Positions 1 through 64,000 of a stretch of DNA of 64,000 nt are shown here, piece by piece. The stretch spans positions 1-64,000 of the forward strand of contig RSEE01000061.1 of NCBI GenBank assembly GCA_003971905.1, given 5' to 3'. A model generated the notes under the pieces. The model searched no databases, was not told the DNA's origin, and saw nothing but the letters and a program-made list of their open reading frames with translations. How positions within the stretch are numbered: position 1 is the stretch's first letter; each line of letters starts with the position of its first letter. The stretch is from Moniliella sp. 'wahieum' (Eukaryota). The position numbers were made by a program, and so were the translations under genes.

Positions 1-1078
1 ACGTTCAACTTTGAGAGCATTCTCCAAGCCCACGATAGCGCTGTGCGTGCTTTCGAATGGTCTCACACGGGACTGGCTCGTATCAGGGGACAGGGGGGAT
101 GCTCAAATATTAACTGAACATGAACAATGTCCAGGCATTCCAAGGCTCCGAAAATGCCATTCGCGGCATCTCCTTCAGCCCGACAATGGCCGATTCGTCA
201 CGGCTTCAGATGATGCGAAGCTGCGTATCTGGGGATTTGAAGAGGCACGCGAAGAACAGAGCCTGACGGGCCACCAATGGGACGTCAAGTGCGTTGATTG
301 GCACCCCACGCGAGGGTTGATTGTGTCGGGCTCCAAGGACAACCTGGTCAAGTTTTGGGATCCTCGTTCGGGTTCCAACCTGGGTACACTTAGCTCCCAC
401 AAGCAAACCATCCAGGCCATCAGCTGGGGCGGTCCGGGTAACGATTTGATCGTTTCGGCCTCGCGCGATCGGCTGCTCAAGGTCTGGGACATTCGTGCTA
501 TGAAAGAACTTTACACACTTCGGGGCCACCAAGACGAAGTGAACAGTACGCATTGCTTTCTGTTTCCTGTCTGCACATCCTTTCCTGACTGACTGACTGA
601 CCGACTTCGATCGTTCCAGGCGTTGCATGGCACCCTATCCACCGCGACCTGCTTGTCTCCGGTGACGCTAGCGGCGGCATGCAATACTGGCTGCTCAGCA
701 GTACCAACCCTGAACGTCCTCTGTATAGTGAGGAGATGGCACACGACTCGAACATTTGGTCTCTGCCTGGCACCCCTTGGGCCATATCTTGGCCAGCGGC
801 AGCAACGACCATACCACCCGCTTCTGGTGCCGCGCACGCCCCGAGAACCCATTGACTCCCGTCAAGGGCAAGGATCCTTCTGCTACTGAAGGAGGCGGCC
901 GCATATGACGGATTCGCACCAGAGGGATCAATTCGCTATGCGCGAGCACCGCGATGGCAATGGTCCCGGTGGCGGTGGATATCGCTCCTATCGTCCCATG
1001 GGCGACGGGCCGGGTGGGGCGGGGGGAGGGCCTTCTCGTTGGGGTAACTACAACCGTCCCAGAAGGCAAGATTACTAG
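1..1078 (+). CDS. PFS2: Polyadenylation factor subunit 2 (WDR33/Pfs2 WD40 protein), 5'-truncated by window edge
   Basis: WD40 repeats [12 protein letters not shown] / [35 protein letters not shown] / [14 protein letters not shown]. Intron 546-619 (GTACGC...CTGAC...CAG) leads into [15 protein letters not shown]. Several frameshifts; stop approximate. Confidence 0.88.
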
Positions 1079-1378
1079 TTGGGTTGCGTCAGCTGTGACT
1101 ACGCCTTGCTTGACTATCTTTTTCTCTATTTGTTTCCGCTCTTGTGACCAAATGAAAAAGGGTTGGTGACAGACTTTGCATTCCACTATCCTCTCCCATA
1201 GGAGACACCGCGCCGACAGGTTGGAAAACAAGATCATGACCAAAGAGAATGGAATTGGAGACCGCGTCGACGAAACCACGTCCACCAGCTTAGTTGCTGC
1301 ATCTCCATCAGAGGGGGCGGGAAAGGCAGAGAACGGAGCATCACGACATGTATGCGCCGGCCATCGCCTCTGGGGAAG

Positions 1379-3732
1379 TTACTGACGTCCGTAAGAAGCA
1401 TTGCCACCAGTCAGAAAGGCCATCAGATCCGCAGCTGACGCGGGGTGACCCGGGTTGCTAGGCGAATGGTTAATGAAGTCGCGGGAGGATGGCCAGTCGG
1501 CGGTGGCGGGCCTTGTCCCCAGGGATGAGGCTGACGTGGATCCGCTTCCAATCCCGGAGGGGGAGGACGGGCTCCCCCAGGTCCTTGAGGTGGGGGGGGA
1601 AGCCCTTCCAACCGGGTGGAGGCTGCAGATGCGGCGGCAACATCATGGGCACACCGCCAGGACCAGGAACCATACCATGGTTGCCCATCATAGCCGGCAT
1701 CATTTGGGGTGGGAAGCCAGGGGGCATGTTTCCAGGCCCGGGGGGCACGGTTTGGCCGTGGCTCATAAGCATGGCCGGGTCAGCTTCAACGCGGGCAGAG
1801 TAGGGGTCGTACATCGCTGGACCGTTTGGACGCGATGGAGGAGGCATCCCCTCAGGCGGGAAAAAGTTCGGTGGAAAGCCGAACTGGGTAGGCAGCCCAG
1901 GGGCTCCCACTCCGGGCGGTCCTTGAACCATGGGGAAGACAGGACCCGAGGTATGGTCATGTAGACCAAGAGGGATCGGGCCGGTACGCATGCTGTGCGC
2001 CCGACTGTGAGCCGCGCTCGGGACGGATGATGACGCAGGCGAGGTCGCATCTCGCGAGGGGGGGAGGACATCGGTCATGAGCGAATGAGCATTCGGCTGA
2101 CTCGTACGGTTGGCAGCGCTAACATTGTTACCCGGCAGCAACGTGTTGTCCTGATATTCTTGGCGGTGCGCTCCTTGAGTAGGGGGTGCCAAACCGGGCG
2201 GGGCCGGAGCCGGAGCCGGAGACATGTTGCTTGCCCCACCAGCCGAGCCAGCAAGCATAGCGAGCACTTTAGCCATACTGGCTTGGTCATCCGAGCCAGG
2301 GGCAGTCGTGGGTGCGGCAGGAGTTGGGGCGGTGTTTGGGACCGGATTCGGCGGAGGGTTAGTGCTGGATAGGTTGACCGTACCAAACAGAGCGGCCAAG
2401 TCCAGCTGTGGAGTGGTAGCAGATTCAGGCACAGGCTTCGTTTGAGGCTCGGCCAGGGAAGGCGCGTGTGCCGCTTGTGTGGGCGATGGAGCCGAGGCAG
2501 AAGTGGTGTCAAAGAAACGTGCAAAGCGAGAAGAACGCCCCGTAGAAGGAACAGGAGCCGTGTCGGTGGGGGAATGTCTCGCTTGCCCGTCGAGCGTGTG
2601 TCCGATTCGAATGAATCATCGCCTTTGGGCCTAAATTCAAGCCTGGGGGTGGGCCACTAGGTTTGGAAAGCCCAGGGGGAGGACCAGCCGGCTTAGCCAA
2701 CCCGGGGGGCGCACCAGCAACCCCCTTCTGAGTGCGCTCGGCTTCGCGCATCGCGGCTTTGAATGCTTGGATGTCGTCCATACCGCCAGACATGGCCGGG
2801 CCAGTGCTCAAAGGATCTTCGTCCATCCATGAAGGGACATTTTCCTGCTGTTTGCGGCCCGGGCGATTTATAGTGGGGCGGCGCCAGTCGGAAGCGGCGT
2901 CGGCCGTGTTATCCCGTGTCGGGTGGCCGTGGTGATTGTGATGCTCGTCTCCTTCGTCGACATCCGCCCCACGCCTACGGGGGCCGCCGGCACGGCGTTC
3001 ACTAGCTGCAGCCGTTTTGAAGTTGGCCGTAGGAAAGCCATGGACACGACCTGTGAGAGGATGTCAATAGGTTAGGACAGAAAGTAACCCTGGAATTGGC
3101 TCAACGTACCATCCCGTTCGCTCTCATCATGTGGGCCATGGGCATGGAAGTGGCGCTTCGGGTTCCCGTACCCACCGTCTCCGCCTTCGGCACGCGGAGG
3201 ACGGTATGAAGGGACACTGCGGTTGTTGCTCTGGGAGTTGGGAAAGGCGCCATACCAGACATGGAATGGAACCGTGTCGGGTGGAGCGGCAAGGGCGTGT
3301 GGCTCGCCCGGAAGGGGACCGGAAAGGTCGAGTAGGGCTTGAATGGTATAGCGTACTCGACTGGTCGGCTGATGTGGGGGGCGTTTGGAAGCCGATAAGA
3401 CAAATGCAGGTACAGCAGGGGGCTTGGAGACTTGGGGGGACGGCGATTTGCCGCCGGTCAGGCTTGCGTCGGTGGGGTTCCAGGAGGTTGCGGGGGAGGC
3501 AGGGTTGGTGTCGTCAGATGGGGGCGGGCCTCGTCCTGCACGCGGAATGTTGAGCGGGACGGAGGGGAGCGGGCACCAGAAGACGTGGAAGGAGGGGTAC
3601 GGCCGATGCCGAGGCCGCTGCCGATACCGAGGCCGGGTGGGGGCGGAGGGCACCGGCTGCCGGAAGCGTGTCAGCAGCACGAGCGGCTCGGAAGAGAGGG
3701 GATGGCGCACCTGCTGCACTGGAAGGGGGCAT
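1379..3732 (-). CDS. Pro/Gly-rich low-complexity protein with canonical eIF4E-binding motif (Eap1/4E-T-like candidate)
   Basis: Chain of overlapping minus-strand ORFs (3072-3719, 2509-2826, 1470-2432) joined by an intron near 3052-3109 and frameshifts. Contains RVRYTIQALLDL (YxxxxL-phi) at 3330-3350 and a VPSWM...DDIQAFKAAMRE segment. Confidence 0.6.
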
Positions 3733-4429
3733 CGCGGCCGAGGGTTGCTCTATGAGCCCGGTGGTGGTGGTGAGGTTCGATAAGACGCAGACACCTGCTT
3801 GCTGGCTAGGAATATGTCGGCAAAGCAAAGCAAAGCGAGGCGAGGTGAAGCAGCTGTCCGGCAAGGCAAGGTGGAGGTGGTCCAGGGTGGCCAGCGCAGC
3901 CCCTGCTCTGCCTGCCCCCGCGCCCACCTTGGGCAACCCTACTTCTTGCACAACCATCAGACGCATGGCGCCTGTCTTGGGGCGCTCCACCTTGCGGCCG
4001 AGGCAGCAGCCCAGAGACACTCTGCGTCTTCTGCGGCCGCACAGCGCCAGTCCCCTCCCAAGAAGTACCACATCGTCTGCCCTCGCTGGGGACGGCCTGC
4101 AGAGAGCCCCACCGACCACAGCGGCCATCGATGAGAGCCTGATACTGTGTAATAGTGTGTATCGATTGTGCATCCATATTGGATCGATGATCGAATATCG
4201 ATACTACCGACCATGGGCCAGAGCAGGCACGCAGCAGCCCATAAGATTGCAGGGCCTGACGGCAACTTCAACCTCATGGAATTGGCACCGTTGCAAGGCC
4301 AACATATGCACCGTACGCAGTAAACGAGAAAGGCCATCTGCTTTACACTTACACTCTTGCGCGTGAATTGATCTACCAAGTGACATCCAATGTATATCAT
4401 GCTACTGCTTTCCAAATGGTAAACATCGC

Positions 4430-5166
4430 CTACTTTTGTGCGAGAATTGCAGCGATCAATCGCTGGTCCCCATCGGCCATGGGCGCTGAAGGCGACGAAT
4501 CTGAAATATCCGAGGGAGAGGCGAATCGAGCAACATCTCGCAATGCAGCAGCTAGATCAACCCAGGCTTGCTCTTCCAATCGCAGCGCACTCAAGCTCAA
4601 AGCTGCATCTTCGGGGGAGCAGACGAATGGGGTCTGCGAGTGAGGAGGGGGTACCAGGCGATTGAACCGTCGAGGCGGCGCTCAAAGCACGCTGAAGCAA
4701 AGCGAAGTCCACTGGCGCTGGATCTGATACACCCAATGAGCCAGTCGCACGAGCCTCCGAGCTCACATTCGGCGTAAGCGGCACCACGTTGGCTTGCCGC
4801 AACTGAGCAATGGCCGTTTTGAGCACAGTCTGTACATCGTTGACTGTAACGAGCCATTGCTGAGCCTTCTCCTCAAACACATCTGTGTCCGCCTCAGGAA
4901 CTTCGGCGCCATCACCAGGGATAAGTGAAGCAATGGTGTCGCCCGCATGCGCCAGGAGCGATACCAATTGCTATCCAGTTAGACAACCTCGGTCAGCCCT
5001 AGACGTGTACAAGCAGGCAGATACTTACAGTTTCGCAATCCCGTAACCTCAGAAGCGTCTGGGTCACCTCGACATCCCATGCCCATGACCTTCTCTCCGA
5101 TTCCCCATGGCTATCCCCCACTTCCGGGTGCTCAGGAATGAGTGGGACTGCAACGGATGGCTCCAT
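4430..5166 (-). CDS. MED11: Mediator complex subunit Med11-like protein
   Basis: MEPSVAVP...EVTQTLLRLRDCET, GTAAGT intron, then QLVSLLAHAGDTIASL...FEEKAQQWLVTVNDVQTVLKTAIAQLRQA and C-terminal LSLSALRLEEQAWVDLAAAL. The helical pattern resembles fungal Med11 (recalled, not searched). One frameshift. Confidence 0.6.
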
Positions 5167-5736
5167 GGCGATCGTGGTGGTTCCACAGCGATTTAAACAA
5201 ACTGCATGTCACTCCAGGGTCGCATGTAGAATTGAAGTACGTAAGATGACGAAAGCTGACATGATTGCACGTGCACAACACAAATACCACAAGCAGAACG
5301 CTCAACATTTCAGGCAGCTAAGGCAGTGCCACGTTTAGGGTTGTGTGGATTAATTGCGCCGATAGGAAGGGATCTACAGTGTTCCCGTGCGTTGAGCTGC
5401 CTGCTCGAGGCACGAGGCCAGTGATATCCGTTCGGTCCAGCGTTCTAGGCGCGCTAGGGCTTCTTCCCAATGCCGAGCTCGATCGTGAACTCGTGACAAC
5501 ACCAAGCCATCGGTCTCCAGGTAAGCACACATACTCCACGCGTCCCCTCAACACCCCAGATGGGTCAATTGTTACGGCCTAGGTTGCTCACTGGGATTTG
5601 CGTCCGCTTTGACGGACCATCGGTTGTGGGCACCCTTCGTGGACAATTCGAGCAATGACGCTTTCATGACCTACTGGTCAAAGTGGATGGCCTGCAGATG
5701 CTAACCGTCCTTCTGGGTGTGTTGCAGTACGCCACG

Positions 5737-6318
5737 ATGCTGCAGATCTACAAGGACATCGAGATCCCCGTCCCCGCCGACGTTGAGGTCAAGGTGGCCT
5801 CCCGCGATGTGTGGGTCAAAGGTCCTCGCGGCGAGCTGAGCAAGTCGCTCAAGCACCTGAACATGGAGATTCGTCTGGTTAAGGACGCCAAGAGCACCAA
5901 GGTCCGCTTCGTCGTCTGGCACGGTGGCCGCAAGCACGTTGCTTGCCTCCGCACTGCTGCCTCGGTTGTGGCCAACATGATCAAGGGCGTGACGAAGGGC
6001 TTCCAGTACAAGGTCCGCGCCGTGTACGCCCATTTCCCCGTCAACCTTATCATTTCCGGTGACAAGCGGGCTGTTGAGATCCGCAACTTCCTTGGTGAGA
6101 AGCGTGTTCGCCACGTGCCTATGCGCGAGGGTGTGACTATCACCGAGGACAAGGCCCAGAAGGACCAGGTGCTGATTGAGGGCAACGACATCAACGCTGT
6201 GTCCCAGTCGGCTGCCGACATGCACGGTGCCTGCCTTGTCCGCAACAAGGATATCCGTAAGTTCTTGGACGGTCTCTACGTCTCGGCCAAGGGCACTATC
6301 GTCCAGGACGATGAATAA
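5737..6318 (+). CDS. RPL9: 60S ribosomal protein L9 (uL6)
   Basis: Intact ORF MLQIYKDIEIPVP...VKGPRG...GFQYKVRAVYAHFPVN...IRNFLGEK...KDIRKFLDGLYVS. A 5'-UTR intron at 5521-5727 (GTAAGC...GCTAAC...CAG) ends 9 nt before the ATG. Confidence 0.97.
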   Translation: MLQIYKDIEIPVPADVEVKVASRDVWVKGPRGELSKSLKHLNMEIRLVKDAKSTKVRFVVWHGGRKHVACLRTAASVVANMIKGVTKGFQYKVRAVYAHFPVNLIISGDKRAVEIRNFLGEKRVRHVPMREGVTITEDKAQKDQVLIEGNDINAVSQSAADMHGACLVRNKDIRKFLDGLYVSAKGTIVQDDE

Positions 6319-6639
6319 ATGGGTCGCATCCTCATTTGCTATTCCAATCTCGCCTCGTCCAGCTTACTCTCTCTCAGCTGGCTTGGGTCCTATTCGTCTT
6401 GTGTCATATGGGATGCCTTCATTAGCTTGCGCAACCTATGATCTTGCAATTCTTGCAGTTGAGCCCGCCGCAGGACGGGTTGGGCCGTAAGACGCCCATA
6501 TCTTGCTGTCGCTTTCTCGGCGATATCACCTCTTAACTGAGCTTATGCATGTATGACTCCACATGGTTTGCCACCTAACTTGAGCCTACACTTGTCTATC
6601 AACGGGCTCAACTACTATCGCCAAGGAGATAATCTTGCT

Positions 6640-7130
6640 GCCACCTCGGCAGGAGGGAACGACCACAGATAAAGAGCACTTTGTTAGCCAGGATCGGAGG
6701 TCTCTGGCAAAAAACAGCAAAGCACAAGATAACAGAAGTCACTTCTCCAAGTTCTTGTAGTTGTTCTTGGCCATGATTTCGAAGTGCTGTACAGGCTCTT
6801 CTCCTGTGGAAGATGACTGCACCAGTTTTAACCTTGTGATCTTTGACATCGACCTTGTTGCCGCAAAAAGAATGGGATCGTTCGGCGCTCCATGTCAAAG
6901 TGCCTGTTGGGTGCATCCTTGTAGGCGACGCGCAAACTAACAATATTTATGGTGATGCCACTGCACCTCAAGTGTAGTAGCCGTCACACGCATCACATGG
7001 GCTACCGAACTTGTATTGGCTGATGGCGGCCTACACATTGAAAACAACTATGCAACCCAACTTTGGACTGGAAAGAGACGAGTCTCGACACCAACTGCGT
7101 GGGTTCGAGCATCAAGGCTTGGTCAGGGTT
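6640..7130 (-). pseudogene. GSP1: Decayed, 5'-truncated copy of Ran GTPase (GSP1/RAN)
   Basis: Minus-strand fragments read GVE, VFNV*AAISQYKFGS...DGYYT*G, GITINIVSLRVAYKDAPNRHFDMER, FCGNKVDVKDHKVKTGAVIFHR and QHFEIMAKNNYKNLEK. They are colinear with Ran [20 protein letters not shown] / [23 protein letters not shown] / CGNKVDVK / EISAKSNYNFEK. Premature stops and many substitutions at normally invariant residues. Confidence 0.88.
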
Positions 7131-7384
7131 GCGCGTGGGTTGAGCATTGAGTGAGGGAATAGGGCTGAGAATGACCTAGCAACTAGGACTAGGTATGCGG
7201 CACTCCCAATATGTTGTCCGTCCCACTACATCGAGATAGACCTTGATGCAATACGCGATTACGAGCTCTAGCGGACAATGCAGGGATGGGCATGCCCGAT
7301 CCAGGTAATGGATGATATGTATGTATGGGTCCAAGCACAGAATAGAAGGGTGTTCGCACAGTAATCTCCAATATCCAATGTAGT

Positions 7385-8821
7385 TCATCCATCAATCGGG
7401 GTGAGGCGAACATCCCGGCCCTTTTCCGATTGGGTTCGCAAGTCGTACTCGCCATTTTGGGTAATGTAACGCACCCATGCTGTATACGATCAAGGCAAGT
7501 CAGTACTCGGAACATGCCCAGCAGCAAAAGGGAAATAACGTACGCAGGGCTTGGTATCCGATTTTTCCACCACTTTGAGGTACCGCACCTGGATGCCCGA
7601 CACAGTGAAATAGGGAATCTCAAATTTGACGCTCAGTGGCGGCCGCGCTCCATCGTGTCCTCGCTCTTCACGCTGGGAAGACCAAAGTGAGCCCGCATCA
7701 AGAACTCTTTCCACCTGCCAGCTGCTTAATCTTCCATATCATCGCCGATTTTTCCGGGGCATAGCTCACTGAGCCCACCCCTGCCTTGAAACGGGGCGAG
7801 TCGGCATCATCGGGCACAGGGATGATAACCTCCACATTGTTGGCCGTAGAACGGCGTTTGAACTGCGCCTTAACCTTGACCAAAACTCAATTCGGCTTCC
7901 TTCGTGGCGCTCAATCAACGCCTCAGCCCAAATCAGAGGCTTAACCTGCGTTGAGAGACGATAGACATGAGCTCGAATTCGCCGTCAGGTGGGATGAAAC
8001 TGATCGTGCGGTCGTTCTCGAAACGCGACAGGCGAACACACTGATGGAACTTGACATCCTCCATTTCCACTGCCTTGCCCCGGGCTGTCCTTCCCGTTGA
8101 CTCGAACATCGCCTTGTCGTTGAGCCCCAAGCGCAGTTCCGGCATACCACTCAAATAGCACTTCATTTTGACAGCACCCAGAATCTCGGACCGCACCACA
8201 TTGCCATTTGCATTGACCAGTAGGTTGACCGACTCCACGACGTCGAGGAACACTTCATTTTTGCGGTACCGGATCCCTTCCGATCGCCACGACACAGCAT
8301 TGGTGAGTGCAATGGGAGGGCGAGCCTGGACTTCGAGTTGGTGCGATTCCTGGGTAATGTACTCTTGAAGGATCTTCGACTCGGTGGTCTGGGGGCAGCC
8401 AAAGTCCATCATCTCGTCAAGCAACTCATAAATGACAACAAAGTTGTCGCGGATCGACTCTTCCTCGAGCTCTTTGAAGTACTCCTCGAGCACCGAAGCG
8501 AGCTTGTGGAGGAAGACGATGATTTCGGACGCGTTCGAGTTCCTGCGGGAGAGGGCGAGCACTAGCCAGAGGTATGTGAGCTGATTGAAAACATGTCAAA
8601 AAGAAAGATCAACGTACAGTAGAGATTGTTGTGTCGGATGTACATGTAATTGATGCCTTCGTTGCTGAAGCAGGGCGGCACAGCGCTTCCGCCCGCCCAT
8701 CTTCAAGGTCCAGCAGGAGAGGGAGGAAACGCTCCACGGCAGAGGCGGCCACATCGTCGCGATAGGAGCGCTGAATGAGCGACTTGCCCTTAATGTCGAC
8801 AATGGCAATCAGCGACGCCAT
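7385..8821 (-). CDS. APM1: AP-1 adaptor complex medium (mu1) subunit
   Basis: MASLIAIVDIKGKSLIQRSY; LEEESIRDNFVVIYELLDEMMDFG; NAVSWRSEGIRYRKNEVFLDVVESVN; LSGMPELRLGLNDK; DVKFHQCVRL; VKFEIPYFTVSGIQVRYLKV; WVRYITQNGEY. Introns near 8.6 kb and 7.5 kb; frameshifts. Confidence 0.95.
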
Positions 8822-9573
8822 ATTTGCCGCCGAGGTTGTCCGCCTGCCACGAAACGCGATCTGTTCAGGCGAGGATGGTAGTTGTTTGTCGATGCGAGCG
8901 TTTTGCAGAGCTGCGTCTCGAACGGGCACAGCCGCCTCGGCCGAGCGAAAGGCACCTCACTTGGGGCACACGCAGGCCCCACAACACTGTCCCGGGGCTG
9001 GCGAGAAGCCCCGACCCATTAGCTCAGCCTCGCTGTTAAACGTTAAATGTTCAAACACAGGGCTCCTTTCACATTTCAGGGCCATGGGTTGTGAGCCAGC
9101 AGCACTGCCAATCCAATAACGCCCAACCGTACTATACTGGCTCCCATGCTGCTCCAGGCCCCATCTGCTGCACCCCACGACCGTCCGGGTTCTGTACAGG
9201 AGAATCCAAAAAGCAGGCCATTAGCGTCGCCAGAATGCCGTTGTTCTGTCAAGTTTCCAGTGGTCTCCGTATTGCAGGTAGGGCGACATGACTTGACGTG
9301 CCGATCTCTTGGGAGCGCGGCACTTTTGGACTATAGTCGTAGCGCGCGAGAACCATACCTCCTATTTAGTGGGGTACACTGCCCACGGCAGTGTACAAGC
9401 CTTAGTACCTCAGCCGAGTCGTGCCAGTCGTTGTAATTCTGTCTCTAGCCCTGAACCTGGCACCTAAGCAAATGTTTAGCAACGTTACGAGATGAAGAGA
9501 TGCATCAATCTTCATCATATTCTTTTGAGGGCACAACCATCACATTTAGACGTATGAACGCCTCACGTTCGGC

Positions 9574-11561
9574 TCAAAGTTCCGCCTTGCTCGCGGCAAT
9601 GATGAGCGTCTTGTAGAACTGAACGCCCTTGACCAGGCCATCGATGACATAGTGTTCATTGACCGTGTGGACGCCCGACAGCGGCGTCTGATCGGCCCAC
9701 GGATCGACGCGGATGCTGGCAGGACCAAAGCGGAAGATGTGTTGGGTCACATCCCAGTACCACCGCGTGTCCGTGTTGCCTCCCATCACGGTGGGAATGA
9801 CCGTCACGTTCTCACCGTACAGGGAAACGGCCTGCTCGTCCCATACGGAGCGGATGACGGATCCCAACAAGGCAAAGGGAACGTCGGCTTGCGTCGCAGG
9901 CGTAGGTGGGGCCGGCGCAAGGGGTGTGAAGTCGAGCCAAGGTTTGACGACTGCATGGGCAATCGCCGGCTTTGGCACAGGGCAGGCAGAAGAGTTAAAG
10001 TCCTTTCCAAAAACGGTGAGGTTAATTGCCAAAGAGCAAGCCAGAGGTACCAGAGCGTCTTGGTATCCCTTTTGGATCTTGGGCACCGAATCGAGAGGAG
10101 CGATACGATGGTCAATAATCCCCTCACTCGTTTCGGGCAGCGCATTGACCTTGTGTCCTCCATGAATGATAGTGGCCGTACGGGTGGTGCGGAACGATAG
10201 GCTCAGCACGGGGTCGACACTGAGCGCCTTGGCTAGGGCCGCACGGGCCTTGTCCACACGCTTTGTAGCCTGCATAGAAAGGTCGAGACGGGAACCCAGC
10301 TTCCTTGCGCCTGACGGAGCAAACTCTTGTCAACCCCGCGGCCCGTTGGAGCCAGGAACGGTCAGTTGCGCCTGTGTAGTTTGGTTGCGAAGCCAAAGCC
10401 CACTCCAATTCGAGCATTAGTCCCTTGATAGACCAAGGCAGTTTGCTTCCCGTCGCAGCACACCGAAGCTGCCGGTAAGCTGAATCGTCTGGGGTCCCCA
10501 GAACTTGTGTCGCAAACGCAGGTGAGTCTTCCACGGCGGCGATCAGCCTGCCCAAGACACTAATGCCAGTGTGCTCATCAGGGAGGGAACTGTGGCCACC
10601 GCGAGCGGTAACCGAGATGCTGGTTTGCATCTGTCCCTTTTCTGACAAGGCAGGGCAGCCACCGGAGTGGCGCCAAGCGGATTGAGAGATCCAGGTCCCA
10701 TAACTGGCATGCCCTCGTCAACAATCATGGAAATGCCGTGGTGGCCATAGCGTTCGGCAATGAAGGGGCCGAGATGAGACGCGCCGTACTTTCCGGACGC
10801 TTCCTCGTCGTACCCAAATGAGATTAGCACGGTGCGCTCGGGTTGGTACTGAGCCTCCAACAAGGCCTCAATCGAGCTGAGAATCGAAATGACCCAGGCT
10901 TTGGCGTCGGTGGAACCGCGACCAAAAAGGACCGGCTCGCCCTTCGTCTTGTCAATGGTGCCCGAAAAGGGAGGGTAACGCCACTGATCGATCGTTGTGT
11001 TGTCAACAGGTACCACATCTTGGTGAGCCATAAGCAAGAGTGGCTTCAGACTGCTGTCCTTCCAGCCCAGGTGTAGAGGAGGCCGTGGCCGTGAACCAGC
11101 TCAAGGGTGATGGGACCATGTTTGTCATGAATGCGCGGGTAGGTAGCATGGAGGTGCTTACGGAAGGGTGCAAACTGACCCTCCCACAGGGCAGGATCTT
11201 CCTCGGGGCTCGGCCAGTTGTCATAAACATATGTCGGCACCTGCACCGCGGCAGATAGGCGCTGGGCTAATGTGTCGTTGTCGGGCTGCACCTTGTCGAT
11301 CGGGCTGACGAAACGTTCGGGCTGTGGGCACAGCTCTGTGGGGAACGGGCCCTTACTGGCGAGAAGGATGTCCACGCCGTCGGCATAGCGGAGGAGGCGC
11401 TCAGCGGCGCGGCCATTGAACAGAACGCAGGTGCTGGCGAACAGGAGGAGCGTCAGCAGCAGGGCTTTGGACGCTGAGCCTTGGCGATGAGCTCGAGGCG
11501 GGAACTGCTGCCGCTGGGGCAGGAGAGGCAACGCCTCCTTAGTGGGGGCAAAGGGCTTCAT
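9574..11561 (-). CDS. CPS1: Gly-Xaa carboxypeptidase S (M20A peptidase, type II membrane anchor)
   Basis: N-terminal TM segment LLLTLLLFASTCVLF; LMAHQDVVPV; GRGSTDAK; SFGYDEE; IVDEG; GGHSS; GGNTDTRWYW; HTVNE. Split over four ORFs by frameshifts. Confidence 0.9.
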
Positions 11562-11880
11562 TCGCACGCGCAGGCGAGAGAAGTTGGGTGGGGGTGGGGA
11601 TGGATGAGCAGTGCACAGGCCACCGCCTTAATAAAACGTTCAGCCTGAACCCTGAACTCGGGGCTCAGCCTATCTTCGCTCCTGCAAGGGCAGGGCATCT
11701 TCCCCACCTGGCAGCTGCTTGTTGTACGTAATCACTGGACACGGTGCTCGGTGCTCCGTTGCGCTGCCGGCGCTGCCTGCTCTTTCTGCTCTGTCTGCTC
11801 TGCCTGCTCCAGTACGAGGAACCAGAAGTAGGAACGAGAAACAACATGCGCTTACAGCGCTTATCTTGTACCGCCGATCA

Positions 11881-11905
11881 CATCATGCATCATGCATCAT
11901 GCATC
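11881..11905. repeat. Heptamer tandem repeat (CATCATG)3
   Basis: catcatgcatcatgcatcatgcatc read directly. Confidence 0.9.
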
Positions 11906-14057
11906 TTACATTGTAAAGTCCTTATTCAAACACCCGGGCTTCATCCCGCAATCCGCTGGTTTATATCAACGTCTGCGCTCCTGCGCTTAGCTGGACCAAG
12001 CAACAACATCTAACTATCTCCAATGAGACTTTTCTCTCAGTAAAAGCATGGTCCACCATTGTTCAATGATGTGTTGTGGCCGTCTTGGTGGCCCAGTACT
12101 CATACCTGCGCGTCGTCATGACCACACAAGGGAAAACGGTTCTCAAGTGCGCCCAGGTTGGTGGTACGAAGATGTACTTATTATTTTGAGGTTCTTGTCG
12201 CATCCTGGTTGCTTTCCAACCGTCGAGGATGCAGTGGGTTCTTTTTATCCTGGTGTTTAATTGACACGTGTCGCGTTTCTTTATGCATCAGCTTCCAGTA
12301 CACCCCACCATGAGTTCTTTTTTGTGCCCGACAAATCCCTCAAGTTGTGATGTACCTCCTCCAGATCACTTGAGGTGTATGAGGGGTTTTCGACAAGAGA
12401 AAATGTGGTGTGGCAATAACTAAAGGTGTGGGAGGTGAAGTGTAACCTTCGTAGTGGCCCTTATTGATGTCAAAAGGTGCGTATGCTTCTGACGGTTTGA
12501 CAAGAGGGGTAACCTTAATATTCATGGCGCCCCCTGGCGTACGCCTTAAGAAAAGTAAGATACTACTGTATTATGATGATGCATTATAGAATACGAGAGG
12601 ACAACGCTGGACCTACCGCTTGGTCTGAGTGCCATATATATGCGATGCTGTTTAGGGTCTATCTTCTTTGTATGTCTGGGTGCCCCAACAAGTCCCTCTA
12701 CCGTTCCCCCCCCGTCATAGTCCCTATATTGGAGTAGCCACAACTTTTTGTAGTCGATACTATGTATAGTCCACACCATTCCACACGCCATGCATAATTG
12801 TCAATGGTATTCAACATTCCGCCTAACACCGTTCCCCGTTTGTCAGTCGCGAGAGAATCGGAGAAACTTACACACCTCCCTGAGGATGGCCACGAGTGAC
12901 GGTTGGGGGCGGAGACTGGACGTATTTCATACTACTGTGGGAAAGCCATTGGGTGAGAACCCTTGAAAGGACAGGAATAGAGAGCGTTTGTGCTGCGGGC
13001 TCGATATGAGGGCTATTAGTTTGAAGTGAAGGGCGAAGAATCGGAAGGCGAAGGCAGGAAGAGTGGGTGCACGGAGATGACCGGTAAGCCTATCGAGGAA
13101 TCGGTTCTATATCGCGAAGGAGGGGGAGGAGATGGCGCAGAGAATAAGAGATACTATTTCTACACATAGGCTGACTGGAAGAGAGGGCTTATGAACTAGA
13201 AAACGCTAACTACAGGCAGTGGTTCACCGCTTTCAAGTCCACCATATTAAGCTGCCTTGTCACTTTCATCCCCTCTCTTTTACCACATTACGACGGCAAA
13301 AGAACAGGCTATTAACGTGCTTTGCGGACGCAACTTTTCACTGTCCTGCTCAAGTTGTAAATGATAGGAATGTGAGGTCCCGGACTTGGCATCGTCCTCT
13401 AAAAGAAAGGGGTATTCGAAGGGTTAGCACTTATATGGTGAACGAGAGCCTATAAAAGAGCCTATGATTTTTGTTGGGGTTGCATGCCGTGAAGACTGGC
13501 TACAATTGCGAAGCCGATGGTTACGTAAGACGGGAGAAGGGCCTCTGTCGCATGTCACATGTCACCTCCACCCAGCGCGCATAACCGTTCCTTGTTGACA
13601 TGGTGGCCGAGTGGGCCCAGCCGCAACGCGTAACGGCAGGCATCGCTAGCCAGCTCCCAATTGCGCCCCGGCCCGGAGGCCTGGCAGCGGCTCTGGCTCC
13701 CGGTGGTCAGGTCATCATCCATCCGCGAGTATCGGCAAAGTCTGCCGGGCTCCCCAAGCGGAGATACTGGTTGGCGGCAGCCAAGCTGGCAGCGACGCTC
13801 GCGTGAGTCGTGTCTGGCTAGAAGCGGAATGCCGGAGGCGGCATGGAGCAGTCTTCGGAGACGAGCGGGACCGCGCTTTCAAAGCTGCCATGTATCTGAT
13901 CTGGCCGGCTCAGCGCGCTCACTGTCGCGCCCGGATCAACGTCTTTAGCACCCCATCCGGATACCCTTACCATCTCACCTGGCCCCTGCCCTCACTTCGG
14001 TCGTTCCTCAACACCTCACCTCCTCTTCTCGCTCCCTTCCTCCATGTCACCGGCCTG

Positions 14058-15294
14058 ATGCTGCTGCGGCCCCCAATGAGGATACCCCTCCGCGCCCGAC
14101 TGTAGCTCAAGCCTGCTCTGTGGCCGACCTCGGGAGCTCCAGGTGCCCCCGCTTCCCTTCGTGCACTCCATAAGCTGGGTGTGCATACATCGTCTGAAGT
14201 AGCAGCCAAAACAGCAGCCGAAGCTGGCTGTGGCTCAGGGGGGCACCACTAACTTCTCGCGCTTCCCCTCCCGATGCGTCTCTTTATTGTAGGCTGCCCG
14301 ATCCGGAAAGGGCACGCTCTCTCCCGCCTGCAAAAGAAAGTGGGGAACCTATCTATCATTACCGCTGGAGATCTGCTTCGCCATCACATTTCAGCGGGCA
14401 GCACGCCGCTGGGAAAGCAGCATCCCAGGTCATTGACCAAGGAGTATGTGCTATCCCTTTCTCCTTCCCACGCACTACTGACTGTTTCCCTCGAAGGTCT
14501 GATGCCCGACCAGATCATGGCTGATCTGGTTCAATCTGAGCTCAACTTGATGGACAACAAGGTATGTTCGCTTATCTTCGTTTAAGTATTGTGTACTAAA
14601 CCGAGTTACGCGTCCACGTAGAACTGGATGCTGGATGGTTTCCCTCGCACCTTGTCCCAAGCTGGATTATTGGATCAAAACTTGGAGTTGGGACGCAAGC
14701 CCATCAATATGATGATTAACCTTCAAGTTCCTGCAAGCGTTATTCTTGACCGTATCAAGGGTGAGTGATCCCGCTCTGCGACTGCGTGGCATGAGTTCTG
14801 ACACGATGTCTTTTCTTGTCCCAGACCGATGGGTCCACATCCCCTCTGGCCGTGTGTAGTAAGTTGTTAGCCCCCCCCCTCCATTTTTTCTTCTGTTCGA
14901 AGATCATCACTGACCCTTTTTGCCTTTTTAGCAATCTCACTTTTAACCCTCCGAAGGTACCCGGCAAAGACGATGAGACTGGCGAGCCCCTCTCAAACGG
15001 CCTGACGACACGCCGGAGGTGTTCAGCAAGCGTCTCGAAACATTCCATCAGCTAACCGAGCCCATATTGGCCCATTATGCCCGGGGGGCGGCACGGGTGT
15101 TGAGTAACAAAGATATTGCTTCACCCGCGGGAGCTAGCCCCGCGGATGAAAAGGCAATGATCCAAAAGCTGAAGCATGACCTGGCTTCAGTACCGTTTGA
15201 CCAGCTGGTTGTTGTCTCCTTGGCAGGAACGACTTCGAATTCCATTTGGCCCTTGCTGGAGCGTGTGGTCGAAGCCCGCTTCCACTTGTCTTGA
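14058..15294 (+). CDS. ADK2: Mitochondrial adenylate kinase / GTP:AMP phosphotransferase (AK3/Adk2-like)
   Basis: PMRLFIVGCP(G)SGKGT P-loop (frameshifted); AGDLLRHHI; GLMPDQIM; WMLDGFPRTLSQA; RWVHIPSGRVY; NPPKVPGKDDETGEPL LID region; several introns. Start codon uncertain. Confidence 0.85.
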
Positions 15295-17247
15295 TGTCTC
15301 CCCTGGTGGGAACTTCAGTCGTGGGAGATGCTGTACGAAAGGAAGTGACTGGCCTGATGTTCAGGGAGCGCTCCTCTTTTTATCTCATCGGTGTTCTTGC
15401 CACAATTCCCGTTTGTTAGTACACATCCACAGTTATTCACTGCTCCGCATCAGTCAGAGAAATGGCGCTCTGGACAAGAACGTCATAACCCCACATTTAG
15501 TAAGCTATAATCCCCGACCAGTAGCAACTTCCGCTTTTCTTTCCGGAGAGTGTTCGTTCCACCACTGTCAGGACAGTTTGGGAAACCCTCATCGGAGGCC
15601 GCATGTTTCCATTGGCAAGCGTCTCCTTACCCAAGTAAGTAATGTGCAAATTGAGTAGTGAATAGTGGCGATGACATATGGATCAAGCGACCCTTGATCA
15701 TGAGGATGACAACTGCACCCACCCTTTCACATAGCCTCCTGCGCCACTCTTCTGAACCACATCCTTCATTATCCTTCTCTCCTTCACAGCAAGTGCGACT
15801 TGGAAGCAATTGTGGGGGGAGAGGGTTCTACGAGATGAGCTGCAAAGCAGGCTTCAGAAGACACGGTATAAAGGTAAAGAGGCGATTTGCCAAGAGGCGA
15901 TTGCCTTTCCCCCCCCGCCTCTGACAGGACCCTGGTCTCCCTCGTTTTAGCCCCGACTGTTACAGCAGCCTGCCAGCGGAACTCTTCCGCCGCATCACGG
16001 AACAACGTCTTAGGGCCGTGCAGGGTTACCATATAGCGCTACTATACGCTCCTACGGATCGATCCCACACCAACACGTTGTAATCTACTCAATGGATGTA
16101 ATGACGCTGCCGCATATTTTCCTCTGCAGTGCCTGTTCTTTGCGACAGGCTCTCGGCACTGTCGACGTGGGGTCCCTGCTGCACAGGTCCAGGGTGCATG
16201 ATGCATGAGCAGCCCATTACGCAGTATAAGCGCAAGCGCGCAGACCGCGCCAGAGCGCGGCCCCTAACCCGCCGAAAAGATACTATAACACTTGTACATC
16301 TTCAGAGTGCCTCCGCACATTTTCCAAGCTTCAAGCATTCCGACCTTCACCTGCTTCACCTCAATAGCTTCATGGCTTCATGAGCATCAAGCGTCATCTC
16401 TCGGAGATTAAGCTGTGGGGACTCAGCCTGGGGGCCTGAGCGCCTGTGACATGTGACATGCGACATGTGAGCATGTGAGCACTGACGACAATGTGACGGT
16501 GGTATTAGAGCGTGTGCTTCCCCCAGGCTTCCCCAGGGCTCTGGGCTCAGGTGACCGTCAGTGATCTGACCGGCGACCTGAACGGGGAGCGGGGGCAGGT
16601 TAAAGCGTGAAGCTTGAAGGCTTAAGGTCCAAAAGCTCTCGATGTGAGGTTATAATAATGACGCGGATGAGAGGATGGGTTAGAATACTCGTGACGCGTG
16701 ACTACTGTTGGCTCAACGTTCCACTGGTTCGCCCTCTCTCTGGATACGGCACAATGATACGTTCAGTTGAACGTGGAACCATCGCTCATCGATCGAGCCC
16801 CCGCTTGCCCGAGCCTACGCCAGCAGTTCCTGAGGCTCAACGCGCTCAACAGGCCTGAAGGCCTGGTGCATGATGCCTACGATGTTTCTATGTGGCATAT
16901 ACGTCATCTGAGGCATAGGGCCAGTGCGAGCTTTTCCCCGGCATAGGGCACTAGACGCCCCCTGCCGCCCCAGGCCCGGATAAATAGATGTGTTTTTTCC
17001 ACTTCATGCATACAGCGTCGGAGCTGTGGTCGGGACCGGTGATACGAGAACTCACCCACATGCCACAAGGGCAGTGTCGGTGCGTACGTGTTCCTGACCC
17101 TTATCTGCGCCCTTAGTTTGGCCCCTGGCCGCAGCCACCCAGGCGCTCCCAGATTAGATGATTGCCGGATTATGGATTTAAGCTTTAAGATTGCGATTAC
17201 GATTGCGGCTTCTGTTCCTCGCGCAACTAGAGCGCTGCACGCGCAGC

Positions 17248-17432
17248 GAACATTGAACGTGTTGAACGTGACGCGTGACGCGTGACACTTCCCTGAGGCC
17301 TCTGACCTCCTGAGGGGCCGGAGGAAGTACTGAGGTTTGAGATTTGGTGCATGATGCATGATGCGTGATGTGTGATGCGTGATGCGTGAGTACTGAGTAA
17401 ATGCTTGTATGAGATCTGAGTCTGAGATCTGA
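17248..17432. repeat. Cluster of degenerate TGA-centred heptamer repeats
   Basis: TTGAAC units, (CGTGACG)n at 17267-17286, CATGATG/CGTGATG run at 17349-17390, TGAGATC-type run at 17410-17432. Confidence 0.85.
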
Positions 17433-19322
17433 GGACAAGCAATACTCTCTCCTGTGTTCTGCATCCATCTGCATCCCGGGTGTAACATTTGCATCCGCCA
17501 TTGCAGACGTTAAAGCTTGAAGAGCTTGAAGAGAGAGAGAGGGAAGAGCTCTGGCGCATCAGGCTACGCAATGCCTTGCCATGCAGAATTTCGGATTGAC
17601 CACAAGATATGTGTCCCCGCACAATAAACCTGGGACAGAGGCAGAGTGAAAGAGCGAACGGGACAACAAAAAAGGCTTGAAGCTTGAGAAGACATGGATT
17701 TGCTAGTGAAGAAGTGCTCTAACCCCCTATAAGCGCCAGACAGAGCATATCCGAGTGGGGTTCCCTGTCGCCTCTGGGCTACGAATAGAAATCACAGGAT
17801 TAGAGAAGCTGGCTTGCCGTTCGAAAAACTACTGGATATTGAACGTATCGAGCGTTAAACGTCAAGCGCAATAAGCGTGAGCGCACGAGCGTATAGACCG
17901 CTCAAAACACCCACAACTCCTCGACACCTCTATAATTTTCTGGGCGCCTCTTCTGAGATGAGATGCTGTGAGACCATATTTATTGGTTAAATGGTGGGGC
18001 ACAAAAGCTCGACGTTCTGATTGCCCTGAGGCGCTCTGAGATATCTGTGAGCGCTCTGAGCGCTCGCTGAGCACTAGGCTCAGCCACTACTGAGCCTCAA
18101 GTCTCAGCTCACCACAGCGCTCAAAGGCTCAGTGTTGATATATAAGACGAGAGTGTCTCCTGTTTTGACTAGTGTCCTTCAAGCTTCAAGCGCTAAGCTT
18201 CATGCAGGACACTTCGTATAATACTTCGTCATGCGTCACGGTATTGTACCTGAGCGCCACAAAACCTATCATGTCTGTCTAGCAAGGCAGTCTCGTAAAA
18301 ATTCGTCTGGGGATATTGCATCTCCCCCCTGTAACTACAGTAACAGTAAAGTATCTTTCGCGACATGCGATGAATGTACGCTCGCCCCTCCATACGCGCT
18401 CAGCTGGCGGTGTTGCAAGGGTAAATAAACACCATCGTGAATGGTCTGGTGTGACCTGTGTGACCTGTGACTGTCACATGCCACATGCCACTAGTCACTA
18501 AGTACTAACAGCTAACGCCTAGTCTAGTCAGCGAGGCTTTCTGAGAACTACTTGGCACGCCTGAAGGTTTTGAGATCCGGCTGATTGATGAGGATGTGCC
18601 GTGGCTGATGCAGGCGTTCCACAGCAGCGCGCAAAGCGCGCTCCAAGCGAAGTATCAATGTGTATTCCAAGGCACAGGGACACTAATCAAGCGGCGTGCG
18701 TTAACCACAGGTTTCAAAACAGTAAGACATTCGCTGATAAGGAGCCAGACACCTGCCCACACGAGCCCGGTGCCAGCCTGGGTGGGCATCTCACACTTGC
18801 TCCGTTGCCCCGAGGCGCGTTCCTGTCGGCGGCGCTGTGCGCCCAGATGGGGGCGCTGGGTGCTGGCGTCTGGTCGCTGCAGCTGGGAGAGCAGGGACCT
18901 GCCATGGCCGAACCCGCTGAACCATCGCGACACGGCGAACTTGGCTGCCTGCCCTACTGAGACCTAAGGCCGGAGGCTGCTCTAAGGCCCTGGGGCTCAG
19001 GCTGAGCGTTGGTGCCGGTGAGCCCTCCTGAGCGCCTGAGCGCTGTGAGCGCTGGGCGCCGAGGCTGGCTCGAAGGCTTGAAGCTTGAAGCTTGAGATCT
19101 GGTCGGTGATTGCCATCGATGATCGATGATTAATGATTGCGGCTGCAGCCACCGCCACCACCAAGTGCATCAGACACCCATGGTTGCCAATGTGCTGTGC
19201 TGTGTTGCGGTCCATATATATAGTCCCCCACACGCGCCCTCGCTGTCCCTTCTCTGTCATCCGCCGTCCCCCCCTCTAACGCCCTCTTTTACCATTCCTT
19301 CCCCTCCGCACGCTTCCACGCC

Positions 19323-21108
19323 ATGAGTGCTTACGACAAGGAGGGCTACTCCGGCAGCAGTGACAAGCCTGTTGCTTCCACGTACGGCTTTGAGGCGGCA
19401 GCCCCTGCAGCCGCCCATGCTGACCCCACCAAGGCTGAGGCCCTGGTCAGTGATTACCAAGAGGGTCAGCTCCTTGGCATTGACGACGACCACCGCCTCC
19501 AGCCCAAACTTGGCACATCTGGCAGTATCGCGATTGCTTACCTGATTGGCGCTTCCTGGGTTTCCCTCATTGGCACAATTGACACCACCATGACCGCTGG
19601 TGGCAATTCGGTTATTTTCTGGGGCCTCATCATCTGCATTGTCTGCAGCCTGATGAGCGTCATGAGCTTGGCCGAAGCCTCTTCCCTCTGGCCTACGGGG
19701 AATCAAGAAGTCTGGGCCTACCACATGGCCACGCCTTCGTGGAGGAGAGTGTCTGCCTACCAATCGGGCTGGCTCTTGCGGTGGGCTATATCCTCCTTGG
19801 ACTGTCAACGAATGCTGTGATTGCTCAAGTAAGTATCCTTGCATCCTTTGTCTATGCTGTTCACTGACTTTTTCCCTCTGCAGCTCATCCTGGCCATGGC
19901 CCAGATTACCAATCCCTCATACACGATTGAAGCATGGCACACGTCGTTGCTCATGCTTGGCATCTCGGTTCTCAACACCTTTATGGGCATCTTTGGAAGT
20001 TCTCTCCTCGAACGCGCCAATACGGGCAATTTTATTCCAATGTCGCAACTTTCCTTGTGATTTTCCTCGTCTTGCTCATTGAGACGGGCAAGGAACACTC
20101 GTTCAACAGCGCCTACAACGCATTTATCTTCATTCCCAACGAAAGCGGATGGAGGAACCTTGTGATCCCATGGATGACCTCCTTGTCGTCAGTCGCATTT
20201 GCTACGTGTGCTTACGACTCAACGTTCCACTTTGCCAGTGAAATGCGCTTCCCCGAACGCAGTGCGCCCATCGCCGCTGTTACGGGGCTGGCTCTCAACT
20301 GCTTTACCACTCTCGTCATGGCCATCGTTCTCATCTTCTGCACCCCACCTTCGGACGACTCGTTGGCCAACGCGGATTCGGGGAGCGCTTTTACCCAGCT
20401 CATGATCAATAAGACGGGCTCAGTCGCCGGAACGACAGTCATCATTGTGAGCATTGTGGTCCCGTACTGGATTGGCGGTGTGGATGGCAATATGGCCTGT
20501 GCACGTATTATGTGGGGGATGGCCAACCGCGGTGGGTTGCCGAAAATCTTTGGTGCTGTGAACCAGAAGTGGGATGCGCCTTGGTTCTCTCTTGTTGTCG
20601 TCACTGCAATCCAGGCTGGGCTCGGTTTCATCAACATTGGCTCAGATGCTGCGTTTAACGCGTTTATCTCGGCTCCTATCATTTGCCTTGGTGCGAGCTA
20701 CAGCTGGGTCTCGTTCTGGATGCTTTTCAATGGACGCCCTCACCTCAACCTGAGGCCTAGTTTCAAGTTGGGACCAATCTTTGGCCCCGCTTGCAACATC
20801 ATGACAATCGTGTTTACCGTCTGCTTGACCGTCTTCCTTTGTCTCCCTACCGAGTATCCCGTCACGGCAGTAAGTCGCACCTTCCAAAAGTTTTTTTGTT
20901 TGACCTTACCTGTACTGACCAAATTCCCTTTCAGTCTGGTATGAACTACACGTGCGTGATCTTGGTCGCGTTCTTGGGATTGGGGCCCGTATTTTGGTAC
21001 TGCTACGGCAAGAAGAACTACAGGGGACCACTCCCACCAGGCTCGCAGGCAGCGGAGGAGGTTTCGTCGGAAACCGAGGACCGGAAGTCGGCTCTGCTGG
21101 AAGGGTGA
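19323..21108 (+). CDS. APC-superfamily amino acid/choline/GABA permease (Hnm1/Uga4-like)
   Basis: Many hydrophobic TM segments; SLAEASSLWPTG; YDSTFHFASEMRFPERSAP; ARIMWGMANRGGLP; LPTEYPVTA|SGMNYTCV. Introns at 19829-19883 and about 20870-20934. Confidence 0.88.
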
Positions 21109-21889
21109 GGCACGGCAAATACCTCCCTTTCTGCGCGTTGCCTCCAAAAAAACTTCGCTCGAGGACGCCATTTGCACAGGCCATACCTCTTTCAGACACT
21201 CACACTTGCGTTTCTCAAGGCTTAGAGCTATTACCAGCACTCATGCCCACACGTCCTCTCACGTCACGTGCTCCACCTCTCCCCGTTGATTTCCCAGAGC
21301 GGTGTCTTCTCTTTCGCATCATGCCAGCCCTATCTTCCCGGGTAACTTATTGTATTTTGTCATATACTACTTCGTTCTCACAGACATCCCGCAACACTCG
21401 CCCAGTTGTACTCACTCAGTTGTACTCGATATGCACGAGACAGCGCAGCACTATACGATGTAAAAGACCAACAGTTCCCCGTATGACATAGGGGGCATCA
21501 GGTGTTGGTCGCGGGACACTGCGCTCACCTGGCGAGCCACCGAGCACGTGACATAACCACCGGAGATCCGCAGGCATTTGAGAAAGTGAGTAGGTCCTAC
21601 AAAGCTACAAAACTCATGTACAAAACTCATGTAAAGGAAGCATCTCACAGTAACCATGCGAATATTTTGTCCCACACCCAAGGCAACCAGATTAGGAGGT
21701 GCAACAGGCATAGACACGAGGATCCTGCTTGTGTTTCTATTGGGCTGGAATCGATGCCGGACAGACTCTTACAAACGGCCAAAGGGGTCAGAGATAGAAT
21801 GAGCCTAACATGAACCTGCCTGGCACTCTACAGCCCGTGTCTCGAATCGCAAATGGAAAGAGAACCATTCATACGACCCTGCGCGACCT

Positions 21890-22605
21890 TTAGGCCGACA
21901 CGAGAGCCTTCTGAGCGGCAGCGTTACGGCGGATGGCAAGCTGGCGTTGTTAAGGCGGGGAGCAGCCACCTCGACCGTCTTGGGAACAGCCGAGCCCTGC
22001 TCGACGAGGTGGATCTCGACGTGGCAAGGGGAACCCTTGTAGGGTTGATACGGCCGTGAGCACGGTAGGTGCGGCGGTGGTGGTGTGCGGGGCACGGTGG
22101 ATGACAATGTGCTTGATGAGCAGGTTCTCCACCTCAAGGCCCTTCTGGTCGGCGTTCGACTCAGCGTTCTTGAGCAGCGCCACAAGGAACTTGGCGCTCT
22201 TGGTGGGCCAGCGGCCCTGGGTGACCGACCCCCACTGCTTGGCCTGCGAAGTGCGGCCAACGTGCTTGTTGTGCCGGCGGAAAGGCACGCACTGCTTCTT
22301 CTCTTGCACGTCGGCAAGGAAAGCGTAGGCCTTGGACAGCTTCATGCCCTGGATCGTGGCCGCGGTCTCGCGCGTGTTCTTGTAGTGAACACGCAGGTAG
22401 TCCCCACGGCTTTTGGAGCTCTTCTCAGCCAGGTCCGAGTCACGAATAGCGTATTGCTAGACAGAAAAGTTAGTGAACGGAGTGACAGAGTGCATGGCAG
22501 GGCCAGTATTGGCAAAGGTGGCTGCTGCGCGGGAACGCATCACACAGCATGCCAGCCTGGTCCAATCGTGGGATCCTCTGGAGGAGGAGCCATACGCACA
22601 ACCAT
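21890..22605 (-). CDS. RPL17: 60S ribosomal protein L17 (uL22)
   Basis: ATG GTT, intron (GTGCGT...CTAAC...TAG), then [55 protein letters not shown] and SPCHVEI. Frameshifts in the 3' half. Confidence 0.95.
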
Positions 22606-22688
22606 TGCTAACAAGTGTCTTGGCGGTGACGGTTAAGGGGACAGCCGGGGCGAAGTTGGCAAGGGAGGGCAGGCGGCTGGGGGAGCAA

Positions 22689-22709
22689 TAGGGTTATTTA
22701 CGAACCCTG
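22689..22709. promoter_or_regulatory. Inverted TAGGGTT / AACCCTG telobox-like motif pair in the RPL17-RPL25 bidirectional promoter
   Basis: AATAGGGTTATTTACGAACCCTG lies in the roughly 290-bp gap between the two ATGs. The same TAGGGTT occurs upstream of RPL9 (5336-5342) and RPS13 (63965-63971). Confidence 0.5.
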
Positions 22710-22894
22710 ATTCAAAAAGGGGGACATTCCAATTCTGGATACTGACCCTGCGCTACCGGCAGGGCGCAATACTGCGGTATCACAGTGCTGTAGTGCTGCC
22801 GGACTACATTCCGCCCCGCCGGCGGTTTCCAGCTTGCTGCTGGGCCTGGCACCCAACCCGCAGCGAGGCTCTCCACCACACCAACCTGGACAAG

Positions 22895-23468
22895 ATGGCG
22901 ATCGTCAAGAGTGAGTGCATGCATCCTATTCCTAAGCACCGTCGTTGGCTCTTGGTTGCGGTGCCAGTGGAGTAGCCTGGCCTAACATCCGGCTGCAATT
23001 GTGTACAAGCCACGAGTGCTGACTTGTCCCTCTCTGTCCAGCCGAGAAAAAGTCGGTGGCTCTTGCTGCCAAGAAGGCTGCCCTCAAGGGTCAGCAGGGC
23101 ACCCGCGTTAAGAAGGTGCGCCGCAATGTGACTTTCCACCGTCCCAAGACCCTGGCTCTTCCCCGCAAGCCTAAGTACCTGCGCAAGAGCATCCCTCGGC
23201 TCCTCGGATGGACGCGTACCAGGTGTTGCAGTTCCCGCTCAACACCGAGTCGGCAATGAAGAAGATTGAGGAGTTCAACACCCTCGTCTTCATCGTTGAC
23301 CGCCGCGCCAACAAGCATCAGATCAAGGCCGCTCTGAAGAAGGCCTACTCGGTTGAAGCAGCCAAGATCAACACCCTCATCCGTCCCGATGGCAAAAAGA
23401 AGGCGTACATCCGCCTGCACAAGGACCAGGACGCCCTTGACGTGTCTAACCAGATTGGCTTGATCTAA
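22895..23468 (+). CDS. RPL25: 60S ribosomal protein L25 (uL23)
   Basis: MAIVK, GTGAGT intron, then [11 protein letters not shown]...[17 protein letters not shown] and [31 protein letters not shown]...[18 protein letters not shown]...NQIGLI. Confidence 0.96.
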
Positions 23469-24219
23469 ACCACGCGTTTTTGTCCTGTTGCAGAGTTTGT
23501 GATGGTCAAGCCAGGTTAGACAACCTGTGCTTTGACCCTTCTTGTCTTGTTCTCATTCCCCCCTCTCATGCCCTGTGTTGCTTAAAGCGCGCAGTCTTTT
23601 CACTGTGGCTGACAAGGCGAACTTGGCTGTCGGCCATTCCCGTCCATTGACCTCTTTTGGAGGCCCCGGACACCAAAATAATGCCTGGATTCCGATTTCC
23701 CCTCTCGAACTTAACAGCTTCAAGGCGGACGGATCCGAGGAACTATATGCCAGTGCATCTGCGCTGTAAGGACCGAATTGCACATGCCAGCTCCACGTGT
23801 TGTCTGTTTGCTCGTAGCACTGCTAATACCATTTCCTACGTTTGTGGCAACGCTGTGCCCACTGAGCGTGGTGAATATGACGGGACGGCGCACACGATAT
23901 GTGCATGCGTGGGCGGATGAGCAGCATTGAACTTGAACATGGTCATGGGCCCGATTGCGTGTCAGAGGCGGGGGGAGTGCCGCGCAAGAAGCCTGGAGCA
24001 TGGGAAAAGAAATGGCTCTGAAAAAGCGCAGCCCTAGTACGGGGCATGTATTGCGCTAATGCCAGGAGCCTGTGGGAGCCACACTAAATCCGTGGGCCAG
24101 GGGCGGCAGCTATACTGCCCCGCACGGGCCTGGCTTGTGAGGGATATAATACCGCCTTGCCTACCTGCCCTTGGTGGCCCTTCTCCTACCCCCCCCCCCC
24201 CCGCCACCCCACCCGTACC

Positions 24220-27200
24220 ATGCTGCCTTTGGTGCTCCGCTCGGCTCATGTGCCGGTGCAGATGCGCGCTGCCGCATTGCTAGCCGTACGAAGCTCAGCA
24301 ACTTTCCCCTCTCGCCTGGGTGCGGCCCGTGCCTTTGCCACCACCGCTCGCCCCCATCAGGCTGCCCCTCTCGCAACCCCCCCATCCCCCAACGACAAAT
24401 TCCTCACCCCCAACAATGCCTATTACGTGAGGAGATGCACCGCCAATGGACGAAGGATCCATCATCTGTTCACGCCAGCTGGGGTATTTACTTTTCTGGT
24501 CTGAAGCGGGGCCTTCCTTCCCAGGATGCCGTCGTGCTTCCGCCCTCTCTTGATGGCGCTTCCCACCTCCAAGTTCCGTTCACATCAGAACAAGCCCAAC
24601 TTGTTGGGGATGATCTCAAAGTGAGTTTACTTTTTATTTCCTTGTCCTCTCTCTCGTCCCATGGGGCTGCGCGTCGCTGTTCTACATTTTCTGACAAAGG
24701 CACTCACCCCTTCCAACACAGGCCCAACTCTTGGGTCCGTGCTTTCCAGGTCCGTGGCCACCGCCTGGCAAATCTTGATCCTCTTGGAATTGTCACTGGC
24801 GCCTCCGTCCGGAAGAGCTTACACTCGCTTACTACGGCCTCTCTGAGGCAGACTTGGGCAAGACGATGAAGATCACTCCCGCGTTGTGCTTCCCCCTTTG
24901 CCGGTACCACGTCTGAGATGACCATCGGGGAACTGATTGAGACATGCAAGAAGCTCTATTGTGGCTCAATCGGCTATCAGTACATGCACATTCCCGACAG
25001 TGAGCGTTGCGATTGGCTACGATCTCGGATTGAATGCCCGGCACCATACAAGTACTCGACTGATGAAAAAGAGACGCATTCTTGACCGCCTGATTTGGTC
25101 CGACAGTTTTGAACGCTTCATTGCCAGCAAGTTCCCCACCGACAGCGTTTCGGTCTTGAAGGGGGCGAATCTCTCATCCCAGGGGTCAAGGCGTTAATTG
25201 ATCGTCTAGTAGACCATGGGGCCAGCAGCGTGACAATCGGTATGCCCCATCGCGGCCGTTTGAACGTCCTGGCCAATGTCATTCGTCGCCCAGTTGAAGG
25301 TATTCTCAACCAATTCAAGGGCGCTGATGATGGCTCTGATGGTGGCGGGGACGTCAAGTACCACTTGGGCGCAAACTATGTCCGCCCCACTCCCAGCGGC
25401 CGCAAGGTCGCTTCTCTTTGGTCGCAAATCCGTCGCATCTTGAAGCCGAGGATCCGGTCGTGACGGGAAAGACACGTGCATTACAAGATCTTGCTGGGGA
25501 CAAGGAGAACAAAACTTCTGTCGCTTTGCTTATGCATGGTGATGCGGCATTTGCTGGCCAAGGCGTCGTGTACGAAACGATGGGCATGTACAATCTGCCC
25601 AACTACTCCACGGGTGGTACGATCCACATTATTGTCAACAACCAGATTGGGTTTACCACAGACCCTCGCTTCTCCCGTTCAACACCGTATCCCTCTGACC
25701 TGGCCAAGGCTATTGATGCCCCCATTTTCCATGTCAACGGTGATGATGCAGAGGCGGTTACTTTGTCTGCCAACTGGCTGCCGACTGGCGCTACAAATTC
25801 AAGAAGATGTGGTGATCGACTTGGTCTGTTATCGCCGTTATGGGCACAATGAGACGGATCAGCCCTCGTTTACTCAGCCTCGGATGTACGAAGCCATCGC
25901 CAAGAAGCCCACAACACTGAAACTCTATACAGAGGAGCTGGTGAATGAAGGGACATTTACCCAACAGCAAGTGGAAGAGCATGAGAAGTGGGTTTGGAAC
26001 CAGCTCGAAGAGTCATCGGCTAAGGCGAAGGACTATAACCCAGGCGAGCGGGAGTGGCTCTCATCCGCATGGGAAGGTTTCCCCTCGCCCAAGGACTTAA
26101 GGAAAAGATTCTTGACCACAAGGAGACGGGGGTCGACAGCGAGGTGCTGACTCACATCGGCAAGGTAATTTCATCATATCCAGATGGGTTTACCGTGCAC
26201 AGCAACCTGGCCCGCATCTTGCGCAACCGCCTCAAGACGATCAAGACTGGGGAGGGCATCGACATGTCGACAGGCGAGGCTCTGGCCTTTGGCTCTCTTG
26301 TCAAAGAGGGATACTACGTCCGGGTCGGTGGTCAAGATGTGGAGCGTGGCACATTCTCTCAGCGCCATGCCATTCTTCACGATCAAAACACAGAGGCAAC
26401 GTATACCCCATTGGAACATATCGACGCACATCAAGCACCGATGAAAATCTGCAACTCGTCCCTCTCCGAATATGGCGCCCTTGGTTTCGAGCTAGGCTTC
26501 TCGCTGGTCGACCCCAAAAACCTGACGATGTGGGAGGCGCAATTTGGTGATTTTGCCAACAATGCCCAATGCATCATCGACCAGTTCATTGCATCGGGCG
26601 AGCGCAAGTGGTTGCAACGCACGGGGTTGGTACTCAGTCTACCTCATGGTTACGATGGACAGGGCCCCGAACATTCCTCAGCTCGCATCGAGCGCTTCCT
26701 CCAGCTTTGTGATGACACGCCCTTTCACTTCCCCACCCCGACCGAGATGAACCGTCAGCATCAAGACTGCAACATGCAGTTGGTGTATACCACCACTCCG
26801 GCCAACTATTTCCATGTTCTTCGCCGCCAAGTCCACCGTGACTTCCGCAAGCCATTGATCCACTTTGTGTCCAAGTCGCTTCTTCGTCACCCCATGGCCC
26901 GTTCGGAGTTGAAGGACTTCCTGCCTGGTTCTGGGGGCTTCAAAAAGTACTTTGCCGAGCCGCATGAGGAAGAGGGCGAGGACGCGCTGGTCGCGCCTGA
27001 CAGATCCGTCGGCACATCATCTGCACCGGGCAGGTGTACTATGAGTTGCTGAAGTATCGCCGCGACCAGGGCATCAATGATGTTGCGATCAGCCGTCTGG
27101 AGCAAATTTCACCTTTCCCCTACGATGTACTGACTCCTCACCTGGACAAGTACCCCAATGCCGATATAACCTGGGTGCAGGAGGAGCCGCTCAACAACGG

Positions 27201-27387
27201 GTGCTGGTCGTACGTTGGCCCTCGCTTGCGCAATGCTGCCTGCCACTCCGAACTCCACCGTGATACCTTTATCAAATGCGCTTCCCGGCCTCCTTCTTCT
27301 TCGGTGGCGACGGGCATTAAGAAGCACCACCTGCGCGAATTGGACAACTTGCTTCACGATGCATTTGACCCCGCGCTGGCAGAGTGA
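24220..27387 (+). CDS. KGD1: 2-oxoglutarate dehydrogenase E1 component, mitochondrial
   Basis: Mitochondrial presequence; [119 protein letters not shown]. One intron and many frameshifts. Confidence 0.97.
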
Positions 27388-28071
27388 TCTCGACGCTTTT
27401 TGTCTTCGGACGAGCACCTGCAAAAAAGAAAACCCGTTAACCTCTCAGGTTTCGCACTGTTTCTCCCTCCTGCCCCCTTTTTGCCACGATTATGGCACCA
27501 ATTTGTTTCCAGGGGGCACTTATTCCTGATACTCATTGTATCGTTTCCTTATCCTTTCTTCCCCTGTCCCACAAAAACTCTACATTATCTGTTACGATCA
27601 GTTTTTACGATTGACAATGACTTTTTTCACGTCTCTTTTCGTGCTCAGTTGACTCGCACAGGGGCTTGTACCATTTTTCTTGGAATCTCGCTCGCCCTCT
27701 GTTGACGAATGAACGCGTCTCTCTCCTTTTCTCCCCTGTTGATAGAGGACGCATATGCAGGGGAATGTAGCGACGTCCTGATCCACCCGGCTATATGGAG
27801 ACGGCAATGGATGCTGAAGCGTGAAGGAAGGTAGCGCAGGCGATCGATTGCGAGCGAGAGATAGGCGTTGGTGGTAAGAAGCAGGACGAGGGCTACCGGA
27901 GAAGGCTGCTATAGTAGTCATGGTCTTACATTGCGATGCGTGTAGCACCAGACTCGGTTACGCACTATGCCTATATTCACCCATGCTGTGTTCGCTTTTT
28001 TCATCCCTTTTCGCAATGACACAAACCCCTTGGAAATGGACATTTGTTTATTTAGTCGTCAGGAACACTAA

Positions 28072-28169
28072 GGAGTAGTGACGCAGCGGTTAGCGTGTGA
28101 GATTGCAACGAGTCGCTTAGGCGGTTCGATATCATCTTGAAGTCGTTGGTTCAAGTCCGACCTACTCCT
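28072..28169 (+). tRNA. tRNA-Cys (GCA) with 25-nt intron at canonical 37/38 position
   Basis: Acceptor stem GGAGTAG/CTACTCC with discriminator T; D arm ACGC/GCGT; anticodon arm TGAGA-TTGCAA[intron 28109-28133]A-TCTTG; T arm GTTGG-TTCAAGT-CCGAC. Confidence 0.93.
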
Positions 28170-28170
28170 C

Positions 28171-28175
28171 TTTTT
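28171..28175 (+). terminator. RNA polymerase III oligo-T terminator
   Basis: TTTTT immediately after the tRNA-Cys 3' end. Confidence 0.75.
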
Positions 28176-28453
28176 AATTTTCCCGTCTCTCATTGGTGCA
28201 CGCTGTAGGCTTCGATCGAAATCGTCTTCTGCCATCGATCCGTAACCGTCACTGCCTGTAGACCTCTCGGACTGATCAGCGATCCATCTATCTTTAGTAG
28301 TCGTTGGGTCCAAGTTGGTCAGTCTATGTGAATGGGTGGGGATGGATGCGAAGATGAGTATTGAAGACGTGATCGAAAAGTGTTACATAGAGAAAAAGGG
28401 GGGAACTGGCCGCACCCACAGCCTCCAGGTGACCCGACTTGGACTTGGAGAAG

Positions 28454-31400
28454 TCAGGATTCCGTGGGCGCAGCAGCAGCAGCGGACGATGGCGCGGTCG
28501 GGGTAGGATGGGGTACCAAGGGCAAGGGGTCAATCCGTTGGTAAAAGAGCATGTACGCCTTGGCCTTGCTCACCTCTTCCCACGATGCATGCCGCACCTG
28601 CTCGTCCGACACATGCACCCAGAACTTCCCCCGCCCGAGCGAGCGAATGGCGGACAAAGGCTGTGTAGTGGCCCGAGGCAGCTGGCCCGTATGCACAATC
28701 ACTGCCACCAAGCAGTAGCGCGTAGACTGGTCCAGCTTGGGAGCCGGTGCCTCGGTGGAGCGCAGCTTGGGCCGACCCAAGCGGTCGTACGATTGCCGCG
28801 GGGCGCCAGCCACGGCGCGATATCCAGCACAGGAGGAAAAGAGACAAAGTCGTCCAGCTTTTCGCCATGTTTCCCCCCTGCCGCACTGCCCGGCATGAAG
28901 GAACTTCCCCAGCCCGACAGCGACGTGACGGCAAATCGTTTGAGCTGCACCACCAACACGGGCGGCGCCGACGCAATCAAGTACCGCTTCAGTGCTGGCT
29001 GCCGTACCCTGCCCGTTCGACGAATGGGCTTGGAAGGCGTGAAGGCGCTGGTCCGAGAGCGTCATCGCATCCTGCTCGGCCGGCCGCGAACCGAGTGCAT
29101 GAGCAGACACACTGCATCCGAAACAGGTGCCAAACGGCCGCCTCCCGCATGTGGCACCGAGGCCGAAGCATCCGACACCCATCCTTCTCCTTCCCTGACC
29201 GATCCTGTACGGGAGCGCATCATGGGGCAGAGGTATCACTGCCTCCCAAACTGACCGCGCTCGTGCCCGTATGGAGCGTCGGGACCGACATGGATGCACG
29301 GCTGGTAGAGGAGGTCATTCCCCTCAACCCCAGACCCGACGGGGCCAGAGGCAGACGGTCGTCGTCCGAGTCGGCGTCGGGAGACGAGTCTGACCCTGGC
29401 TCTGTCGGCAACGAAGGCGACCGAGCGCGCAAGCCGTGCTGGTTGCGCCAACACCGTTTGCACAAAACGCGTCCTCGCCTTCCAGTAGTTCGGATTGGGT
29501 GAACGTGTTGAGAGCGGCAACCAAGCCAGTGCCTTCTTGGGAACGGAGCGCACTGCCGTCCTCTCCGGCAGCCGGCGCGCCGCCTTCCGACGATTGCGGC
29601 GAAGCGGGCACTGCGAGGGAAAGCGAGGTCCCTGTCTGCGCCGCCGACGCACACGCCGCAGCCACATCCGCCACGCTCAACTTGCCTCGTCGTGACGACG
29701 CCTGATCCCGAAGCACATAGAGCACCGCCGGGTCCACTGCTTCGCGGTGAGCCCGACAAAAGTTGAGCAATGTAGAGCAAATGGGCCGGCACCTGTTCCG
29801 GCTCGCCGAATTGGGATTGCGATTGAGAGTACGACTCGGACATGGCCAAGGGTGCTGGCACCAACGAGTCGGCGGCACCATGGGGTCGGAACGAGCGACG
29901 GAACGGACGATGGAGCTTATGCGAATGAGGTGGGTGAGGTAACTCAAAGCCAGGCGGGCCCAAATGCGAGTGCCACTTCTCTTTCTTCTCCTCCCCCGGT
30001 CCTATTGCCAGCGAATCCGGCACGTGCGAGGGGGAAGTGGCCGTTTCCAGTTTGCCCACCAAGTCAGGGGTGATGGTGGCCTCCCTCCTAGGGTCGGGAG
30101 GGACCAGCGTCGCTTCCCGGTCCATTTCGGCCGGCTCGGAGTAGCCAGTGAAGGCGGCAAGGTGGCATTCGTGCCCAAGGGGCTAGGTTGCGGAAGCAAG
30201 TTGGATGTTTGTTGTTGGGACTCCCGAGAGGGGACGAAACGGTGTACTCCTCATCGTCCAAGCTCTCGGACCCCTTTGTCATGGAGGTGAAGTCCAGCCC
30301 GGTCGTATGGCGCGCGACAGGGGCATGTGCCGATACCGTTGCCGTGGGGAGGCCGGGAGAGGTGGCGCTGGGTCGGCTGCCTTCTTGGATTTGCGCATGG
30401 TAGTCCGACGACGGAAAAAGTTACCGCGTGATTCCTCATTGTCTGGACTAGGTTCTTGTTTGGGGGTACGCGAGAAAAACCTTCTCCGCTCCTTGCCTGG
30501 AGTGCCATCACTGGGGCCAGCAGACTGTGGGCGGGGCGTTGCGGGTGAAGACTTATCCGCAGTTCGAGAGGCGACACGCGAGGGGGTCGTCGACGCAGGT
30601 AAATGAATCGAGCTAAGGTCGGTGGCCCCACTCGCTATCAAGCTTGGAACGGGTATTGCCGTCGAACGTGGCCGATGCTTCTTTGATTGTCCTGGGCCTA
30701 CAGGAGTTTCATCAGGGGCTGTGCTGCCGGGACGGGAAAGGGAAGCAGCGGTCCGTTGGACAGCCTTGGCCATAGAGGGGAGAATGAAGTACCAGCTGCC
30801 GCCGGCATGTCGCGTCCCTTCTTCAGCGCCACCCAGCACAGTGCCTGGTGTGGTGGGCGAGAACGCCCCGCCGTGCGACTGGACCAACGCTCGGAAAGCC
30901 GTAAGAAAGCCATGCGTTTTTTGCTTTGTGACGAAGGTGCTCCCGACGTGGTGGGTTGGGGCAAGGAGAGCGATAAGTCGTAGAATGGTTCGTACGTCTG
31001 GCTGACATAGCCACACGCTTGGCAAATAATGGTCGAGGCCAGTTTGCCCTCGAACACTTGGTCGACCAGGGGTTGGACAGATGACTTTCCATCATGCAGC
31101 GCAGGATCTACACTGCCAGCCGATGCGACCGATGTGGAGGCCACCGACCGAGGCGGTGCCTCTGTCGCCACAAGGTGGGTAGCTCGCTGGCCTGGGAAGT
31201 AATTGGTGAAGATGGGAAAGTAACCGAGTTTTGTACTGGGTTGGAGTAGAGGATCCATGGTTGGTCGGATGGGGTAGGATGGGGCTCTGCAGGAATGGAG
31301 ACAGAGGTGGGTGGGAGAAGGCGGGCATAAGGGTTGGCGGCTGTGAGGCTGCCTTGGGGTCCAAGTCAGCGGGAGGGCTGAGACCCTTAGGGAAACTGGC

Positions 31401-32107
31401 TTGGCGCTTGGTAAGCCGAGATGGAGAATCAGGGGTTGGGAGAGTAGGCGTTTGGATAGGAGTAGAGACAGTGTCCACTTGCGTTGGAGTTCCGGCGTCC
31501 GGTCGGCCGATGGCCTGTGGACAAGAGGCAAATCCCCAGCGGGTGGTGGGACATCGAGAGGCAACCTATCATCAGAAGGGGGGGAGGCGAGGAAGATGCA
31601 GCAGAGGATCTGAAAGTAGAGAAAGAAGGTGTTGAGCTGCCTCTGCGCTTAAACACTTGAGATCGGGCCTTGATCGCATCCTTCTCCTCCATTTGGCAGG
31701 CATCAAGCAGCAGCGATAGCGCCTCATGCGCATCCTGCTGCTCTCCGGTGACCAAATCGGGGAAGCGCTTCTTGAGCGCAGCCAAAAGGGGTTTGGGGTC
31801 AACCACATGCACGGCAGCTTGGCTTCCCTGGGGGCGGGTGCGCTTGGCGGTAGGAGGGGGGTCCCACATGTCGCTAAGCACTTGAAGCAGCCGAGGTCAA
31901 GGGCAGAGCGGGCGCGATGACGCCGACGCAGCAGGGGATGGCCGAGGAGCCTGGGCTGGTGACAGCAGGAGTAGCATCGGTGGGGGCGGAGGCCTGGATG
32001 GCAGTGCGAAGGGGCTCGGTGGCAGCGAGGGACTGGAGGACGACATTGAGGAAGCACGAGTTGCCGATGTTGGGCAGGCCGGGCTGGGTCTGGACGGTGT
32101 CGTCCAT
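28454..32107 (-). CDS. Ubiquitin-specific protease (peptidase C19) with long low-complexity insertions
   Basis: Cys box GLPNIGNSCFLNVVLQSL; QQDAHEAL; VFEGKLASTIICQACG; EPFYDLSLSL; PPVLVVQLKRF; His box VAVIVHTG...SGHYTAFVR; WVHVSDEQV; AYMLFYQR. Multiple frameshifts. Confidence 0.92.
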
Positions 32108-33420
32108 GGCCGCGTGAAGAGAGGGGAGCGGGCGTGGGACGTGTGACGCTGTGCGTGTGCGTGTGCGTGTGCGTGGCGGGAGGCGAGCAGGTGGACGTGG
32201 GGGTGGTAGAGCGGAGACGGAGCGAGGCGTCATTCGTGGCGATGCCCAGGCAGCGCTCAGACGCTGAGGCTGAGCCGTGGAGCTCAGGCGGAGCGCTCAG
32301 GCTGAGCCTCAGCCGCCGCAGCTGATGCGTGATGGACGCGAGCCCTGCAGGGTCCGCCATGCCGCAGCCGACCGCGGGGGCACGGGGGCACTGCGTCCCA
32401 CGCATGCAAGGCCCAACGACCACCGCCGCCCAGACCCCCGGACGGCGCGGGGGCTGTGTGGGCAGTGGCGAAAGTGGACCAGCGGGCGAGAGCAGGATGG
32501 TGCGCAGCAGCTGCCCAGCCTGGCGCCACCCACGCATGTTCCTAGCCCCGCGCACCTGCCCACAGTGTGCCCAGGCGGCTCCCGCACCATGCAGCCGTCA
32601 CCCACCACTCACCGTTCCTGATTGCTGATTGCACGCATCCCATCCCGCGGCACCAGCGGGCACCCAGCAGCTGCGCTGCCTGCACTGCTCCGGCTGAGCC
32701 TTAGCGCTGCCACCACGAGGTACGGCATCGGCCTTTGAACTGGGCATTAATAAACTGGAACCTGAAGCTCAGGCGGGCCCTTTGCCGGCCGCTGCTCTCG
32801 CTCTGTGATATGTGACATCAAATGTGACAGACTGACATGTCGACAGGGGGCTCGCGAGCCCCCACCCGCCCCCTGTTGGACTGGCAGCCTGTTCAAAACG
32901 TTCAAGTCAACGTCATCAACATTGCATCAATGCATCAACGTTCAACTGCTTTATCTCATGGCATCGGAATATTCACCGCTAGCTTTGCGGGCGCTCCCAC
33001 CGGCTCTTTTCTCGCATCTTCTTCTCTCCGCTGGCTCAGGCGGAGAGTTTGCTTCACTGTCCACCCCCCCGCCTCGCCTTATCAGGTCTTGAGAGCTTGA
33101 GGCTCAAGCTTTCTGCCCCGCCAAAATCTCCCTCCACATAATTACACAGCAGCGGGGTATTAGTACGGTACATATCACGTGACATATGAGAGCTCCTATA
33201 CTTGTGACCATCATGTATTAGCGGTAGATGTTTTCCATTCTCCATGATGCATGACCTCCTCCCCTCCTCCACACCCGCAAGCAACTTCAACTGTCTGCAC
33301 ACCACCCCCAACCATCGCAATAAAGAGACCGACAGACAAAAGGGCAACAGGCATATGCTCTTCCATACCAAAAAGATATAATAGTGCACCCTACGCAGCC
33401 GCGCCCACGTTCAACCGGCC

Positions 33421-35066
33421 TTAGGCGTAGCAGTTGGCCCCTAGCGCCGGCGCTTGGTAGAAGACACAGTCAGGGTCATACTCGGCCTTGACGCCCTCGA
33501 GCCAGTCAAGCTTGGAGGTGTAGAGCATGCTGTTGGTAATGTCCTGGTCAAACTTGGCGTAGTTGGTAAAGTAGGCCAACGGATTGCCCGTCTGGCATCG
33601 TTAAGCAACCCCAGATCGCTTGCATCTTGTGTCAGCTGCTGGCGCAACATCGTTGTCGCCTCTGCTCCCGCGGCATCGTACTTGGCATCAGTCCAGGCAA
33701 CGGTGATCCCGATGATGGCAGCCATGTAGCCCTCGTCGGGCGGCCAGGCTGCATTTGGGACCGGCACGTTTTCCACCACACCATGCTTCAGTGGTTCCAT
33801 GTAGATGGACGTGTAGTTGAATTCGGGGTGAGCTGTCGTCAGGTTCATCAGCCTCTGTCGGGTCCGCACAAACATCTCCGGATCCAAAGCATTAATCGGA
33901 ACGGCGTCCATCATACTCCGGCCCGACACAAAGATCGGGTCGTCCAGTTCGTTCACCCCAGCATAGTTTGTTTCGTTGGGCGCCTTTAGAACAGGCAGAG
34001 TGGAATGGGGCAAGCGGTCAAAGTCGGCAAAGACACCAGTCTGGTTGACTTCGGCTTCGGTACCATTATACCACTCTTGCACAGCCACCTGGCCCGTTCC
34101 CAAAAAGGTGATGACCACATTTGAGTCTCCACTGGGAAACTTCTGAAGCAAGTTGTTGGCCGCTTGAACCAACGCTGTCGTATTTTCTGCCGCATAAGCC
34201 CACGACCCACCATATTGGACCGGCGAAACAGGGTGGGTGAGCAACTCAAATGACGTGACCACACCCAGTTGACCCGCCGAGCCACGGATCGCATTGAACA
34301 GATTCGTGTTTTGCGTCACCGAGGCCGTGGTAGCCGTGCCGTTGGCCAATACCACCTCCATTGAAACGATGTTTTGCGAACCAAACCCATGGGCACTGCT
34401 CGACCAGCTATCACAGCCCATGAGCAAGCACCCTGACACGCCCACATGCGACGCACGGCCTCCAACCGGCATACGCGTCCCATTTGTTGCCTGCACTCCC
34501 CCGAATCCGTCTCGTCAGTTTCCTGTCCACGAAGAGAGCACCAACATAGTGGAGGAAAGTGAAAAGTAGATGTGCATACCTGTTCCATGTAATTGTAGAC
34601 ATCACCCCAGCGCAATCCAGCACCGCACGTGACCGTCTGACTCGAGGCATTGTACTGAATGCCAGAAAACTTCTCCATGTTGATCACAAGGCCGGGGGGC
34701 GCCTTGGCATTGGGTAGGTCCATCTTATGCCCCCCAGAGAGGATGGCAAATGGAATTCCCTTTTGACCAATGCACTGAACCAGCGACGACACGTCTTGCG
34801 CTGTGTTGGGCAGGGCGACAGTATTGGCCGTAGCGTTGTTGTGTGGTTTTGGGCAAATTTGCTGGTCAAAGCGGTAAAGTTGGGGCTGCTCTGGTCGAGT
34901 AGCAGCGATGCTTCCACCCCGCAATCGCACAAGGCGGACTGGACCTGACCAAGGGGAAGGGGGGTTGGAAGCCGGACGACTGCCTTGCACGGAGGGGATG
35001 AGGATGAGATGCCAGTGCATTCCCGGCAAAAAGGAAGGGGAGCAAGCAAAGAGGCGTCCAACGCAT
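33421..35066 (-). CDS. Secreted FAD-linked oxidoreductase (berberine-bridge-enzyme/AA7-like)
   Basis: Signal peptide MRWTPLCLLPFLFAGNALA; ILSGGH (covalent-FAD His motif); GAGLRWGDVY; GGRASHVGVSG; VVLANG; LFNAIRGSAGQLGVVT; C-terminal YPNY-like and KAEYDPDCVF motifs; many N-x-S/T sites; one intron. Confidence 0.88.
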
Positions 35067-35403
35067 CTTCAAGTGGAATGCTGTTGTTGGTTGCAAAAAA
35101 GAGAGGATGTGGTGGTGTGGACGAATGTCGGGTCTCCGGGCCTGAAGACGGATCGCCGTTGGGGGTAAAAAGGATGCTGATTGACGAACGTTGTAAAGAC
35201 CTCTGTGTTGTGTACATATACGAAAGCCACATGGTGGGCGTTAATTGTGTCTTACAGGATGTCCTGAACCGAACAGCCTACAACTACAGCAGCGCGCGTC
35301 TCGTTATGATCTTGATCAACTCACAAATGGGGTAGTTGCCATGCCACACACATTCCACATGTGGGATGTGTGGGTCGTCGGCTACAGTCGAGACAATCAG
35401 CGC

Positions 35404-35466
35404 CATCATGCATCATGCATCATGCATCATGCATCATCCGCATCAGCGATCAGCGATCAGCGATCA
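35404..35466. repeat. Compound heptamer repeat (CATCATG)4 + (ATCAGCG)3
   Basis: Read directly, upstream of the AA7-like gene. Confidence 0.9.
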
Positions 35467-37259
35467 ATATTCAATTCTGTACGACGTTCTTCTCATCTGC
35501 GTGTGGGGCACACTGCTCTTGTCCCGGGTCAAAGTTTGTATACACCACATGTTAATTTGTTCCACAGCAGAGGGGCTAAACAGGGTGGATCTGTGGTGCC
35601 AGAATGCCCGAGGAAACAACGTATTCCAACCCATGCCATTTACGGAGCTTAGAGCAGGTGCAGGGGACGATACTCCCACCGGATTCTCTCATGCGGCATT
35701 GTACCGTAGGCCCCACAGCGGGAGAGGACGACAAAAGAACCGCCCCATTGCTGTACTGCGTGATTCGCGGGGTTTTTCACACACATACGGAGTGGATCTC
35801 TAACATTTTTACTGTGCGGTGGCGTACACCACAGCTACTAAGCCTGTATACGCTAAGCCTGGCAGTATACACCCGAGTATATGCATGTAATGCTTGTGAA
35901 TCATGTGAATATCTCTTCAAGCCTCACTAGTATCTATAGCTAGTACTAGTAGCTACTCTCTGTCCTCCAGTCCCACACATTCTCGCCCCATTTCCCCAAC
36001 CCTTTATTTTGGTCCACGCTTGTAATTTTACCCCCTTGTAGAAGACCAGAGAACCGGCAGTTGATGGTATATAGAATTGTACATGAGCTACAGAGACTAG
36101 GGAATATTCCTACTGCACTCTTGGAAGGAATATTGGAAGGAATATGAACCGGAAGGATCCATGCTTGGTCAACTGGTGCCACTACACCGGTGTGGAGTCA
36201 CCTCCCGGCATTAGGGTCACAACGTCCCGTGTTGAGACTCTTGGCCTGGATACACCTTTTGGCCTCAAAAGTGCAAAAGGATCCAGGCAATGTATATGCG
36301 ACGAAAATGTCGCTGTCTCTCACTTCCCGCCGCCGTGTGTGTGATCAGTAGAGGAGAAGATGTCTCACAGTCTCTCCATATATGTCCCCCTAGGTATCCT
36401 CCAAGGCCGTATCGCCAGTCAATAACATCACACAAGAAGGCAGATCCGTCATTTAGATCCCCCCTTTATTATATGGGGTTTTGGATTAAAGAACGTTGGC
36501 CGTGTTCTCTTGTTGCTTTCCACCAGACTCTGCCACACACGTGTTCTTTTCGCTACGCCTTCGGCTCGCTTCGCCAAGTGGACGCTTCATGGACGGAGAA
36601 TCAGGAGGGTGGAACGATTCACCGGTAGCGACAATAGCCGCCCGGCACAGACGGAACCGTTTCAGCGATGTGGGCAGCTTCCGATCAATGGTGGTTGATT
36701 TCCCGGTGGCCAAGGTGGCGATGAGGGAACAGTAGCTCCGATTGCCCAGCCGGATCAAAGGGACAGCGGCTGAAGAGGGTGCAGCCACCAAGAGGAACAC
36801 CCACACAGGCGGGGAAGGGGCCAAAAGAGACAGGGGACAGTCGTCCACCCCGGTCCCCCTCTATGTCACTCTCTGGGTTTCTAACGCGAGCCATGCTTCC
36901 CTGTTACTGGTTACAGAACGGTGTACTCTGCCACGGTGAATATGACCGGAGTGAGGGCCTCTGTGGATTATGGAACGGTGGACAGCGTTGACGATGGGAA
37001 AAAGGGGTCAGTGGAACGGCGGACAAGGGGGGGACGTGGTACATGGAACGGTGAACAAGATCCCACTAGTTTCATTGATGTTTTCTACCCTCTCTCTCTT
37101 CATCGTCTGTGGTTTGATTGATGGTCCCTCTCAGAACGAGTTCGAATGGGGATTTTGTGTGCTGCAATGGATTCCGTGAACGTGCGGGTCTTTCACCGCC
37201 TGCCCGCTTCGTTTTCGGAGATGATGAAAAGTTGTTCAATGTTCAATTGAAGATGTTGG

Positions 37260-37422
37260 GCCTGAGGCCCTGAGGTCTTACTCAGGCCTGAGGCCCTGAG
37301 GGCCTGAGGGGAGGAGAGAGAGCAAATAAGAATGACAACTCCTTTTGGTTGTGGAGTGTGATCTCACAGGCGGCTCTCGCTCTGGTTCAATTGAACATTG
37401 AACATTGAACATTGAACATTGA
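37260..37422. repeat. CCTGAGG repeats and (TTGAACA)4
   Basis: CCTGAGG units at about 37260-37310 and a perfect (TTGAACA)4 at 37391-37418, upstream of the Rho gene. Confidence 0.9.
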
Positions 37423-37778
37423 GGCCTAGCCAAATCCCACCAGCTCAAGTTGTGTGGTCAGGCACGGCGCTGCTGTCAACTAAGAGGGGTCTGATGCCTC
37501 TGTTTGTCAATCTTGCCGGAGGGGGCAATTGGCGACGCGTCGTCACCCATCGCGTTTCCCCACTAGGGCAGTGTGTCTGACAGCGTGAATCGATGGATGC
37601 TTGCACCAACTAACATGTTCGACACTCCCGAGGCAGCGGAGCGCACAGCACATCTTGACCCTGTCCAGTCTTGAAGCTCGAAGCTTGAAGAGGCTCCGTT
37701 TTCCCTACCACCTCTTCCGCTGCTACCACTACTCCACTCCTCGTTACTGATTAGCCCTCCCCCAAGTACGCCTTTGCC

Positions 37779-38585
37779 ATGGCCTCAACATACCTCAACG
37801 ACCTGCCCCCCCGGATCAGTCTATTCCCAAACGTAAGCTCGTCGTCGTTGGCGATGGCGGGTGCGGCAAAACGAGCTTGTTGATCGTCTACTCTGAAAAC
37901 CGTTTCCCCGAGGATTACACGCCCACCATCTTCGACAATTATCTGGCTCAGGTCAGCTTTCAAGGTCACCCTGTTGAGCTTGCGCTCTGGGACACAGCGG
38001 GCAAGAGGAGTACGACCGGCTTCGGCCCCTGTCGTATCCAGAGTCGAACGTGATCCTCATCTGCTTTGCCGTTGACTTCCCTACAAGTTTGATGAATGTT
38101 CAAGACAAGGTACGTCTTTTTGCTCTCAACTTTCTCATGCATCATTCTCTTTCCCGACCCCACGACTGACGACTTTGCAACAGTGGTATCCGGAGATCAA
38201 TCACTTTCTTGAGCACGTGCCAATCATTCTGGTCGGTCTCAAGACAGATCTGCGGACGGACCCACATGCTCTAGCAATGCTCAAAGCTCAGGGAACCACC
38301 CCTGTCAGTCCTTCCCAAGGGAGACAGGTTGCTGCAGACATTGGAGCTGCCGCTTACGTCGAGTGCAGTGCACGTCTCAACAGAGAGTACGCGAGGTGTT
38401 CGACACGGCCTTGGTTCATGCTATGGGTTACGCCGAGCCTGTTGCCCCTGATCAGCAGCCTTCAGCCCCAAAGGAAATGTGGCTAGTACGCCTTCGACAG
38501 ACAACAAACAACAGCTATCGACTTCCGCGCTGGGCCTGCAGTGCGTCAACCTCGGCGCCGGAAACGACAGTGCCAAATTCTCTGA
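37779..38585 (+). CDS. RHO4: Rho-family small GTPase (Rho4-like)
   Basis: [49 protein letters not shown]; intron near 38110-38183; [14 protein letters not shown]; polybasic RRRKRQ plus CAAX CQIL-stop. The subfamily call is by recalled similarity. Confidence 0.85.
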
Positions 38586-39476
38586 TTCAGGAGCCAGGTG
38601 TCTCTTTGCCAGTCGCCCCCCCTCCCCCTTCCCCCACTGCATAACTTGTGGATGCTCTCATTTTCTTCTCCTGCATTCGGTCATCGCCTCCTTCCTCTCC
38701 TTCCTCTTCGCTGGCGCGCCTGCTTGTATGATACGACCCCGGCTACGTCTGAGCCCAATGTATCCTCTGGTTCCCTTTGCCCGGGCCCTCATACTACTAT
38801 GCATATGTCCCTTCAAAAAAGTCATTGTTCTTCCTGCGATGATTTCGTATCGAAGGAGCGACGAGACAGTGCATCGAATGCTTCAAGCACCATGGCCTGC
38901 TCAACCTTCGTGGCCGAGGCACTGCTGAGGTTGCTTTGGTAGTGGCTAAGCCACCAATTTGGAGGTTTCCATCCACAATCCTGGTAATGGCTGTCCGACA
39001 CTTGCGCCACTATTACGCAATCCACCAGCAGGGTTGGAGGTTGGAATGGGTCATGTGACCGGTGCCGGTGATCTCGCTGATGCGCCCCACGCTGCGGCCC
39101 AGCACAGGGCCAGCAGGGTGGTACGTTGCTAGTTGCTGGTGGCTGCAAGGCGCAGGGCCCGTGCGCACATCACATGCATCACACAACAACCAGCGCATAC
39201 ACGCTTTCTAGTTGGTACTGGGTAGCTTTTCGCCTATAGTAGCGTCACACGTCAAGCCCACTGCGCCCCAGCGCTCCCGACAGTCAGCAAGTCCGCCTCG
39301 CCACCCCGCCGGCGCCAAGCTCCCCCCTGCGCCCACACGCCTGGCCTGTCTCCACCACCATCCCCCAGACAACGCCCGCGCGTGCAGCTCCCCCTCCCCC
39401 TTGCTGTTGGCACACCAGCACCATCCCCGCATTCTTTCTGTCCGCATTATCGTCACCTGAAGGTGTGCAGCGCAGC

Positions 39477-42273
39477 ATGGCGCTGCAAGACGCACCCCAA
39501 CCCTCACTAGTCTGGCTCGCTCGGGTTCGTTGGAGGAGCTTGCCAGCATCCAGCTGAGCTCCGACTCGCCTTGCAAGTCGGACGCTGCTGACAGCACTCC
39601 ATTTGACGCCAGTATGGATTTAATCGCGAACGGTGTGTCGCACCTCCGGGAGTTTGGCCCTAATCCGTAGCCATCGAGATCACTAACCTTGTCCTCTCAC
39701 TATCATCCCAGTCTGCTCGATGGGTTACGAAAAACGCGCGAGATAGTCAACAACCTCCAACTCTTTAACAATGGTCGCTGGATTCTACAGTACCCTGAGA
39801 TGAATGCGCCATCGCCCTCTGTTATGTCACGCCGATGCGGTCGGACTTCATTGGACACGGCTGGGACTACCCAACCTGAGTTTGGCCCGACACATTCTAG
39901 GCTCCCAGGCACGGAAAATATTGTGATGCGTCCCCGTGCTTCTGCTTCTTCCGCCACACTTGACTTGTTTCCCACCAAGGAACAGGACGGGCTGAGCATC
40001 CTTCGTCTTGATCTGCAAGTTGCGGCCGGCTCGACTCTTTCGACCGGCTTCAAGTGCCGCGAGTGCGCGAGTCGGTGTTGCAGTCGCTGGAAAAGTCGTC
40101 CGTGGCTCAACTCTTAGGTGGAAAGATGGCCCAGGCGGTTCAACATTTGGAAGCGTTGCGTTTGCGGATCAGCGACCGTCAGTCCAAGGTGCTAATCACG
40201 GGCGATTTGAATGCGGGGCAAAAGCACATTTGTGAACAGTCTACTGCGTCGCAAATCATGCCGACCGATCAGCAGCCATGTACCACTGCATTTTGCGAAG
40301 TGCTGGACGCTCTCGAATTCAACGCGGGCAAGGGAGATTCATATGCCGCGACCAGGCAAGATTACCGCCCAGAGGACGATGACAGCTACGTGCGCTATTC
40401 ACTGGAGCAGGCTGAGGAGCTTATGTCCTTGCTGGAAGAAGCCAGACATCGCCGTTGCTCAAGTGCTACTGCACTGATCGACATGGGACGCAAGAAAGTC
40501 TCCTGCGCAATGGGGTAGTGGACATTTCTCTTATCGACGCTCCTGGTCTGAACCGTGATTCTCTCAAGACTACAGCTCTCTTTGCTCGTCAGGATGAGAT
40601 CGACATCATTGTTTTCGTCGTCTCGGCGGAAACCACTTCACCCTCTCGGCCAAGGAATTTTGTGGAATGCGTCCAACGAGAAGGCGTACATCTTCGTCGT
40701 CGTCAACAAGTTTGACCAGATCAAGAATAAGGACAAGTGCAAGCGCCTTGTGCTGGAACAGATTAAGCACTCAGTCCACGTACCTACAGCGACGCCGAAG
40801 AATTGGTGCACTTTGTAGACTCGGAAGAGTGTTTCCAACCACGGATGCTGAACTGGCTGACGCGACTGTCATCTTTCCTGGCAAGGCGAGCGCTCGGCAA
40901 GTAGCGTTTACACGTCTGGAACAGTCATTGCGCAAATTTGTGCTTCTGAAGCGGTCCAAATCCAAACTGCTTCCTGCACAGGTGTATGTGCTACGACTCT
41001 TGGCCGATGTGATCCTCTTGGCTCAGACCAACTCTCGTTAGCTCAGGCTGAAGCGGCGGCAGCTGCCTCTATTCTCGCTCTGGCCAAGCTGCTCTGCAAG
41101 ATTGTCGTCGACGAGCGGACCAATTGACAGTCAAATTGGATGAGCAGGAGGACAAAACGGTATCTTCCGCGCAGACGGTGATCGCAGATCAGCTTTCGGG
41201 TGCCCTAGCGTGCGTGCGAGCAGGGCACAGCGCTCACCCAGCTGTATTGTTACCAGCTTACCCTGGTTTGCTCGAGGCGTGGCGCTACGCAGAGGAGGTA
41301 AGGCAGGCGATGGTTGGCTCATTGGAAGCAGCTGTGCGGAGGCGGAGCACCAATCTCGCCAGATTACCAGCGAAGCCGTGACCCTGGTCAAGCATCTGGG
41401 GAGACTCATCTGCCGGCTGGCGTGGGCCGCTCGAACCGTGTGTTTCTACCTGATGCCTGTTTTCATCCAACGTTCGCATGCGCACCGCGAGTCACGGACG
41501 AGCATGTAACCACTTGCCTGGCTCGGCCTGCCCAAAACTGCACTCATTTCACCCCGCTACAGATCTGCTGGATGTGCCATTCCTTGGTCAGCTTTCTGTC
41601 CCCCCTCAATGGTCTGAGTCAAAAATCAATCAAGCCGATCGACGCCCATCATCGGCCCGAACCGGCTGGTTGGCAGAACTGGAGAACCATCTTGTCGGCA
41701 GCTTTACCCTTGGCCTTGGCGCGTTGACGCTGGGTGGCAGCAAGGCATTCGGTCTACGCAGTGATTGAGGGGCTGGCATGTACTGCAGAAGTACTCGGCA
41801 ACCGCAGCGTGCCGTAATGTTATTGGTCCGCTCTTTGCCCTGGCTTTGGCTGGCACCGGACATATGTGATCTTTGACTTGCCTAACTCGATTCCGCGCAA
41901 CGTGGGACGGGCCTTGTCGGCGGCTGCTGCTGCGAGATTGCCATCGAGCGATGAGGTTGTTGCTCTGGGCCCTCGTTCAGCGGATGTGGAGGATGCAGGC
42001 TTTACGGCCATGCACACCGAGCGCATTTCTCGCGAGGTGCGTAAGGTGATGCGTCTCGCCAGCTGGGACTTGCAAGAGACGTTCCGCGCTGCGATCAGTG
42101 AAAAGGCATCGCAGGTAGCGGCCGCAGAACACCAGATCGCCCAAGCGCACGAGGCTCGGCAGTTCTTTAACCAAGCTCTCGAGAGTTCCCGCAGCGCCCG
42201 GGAGGAAGTAGCCACGCTTCACATTGCGGATGAAGCAGGTCCTGTTTCGGCCCCGGCGCGAAGCGAAGGGTAA
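39477..42273 (+). CDS. FZO1: Mitofusin (mitochondrial outer-membrane fusion GTPase)
   Basis: [119 protein letters not shown]. Many frameshifts. Confidence 0.93.
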
Positions 42274-43111
42274 GAGTCTTGCCTGCCCTGCCCTACTAGC
42301 TCCCCATCTACTGCCCTCTTCTGCTGGGAGGGGAGTTTTCTTCCCTTGCCTTGCAACAACCCCTTTCATGTCATGCCCTTCTCTGCCCATTGCTCTGCAT
42401 CCGCTTTTTCTCTGCTCTTCCCCCTTTCCGTCCCATCTGGTCTTCCCCCACCCCATCTACTACGATGTTGCGCTGTGGAGGGAACCTATATTCCTAATGT
42501 CATCGGCATCACCCCCACCAGATCCTCACCCCGTGGCGGGTGGGGCAATGTGCTTTTTATACACAGCGTTTTACATGTCGTTGTGCGACCGGTGCCCTCC
42601 TGTGTGAGTATTGCACAGTTCGGTCGGTGCTGGTTCGAATTCAGCGTTCACCTTGAACGGCCATTCATTTGCCTCATTTCCCTCCTTGAAGCTGTTTGCT
42701 GCTGTTGTACCGTGACTGGTTTTGTTCTGCCAGGGCTTTGCACACGACCTTTTAAAGAGATCGAGCAACCGGATGAAGCTGTTGGTCGATAATAATAAAG
42801 CTTGAAGCTTGGGGACCAGATGGGCTGAATTGCCCCATCGGTGCAACTCATTTGAAATGAAATGTTGGACACGTGGGCTGCTACTCCGAGGGCGCGGCCG
42901 GCTGGGATGGCAGTAGCCATGGAGTTATTGATGGAAGAAGTGGCTTCAAAAAGTGACACGCCCCCAAGATTTTCGGCGTCCACAACCACAACTCCGGGCG
43001 CCGTTGCCGTCGCGGTTGCCATTTCGTTGTCGTTGTCGCTGTCCCTCCCCCTCTCGCTGCGCTTTCTCCACGCTCAACGTGCTTGAGACGTGGTCTATTA
43101 CCAGGCTCAGC

Positions 43112-45636
43112 ATGCGCGTTCCTTCTTTTCCTGCCCATTCGACCCGCATTGCTCGGCTGTGCACGCCCTGCCATTCGCGGCAATTTGCCACCTCCAACTT
43201 GGGTCGGCGGCTCCACCCACCCTCCCACACTCCCTCGGCCGTGGTGGCACCAACGAGCTTGCTTTTCCGGCGCAACGCCCTGTCTTCGTTACCCACACCC
43301 TCCCTTGTCCGGTTTGCTTCCTCTGTCCCATCTTCTTCTTCTCCTCATCTTCTCCAACGCCCCCCGCCCAAGCCCGAACCCGACAGGACGGCCCGTCCTC
43401 GGCTGAGCCTGGTCCAGCAAGTACTTGCGCAGATTCGTCCCCCTGCGAAAGAGGGAGAACCATACCCTAGCCTCAAGAAATTGTGGGCACTCGCGGCAAC
43501 CCAAAAAAAGACCATCATTCTGGCCCTCGCCTTGTTGCTCATTTCCTCGGGTGTTACTCTCACCATCCCAGCAGTCATTGGTCGCTTGATTGACTTGTTT
43601 GGTACCGACGACACGCATGCCTTTTGGGGGCTTACCTTCAATCAAGTGGCTCCAGTGCTCGTCTTGGTTTTTGCGATTGGGGCAGCGGCCAAGGCTGGGA
43701 GCAACATTTTACTTGACATGTCAGCCATCCGGTTGATCCAAAACTTGCGTCAGCGCAGCTTTTCCTCGGCACTGCGCCAGGACGTCGAGTGGGCTGACAA
43801 ACACGCGGGCGATGTAGTGAGCCGGCTGAGTGTTGACACGACCATCGTCGGCGACAGTCTCACTTCGGATGTTGGCGATGGGTTGCGAGCGGCCGTCACG
43901 GTTGTTGCGGCGGGCACGGCAATGCTGTGGATCTCAACCGACTTGACCTACCTCATGATGGGCATTATCCCTCCCACAGCTGTCGGTGCTGTATGGTATG
44001 GCAGGTACATTCGTGGTCTGACCCACAAGACCCAAGACGCTGTGGGGAAAATGACGGATGTGGCCCAGGAGCGGCTGGCACCGCACGCGTTCCGTACCAT
44101 CACTGCCTACAATGCACAGGGAATGGAGGCCAAGCGTTTGCTCGGTGAAATCAAGGCTATTTCTCAGGTCCAAGTGACGGAGGCCAAGGCAACAGGTTAC
44201 TTTTACGCTGGCATGGGCTTTATCGGCAACTGTGCCATCCTCACTTTGCTTGCCTACGGCGGTACACTGGTCTCCAAGGGGATCCTCACCACGGGTGATC
44301 TCACGTCGCTGATGATGTATACTGCCTACCTCGGCGGTGGCCTGGCCAACCTAACGGGGTTCTTTGCCAGTATTATGAAGGGTATGGGCGCAGGGGCTCG
44401 TGTGTTTGCCTTGATGGAACGCGAGCCACACATTCAGTCCGGAAAGCGTCTCGAGCCACCCGACGCTTCCAATCCAACAATCGAATTTTGCAACGTCGAT
44501 TTCAGTTACCCTAGTCGTCCGGAGCGGCCCATTCTACAAGACTTTAACTTGACCATCAAGCCGGGCACCAACGTTGCTCTCTGTGGGTCATCGGGGGTAG
44601 GGAAGAGTTCGGTGCACTCCCTTGTGCTCCGCCTGTACGATCCAGACGCGGGGCAGGTCAGGGTTGCAGGTCACGACGTGAAGGAGTATCAGTTGGACGA
44701 GCTGCGCAACCTCTTTGGTGTGGTGGGGCAAGACCCGGTATGTGTTCTCTGCGCTCTTCTTGATTCAGACTCTGCAGTATACTGACTTTTACGTGGAGGT
44801 CATGTTCGAGGGCACAATCGCTGAGAATATTGCGTACTCGCGTCCAGGAGCAAGCATGGCCGAGATTGAAGCTGCGGCGGACGCGGCCAATTGCATGGAC
44901 TTTATCCGTGCTCTCCCTCTGGGCTTCGACACGAATGCGCGCCAATTGTCGGGCGGACAGCGGCAACGGATCAGCATTGCGCGTTCTCTTCTCCGCGGCG
45001 CACCTATCCTGCTCATGGACGAGGCCACTTCGGCCCTGGACACAAACTCGGAGCACTTGATCAACAGTACCGTCCAAAAGATTGTCAAGTCGGGTCAGGC
45101 GACCGTATGGATCATTGCCCATCGCTTGTCGACGATCAAGTCGGCGGACGTGATTGTCGTGCTGGACCAAGGCCGTGTGGCCGAGGGGCAGCTTCCAGGA
45201 GCTCAACAGGCCTGGGACCCAATTTGAGAAGCTCGTCCGCGCTCAACTAACCGACTCGAACAAAGAAACGGATGACCTGTTTTCCCCAGAGAAGGAGAAG
45301 ATCCTTTTCGACCAGGACGAGGACCTGTTTCCAGATTCCCTGATTGATGCGCATGTGGACGCGTTGCGGGCAAAGGAAAAAGCGTTGGCAGCCGAGTCAC
45401 TGTCTGGGCACGTGCCTTCTGTGTCGGATGCCGAGTTGGAACTGCACCTTGGCCTGGGCGCCACGTTGGGGCCGATGCCCAATGTGCCGGTGCCGGACGA
45501 GCACCCCCTGGATGCCATAGCAGCTGCGCAGCTGGCCGAGCATGACCGCAACGGAGGTCTCCAAGGAGGCGCGGCCATGAAAGACCCCGTGCTACGCTGT
45601 GTGGGGGAAAGAAGCCGGTTACTGTCTGTACTTTAA
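43112..45636 (+). CDS. MDL1: Mitochondrial half-size ABC transporter (Mdl1/ABCB10-like)
   Basis: Arg/Ser-rich presequence; ABC TM domain (GDVVSRLSVDT, GDLTSLMMYTAY); FSYPSRP; Walker A GSSGVGKS; signature LSGGQRQRISIAR; Walker B ILLMDEATSALD; IAHRLSTIK. C-terminal end uncertain. Confidence 0.92.
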
Positions 45637-46044
45637 TATTATGCCTGCCCGTCCCAACTGCCCCAGGATTAAGTATTGAGCTGAGTTCAACCTGATCTTA
45701 GGAGGTGGAACAGGAGCACCCATTCCCTCTCCCTCCCGCTGCTCTCTTGAGAGGGTTGGGCATTAGTTATGTAACGGTGGGACGACGGTGGTGGTGTTCC
45801 ATCGAACAACACACAATCTCTACAGGATAGATGGCCAGTCGATCGGTGACTGGTGAACGCGCATAGCCGCTGAGCGTGACTGTTGTGGCGCGGGTCACTC
45901 GGGTCACCGGTCAGGCCGGTCATTGGTCCAACCATCGAAAGCCGCGGCGCAGATCTGCTGGACTCGGGACGCTAAAGTCCGATCCTCTTCTTCTTCGCTC
46001 CACCATCCGCTTGGCAACCACCCGATCGCCCCCCTTTGTATTAG

Positions 46045-47517
46045 ATGTTGAGTGACGTCCAGAACATCCTTGCCACGCTCGAGGCCAACAAGAGCGCCTA
46101 TGTCCAACGCCTGGCCGAAGCTGTGGCTATCCCATCGGTATCGGGCGAGGCGGTGGCGCGGCCGGAGGTCCACCGCATGGCCTGGCTTGTTGCTCGGATT
46201 AACGAAGCTGGGGCGACAACAGAGCTGAGGGCAATGGGAAAGCAGACTCTTGATGGTGTCGAGGTAGACCTCCCACCTGTCATCGTCGCCCAGGTCGGTA
46301 CGGACCCGGGCAAGAAGACGTTACTAGTCTATGGCGTGCGTGCTCTCATCTCAATATCTCACCGGGAGTTGAAATATGCGTTTAACCTCGTCTGTCTGGC
46401 AGCACTACGATGTACAGCCAGCGGCCAAGGTGGATGGATGGGCGACAGAGCCGTTTGTGCTAACCCAGGATGATCAAGGCCGCATGTGGGGTCGGGGCAC
46501 AAGCGATGACAAGGGCCCTGTCCTGGGCTGGGTCAATGTTCTGGATGCCCACCGCCAAACGGGACGGAGCTTCCAGTCAATTTAAAAATGTGCTTCGAAG
46601 GGATGGAGGAATCGGGTTCTGTTGGGTTGCATGACCTCATTGCACAGGAAAAAGGGGGCTTTTTTGCCGGGCCGATGCCATCTGCATCTCTGACAACACA
46701 TGGCTCTCTAAGCGGCCGTGCTTGACCCATGGCCTACGGGGGATCCAGTACTTTGAACTGCACATTGAGGGTCCTGGAGATTTGCACTCGGGGCTGTTTG
46801 GAGGCATGGTGTATGAGCCGATGACGGACCTGATTCGTATCCTCTCTCAGCTCGTCACATCCCAAGGGGAGATTCTCATTCCTGGGATCAACGATCTTGT
46901 CCGCCCACTCACGCCTGACGAAGCCAAGCGGTACGAGGTGATGGATTTTGACTTGGCCCCCGAGGACAGTGCCAAGGCCAAAGTCGCTCGCTCAGAGGAT
47001 AAGTACGCTGCTGATGGCACGCATGCGCTACCCGACCTTGTCTGTTCACAGCATCGAGAGCTCGGCTGGACCAGGTCCCAAAACAGCCATCCCAGGCAAG
47101 GTCCTGGGCCGGTTCTCTCTCCGTCTCGTGCCCGACATGTCGCCTGAACAGGTGATTAAGCTGACGACTGACTACATCAACCATCTCTGGGCTCAGTTGG
47201 GGAGCAAAACAAGATGCGGCTCGACGCCAATCCGGGGGGAAGCCATGGATGGCAGACACGGACCACTGGAACTACACGGCGGCTTCCAAGGCGGTCGAGG
47301 CAGTCTATGGTGTAGTCCCCGACTTGACTCGTGAGGCGGCTCAATCCCTGTCGCCCTCTCGTTTGCGGACGTACTGGAGAAAAACTTGCTACTTCTTCCT
47401 ATGGGGGGTGCAGATGACGGGGCTCATGCGATCGAATCCCTTGAGCTGCGCAACTTTATTGAAGGTTCCAAGGTGATGGCAGTGTACCTTCACGAGTTGG
47501 CCGTGGCTTCAGTTTAA
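46045..47517 (+). CDS. DUG1: Cys-Gly metallodipeptidase (M20A, CNDP2 ortholog)
   Basis: [104 protein letters not shown]. Intron near 46.34-46.40 kb; frameshifts. Confidence 0.93.
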
Positions 47518-48364
47518 TTGTTGGCACCCTGGGCCCCAATGAAGAATGCATATGTTGAATCAACTTTGAGTGATCGAAGAAGGGGGAGTCAGCACCAAAA
47601 CGCAAGTATATACTACGAGTAGGTCTTCGATAGTAACCCTCCCACGCGGTTGTTAGTTTCTGTTGCCCGAGTTCAACTATCATGTCCAAGAGACCTGATA
47701 TGCGCCGTAGAGGTTGCGTCAATCGATGTGTTGGTCTTCGTAGTATATAAGCGGCGGGAGAAAGATGGCATCAGAGACGTGAGCTCTGCTACTAGAAATC
47801 AAAGGCTCGAGCACCCTCTTAGAAAGGTCGTCTAGGTGTGTACTAGGTATGGCCGACCATATGTCTATTCTCGTCAGTAAGAGAGTGGTACCACTACTCC
47901 ACCCACAACAGTTTCATGTCGTTGGCACCGTATGCTCGTTGTTGTCCACTGTGTCCACTGCAATGCATCCCTCCACCAATACCGACCGTTCACAAGGCTG
48001 CAGGTTAGGCATTTAGTATCCATAAACCGCAGTGGGATGCATCCATATGTACCAGCTACAAACAAAGCGAGCCTGTGGTTATAGCCCCGGAAAGCGCTAC
48101 TTAGCTTTGCAGCTTTGGAAACGTTGCCTCAAGCATCAATCAAGCTGGGTCCTGGTCAATACAATGACGGCCACCCTGACCCATCAAGGATCGTGAAAAA
48201 GAAAACATGAACATAGCAACCACAAAGGCTGCTTATTACAGCAGAATACCCACAGGAAAGAATGTACGGGCCCGCAGTACAGGCCCACAATGAGGAGAAA
48301 CAAGTAAAGAAGGGGAAACTATCCGCGCCTTCTACAGCCGGAGGAGGATGCTTTGCGAAGCTTC

Positions 48365-49853
48365 TCAGAAGCCCACACGCTCGTTGGCCACATCGAAGGT
48401 AATGGGGCCATTGGCTTGGAAGACACTGTCACCCAAAATCCAGCCAATGCTGGAAGTGCCCGAACTGCCAACAACAGCAAAGACGCAGTTTCCACTGTCG
48501 TCTGTTCCGTACGACGTGTACTTGCCCAAGTTGACGGACTTGCCGCCGAGCTTGAAAGTGACAGAAGGGGGGCTGGAGCAGTCGTAGGTGGCCTGCACGG
48601 AGCCCGATCCGAATTGAGGAGTCAATCCGAGCGAAGCGTATAGCTCGAGAGCCTCGAGAAAAGGTGCCTGCAGGGGGAAGGGAGGAAGGTCAAGTGGTTA
48701 GGGTGGGCTATATTTTGGTAAGAATGAGAAAAAAAAAAACCTGTACTTACCACCACCAAGGTCGTGCCTGTGTTGACCAGAACCAAAAGAGGGTTCCTGC
48801 GTCAGAATTTCTGCCGTCATACAACACGCCCGTCAAAGATACGTACCCGAGTCGACAATTCCACTGATCGACTTGCCGTTCACTTCGGCGTCAATGGACC
48901 AGTAGGAAGCGTCAGTCACTTTAGCCCAGGAGGGTTGGCTACCGGCCGTGCCGATGGACAAGGTGGATCCGGACTTCTTCAAATCAAAGACAAAGGACTT
49001 TTGGCTCAGCACGTTCGCTTTGATAAGGGAGTAGAACCAGGGCTCCTGCTGCTGGAACGAAGCGAGATTGGGGAAAGCCATGCCACTGATGCCCTGGCTG
49101 TTTCCCTCGCCCGAGAGGAAGGTGGAGTTAGACTTTCCAATGTAGGCCTTGGGTGCGCTCAAGCCACCAATCGATAGCTTGTCCGAGTACACCTCGCCCG
49201 AGGCAGTGGTGCCGTCACCGTACGAGTCGCTAAAGGTCGTATGAGTGTCGTTGGAAGTGCTCGATTCAGAGGGCTTGTAAGCGGAAGGGTTGACAAGCGT
49301 GTCGGAACTACCCGTGTCAAAGTCTGGGGGAAACGGTCACGTCAGTTTATAGAGACTCATAGAGGCTATCCGCCACCAATGCGGCGCGCGTTAGAAGTGG
49401 GGGGGCAGAGGGTACGGACCAATTGGGATGGACTGGGAAGGCGTGCCGAACGCAATGATGCCTGCAAACAGAGTAGTGGTGAGTGAGGTACATGTGTGGA
49501 TGCTATCTGATAGGGGAAGGATGGCACGTACCGGTCCACAGCAAGCCATCCTGCACGTCGGTCAAAGCGACTTCCCCAGTGCCGCGGCGGCTGGAGTGGT
49601 CACGAGTGTCCAAAGGGTGGCGCAGGCCCGTATTTGCGAAGTAGTTGTCAAAGGTGCGCTGGTACTTGGTGTTGACGCGGTTGATCTCCTTCTGAACGAG
49701 GACCGAATCCACGGCACCGTTCCTGGCATGGACGCTGCGGGCAGAGTTGCGAGCTAGCGGCACCTCGAGGACGCCTGCCGCGGGGCTGGGCTTGGGCAGA
49801 GCGGTGGCCCCGAGAGCGAGGGCAAGGGAGACAAAGAGGGGGGCGAGCTGCAT
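48365..49853 (-). CDS. Secreted pepsin-like aspartic protease (family A1)
   Basis: Signal peptide MQLAPLFVSLALALGATA; FDTGSSD (first catalytic Asp); YGDG flap; GISGMAF; IVDS|GTT (second catalytic Asp, split by an intron); WILGDSVF; FDVANERVGF. Four apparent introns. Confidence 0.92.
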
Positions 49854-51940
49854 GCAGGCAAGATGGCAGGTGGTGCTGTGGTGGTGGTGTGGGTGGCTGA
49901 AGGGGGGTTGGGACGGTGTAGCCAGCCTAATCTATGGAGGGGCACATATATATCAGCCGTAGTAACAATGGAGGCAGTCTTGACCTGTCGGGATGCGCGG
50001 CATACAGGCGTGATGCATGACATGGATGATGCATGCTTGCTGTATGTATATGATCGTCTGCAAGCCCCTGCTTGTCCCTCCTGCACAGGGGCAGTGTGTG
50101 GCATGGGTGCGTCGACATAGCGCGGCCTGCACTGCTGCGGGGGGGGGCTCGGCTGCATCTCGGCATTGCCTGGCACGGGACGGCTGCTGAGCCGGCACGG
50201 AGCAGACTGTGGGTGCGCCGCCCCTGCATGGGGCCACTGTTGGCGCCAGGCGTTTTTGCTGGCCTTGGCGCGCCACGAGATGTTCGTGGCTGGCGTCTAT
50301 ACATGGTCTCAACGAACGACACATGCTTCCGGAGACAGAAACTCAAGGGTAAGGATTACATATTAGCACGCAATATGGGATAGGGACTGGCCTGGAACAG
50401 GGCTGGGGCTTGGATGGGCTTGGAGGTGGACGAGTTCAGAGTGCATCGGGAACGAAAGGGAGGGCGGCAGCCCAGATGCGTGGCAAACGCGAAGAGGAGC
50501 TGCATCTGAGGAGATGTCGAGGCTGGGTTGATTTGTTGATTAAGCTGCCCGACATATGCGACGCGACACCTTTCTGGATCCGATGCATCTGATGGCATCT
50601 CGTTTTCGCGTAATACATTAATCCAACCCCGCAGGTATTTTGATGTTACGGGGCGCTCCGATTAACCTCGGACGCTGAGCTCCGCATTTGTTGATTGCCA
50701 TATTGTGAAAGCGGACACGATATGGGTATTGCCTGCGGATGAAGGAGAACTCGTGGTATGTGTGTGACTACGATCGATCGCCCTCTCGTATATTACAGAC
50801 AACAACCTATTTTGTCCGGAGCAGAGAGAGAGACGAAGGCAACTGAGCGGAGCGAAACCATAATTGCTTCGGGGCCAAAAGCTGTGGCTAAGGATGCCAG
50901 GGTCAAGCTCGGTTATGTCCTTCACCACTCTATAATTCATGGACAACCATGATCGGAACAGCGGTTCTTCCCCGTGCTCGCTGCGACAAGCCCACCACGC
51001 CCAGTGGGGGGCCAACCTATACACAAAAACATTTGCTCCACCTGGCTCCCAGGAGCACATCGATGAGGGGCCCTTCTGTGGGGCCAAGAAGTCAATCCGT
51101 ACGATGACAGCTTGTCCTATCCCTCTCTGACCGGAACTCACTCTAGTCACTGGGGATTATCGATTAACGTGTTTAACCGCAAAACTCTAACTTAAAAGGC
51201 AGGCGTTTCGACGGCTGGACAGTGTCACATCGTTTTCTCCTCATCTGTCCCTCCCCCAACACGTCCTGTTGAGCCATCGGGTGGCTCGTGCTTTGGCCAA
51301 TGTTCAGTTCCTCCTCAGGCCTGGGAGTTCCATTGTTTTCTCTCTCCTGTTTTTTCCTTGTTCCGCAGCTTAGCCCCTGGTGGCGACTCGCTACTTGATG
51401 TTCATATGTAGGCGTTGATGGTTGGCTTAAACCACAACCACCACCAGTGCGATTGCATCGCCCTCGAGGACCATCCGGACTCCAGGTCTCATCACATCCA
51501 CATCCTGAAGACGTGTGCGCGTCGCGCGTATAATATGTGAGGCTAGCCTGAGGACATTCCCTCTTTGGTTTGTTACATGGCCATTCCCTCTGTTTTGGTT
51601 TCCCGTGCACACATCTAATCTATAGCCACTGAGGCCACTGAGGGTTGTCCACCGCCAATACTCTCAATCTGTGTACTCCACAGATATCTTCGGGTGGAAG
51701 ATACATGTGCACAAGCCGTGTGTGGCTCGTTCTCATTACGTTCATTTAATCCGTTTAACATTTAATTTTTTGATCGAACCATCGTTCATCGATCGTTCAT
51801 CTGTTCCGTTCAACGTTCAACGTACGTTCAATGTTCATCGTCACGCGTCATCGTTCATCTTACACGTTCACTACATTCGACGTCCGACGCTTCCGCCACC
51901 ACCTCCTCTGTCTGCGCCCCGCTTTCTCCCCGCATACACT

Positions 51941-52954
51941 ATGGCCAGCTCACGTCGTCTTACCAAGGTGTGTTCTGACCGTACTCCCTGCTTTTCTCTA
52001 TTTGGGTGATGCCTTCAACGTCAACGCTCCACTTGAAGAGCGTTAGCAAATGTCAACACCCTGACAGCCCGCTGGCGTCAACCCACTCGCCAGATCGTGT
52101 GACCGAACGCCCGAGCTAACCTTGTGTTTGGCAGGAGCTACAAGACCTCCAGAAAGAGCCTCTGCAAGGAATTGGTATGTCCTGCGTATCGGCATCTCCA
52201 TTCTTACTAACCATGCCTTACTACCTCCGCTCCATCGCCTTTTTTGTCATTCCCCAAGTTGTCGAGCCAAACGGGTATGTTCTATCGTCTTGATCCCCTA
52301 CTCCCCCATACAAATCCACCCATCACCACAATTCTGGAGGCTAATACGTATGCTTATCTAGCGACAACCTCTACTCCTGGACAGCGGTCATCAAAGGGCC
52401 CCCTGAAAGCCCTACGCTCAGGGCAGCTTTGAGCTCTCGCTCGACTTTCCCGTCGAGTACCCATTCCGCGCGCCCAAGGTCAAGTTCAACACCCGTATTT
52501 ATCACCCCAATGTCGACGACAGTGGAAACCTGTGTGTCGGGCTGCTTAAAAGCGAAGCTTGGAAACCTTCAACCAAGGCTTCCACCAGTACGTCCCCCCC
52601 TTTTCCTCTCCGTTATGGGGATGAGGAAGACGCAGCGCTGACGTTCCTTTTCTTGCTTTGCCCAGTTCTTCTGACGATTGAGCAACTCATCGCCGAGCCC
52701 GACCCGGACGATGCGTTGGTAGCTTCGATCGGTATGTTGCCCCTTTGTTCACTTGCTTGTGGCCAGCTCGGCGGTGCAATATACTGACCTTGCCTTCTTT
52801 TAGCCGAGGAGTACAAGACCGACCGCAAGCAGTACAATGAAACGGCCGCTCAGTGGGTCAAGAAGGTACGCTCACGTTTCCCCCCTCTTGCTTTGCGAAC
52901 TGCCGTGATGGTCTGACTGATGATTGATGGCTGTGGGACCAGTACTGCAAGTAA
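51941..52954 (+). CDS. Ubiquitin-conjugating enzyme E2 (UBE2L3/UbcH7-like)
   Basis: Multi-exon reconstruction: MASSRRLTK|ELQDLQKEP...|DNLYSWTAVIKGPPESPY...FPVEYPFRAPKVKFNTRIYHPNVDDSGNLCVGLLKSEAWKPSTK...|EPDPDDAL...|EEYKTDRKQYNETAAQWVKK|YCK. HPN motif plus catalytic Cys. Confidence 0.9.
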
Positions 52955-53630
52955 GGGCCCGCCTTCGCCTCGCGGGTCTTCACCTACTGTATGACCTTTT
53001 TACTACATTACTACGTGCCAATGTCCCCTCTCTCTAGGACATGAACGATATCGTTCAGTTGCACATATGAGTCGGGACCGAAGACGGGGGGAGTGAACAC
53101 ACGTACCCCTCTCCCCCGTTGATGGGGAAGCGCACTAAGGGGCCAAAACTAATACAATGATGGACCTGAGCTGGGCCAGCAAGCTCGGTCGAGATGAGTG
53201 ACGTGAGCGTGAAGGACAGATGACGGAGCAAGCGAAGCACGTGGTGGCTGGGATGACATGGTCTGTTACCCGGTAGGGGGCAAGTAAAAACAGAGCCGAA
53301 AAACTGCAGGCTAATGGCCATTAGAGATGCCCACAGAAGTGGAACAACCGTCGGCCAAGGGGAGGAGGCGGACAAGAAGTGTAATGGGGTTGGAGGAGAA
53401 CCCCTTCCAGAGGGGTTGGATGATGACGACGACGACGAAAGGTTGGTTGTACCTGGATGAGGACGGAGAGCCTGCTCCGACGCAACGAGGCACCCATATG
53501 TAAGTGTTGCCAGCAACAGAATAGAACCGGTCGAGTCCCTTGCATAGCAGAAGGAACGGGGCAAGTCGGACTTGGCCAACCGGAGCAGAACGTATAGCAA
53601 GACCTCAGGCTGAAGTGGCGCAGAGAGCCA

Positions 53631-56451
53631 TTAGTGAGCCCCTCCATCTTCTAGGCCAAAAGGAGTCGAGTGATGTGAACCAGTACTGCGCGGCTCTGGG
53701 AGAGAAAGGAGAAGTTGGTTGGCATGGTGTTGTTGACGCATCTCGATTGCCATACGGAGCGAATGAGGATGAGGTTGAGAATTCGTTGACGGATTCGACA
53801 GTTGGCTCAAACCCACAGAGGAAGTCGAAGTCGCGGCTAAAGGGGCTTCGTGGACCGAGCTGGGTTTGACACACCGAAGAGGAAACTGGAATGTTGCCAG
53901 CGCGGATGGGTTCAGGTGTGCATGCTGGGGCGGCGGAGCGGCTGCTTGGACCGATAGGAAGCCGTATCGCCAGGATACCGAATGCGACCCGTCCTCAGGT
54001 GGAGCGGACAAGGCGCAACTAGTCAAGGCCATGGGATCCATCAGCTCCGCATGGACGACTTCGAGGAAAAAACTTTGATGGAGCTGTTGTGGCTGCCCGT
54101 TTTGGACACAGGTAGCCACCACCGTATCTGCCCTCCCTCCCCTGGCATTGTAGGCGTACCAATGAGCGTATCATCCCTGTCATCACTCCATCGAACCCAA
54201 CTGGGTGCCTCCTTGACTTCATATGAGGCCTGAATACCGTCGCTCGGCCCGATAGGGTCCCAGATCCGCAACTTCCACGCCCATCGTTGGTTCAGGCACG
54301 CTCGGGTCGGCCCTCCCGCAATCCGACGAGTAAACTCGCGAAATTCCCACCCTCCCTCGGGACGCTTGCGCGCATCAATAATCCAATTGTGGTTCCCGCG
54401 CGACTTGGCCTTGCGCCCATCTTCATTGAAGCGGGAAATCAAAGGCTGAGACCAGAGGTAGAGTTTGAGTTGTTTCAGGGTCATCTCTCCCTCCAAGTTC
54501 CCCTTCTGCCGTTGCAACACCCGCTCGTGGAACGCCTTGGTAAACGCATTGATCCGGAACCGGAACGGACGAAAGTCGGGTGATTCGTCCAGTCGAGCCA
54601 TCCGCTTGGGCATCAGAGTTGTAGACAGGCTCCCCCGCGCTATTCTTAAAGTCCACTGTTGAACAGAGAGGAGAAAAAGGAGGGTCAGAATGGACATCGT
54701 CCGTGTAGCAGAAAAATAGAGGGTTTACTCACAGTCAGAACAAATCTCATCGAGGAGCTCGAGGAGAACCTCATCCAACCAGAGCCGTAGTTCAGGATTC
54801 ACGGAGGAAGCCACCGCATCACATTCAAGATGGGTATCGTCTAAAATGGGAGAGGGAACGCCAGGGGGACCCTCGGAAGCGCAGTGCGCAGGAGAGATGG
54901 GGCCATAACGTATGAATCAGACGCGGCGCGCATATGCGCCGTAGGCGTAACCACGGAGCGGTGGTAATGTGGGCGGCGGCTGATTCGCGCTGAATCTGCG
55001 TCTGGACGGTACTCTGTCCTCTCAGGTCGGATGGGGCCCGTGTCACATCACCAAGCGCCTGAGAGACATTGCATTGGTAATGGGAAGAATTGAAGGCGGA
55101 ATCGCCCCGACTAAGGTGTTGCCAAAGGAGGAGGGGTGAAGGAGGCAGTGTTCCACTGCTATCTCTTCCGTGGGTGGTGTTGGTACTCAAATCGTTTGTA
55201 AGCACTGGTTCGGATGAATTCCCACCAGGAGCTGTAGACTCCACAGCTAAAGGCAGATGAGGGGAGTCACTTGCGTTCGAGGAGGGAAGTTTGAGACCGA
55301 GAGAAGGAGGAAGTCCATCGGACGTATTGCCAGTCGCGGGTGGAATAGTGCGGTCAAATGGAGCTAATAGCCCATCCATTGGCAATGTCTGGGGAATGGA
55401 AACATTGTGAACCCCGTCTTGTAGACGAGGGAATGACGCAGTGCGCCCATGCTGATGTGGCTAGAACGTAAGAACTTGACCAAGCCTGGGTCCATGCTGT
55501 CATCATCATCACTCGCTCGCCGTTTGCCCAGCCCAGGAGAATCGAAGATAGGTACATTAGCAACTCTCTCACCTGGGGTAGGCATAGCTGTCGAGGGAGC
55601 GCTCATGGCCGGACAGGCTGCCGACGGTGTCGACGGTCCAGCGCCCATTACATGCGATGAAGCAGAGCAAAGTTCCGGCAGATGGGTGTTCGATGTGCCA
55701 CCGTTTAAGACTTGATCCAAGGCATGCTGCAGTTGATCCAGAAATCGTTTGCTCTGCATATGCTCGCCGTTGCGAAAGTGAGTTCGGGCCGATGTGGCAT
55801 TTAGGACGATGTGGTCCATCAGCAAGCCAAGGTGTCCCACCGACGGATTGCCGTCTCCTCGGAAGGTGACATGAGTGATGATGTGGCAGATGCGGTGTCT
55901 GTTGCAACTGGCAACGGCGGTGCTGTGGAGGGATGGAAGGGCGATTGCACGTCTATTCCCTCGCCTAGGGGAGTGTGCTGGAGATGCATGGCTGCAACAG
56001 CCTGAGCAAACCCAGGAAACTCGGCCTGGCCCAGGGGCACAGCCGCGGGCGAGGAAAAAGCAGGAAGACTAGCAGCCGTACCCAGGGCCCTCTGTACGTC
56101 ATCTTCGAACACAGCCTCGGGGACATTGGAAAGAAAGGAGCAAGCCGGGTCCGAGGGGCCTATTCCATTGGCCGGATTATTGGGCGAATGACTGTGGGGG
56201 TTGATCGGCTGGGCAGACGGGGGTGGTGGGGTGGTTTGGGCTGTGGTGCGGCTTGGCCCGAAGGGTATATTAGGGGCTGGGCGGGAGGAAATGCGATGGG
56301 AACGGTGGAAGAAGCGTAGAGGCCGGGCGGGGCGGCGGGCCAGCGGGCTTGCGGCGGTCAAGGGACATGGTGTGGCGGTGGCCACACGGGCCACCAAGAG
56401 AGGAAACAGCGTGTTGGCGGGAACGGCCGAGGGCAGCTGGCCTGCACCCAT
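53631..56451 (-). CDS. Uncharacterised protein with a basic globular domain followed by an Ig/cadherin-like beta domain
   Basis: Colinear minus-strand ORFs at 55819-56598, 55364-55840, 54825-55385, 54041-54697 and 53631-54122, with an intron near 54.67-54.73 kb. Globular-looking segment FRPFRFRINAFTKAF...YLWSQPLISRFNEDGRKAKSRGNHNWIIDARK, then WKLRIWDP...PSWVRW...LIGTP. Both ends uncertain. Confidence 0.65.
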
Positions 56452-57284
56452 TCTGGTGCGCTGGGCTGGTTCTGGGAGGTAGGGGCGGCAGGGGCGGAGG
56501 GATGGGCGGACAGAAGACCAGGAGGGCGATGGCGATAGCGAAGACGACGGAGGGCCCAGAAGAAGGCCGAATGCAGAGGGGCGCTTGGCAGCTGCCACCC
56601 TCCACGTCCACTACGGGGGTGCGATGACTGATTATGACTAGCTGACTGAGCTGGAAGCCGGACTCGAGCGGCTCAGACGGAGCGCCAGGTCTCGTCGCTC
56701 TTGCATTGGTGCGGCTGCCCTTGTGGGGCGGTGGTGCGCCTTGGCCCCCGAACGGCGCAGCGCAGCGCAGCCGCACAATATATTCACCTGGCGTGTGCTC
56801 TATGCAAGGGGCACCCCCCTCGGCCTTGGGGCGCCACAGGCTGCAATTAAACACGCACACTGCCCCCTGCGTGCGCTGCCACCGCTTACTGTGTCCATCC
56901 ACACCCCCCGCCTGCTCCACTGTGGCGGCGCAGGATTCAGGACCCCCGTCCTTTCCGCTCGCTCACTTCCGCACACTGACTCGGCGCTTTCTGCCCGCTG
57001 GAGGCACTAGTGACGTGGCACAGGCGTCTAACCCTATGCCCCCCGTTCGCCGATTCCATTCTGACATAAGCGTGGAAGGGCTGTCTCGGCACTGCGCCCG
57101 CCTGCGCCAAGGGGTCACGTGGCAGCTTCCAAGAAGAAAATTTGCAGGTGGAGGCAACCTACCGAGCAGCACGATAAAAGGCGTTTGCGGGCGGCCCAAT
57201 TGCCCCTCAGCCCACCCTCCCATTACCGCCATCACCCATCGCCCCCAGCATCCATCTCTTACTGGTAAGTTGTTGGCCTTCTCT

Positions 57285-57416
57285 CTTTATGATGTCTTCA
57301 TCTTCCTTGCCCGGCCTATATGACCATGCCGAAACGACAAGGCGGCGTCTCGTCGGCGCTACGTGCTTCGGCACGATTGTTTCTTCGGTGCTTGCCAGCA
57401 CCTCGTTGTCTGATCC
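57285..57416 (+). ncRNA. snR190: Box C/D snoRNA, snR190-like (intron 1 of host)
   Basis: C-box-like ATGATG at 57289-57294 and D box CTGA at 57410-57413. Internal TCTTCC..., GACCATG...ACGACAAGG and CTTGCCAG recall yeast snR190 (from memory). It sits immediately upstream of U14, as in yeast. Confidence 0.6.
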
Positions 57417-57565
57417 TTCTCATTTGCATCATGCATCGTTGCTAACCTCCATTGCCTTTGATTGCTAGCTTCAACCCACATTCTCCCTCCTTCGCCCTTT
57501 GGTCGAGGAGCCTGCACAAAACCAACAACTGGTATGTTTGCTCGCCGTTCTCGCAAGGCTGGGTT

Positions 57566-57855
57566 GTCGATGATCGATACACCTGGTATCCAACCAAATT
57601 CGCAGTTTCCACTGTAGGGCACGCAAGCCACCCCTCGTGGGTGGGGGCAATAGTGCTCCTCTTGGTCGAGAGGACTCGTGCTTTTCGGCATGTCGGTGGT
57701 GTCCATCCCCTCTGGCCTTCGGTGCGGGGTGGGGGCGTGTACGAACCCAGTTATGCGTCTCCAGCGGCCCGTGAATTGGTCCGTTTGCATTGACCTCGAG
57801 TTGAAGCCTGCCTTGCCCAGTGACGGCCCACAGACCTTCCTTGGAAGTCTGAGAC
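57566..57855 (+). ncRNA. U14: U14 (snR128) box C/D snoRNA with expanded Y domain (intron 2 of host)
   Basis: Domain A ATTCGCAGTTTCCAC (57598-57612); Y-loop TACGAACCCA (57740-57749); domain B plus D box ACCTTCCTTGGAAGT-CTGA (57834-57852); terminal stem GTC/GAC extended by GGCTGGG/CCCAGCC; degenerate C box GATGATCGA. Confidence 0.92.
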
Positions 57856-58649
57856 TTCCCAGCCTGCCCTCAATGATGCATTTGCTCAAACGATTGGGTG
57901 TACTGACCGATCTGTTTATGTCCAGACTCCTTTCTCGTTTCCTTCACGGCCACCCTGTTACTGACGTTGCTCTATTCCGGTAAGTCTTCTCGATCATTTA
58001 GTCATTGACCACTGTTCATCAGGCTTCCCAATGCCCTTATTTGTGCGAATGTTATGGGCTTCAGAAGCATGGCGTGGAATACACTTTGCCACACAGTTTT
58101 GACATAGCTGGGTCCAGTTCAGCACCCTCTCCAGGCGAACCTTCGTCTCGACAGTGGTGTGCCTGTTGTGCTTCAGGAGCGTGGGAGGCTTGACAAATCT
58201 GCGATGCCAGTGAGATCCGAAGTCCGGGTTGTCCTCGAGGGTGGCGCAATCCCACTCGTGGTGGTGGCTGTAGTCTAAGCAAACAACGCCTTCAGAGGAA
58301 CATCAAGCAGCCCGTCGCCACTAGGGGCTTGGCTGCGGAACAAGGAAAACGGATAACTCCTTAGTAGGCCTGAGGAAGGACTGAAGGGACCTTGGGCCAA
58401 AGCACGCTAACGAGCAACCCGCGGTAGCTCAACGTATGCAACTACTAACGCTCTCCTACACGTCGGCCCCTCACCGTGCTCACCTCCCCGCGACCTTTCC
58501 TTGACCACTTCTGGATCCTGCTACAATTGGAACAAAGATCGATCATCTCAATGCGACCAAAAACCCGTCAGACAAGAAACGCTGCGCCACAGAGCACAAG
58601 CGACAATGGCATTGTAGAGTAGAACCAGACAGACACGTCCATCCGGAAC

Positions 58650-59465
58650 AAGGGTGCAAAAATATTCCCTGCCCCCACCCCAAGCCCAAGGGCCGAGGCA
58701 GAAGGCGAGCAAGGCGAGCACGCAGCTCTAACACGGCTAAACGCGAGAGCACTCCCACTCCCCACCTCCCATCACCCGCATGGGAGGCGAAAAGTAAGAG
58801 TGCTGGCGACCACTCAGCCCCGAGGGCGCCGTGCTGCATCCACCGAGCAGGGAGATCAGGAGTCTAAGCCAAGCAGAGGATGAAGGGCAGGCGGCCTTGC
58901 GGCTCCACCTGCCAGCCACCCTGCAAGGCCCTCTGAAGGCACAGTCCACGCTTTAGCTTGTTCCCCACCAAAGGGTTGCCCCCAAGGAGAGAACTTTCTG
59001 GTCGCCGGCCGGCACGACCAGGGGTGCGGACCGAAAACGGCAGCAAAGCTGGAAAGTCGCACCCGATAGACACCTCAAGGCATCAACTGGCAGAGGATAG
59101 GCGTGGCGCGATACCGACATGAATGCCTGGTGCGGTCACTCCCCACCCCCCTACCCAAAAGGCCAAAGCCATGAGCGAGGAATGAGGAGCACGAGGATCG
59201 TCGAACCAAGGAACGTCCCCACAGGGGACGCCACAAGTGGAACGACGCATGCTCGCCGGCTTGCCCGTCCCTAATCCGGTAGAGGAGCGCACCGGCCCGC
59301 AAACCAGACACCCAGGACCAGTCGGCGGCTACGCAATTTGGTTCAACCTTAGGGTTAGGATCGTCTACGCCCCCCGTCGGTCCGCGCCGAAGCGCAGCGC
59401 CAGACGGGGAAGTGCAGATCGATGTGGGTGCCCGACTTGGGAGAAGAGAAGCAAGAGGATGGCGG
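58650..59465 (-). ncRNA. Candidate telomerase RNA (TER)
   Basis: Minus-strand CCUAACCCUAA (59349-59359), complementary to TTAGGG repeats, directly preceded by a long hairpin capped by cUUCGg (59360-59423). Downstream are a pseudoknot (59058-59064/59022-59028 crossed by 59042-59053/58945-58958), an enclosing helix (59428-59463 with 58915-58942), distal multi-stem domains and AUUUUUG at 58657-58663. No credible ORF. 3' end uncertain. Confidence 0.78.
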
Positions 59466-59793
59466 CGCGAACGCGCTTTTATCCTGCTGGCTCCGCCGCG
59501 CAACCAGACCGCCGGACACGCGATGAGGCACGGGGGCGTAGACATGGCGGCCAGCGACGCCAACCCTAGAAATGATTGCGTAATGCACAATAGGGTTGCA
59601 TGCAGTTCCACGTTACCAAGCGTGGCTCCGCGATCATACCATCCGGTAAGGCGATGCTGACGCGCTGACGCATGCGCGACCTGCGCACAGACCGCCTGTC
59701 GGCCTCAGCAAACCACTTGCGCCTTCCCATCTGCGTTTGTGCCGCCACCACCACCTCTTTGTTTCTCGCCAGCGGGGTTACCGCAGTACCACA

Positions 59794-60446
59794 ATGGGCA
59801 AAACCGCATTGATTTTCCTTGCCGACGGCTCGGAGGAGATTGAGTTTACCACCACATATGATGCTGGTGTGCGTAGTCATCTGGCCTGGTGCCCAGCCCT
59901 GCGAGGCGGCCTGTTGACCTCCATAACGTGTCAGTCCGTGCCGGCGTTTCTGTCACGTCCGCTTATGTGGGCAACCGGGGAGTGGATGGCAGAGCAAGAA
60001 GCCGGCTATGCCACCTGCTCGCGTGGGGTTAAGATTGTCCCGACCTCTACCTCACTGATCTGGAGGGCGTAGGGTACGACGCGTACATTGTCCCTGGTGG
60101 AATGCCTGGGGCTGATACGTTGGCGAACACTCGGAGGTGACGGCGTTGCTTAAGGCAGCCTATGATCAGGGGAAGGTGGTCGCCTTTATTGTGCTGGCCC
60201 CCTTGCGGCCAAGGCGGCGGGCATCACGGGCAAGTCTCTCACCTCCCATCCCTCGGTCAAGGCGCAGCTGCAAGGACTTCGTTTACTCAGAACAGCGCGT
60301 GGTCAAGGCGGACAACCTATTACTTCCCGAGGCCCTAGGACCACTTTGAGTTTGCTCTGACAATTGCTGAAGCCCTTGTGGGCAAGGAAAAGCGACAGGA
60401 GATCGTACCGCCCATGATACTCCCACCTGGCTGGCCTGAGGCCTGA
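59794..60446 (+). CDS. DJ-1/PfpI family protein (PARK7/YajL-like)
   Basis: MGKTALIFLADGSEEIEF; CSRGVKIVP; YDAYIVPGGMPGADTL; GKVVAFI(C)AGP (frameshifted); TSHPSVK; YSEQRVV; GPGT-like segment, then FEFALTIAEAL. One intron. Confidence 0.9.
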
Positions 60447-60833
60447 TGGGGTTGGAGACCCCGGAGGGCGCCCATCGACATTTCATGCTTACGTTTTCTG
60501 ATTTTGGTTCCTAGGACTACAAGAAAGTAGGGGAGTGGGATCAATGAGAAAGGGGATTGGTACGGGATGACACGTAGGAAGCAAAGCAGGAAGGTTTGGG
60601 GCAAGCAGGAGGCGCAGGTAAAAAAATTAGGCCGAAGGGTGTTATAACCGGTTTTGCCGTGGCTGTTTGGGGTTGCAGCAACGGGGAGGGCATGGCCACG
60701 AGCACGCGAGGTCTCTGACCCAACTCGAATTGCATCGAGTACATATGAAGGCTAGAGGCTGCAACAAAGAAAACAGAAAAAATGGTTGGCACCTGTTGAA
60801 CGTGTGAAGCGGGCCAACTTGAGGGTACGCTGA

Positions 60834-61630
60834 CTAGGACAGGGCCTCGTTGCTGTCGCTGGCTTCTGGGCCCTCATCCACATCCGCTAGCTCTGAGGCA
60901 ATGGGTCCGCCTCGTGCGTGTTCCACGGGGGCCGAAGCAGTAGCAGATAATGGCACTCCAACCTGATTCCGACTGGGTGACTCGCCCGCGTCGCTTCCCC
61001 GTCGCTGAGCCGATGTGTCACGAGATCGAGAACGGGAAAGGGAGCGGAAAAACTAGTGGGTATACAGGGTTAGCACAGCTCATTCGTGCAGAATCACAAA
61101 CGTACTGATCCAACAGGACCTTCCCGGCGACCACGCTCTTGGCTGTTGCTCGTACGGCTCCGAGAAAGCGACCTGTCCAGGGACCCTTCTGGACGAATGT
61201 TGCCGCGGCCCCTCGACCCGTGGGCGCATAATGGGGCGCAGCCGCTTCTTGCCTGCGGTACTCTTCTTGAAGTTCTTGGTCGCGTTGCTCCTCGTTCGCA
61301 ATCCGTGCCCGCTCGTCCGGGTCTCGGGAGGGGGAGCGAACGTTGCCGGCACCGCGCGCGGGGAGGAAAAGGTGGTAGGAGGGTGGTCGGCTGTCATCTG
61401 GTAGGCTGCAATCTCCTCCGCGTCGGGCTGGGCGACCACGCGAGGGCGAACGTACCATCTGCCGTGACGACACAGGACATGTTAGTCGCAGGAGCAAGGC
61501 GAGGTGGGGACAGAGTACGCACGTTGCCCGCGCCACCGCGGCCCGTGGTGACGGGGGGGATACGACCCGAACGGCCGCGAGGCTCTTCAACAATGGAGTG
61601 CTCACGTGCGATAGCGAGGCCAAATACCAT
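60834..61630 (-). CDS. DUF3602 / Par32-like protein with GRGGAGN repeats
   Basis: Repeats TTGRGGAGNVR, ARG(G)AGNVRSPSRD and PTGRG(G)xGNIR across frameshifted ORFs; intron near 61055-61105; terminal exon ends at TAG 60834. Confidence 0.75.
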
Positions 61631-63296
61631 GGTGGAATGAACTGGCAGGAAGATGGTGGGAGCGGGTGGTAGTGGTGGTAAGAATGGGCAGAAGGTGAGG
61701 GGGTGGCAACTTGCGCGACCCATACAGAACAGGGGGGGGCGGAAAAAATGCGGGGGGAGGGTGGCTGCGGCCGTGCTGGGGGACACTGCCGCTGTGCTGG
61801 GCGACGGGCAAGGCGGGGTTAGGCGCTAGAGGGACTAGGTAGGCCGCAAGCACACTGCCCCTGTGCGGAGGCTATTTCTCCGAGCCAGACCATCGCCTGG
61901 CCCAGGGCGGCAGCAAGACTTTGGGTGCCCGGCACAAACGGCGGCCGCATGAGGAAGTGACTAGGGAGGCTGAGCGCTGACGCCATGGCTCGTCTTTGCA
62001 CTGACGTCATGCGCATGCAATATGCATGCTGCTCCTGCCGAGGAACACTGGATGCGGATGGCCAGCGGACGCCGGAGCCTGGCCACCGGCTACCCCAGCC
62101 TTCCCCACCCCGCAGCCGCCACTTGTGCCCCGGTCACGTTGCCGGCGACACCAGCGCTTTGCCTGGGCTGCCGTCTGCAAGGAACATGTAACAGCAGGCA
62201 GGAGATTACTCAGTACTCCAGTGCACTGCGGATGCACCCGGTGGGAGGCTGTCGCGCTCCTGTGCCGGTGCCGGTTGTAGACACAGCCGGTGTGGCCCTC
62301 CCTGCCACCGTCGTGCCTTGCCCATCCAACCCAGCCCAACACAAGCCTCCACCCTCTCTCCCCTCAGCCCCCAGGCTTCCCTTCTCAGCCGTCTCAGCAC
62401 AACCAACCACATATTGCTTCGGGCCCCTGGCTTTCTGCCTCAGCCTCAGGCTCAGGGGCCCTAATCCACCACCTTGCGGCAACCTCTGCCCATCGCCAGC
62501 GTGTAGTCCTCGTTTCGTCTGCCGAAGCCGCTTGCACCCCAAAGGCGTACGCAGCACGCCATGCAACCCACTTGGCTTCGCTGTGGCTTTTGGCAAGTCG
62601 TTTCAATTGGATCGCCCCGACCCCCTGTCATTAAGGCACTTTGGTCTCGGGTTATGTTGTTCTGCATGTATTCAAGCGCTGCATTATGCAGAAGTCACAT
62701 GTCCAAGACTGGCTTCTAAGGCGGGCACCGAGATGGGAATCGCAATACCAACAGAGGCCGCTCAGTTGTTGGCGCGTCAAGTAGTGTAATTTAGGTGAGA
62801 TGTGTCTCCCACCGAGCTAGACACTGTCCTGCTCGCCCCCCCCCCCGGCCTTCCTACCGATCTCCGAATCCAATGTACCCTCTATCCAACACAACAGTTT
62901 CCGTCCGAAAGTAGTTTTGGCGTGCCCCATGCGCAAACACACTCACCCGGCAAAGAATGCGCACCCTAGTGTCCGTTTCAACCAATCTATCAACATCAAT
63001 ACACCGTTCGGATCGCTATGCTGCAGCGAAAACCACAAGACCCATACAGAGAGGGCATGACGATCCCATCGTATTTTTCGAGACAACGTCCAGCAGCAGC
63101 AAGCGACGTCTACCATAGGGGGGAGCCGGAGCAAAGATGCAACGCAGATGCGTGCAGAGTGCATACGAAGCGAAAGAGTGAACTGCGTCCCACAAGGCCG
63201 ACTGACTAGGACCGGTGTAGGGGCCCGTCTTCGTCCTGTAAGGAGAGCAAGGCGCCCTAGCTTCGACCTTGACCGCTACCGAGTCGAGGCACCTGT

Positions 63297-63752
63297 TTAG
63301 GCAACGAGGGTCGAGGCCGTAGCCGACTCGTACTTGAAGGTAGGGGGCACGGCGCCCTTGGCCTTGTAGTAGCGCGTGAGGCGGTGGATGCGCGACTCAA
63401 TGAGAATCAGACGGAACTTGGAGTCCATGTCCTTGCGGTTGCGCTCGAGGTGCTTGCGAACCGACACGGCCTTCTTGATGAGGTGGTACAGGTCCTCAGG
63501 AATCTGGGGCGCGAGACCCTCCGACTTGAGGATACGAAGGATCTTGTTGCCCGTGACAAAGCGGACCTGGGCAATGCCCTGCGAGTCACGCAGCTGCACA
63601 CCAATCTGCGAAGGAGTCAGACCCTTGCGCGCCAGCTTGAAGATCTGGTTGGCGACCTCCTCCGGGGTGGCCTTGAGCCACGAGGGGGGCGAGCGCCTGT
63701 AGGGCAGCGCCGAGGACGAAATGCCCTTACCCTTTCCGTACATGCGACCCAT
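63297..63752 (-). CDS. RPS13: 40S ribosomal protein S13 (uS15)
   Basis: Intact 151-aa [21 protein letters not shown]...[16 protein letters not shown]...[20 protein letters not shown] 5'-UTR intron at about 63758-63829 ends 5 nt before the ATG. Confidence 0.98.
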
Positions 63753-64000
63753 CTTGGCTGCCGCCCCACCAAACAAGTCAAAAATCGAGGAGTCAGTCAG
63801 ACGCTCCAGGAAGCAAAAGTCGTACCTACCGAATCAATTTATGAGCGTCGGCGAGAAGAGTGGCTTGGAGACGTTGGCGGCGTTGGCCCACGCTGCCCAG
63901 CGCGCCTGCTAGGTGGCAGGAGCAGGAAATCTGCTGCGGCAGCCCTGCGCCAGAAGGAGAAAAATAGGGTTGTGCAAATTGGCATGCCGTTTGCGAAGCT

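Follow-up and report, generated by a model that had tools for sequence, protein, structure and literature searches.

We asked whether a stretch of fungal DNA that lies between a DJ-1 gene and a non-coding snoRNA host gene contains the gene for telomerase RNA, as a preliminary description of the locus had proposed. To our knowledge, telomerase RNAs diverge so quickly that every fungal lineage has required a discovery of its own. The analysis covered the whole 64-kb stretch of DNA in which the locus is found, referred to here as the window. Its host appears to be a member of the Ustilaginomycotina that stands closest to Tilletiaria and the Georgefischeriales. This placement is based on one protein, an ABC transporter in the window with 69% identity to Tilletiaria anomala (its nearest named relative) and ~58% identity to Ustilago and its relatives. 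We conclude that the minus strand from ~59450 to ~58650 is probably a telomerase RNA gene, with an RNA of ~0.8 kb. The proposed features of the locus are as follows, in the 5' to 3' direction of the RNA.

59466-59489, minus strand: promoter-like core with a TATA-like GATAAAAG (59483-59476), a putative promoter
59434-59465, minus strand: C/U-rich 5' leader, within which transcription probably starts
59433-59424, minus strand: 5' strand, GGGCACCCAC, of a candidate closing helix that may be stacked on the boundary hairpin
59423-59360, minus strand: template boundary hairpin, predicted to form 26 bp around a UUCG loop (-37.5 kcal/mol)
59359-59349, minus strand: template, CCUAACCCUAA, the complement of TTAGGG in ~1.8 repeat units, directly abutting the boundary hairpin
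59138-59256, minus strand: variable region with two strong predicted hairpins (59256-59191 and 59190-59138)
59064-59022, minus strand: pseudoknot candidate, stem 1 GGGUGCG/CGCACCC (59064-59058/59028-59022) and its loop
58994-58960, minus strand: predicted GCAA-capped stem
58958-58945, minus strand: pseudoknot candidate, 3' strand of stem 2, AGCUAAAGCGUGGA, with an alternative partner CAGAAAGUU at 59000-58992
58949-58937, minus strand: 3' strand of the candidate closing helix (GUGG and GUGCCU, separated by a 3-nt bulge), which would close off the core directly downstream from the pseudoknot region
58922-58877, minus strand: predicted GCAA-capped hairpin (-27.7 kcal/mol, z -2.72, 1/200 shuffles as good)
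58839-58720, minus strand: distal CR4/5-like domain, with an outer stem AUGCAGC/GCUGCGU enclosing three predicted hairpins
58830-58805, minus strand: side hairpin of the distal domain
58804-58748, minus strand: 25-bp P6-like stem of the distal domain
58745-58732, minus strand: P6.1-like hairpin of the distal domain
58657-58666, minus strand: Sm-like site, AAUAUUUUUG, including AUUUUUG at 58663-58657, ~690 nt downstream of the template

Along the minus strand, the boundary hairpin, the template, a U/A-rich region, the long distal stem, and the Sm-like site follow one another. This order equals that of Ustilago and other fungal telomerase RNAs (PMC9564094, PMC3592445), which argues for the identity of the candidate. 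The elements are not of equal standing. As predictions, three of them are solid (boundary hairpin, template, and 25-bp stem), whereas the closing helix, the pseudoknot, and the P6.1-like hairpin are no more than candidates.

The minus strand of 58300-59800 was read through, and the elements of the preliminary description, the template among them, were found where they had been described. It is the single exact 11-mer of the CCCTAA repeat on either strand of the 64-kb window, and it includes UAACCCUAA, the core conserved in Ustilaginales (PMC9564094; PMC10035886), most of which have an 11-nt template (PMC10035886). A template of this kind is in keeping with what is reported for the Exobasidiomycetes, which, except for the Microstromatales and with Tilletiaria included, have canonical telomere repeats and a telomerase protein (PMC13234504). 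By itself, the template is weak evidence, since a 12-mer of the repeat with at most one mismatch was found in 13 out of 100 shuffled windows.

The strongest evidence, and the decisive one, is the junction between the template and the hairpin. The long hairpin at 59360-59423 does end at the template, as first reported, and it stands out from its surroundings: It ranks sixth among 15,984 stretches of 64 nt taken from both strands, is matched by one of 200 shuffles (z -3.94), and has pair probabilities of 0.94-0.99 in the thermodynamic ensemble. When positions were drawn at random, the upstream 66 nt folded at -37 kcal/mol or below in three out of 4000 cases, and in one out of 4000 the fold also ended within 1 nt of the position. 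We found no rival site within the window that combines a template with such a structure. At the nine other loci with an 8-mer of the repeat, the upstream 66-nt folds reached only -2.5 to -21.5 kcal/mol, compared with -37.0 to -38.1 kcal/mol here. A helix immediately 5' of the template, as is characteristic of telomerase RNAs of the fungal/vertebrate type, is thus predicted at this locus. Multiplying the ~0.18 chance 11-mers per window by 2.5e-4 to 7.5e-4 gives a joint chance of ~1e-4 per window. For a genome of 20-30 Mb, this amounts to a few percent, to be set against one true gene per telomerase-positive genome. Template and boundary hairpin are jointly far above chance. We also noted that ATCGATCT at 59423-59416 matches the CE1 motif of Ustilaginales with one mismatch; the window has 72 such matches compared with 77.6 expected, and the resemblance was therefore dropped as evidence.

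Further strong folds are predicted downstream from the template. The 25-bp stem (58804-58748) is the strongest hairpin in the window (-43.1 kcal/mol, among the same 15,984 stretches; z -8.79 relative to shuffles), an unbroken helix situated 545 nt downstream from the template on the same strand. The distal domain as a whole folds at -99.6 kcal/mol (z -3.80, 0/200 shuffles as good). In the variable region, the hairpin at 59190-59138 has an energy of -31.6 kcal/mol (z -4.43) that none of 200 shuffles equaled, and pair probabilities are 0.88-0.97, with the helix 59232-59212 at 0.97. Distal stems with GNRA loops, which formed part of the original proposal, are borne out as the two GCAA-capped stems 58994-58960 and 58922-58877. 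The P6.1-like hairpin has 4 bp and a 6-nt loop, UUUAGC, and begins 2 nt after the 25-bp stem, where P6.1 would be; folded alone, it reaches -1.9 kcal/mol, a value that 29 out of 200 shuffles equal or better. At the expected P6.1 position, we found no 4-bp stem capped by a NUNGN loop of 5 nt; the only such hairpin (58975-58963) is inside the core. The vertebrate P6.1 motif (PMC10035886), allowing up to three mismatches, had 14 matches in the window compared with 19.75 expected, none of them in the region.

The RNA probably ends shortly after the Sm-like site. The AUUUUUG reported for this end of the RNA is present at 58663-58657, as one of five copies of ATTTTTG among 128,000 strand positions (6.68 expected from shuffles). 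No splice site was seen by eye after the Sm-like site.

We also compared the region with known families and proteins. Rfam covariance models gave no telomerase RNA match in the whole window at the gathering score or in 56500-60000 at E-values up to 10, an outcome that is expected for these RNAs but nonetheless counts against the candidate. ORFs of the region had no match to Pfam families. Two of them, 59078-59611 (minus strand) and 59237-59566 (plus strand), were translated and had no protein relatives at E-values up to 1, so the region shows no sign of coding. A 20-nt stretch across the hairpin base and the template had no matches in a genome collection composed of bacteria and archaea, with no fungi, a result of little weight. 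To the extent that a single sequence allows, the telomerase RNA identity put forward in the preliminary description is supported: The unique template abuts a top-ranked hairpin, the strongest hairpin in the window is part of the same RNA, the Sm-like site is at a sensible distance, nothing protein-like overlaps, and the elements come in the published fungal order. The candidate is a prediction from that one sequence.

How would such an RNA be transcribed? The TATA-like element at 59476-59483 is present as described and is one of two copies of GATAAAAG in the window; the second copy (57173-57180, plus strand) is just upstream of the snoRNA host gene. The count is by itself unremarkable (at least two copies in 27 out of 100 shuffles). 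The flanks of both copies also align, as CAGCA[C/G]GATAAAAG[-/C]GCGTT[T/C]GCG, and the promoter-like core is identical to 57167-57190 on the plus strand, upstream of the host gene, at 21 out of 24 aligned positions. The host gene itself, the neighbor on the far side of the candidate, is a plus-strand non-coding gene with U14-like and snR190-like box C/D RNAs in its introns (weak Rfam matches of 17.2 and 14.4 bits, respectively). On the near side, three plus-strand exon pieces from 59794 onward are collinear with positions 1-21, 50-80, and 101-156 of the DJ-1/PfpI profile, each singly below the Pfam cut-off. On this basis, DJ-1 is divergent from the candidate, starting 310 bp from the TATA-like box on the opposite strand. 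We lean toward a promoter belonging to the candidate itself, separate from any protein-coding message, and the best evidence for this is the TATA-like box and flanks that the candidate has in common with the neighboring snoRNA host gene.

Alternatively, the telomerase RNA could be processed from a longer precursor, as in Ustilago maydis, in which case its 5' end would be uncapped and the TATA-like box irrelevant. Both published cases in the subphylum suggest this pattern, with a precursor in common with a coding gene (Emi1, PMC9564094; NDK1, PMC12506658), yet we consider it unlikely here. The nearest upstream gene, DJ-1, points the other way, and we found no Emi1-like ORF on the minus strand between it and the candidate in the ORF list or with Pfam. 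The sole upstream minus-strand ORF (59566-59880) overlaps the start of DJ-1 and has neither a Pfam match nor a twin Cx9C pattern. The promoter core recurs at another non-coding gene, and ACGCGAA, the Ustilaginomycete promoter motif, has three matches in the window, none near the candidate. The proposal of a promoter divergent from DJ-1 is thereby supported, as is the contrast drawn earlier with the mRNA-derived telomerase RNA of U. maydis: No Emi1-like gene lies upstream on the same strand.

The core of the proposed telomerase RNA is less well defined than its template and distal stem. The preliminary description listed a pseudoknot and gave no coordinates for it. Candidates can be drawn at 59064-58945. 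Stem 1 has a pair probability of 0.94; its loop (59057-59031) carries three U-tracts and includes the 5' strand of stem 2 (59053-59042), and folding of the region in isolation gives stem 2 as the minimum-energy pairing. The RNA is A-poor (101 A in 818 nt), and the A-tracts at 59000-58992 and 58958-58945 are two of its three AAA runs (counted by eye). Either A-tract can serve as the partner in a textbook layout, in which stem 1 is followed by a UUU loop, by a stem 2 that includes three U-A pairs, and by a linker rich in A. However, the complementarity is at the level of shuffles (419 and 492 out of 2000 as good), and when 735 other tiles of the window were compared, 119 equaled it. The nested fold of the region has a z of -1.59 (16/200 shuffles as good), and a motif scan, designed after the candidate had been seen, returned ~10 comparable loci in the window.

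The enclosing helix had been drawn between 59463-59428 and 58942-58915. This pairing can be written but is not favored in the folding ensemble: The pair probability is 0.000 for three of the four segments of its 5' arm; for the fourth (GGGCAC/GUGCCU), it varies between 0.07 and 0.54 with the choice of 5' end. A fold constrained to contain the entire arm is ~8 kcal/mol less stable (-384.2 vs. -392.2 kcal/mol), and the hairpin 58922-58877 takes up the GGGUGG that had been assigned to the helix. The distance from a TATA box to the start of transcription by RNA polymerase II is usually at least ~30 nt. The first segment of the arm begins 12 nt after the TATA-like box, too close to it. A better-fitting model is a shorter closing helix, formed by 59433-59424 and 58949-58937. 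Under three different assumptions about the 5' end, its GGGCAC/GUGCCU segment has pair probabilities of 0.31, 0.54, and 0.07, and its CCAC/GUGG segment appears in the constrained fold. The shorter helix is not above chance either. It would compete with a 15-bp helix (59439-59425 with 59314-59300) that is used in the lowest-energy fold, and its 3' strand would compete with stem 2, because it overlaps the extended form of that stem. Neither the 5' arm drawn earlier nor the pseudoknot exceeds the chance level.

The chance-level pseudoknot and P6.1 are what one would expect if the locus encoded some other structured RNA, either non-coding or a UTR, that carries a telomere-like 11-mer by accident and has nothing to do with telomerase. 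No known RNA family was matched, the near-repeat 12-mers in shuffled windows show how readily such sequences arise, and genomes hold hundreds of template-like sites; in U. maydis, two reports count 782 loci (PMC9564094) and 248 regions (PMC10035886) with short sites of this kind. We nevertheless regard this explanation as quite improbable. It would have to account for a hairpin of a strength rarely met upstream of random positions and still more rarely touching them, for a joint chance that is small next to the one true gene expected in a genome, and for an element order that equals the published fungal order.

Folding of the whole region does not separate the strands (z -3.49 for minus and -3.36 for plus, 20 shuffles each), so the choice of the minus strand rests on how the template is oriented, on hairpins that need G-U pairs, and on the Sm-like site and TATA-like box. 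The 25-bp stem favors the minus strand because it depends on six G-U pairs (manual count). That the region is untranscribed intergenic DNA, be it a bidirectional promoter, a spacer with GC-rich inverted repeats, or an interstitial telomere relic, would suit the equal z-scores but is hardly credible, as both this stem (-42.5 on minus vs. -26.0 kcal/mol on plus) and the boundary hairpin (-37.5 vs. -32.0 kcal/mol) depend on G-U pairs and are weaker on the plus strand, which is not expected of DNA palindromes, and as the template comprises only 1.8 repeat units in a region (57000-61000) with no repeat family beyond short two-copy ones.

If the locus is a telomerase RNA gene, its parts may be expected to work as follows. 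RNA polymerase II would start a few tens of nucleotides downstream from the TATA-like box (59483-59476). Folding of the RNA would place the end of the 26-bp hairpin (59423-59360) one base before the 11-nt template (59359-59349). We infer that the template is divided into a part that aligns the DNA end (59349-59353) and a part that is copied (59354-59359). Under the established telomerase mechanism, the telomerase reverse transcriptase would pair a chromosome end in TTAGG with the former and copy the latter, adding GTTAGG; the hairpin would halt copying, and the enzyme would reposition for the next round. By analogy, the U- and A-rich pseudoknot region (59064-58945) and the distal domain (58839-58720) may be two enzyme-binding sites. 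The AUUUUUG at 58663-58657 would bind an Sm ring and set the 3' end.

We compared the candidate with published telomerase RNAs, as described in the reports. Our literature search, which included few subscription journals, returned basidiomycete telomerase RNAs from the Ustilaginomycetes (experimental) and Malassezia (putative) only. The U. maydis RNA (UmTER, or ter1) is 1,291 nt long and is cut from the Emi1 mRNA, in its 3' UTR (PMC9564094). Homologs are reported from the Ustilaginales, Urocystidales, and Violaceomycetales, that is, three Ustilaginomycete orders (PMC9564094; PMC10035886), and the Ustilago locus was also described independently, with an AAU5-6CY site (PMC10035886). Its distal domain has a long, subdivided P6, and an Sm-like site lies near the 3' end (PMC9564094). 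Going by these descriptions, the candidate resembles UmTER in its subphylum, its template core, the boundary element that adjoins the template, the U-rich and then A-rich stretches downstream (the proposed pseudoknot), a distal CR4/5-like domain with a long P6-like stem, and an Sm-like site of the A-U5 type toward the putative 3' end with no splice site after it (by eye in our case). The two differ in length and setting: The candidate would be ~0.8 kb long and is divergent from DJ-1, with a TATA-like box and neither an Emi1-like ORF nor a nearby ACGCGAA motif, whereas UmTER is embedded in the Emi1 3' UTR.

The putative telomerase RNA of Malassezia (MgTER) is ~500 nt long and is flanked by NDK1 and a DUF1115 gene, apparently continuous with the NDK1 transcript (PMC12506658). 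According to that report, it is likewise compact, with a boundary stem adjoining the template and a P6.1-like hairpin. Its pseudoknot has at least three U in loop 1 and its 3' end an invariant AAUUUUU, and similar elements can be proposed here. In contrast, the neighbors of the candidate are DJ-1 and the snoRNA host gene, and its helices are drawn from a single sequence, whereas covariation supports those of Malassezia.

In Neurospora crassa and Schizosaccharomyces pombe, the published order is a closing helix, boundary element, template, pseudoknot, closing helix, and a three-way junction with P6 and P6.1 (PMC3592445). The elements proposed for the candidate come in the same order as in these filamentous ascomycete and fission yeast RNAs, and the Neurospora repeat is of the TTAGGG type (PMC3592445). 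The ascomycete P6.1 differs, with 4 bp and a loop of 4-5 nt that has the consensus NUNGN, unlike the weak hairpin with a 6-nt loop here; the ascomycete RNAs are also longer, and their 3' ends are made by spliceosomal cleavage (PMC3592445), for which no signal was seen at this locus. With the Rfam families (vertebrate, ciliate, and yeast), the candidate has the general core logic in common, with no profile match.

In a literature search with most subscription journals outside its coverage, we found no telomerase RNA from the Exobasidiomycetes. We see an even balance for and against the fuller reading, in which the candidate would be the first telomerase RNA of this class, encoded by an independent gene of ~0.8 kb with a core promoter of the snoRNA-host type, and the mRNA-tail origin in Ustilago would be derived. 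If the candidate is indeed an independent gene, the mRNA-tail origin in Ustilago, and perhaps in Malassezia, would have been acquired later, and the ancestral state in the subphylum would be a stand-alone gene in the style of snRNA and snoRNA genes, with an Sm site. The authors of the Ustilago work left undecided whether mRNA-tail production is ancestral or derived (PMC9564094). As a candidate from a third basidiomycete class, the compact RNA predicted here may help define the minimal basidiomycete core. Moreover, the order DJ-1, telomerase RNA, and snoRNA host gene provides a concrete locus that can be aligned in Tilletiaria and its relatives, and the candidate would allow a direct test of whether making telomerase RNA from an mRNA tail is the original condition in the group or a later one.

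Two protein-coding features of the window are listed here, and the organism's placement drew on the second:

63297–63752, minus strand: ribosomal protein S13/S15 gene, uninterrupted (Pfam 3.3e-27)
42932–44785, plus strand: mitochondrial-type ABC transporter (a large exon of its gene)

A tRNA was matched by Rfam at 28072–28169 on the plus strand (48.1 bits); because the match covered 98 nt compared with the 71 positions of the model, this tRNA probably contains an intron. ARAGORN reported no tRNA anywhere in the window. Away from the candidate (the probable telomerase RNA gene on the minus strand), we observed further very strong 64-nt folds, with energies of -36 to -39 kcal/mol:

62049–62112, minus strand: strong 64-nt fold
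18049–18112, both strands: strong 64-nt fold
19009–19080, both strands: strong fold, among the 64-nt folds
18817–18880, plus strand: strong 64-nt fold

Where the two strands fold equally strongly, the pattern resembles inverted repeats in the DNA rather than RNA structure specific to one strand.

The candidate adjoins a second non-coding gene, which hosts box C/D RNAs in consecutive introns:

57173–57930, plus strand: non-coding snoRNA host gene
57173–57180, plus strand: its TATA-like box, GATAAAAG
57301–57337, plus strand: snR190-like box C/D RNA, intronic (Rfam, 14.4 bits)
57562–57629, plus strand: U14-like RNA, in the intron next in order (Rfam, 17.2 bits)

The first exon is short, its end marked by GTAAGT at 57266. 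The Rfam gathering scores are far above both RNA matches. The U14-like RNA retains an intact stretch complementary to 18S. In budding yeast, too, snR190 and U14 lie next to each other.

We also noted several sequence likenesses around these genes. Each read along its own RNA, a 28-nt segment of the U14 intron region (57709–57736, plus strand) and the candidate's hairpin immediately upstream of its Sm-like site (58671–58698, minus strand) have 79% identity and so form an inverted repeat in the DNA; the likeness may represent a shared element or a chance match between G-rich sequences. Within the candidate, two long hairpins each have a G-rich 3' strand, and a 15-nt motif is directly repeated between these strands with 93% identity (58756–58770 and 59137–59151); a hairpin module may have been duplicated. 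A 9-mer complementary to the telomere repeat, CTAACCCTA, is found at 57028–57036 (plus strand), ∼140 nt upstream of the host gene's TATA-like box; we took it as chance because the fold upstream of it was ordinary (-17 to -19 kcal/mol).

The two adjoining non-coding genes, snoRNA host and candidate, have in common a 24-nt promoter-like core (57167–57190, plus strand, and 59466–59489, minus strand), the two copies agreeing at 21 of the 24 positions aligned. Only two GATAAAAG boxes occur in the window, one inside each copy. It may represent one type of core promoter used by small-RNA genes in this fungus.

Follow-up and report, generated by a model that had tools for sequence, protein, structure and literature searches.

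A new fungal telomerase RNA, belonging to a smut-lineage fungus, is very probably encoded on the minus strand of the window (the whole 64-kb stretch of DNA that was analysed), and with only slightly less confidence we regard positions 58945 to 59064 as the H-type pseudoknot of its template-pseudoknot core, within an RNA that would be about 777 nt long. The initial annotation had read this stretch as the pseudoknot in the catalytic core of a telomerase RNA (TER), an identification now supported by a template, a boundary hairpin, an Sm-like site, TTAGGG repeats, a TERT gene, contigs of the size of the RNA in relatives and the conservation of the knot strands. The order of these elements, their conservation and the presence of both TERT and TTAGGG ends in the genome are observed directly. 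The knot is of the H-type, lies 3' of the template and combines a U-rich loop 1 with an A-tract in stem 2. In vivo, the RNA would fold into this core and bind TERT, which would copy CCUAACCCUAA into TTAGGG repeats and halt at the hairpin that adjoins the template on its 5' side, a 285-nt arm lying between template and knot.

Crossing stems, loop 1 and their register

Stem 1 (P2b/PK1), announced as GGGUGCG against CGCACCC, was present in the minus-strand pair tables as 59064-59058 with 59028-59022, all seven pairs (7/7) being Watson-Crick. Its 5' strand (59058..59064) is part of a block, 59058-59082, of which 24/25 letters are kept in contigs of distant relatives, and its 3' strand (59022..59028) is unchanged in a second genomic copy of the locus and in the relative X1. 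The loop ACUU was likewise found where claimed (59057-59054). Stem 2 (P3/PK2) had been given as UCCAGCUUUGCU (59053-59042) pairing with AGCUAAAGCGUGGA (58958-58945), and its 12 Watson-Crick pairs do exist, with U58955 and G58949 bulged; its two terminal pairs, however, are doubtful or not kept. U59042-A58958 is a C-A mismatch in the relatives X1 and X4, and at the other end U59053 is more plausible as a third loop U than as a stem base, because a distant relative carries G directly 5' of CCA. Judged from the sequence, loop 1 (59053..59057) is probably ACUUU and not ACUU, offering three Us for three As, and stem 2 would start at C59052; the corresponding loop of the distant relative has 7 nt with UUUC. 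The 5' strand of stem 2 is then CCAGCUUUGC (59043..59052), all 10 letters of which recur in a distant contig's loose end, and its 3' strand (58946..58957) holds the AAA tract and both bulges, the sole listed X4 change being at the bulged G58949. That stem 1, of 7 bp, and a stem 2 of about 10 bp with two bulges form a crossing core seems to us highly likely, while for the exact register of stem 2 the chances are about even.

A detector, its criteria set post hoc, demanded an H-type knot in which the loop contains UU and stem 2 includes UUU/AAA; it gave one match in both strands of the window (128 kb), at 59064, and the same one at all four stringencies. When the 141-nt stretch was shuffled preserving dinucleotides, none of 5000 shuffles fired with stem 1 of at least 7 and stem 2 of at least 10 bp, and 4/5000 did so at 6/8. 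The nested fold of the same stretch (z -2.2) contains stem 1 and the three inserted hairpins, without stem 2, which would add 12.8 kcal/mol (12 bp) or 7.2 kcal/mol (8-bp core) to the nested minimum free energy (MFE) fold, pseudoknot penalty excluded. As the third strand, loop 1 would occupy stem 2's major groove, U59055-U59053 forming putative U.A-U triples with A58954-A58952; should the distal CCA/UGG pairs open, C59052 would possibly come next, on the pair of G58951. TER knots are described as containing 2-5 U.A-U major-groove triples that are required for activity, probably through folding and not through chemistry (text available of PMC7583470).

It is also conceivable, with a probability that we put well below that of the crossing core just described, that the gene is a telomerase RNA with a different knot. 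Stem 2 would then be reduced to its 7-8-bp core, GCUUUGC/GCUAAAGC, and the loop would be ACUUUCCA (8 nt), giving UUUC.AAAG triples, or else the RNA would toggle with nested hairpins until TERT binds. Geometry speaks for the shorter stem, as a loop of 4-5 nt otherwise spans 10-12 bp and two bulges, and so does the lack of conservation of the terminal pairs of stem 2; yet the distant relative keeps CCA before GCUUUGC although its loop gains two letters, and the 12-bp duplex is stronger than the 8-bp core by 5.6 kcal/mol. Toggling would agree with the nested MFE fold, in which stem 2 is missing, and with the human and yeast knots, reported to equilibrate with a two-hairpin form (text available of PMC4338352).

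The knot of the longer stem 2 was compared with its relatives using all 21 differences of X1 and 28 of the 55 of X4, and in these and the second copy no two-sided compensatory change was found in stem 1 or stem 2. The stem cores are invariant in the second copy, which has one substitution in the 120 nt of the knot, and in X1, such invariant pairs being uninformative; one terminal pair is broken and one bulge changed. The first of these changes, U59042C (X1 and X4), disrupts the terminal pair of stem 2 together with a competing hairpin, and the second, G58949C, falls in the bulge. Two nested rivals were discarded, namely 59082-59089/58942-58949, the strongest for the 3' end of stem 2 (pair probability about 0.7), with two pairs broken in X1 and X4, and the competing CAGC-UUU-GCUG hairpin, with one pair broken in both. 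Two-sided changes do occur elsewhere in the RNA, at 59243-59203 in X1 and 58910-58889 in X4, and several predicted non-knot pairs are broken, particularly in the area of 59150-59178, whose indels render the alignment uncertain. In the distant contigs the 5' strands of the stems are visible and the 3' strands lie outside the visible part. The loose end of one of them reads from the 7-nt loop with UUUC into an unchanged stem-2 5' strand and then into at least 13 differing letters, among which the stem-1 3' strand does not appear; since all three are seen there, the U-run of the loop, the 5' strand of stem 2 and the junction insert persist amid diverged sequence.

Inserted hairpins and other conserved elements

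The three hairpins described by the initial annotation as inserted into the knot were all recovered in the minus-strand pair tables. That they are real and variable helices is borne out by two pairs that go from G-U to A-U, by a loop indel of 4 nt and, in a distant relative, by 45 extra nt in this region. Hairpin A in loop 3 (58998..59021), CUGGUCG/CGACCAG, has 7/7 pairs, and its loop holds the 4-nt indel found in the second copy, X1, X2 and X4. Hairpin B (58960..58994), also in loop 3, is GUUCUC..GGG-GCAA-CCC..GGGAAC with a GCAA tetraloop; both G-U to A-U changes (X1/X2) fall in it, and one C-G pair is broken in the second copy. The third, GCCG-UUUU-CGGU (59029..59042, hairpin proper 59041-59030), sits at the junction between stem 1 and stem 2, where the distant relative has at least 13 other letters after stem 2. 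All three would be variable insertions directed away from the triple helix.

Two of the three have a precedent, because the knot of Neurospora crassa, a member of the Pezizomycotina (PK1, PK2, PK2.1), also has a helix inserted in the downstream loop (text available of PMC3592445); the hairpin between the stems is the unusual insertion. In comparison with N. crassa, the RNA described here has two loop-3 hairpins and a 14-nt hairpin-forming junction insert, and the canonical P6.1 with 4-bp stem and 5-nt loop was not found. At the stem junction, vertebrate and non-yeast knots are described as having no unpaired residues and those of budding yeasts as having several (PMC3592445, in the same text). 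A hairpin at this place was not found in other TER knots in a literature search that included the available text of PMC4993307, Ustilago and Malassezia being represented by their main texts.

Outside the knot, the arm leading to it from the template contains a conserved block (59244..59273, minus strand; 26/30 letters kept in distant contigs) that may be a protein site. Next to it, the local pair 59243-59203 is the one that goes from G-C to A-U in X1. A 23-nt long-range helix, 59250-59272 with 58689-58711, is also possible and would compete with the local helix; U58696C (X1 and X4) would convert one of its G-U pairs to G-C. On the other side of the knot there is an invariant GCAA-capped hairpin (58890..58910, minus strand; 21/21 in a distant contig), with the pair 58910-58889 changed from A-U to U-A in X4 and broken in X1. 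This hairpin is as conserved as the template block, and a counterpart was not found in the TER literature surveyed.

The region 58715..58834 (minus strand) folds and is a candidate CR4/5 domain, with a P6-like hairpin of 25 bp (58748-58804), in which four of the listed X4 changes keep pairs and one breaks a pair. The candidate P6.1 (58723-58739) has a 4-bp stem and a 9-nt loop ending in UUAGA, a U-G of the stem being U-A in X4; the canonical P6.1 (4-bp stem, 5-nt NUNGN loop) had no match in 58950-58652. No consistent partner was found for a helix enclosing the core; about 5 nt only lie 5' of the boundary hairpin.

Template, telomere ends and extent of the RNA

The template CCUAACCCUAA (59349..59359, minus strand, 11 nt) represents about 1.5-2 repeats complementary to the host's own TTAGGG telomere repeat. 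It is the only match of at least 10 nt to (CCCTAA)n in the window, and lies 285 nt 5' of the knot on the same strand, inside a block (59342-59367) kept in 26/26 letters in distant relatives. It is unpaired in the full-length centroid and can also pair back onto its 3' flank (UAACC/GGUUG). On its own, the template motif CTAACCCTAA is common, with 269 matches in 69.5 Mb. A template-boundary hairpin of the yeast/fungal type is predicted at 59360..59423 (minus strand) by both MFE and centroid and would end at the base that adjoins the template; CGGACCGA is kept in the loose ends of three distant contigs. Further upstream, the 12 nt of 59543-59532 are fully complementary to 59374-59363, and 59568-59555 shows partial complementarity to the template; in the MFE fold of an extended transcript this upstream sequence is unpaired. 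Self-inhibition of a precursor by such a leader is not supported, the local boundary hairpin being retained in the fold that includes the leader.

Short TTAGGG arrays are found in the genome assembly (69.5 Mb, 223 contigs), mostly at contig ends. These arrays have 2-6 repeats only and are often joined to unrelated sequence; genome-wide, (TTAGGG)x4 had 14 matches and the reversed control (GGGATT)x4 had 58, pointing to an interstitial GGGATT repeat family. We fetched 28 telomeric contig ends, 16 of which have arrays stopping at CCCTAA, and in this post hoc test, some of whose flanks are related, the following base was G in 13/16, A in 3 and T in 0 (local null 0.43, p=0.002; internal sites 3/12). 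The G-followed ends continued as GG in 8/13 cases. The bias is what a template 3' flank CCCUAA-GG would favour in chromosome healing and is taken as supporting evidence only, the test being weakened because at other contig ends the CCCTA and CCCT phases are likewise followed by G.

The cognate TERT is represented by PF12009 matches at two loci whose homologues are TERTs. The best named matches among 8000 candidates scored were to Tilletia (44% over 86% of the query), Thecaphora (41%) and Ustilaginales (36-47%), and in a FastTree phylogeny of 16 sequences this TERT has a long branch that does not fall within the Ustilaginales clade and is a loose neighbour of Tilletia (support 0.88). The host is therefore a member of the Ustilaginomycotina outside the Ustilaginales.

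The putative mature RNA (58652..59428, minus strand) is delimited by contigs of relatives that come from four public runs (a single study of unrecorded library type), mapped on 58200-60500, and such contigs do not prove ends, level or strand. Those of X1 (776 nt, 21 differences) and X4 (773 nt, 55 differences) both cover exactly 58652-59428; contigs stop at 59428 in 4/4 runs and reach and stop at 58652 in 2/4. Within the intergenic gap nothing else is matched by the relatives' contigs, the other listed pieces being neighbouring genes at low depth. This pattern resembles that of an abundant discrete RNA, which we take as a hint. Another hint, that the runs are RNA, comes from a relative's contig in which the neighbouring DJ-1 gene runs on with its first intron missing; another, near-identical contig retains the intron. 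Contigs of more distant relatives (about 728-790 nt) match in short blocks only, i.e., the template, 59244-59273, 59058-59082 and 58890-58910. A metagenome scan with a 19-nt template block gave 0 matches. Loci with the knot-strand pattern (at least 119) were all taken as chance matches and not as orthologues, since among the 119 listed the template was upstream in 0, and one had both 3' strands loosely, without the UU loop.

The second, syntenic copy, on C3, is 96% identical and differs by 10 substitutions in the 777 nt of the RNA, against 15/366 and 9/262 in the flanks. The full-length fold is stronger on the minus strand (z -4.9) than on the plus strand (-2.8). Near the 3' end there is an Sm-like site, AUUUUUG (58657..58663, minus strand), the only AU4-6G match in 59428-58601 and about 5-6 nt before the contig end, and the RNA's 3' end would probably be set by an Sm ring.

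Could this be some other structured non-coding RNA of the Sm class that has nothing to do with telomerase and in which a template-like motif arose by chance? The non-canonical P6.1 loop and the highly conserved GCAA hairpin without a counterpart in the surveyed TER literature would fit such an RNA. However, the longest invariant block in the distant relatives is precisely the template (26/26), the elements follow each other in the order boundary, template, knot, stem-terminus and Sm site, and there is no match to any Rfam snRNA or snoRNA, so we consider this very improbable. Rfam matches over the window at gathering score were limited to a tRNA, and the locus itself gave three at E 4-6.5, none relevant. 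Still less probable is that there is no RNA gene at all and that a telobox in the DJ-1 promoter coincides with helices that arose by chance, either in intergenic DNA rich in GC or in the convergent gene's 3' UTR: the template motif does lie about 435 nt upstream of DJ-1, near other telobox-like motifs, and has 269 copies genome-wide, but the knot detector fired in 0/5000 shuffles, substitution density is below that of the flanks, the relatives' gap contigs are confined to 58652-59428, and compensatory and G-U-type changes accompany a stronger minus-strand fold.

Genomic setting and known telomerase RNAs

The telomerase RNA gene seems to stand alone and not inside a protein-coding mRNA. No same-strand protein-coding host gene was found directly upstream, where the neighbour is a divergent, frameshifted DJ-1/PfpI-like gene (59795..60445, plus strand; PF01965, matching the syntenic copy on C3) starting about 370 nt from the RNA 5' end. 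Emi1-like PF11326 matches and the NDK genes sit on other contigs. A coding reading of the locus itself was discarded, as translated frames over the RNA (10 and 80 translations) had no Pfam match; minus-strand frames of at least 75 aa across the gap had none either, a very short or spliced ORF being able to escape such a search. The frameshifts differ in position between the DJ-1-like gene and both TERT copies, and probably point to assembly indel errors, typical of long reads.

The consensus of Tbf1 is TAGGGTTGG. In the gap between the RNA and DJ-1 there is an inverted pair of telobox-like TAGGGTTG motifs (59561..59598, at 59561-59568 and 59591-59598), which are two of six matches in the window, with 1.6 expected in total, and may belong to the promoter. 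Tbf1 is described as binding yeast snoRNA promoters (text available of PMC6410037). The RNA would probably be transcribed from its own putative promoter, which DJ-1 would share in a head-to-head arrangement. Another TAGGGTTG copy is found at 63965, upstream of rpS13.

A literature search retrieved basidiomycete TERs only for smuts around the Ustilaginales and, putatively, for Malassezia, and none for the RNA described here. One of them, UmTER/ter1 of Ustilago maydis, shares with it the template core UAACCCUAA, a template-adjacent boundary, the layout with T/PK and distal CR4/5, and TTAGGG telomeres (texts available of PMC9564094 and PMC10035886). UmTER also has an Sm-like AUUUUU, 9 nt before its 3' end and not about 5-6 nt as here, but it is 1291 nt long and is cut from the Emi1 mRNA, in contrast to an RNA of about 777 nt without Emi1 upstream (PMC9564094, in the same text). 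The TERT of this host, unlike that of Ustilago, falls outside the Ustilaginales clade. The putative TER of Malassezia resembles the RNA described here in having three Us in a U-rich loop 1, both U-A and C-G pairs in stem 2, an Sm-like site and additional helices that separate template and knot (text available of PMC12506658). That candidate is about 480 nt long and was proposed to derive from NDK1 read-through (PMC12506658, same text), whereas here the RNA has 777 nt and NDK lies elsewhere in a 69.5-Mb genome. NDK has at least four near-identical copies in this assembly, which suggests a hybrid or polyploid genome. As for the triple helices of human and Kluyveromyces lactis, they have a parallel pyrimidine third strand on an A-tract, as would be the case here, with 3 U.A-U triples in human and 5 plus C.G-C in K. 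lactis (text available of PMC7583470). In comparison with both, the triples of our RNA are putative, and its A-tract is 2-3 pairs and a bulge away from the junction.

We give slightly less than an even chance to the joint proposal that this is a third architecture among basidiomycete TERs, combining a knot tolerant of a junction hairpin, a stand-alone Sm-class RNA transcribed from a telobox-marked promoter, and Gs flanking the template that extend primer alignment. If it were true, coaxial stacking of the stems would be unnecessary for the triple helix, the mRNA-derived biogenesis of Ustilago and Malassezia would not be common to all smut-lineage fungi, and the unpaired Gs 3' of the template would mark healed chromosome ends with a CC-TTAGGG signature. 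The locus adds a compact TER that represents a separate branch and for which there are candidate ends and, in public runs, several orthologues. This renders testable both the tolerance of the catalytic knot to insertions at its junction and the generality of mRNA-derived TER biogenesis in Ustilaginomycotina, and provides a seed for covariance models with which the TERs of the rest of the subphylum could be sought.

Two further features of the window may be mentioned. An intron-containing tRNA gene (28072-28169, plus strand) is its only Rfam match, and on the far side of the RNA a convergent gene at about 57900-58390 (plus strand), without a Pfam match, has a last exon conserved in the relatives' low-depth contigs.

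Follow-up and report, generated by a model that had tools for sequence, protein, structure and literature searches.

A probable telomerase RNA gene beside a divergent DJ-1 gene in a fungus of the Ustilaginomycotina

Does the minus strand between an intronic snoRNA host transcript and a DJ-1 gene encode a telomerase RNA (TER), and if so, how would such an RNA be made? A first-pass annotation of the window (the whole stretch of 64,000 nucleotides analysed here) had read this locus as the TER gene of the organism, and every motif that it quoted lies on the minus strand where it had been placed. Our analysis points the same way: the minus-strand locus at ~58652-59465 is very probably the TER gene of a fungus of the Ustilaginomycotina. 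The evidence observed here comprises motifs, their order, folding statistics and one public-run contig covering the whole unit. Judged from sequence, TER appears to be the best reading of a template, an abutting boundary helix, a triple-helix-type pseudoknot and a terminal Sm-type site, each with a single occurrence and arranged in a known order. The elements and their neighbours are as follows.

59483-59476, minus: GATAAAAG, a possible TATA-like box, position confirmed
59434-59463, minus: outer 5' arm of the first-pass annotation, its duplex not distinguished from other partners
59424-59433, minus: 5' strand of the predicted inner core-enclosing helix (GGGCAC and CCAC), in the centroid fold of 59465-58652
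59423-59360, minus: template boundary hairpin, 64 nt, with a UUCG loop, ending flush with the template
59359-59349, minus: template CCUAACCCUAA, an 11-nt CCCTAA permutation that includes the UAACCCUAA core of Ustilago TERs
59066-59348, minus: structured linker from template to pseudoknot, containing the compensatory pair 59243/59203
59064-58950, minus: H-type pseudoknot, hand-built, with a U-rich loop 1 and a U-A run in stem S2
58915-58949, minus: 3' strand of the predicted core-enclosing helix, GUGG and GUGCCU directly after S2
58666-58913, minus: distal domain, a GCAA hairpin and a multi-stem arm, CR4/5 equivalent by position
58663-58657, minus: Sm-type site AUUUUUG, near the probable 3' end; the X1 contig ends at 58652
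59794-60446, plus: DJ-1/PfpI gene, divergent, with assembly frameshifts; weak Pfam PF01965 matches, E 0.00062 and 0.23
57265-58450, plus: intronic snoRNA host transcript, convergent with the candidate; splice signals at 57265, 57532, 57980 and 58434
57289-57413, plus: snR190-like RNA; sub-threshold Rfam snR190 match, E 3.1, with splice and box motifs
57562-57856, plus: U14-like RNA; sub-threshold Rfam matches to the 5' and 3' halves of SNORD14, E 5.7 and 7.9

Template, boundary hairpin and public-run contigs

On the minus strand, the hairpin, template, pseudoknot, enclosing strand, distal stems and Sm-type site follow one another in the order of fungal TERs. The template CCUAACCCUAA, already noticed as a TTAGGG complement, is present as a single exact copy, and neither strand of the window has a longer CCCTAA permutation (11 nt; the next has 9). 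By itself it is weak, with 36 of 100 window shuffles yielding a match at one mismatch. It is unpaired in the centroid fold of 59428-58652 and partly paired in other folds. The long hairpin described as abutting the template was borne out: none of 500 shuffles was equally stable, and it ranks 5 among 7992 windows of 64 nt. Additionally, the contigs of both public runs carry no substitutions in it.

These two runs (X1 and X2; one study, library type unrecorded, shares 0.07 and 0.06) were compared with 57200-60500; the runs listed included none recorded as RNA. X1 provides a 776-nt contig, 775 letters of which lie on 58652-59428 with 21 substitutions and 10 gap letters, 9 of them placed (~97% identical); it includes the boundary hairpin, template, pseudoknot, distal arm and Sm-type site. 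X2 provides a 248-nt contig on 59183-59428 with no substitutions and two gaps. Further contigs match U14, 58284-58390 and the first part of DJ-1. The candidate has contig depths of 32.3 and 43.5, against 100 and 216 for U14 and 2.3 for DJ-1, figures that are not a measure of level; the bins flanking the candidate are without contig cover. Although this pattern is suggestive of RNA libraries, neither the gaps nor the depths carry evidential weight. The U14 contigs end 13-30 nt short of the ends of that RNA, and contig ends are thus not equated with RNA ends. Collectively, the X1 and X2 contigs hint at a discrete RNA; they are a hint rather than proof because they hold no information on strand, ends or level and because both runs come from one study. 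With the single occurrence and the order of the elements, the covering contig nevertheless supports the TER reading first proposed.

The assembly carries single-base errors, including two insertions (59281 and 59291) common to both runs, and the fine structure given here may accordingly contain a one-base error. Across the whole window, frequent single-base deletions disrupt most frames (DJ-1, KGD1, AP-1 mu-like), as is typical of an unpolished long-read assembly.

The X1 substitutions were also set against the predicted fold and a null, using this one 97%-identical copy and comparing strands. Six of the 21 fall on unpaired positions, seven keep a pair and eight break one, so that the structure-conservation test on X1 was null (8 of 21 pair-breaking, null mean 8.65, P 0.47). 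Six variants at 59151-59162 resemble a shift of one base between two runs of G; their post hoc removal left four unpaired, seven kept and four broken of 15, again a null result (5.04 expected, P 0.37), and the plus-strand fold likewise gives 4/15 pair-breaking substitutions. Within this overall null, X1 has a compensatory double change from C-G to U-A at 59203/59243 (P 0.035), and two changes from G-U to A-U occur in pseudoknot loop 2.

Pseudoknot, enclosing helix and distal domain

A pseudoknot had been claimed for the locus with no position given; we place a predicted one at 59064-58950. In stem S1, which is present in the local minimum-energy fold, 59064-59058 pairs with 59028-59022. In stem S2, 59049-59042 pairs with 58958-58950 through eight pairs and one bulge, three consecutive pairs being U-A. 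Loop 1 is ACUUUCCA, and two hairpins are inserted in loop 2. The pseudoknot descriptor, made after the locus had been seen, gives three matches in 128 kb (both strands), including the candidate. An alternative pseudoknot, GACUUUC/GAAAGUU, was judged by eye and dropped, its loop 1 not being U-rich.

The strand following S2 could close the core. Pairing of 59433-59428 with 58942-58937 and of 59427-59424 with 58949-58946 gives ten possible pairs, and this predicted inner helix may bring the template and pseudoknot together, as described for the N. crassa TER in the available text of PMC3592445. The motifs from which a longer enclosing helix had been proposed lie at 59463-59457 (GCCAUCC), 59433-59428 (GGGCAC), 58942-58937 (GUGCCU) and 58921-58915 (GGGUGGC), all on the minus strand. 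Of that proposal, the inner 10 bp are possible, whereas the long arm to 59463 does not rise above nearby windows: its duplex with 58945-58912 has -26.5 kcal/mol, and the six best of 101 nearby windows are better, at -29.3 to -32.8. The mature RNA may start 3' of the outer arm; both public-run contigs end at 59428, which lies downstream of that arm.

In the distal domain, the GCAA hairpin spans 58913-58886; a 25-bp helix (58804-58748) belongs to the multi-stem arm, which is possibly closed by 58853-58845 with 58675-58666. The domain is a candidate CR4/5 equivalent by position only. A scan of it for P6.1, four base pairs closing an NUNGN loop of 5 nt, found no exact form; near forms have loops of 6 nt (58744) and 4 nt (58694), and P6.1 loops of 4-5 nt are known in Taphrinomycotina (PMC3592445, available text). 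GNRA loops had been assigned to distal stems. One such loop, at 58900, is distal, whereas another, at 58979, lies inside pseudoknot loop 2. The Sm-like AUUUUUG is present as described, 5 nt before the end of the X1 contig, and shuffling 58652-59428 20,000 times placed an AUUUUU no more than 20 nt from an end in 31 cases. The interval 58670-58484 has no consensus 5' splice site that would allow spliceosomal 3'-end cleavage.

Folding of an 841-nt stretch gave z -4.96, none of 20 shuffles being equally stable. For 58652-59428, z was -4.7 on the minus strand versus -2.3 on the plus strand (15 shuffles each). The 25-bp distal helix has -43.1 kcal/mol on the minus strand and -27.2 on the plus strand, since its G-U pairs form on the minus strand only. 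In windows of 150 nt the fold signal is patchy, and three across the candidate fall below z -2.5.

Neighbours, biogenesis and known telomerase RNAs

The neighbours had been mapped as a snoRNA cluster on the left and DJ-1 on the right, and the weak PF01965 and sub-threshold Rfam matches place them so. The U14-like snoRNA is ~290 nt long, and a long insertion separates its two conserved halves, which is why Rfam scores them separately and below threshold. Versions in the X1 and X2 contigs are 97% and ~90% identical, and an exact-pattern scan of metagenome contigs with a U14 22-mer gave 0 loci. In the third intron of the host transcript (57980-58430), three low-depth, diverged X2 contigs match a block at 58284-58390 and end near CUGA at 58380; the block has no Rfam family or protein match and is possibly another small RNA. 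A minus-strand intron at 58483-58333 was rejected, the antisense of the snoRNA host transcript explaining it better. Farther along, 63297-63752 (minus) is an intronless gene, presumably ribosomal protein S13-like, whose exact sequence is without a match in the protein collection.

No sense-strand gene lies upstream of the candidate, and ~330 bp separate it from the divergent DJ-1 start. Minus-strand ATG frames in this gap showed no family match where tested; three frames overlapping the candidate gave no Pfam family at E < 0.5, a further frame stood at E 0.5, and of 17 candidates for a downstream 102-aa frame none came within an E of 1. Pol II TATA boxes stand ~30 nt from the start. The sequence GATAAAAG (or GATAAAA), of which the window holds four copies, lies 13 nt from the start of the outer 5' arm; since this is tight for a Pol II TATA box, an RNA start near 59440-59450 would be as likely as one at the start of the arm. 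The inference that the locus has a promoter of its own thus finds support in anatomy only, namely the divergent DJ-1 and the absence of a sense-strand gene upstream. If the locus is a TER gene, stand-alone transcription appears likely from the sequence. The gap also contains, at 59570-59690, a palindrome similar to ATTACGCAAT and repeats of TGACGC, which in our estimation resemble bZIP stress-factor sites.

We propose the following mechanism. RNA polymerase II would transcribe the minus strand from the ~330-bp region shared with DJ-1, yielding a mature RNA of ~780-815 nt whose 3' end, to judge from yeast and Ustilago TERs, would be set by an Sm ring just beyond AUUUUUG. A short helix would tie the bases 5' of the boundary hairpin to those 3' of the pseudoknot, juxtaposing template and pseudoknot. 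TERT would then align the telomere 3' end on CCUAA, copy the template to add TTAGGG, and stop at the 64-nt boundary hairpin. Base triples may arise between the uridines of loop 1 and the three U-A pairs in S2, and the distal arm may take the CR4/5 role.

Comparison with Ustilago and Malassezia TERs was by features described in the papers cited. UmTER of U. maydis, 1291 nt long with the template UAACCCUAA, carries a 5' monophosphate and ends 9 nt after an AUUUUU; it is processed out of the 3' UTR of the Emi1 mRNA (PMC9564094); most templates of the Ustilaginales have 11 nt (PMC10035886). The candidate shares with the TERs of Ustilago and the Ustilaginales the UAACCCUAA core, the 11-nt template, the boundary element and a template-pseudoknot domain followed by a distal domain. 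As in UmTER, an AUUUUU stands a few bases from the 3' end, where a canonical 5' splice site is absent. In contrast to UmTER, the candidate has ~0.8 kb rather than 1291 nt, lacks Emi1 or any other upstream sense gene, and neighbours DJ-1 and a snoRNA host gene; it is not, like an mRNA-derived, Ustilago-type TER, part of the 3' UTR of any conserved coding gene on its own strand, its upstream neighbour being the divergent DJ-1. The Ustilago-type promoter word ACGCGAA is absent from 59300-59900, where CGCGAA occurs once, on the plus strand. The putative Malassezia TERs (~500 nt) lie downstream of NDK1 on a common transcript and upstream of a DUF1115 gene, an arrangement that suggests a coding-gene origin to its authors (PMC12506658). 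Like them, the candidate is compact and has at least three U in pseudoknot loop 1, an AAUUUUU-type Sm site and a TTAGGG-derived template; unlike them, it is longer and divergent from DJ-1 rather than part of an NDK1 transcript. The N. crassa TER is without a canonical Sm site (PMC3592445), and its 3' end is formed by spliceosomal cleavage (PMC9564094). The candidate resembles the TERs of N. crassa and other Pezizomycotina in its predicted core-enclosing helix, its boundary element and a pseudoknot with a helix inserted in a loop, whereas the Neurospora RNA is much longer and has a 4-bp P6.1 with an NUNGN loop, not found here (PMC3592445).

Both described basidiomycete cases are linked to an mRNA, and a different biogenesis, overlapping with TER identity, has to be weighed: the TER could be cut from a longer precursor that carries a short upstream ORF or from an intron of a small host gene. 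An ATG at 59545 starts a 156-codon frame running across the template, and the RNA could lie in an intron running from GTATGA (59639) to AG (58521) with a branch-like motif at 58572; the shared contig end at 59428, downstream of the proposed 5' arm, would also fit. Yet the 156-codon frame is without a Pfam match and is frameshifted by the two insertions common to both runs, no contig joint among those listed skips the candidate, and DJ-1, in the opposite direction, sits between the candidate and the next minus-strand gene. We consider a precursor unlikely and retain stand-alone transcription as the preferred reading.

Phylogenetic setting and the remaining readings

The KGD1 fragment of the window has its best named relatives at 75-76% identity (Pseudozyma, Ceraceosorus, Violaceomyces, Tilletia, Malassezia), and one other relative at 87%. 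A tree was built from this one gene fragment with 38 rows (37 hand-chosen of the 120 matches listed, plus the window) and 308 columns. The window is sister to the 87% relative (100/100), and their long branch falls within Ustilaginomycotina (100/96), grouping with neither Malassezia nor the Microstromatales representative; the root position within the subphylum is weak (90/86). This one-gene phylogeny suggests that the organism belongs to its own branch of Ustilaginomycotina. The genus may be Moniliella. Within the literature covered, which leaves most subscription journals outside its scope, no TER for this branch was found, and basidiomycete TERs are described for Ustilago relatives and, computationally, for Malassezia only. 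The Kwoniella telomerase RNA is stated to be unidentified in the available text of PMC11185503.

The locus would be a further member of the known TER family, from a branch not sampled before. A subphylum-wide covariance model needs an outgroup, which a TER from a third deep branch would supply, and the locus bears on whether the release of TER from an mRNA goes back to the ancestor of the group or arose by later fusion.

A TER gene might also be idle or a relic, a reading that overlaps with TER identity, if chromosome ends are now kept by repeat arrays or retroelements. A precedent exists in the Microstromatales, which have lost TERT and TTAGGG telomeres (PMC13234504, available text). Against it, X1 has a single substitution in 159 nt of core elements (59042, in the terminal S2 pair) where ~3 are expected, a difference that is suggestive only (binomial P ~0.16, by hand), and the organism is not grouped with Parajaminaea in the KGD1 tree. 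We find a relic doubtful. Equally speculative is that an intact, stand-alone, TTAGGG-templating TER persists under ends capped by non-canonical 40-bp arrays that lie beyond decayed TTAGGG, as a living intermediate toward repeat-array telomeres independent of the Microstromatales; were this true, mRNA-derived TER biogenesis would not be universal in Ustilaginomycotina. If such arrays are true chromosome ends, the locus offers a handle on telomerase loss.

A structured, Sm-bound noncoding RNA of another type (snRNA-like or lncRNA), with its template-like 11-mer arising by chance, could account for the missing canonical P6.1, and 11-nt matches at one mismatch are frequent in 64 kb, as the window shuffles showed. 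Within the contig span, however, an exact 11-nt template arose in only 19 of 20,000 shuffles of 58652-59428 (a 9-nt template in 378). Moreover, the 11-mer abuts the 5' hairpin of the span flush, and the U-rich pseudoknot stands directly before the enclosing strand. In the Rfam scan of the window, a tRNA alone reached gathering score; at E up to 10 the candidate had no TER-like match and no spliceosomal or other family. Exact-pattern scans gave 0 loci for a template-spanning 22-mer in metagenome contigs and 0 loci for homologs in viral contigs. We judge such an RNA very improbable beside a TER. That the stretch is no more than GC-rich intergenic sequence, or a repeat element whose hairpins arose by chance, is scarcely credible, since the whole-span z, strand bias, motif order and coincident contig speak against it and a sequence look-up gave no look-alike stretch, even though just three of the 150-nt windows of the candidate have z < -2.5 and values down to -4.5 occur in coding or intergenic windows elsewhere.

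Among such windows, 56300-56449 (plus), unrelated to the candidate, has z -4.5 and overlaps a minus-strand reading frame. Two telomere-like words were also seen: UUAGGG lies within a stem at 59274, and X1 differs from the window at the tip of the 25-bp helix (58771-58780, minus), where its contig reads a telomere-sense word that complements part of the template. Both are probably due to chance.
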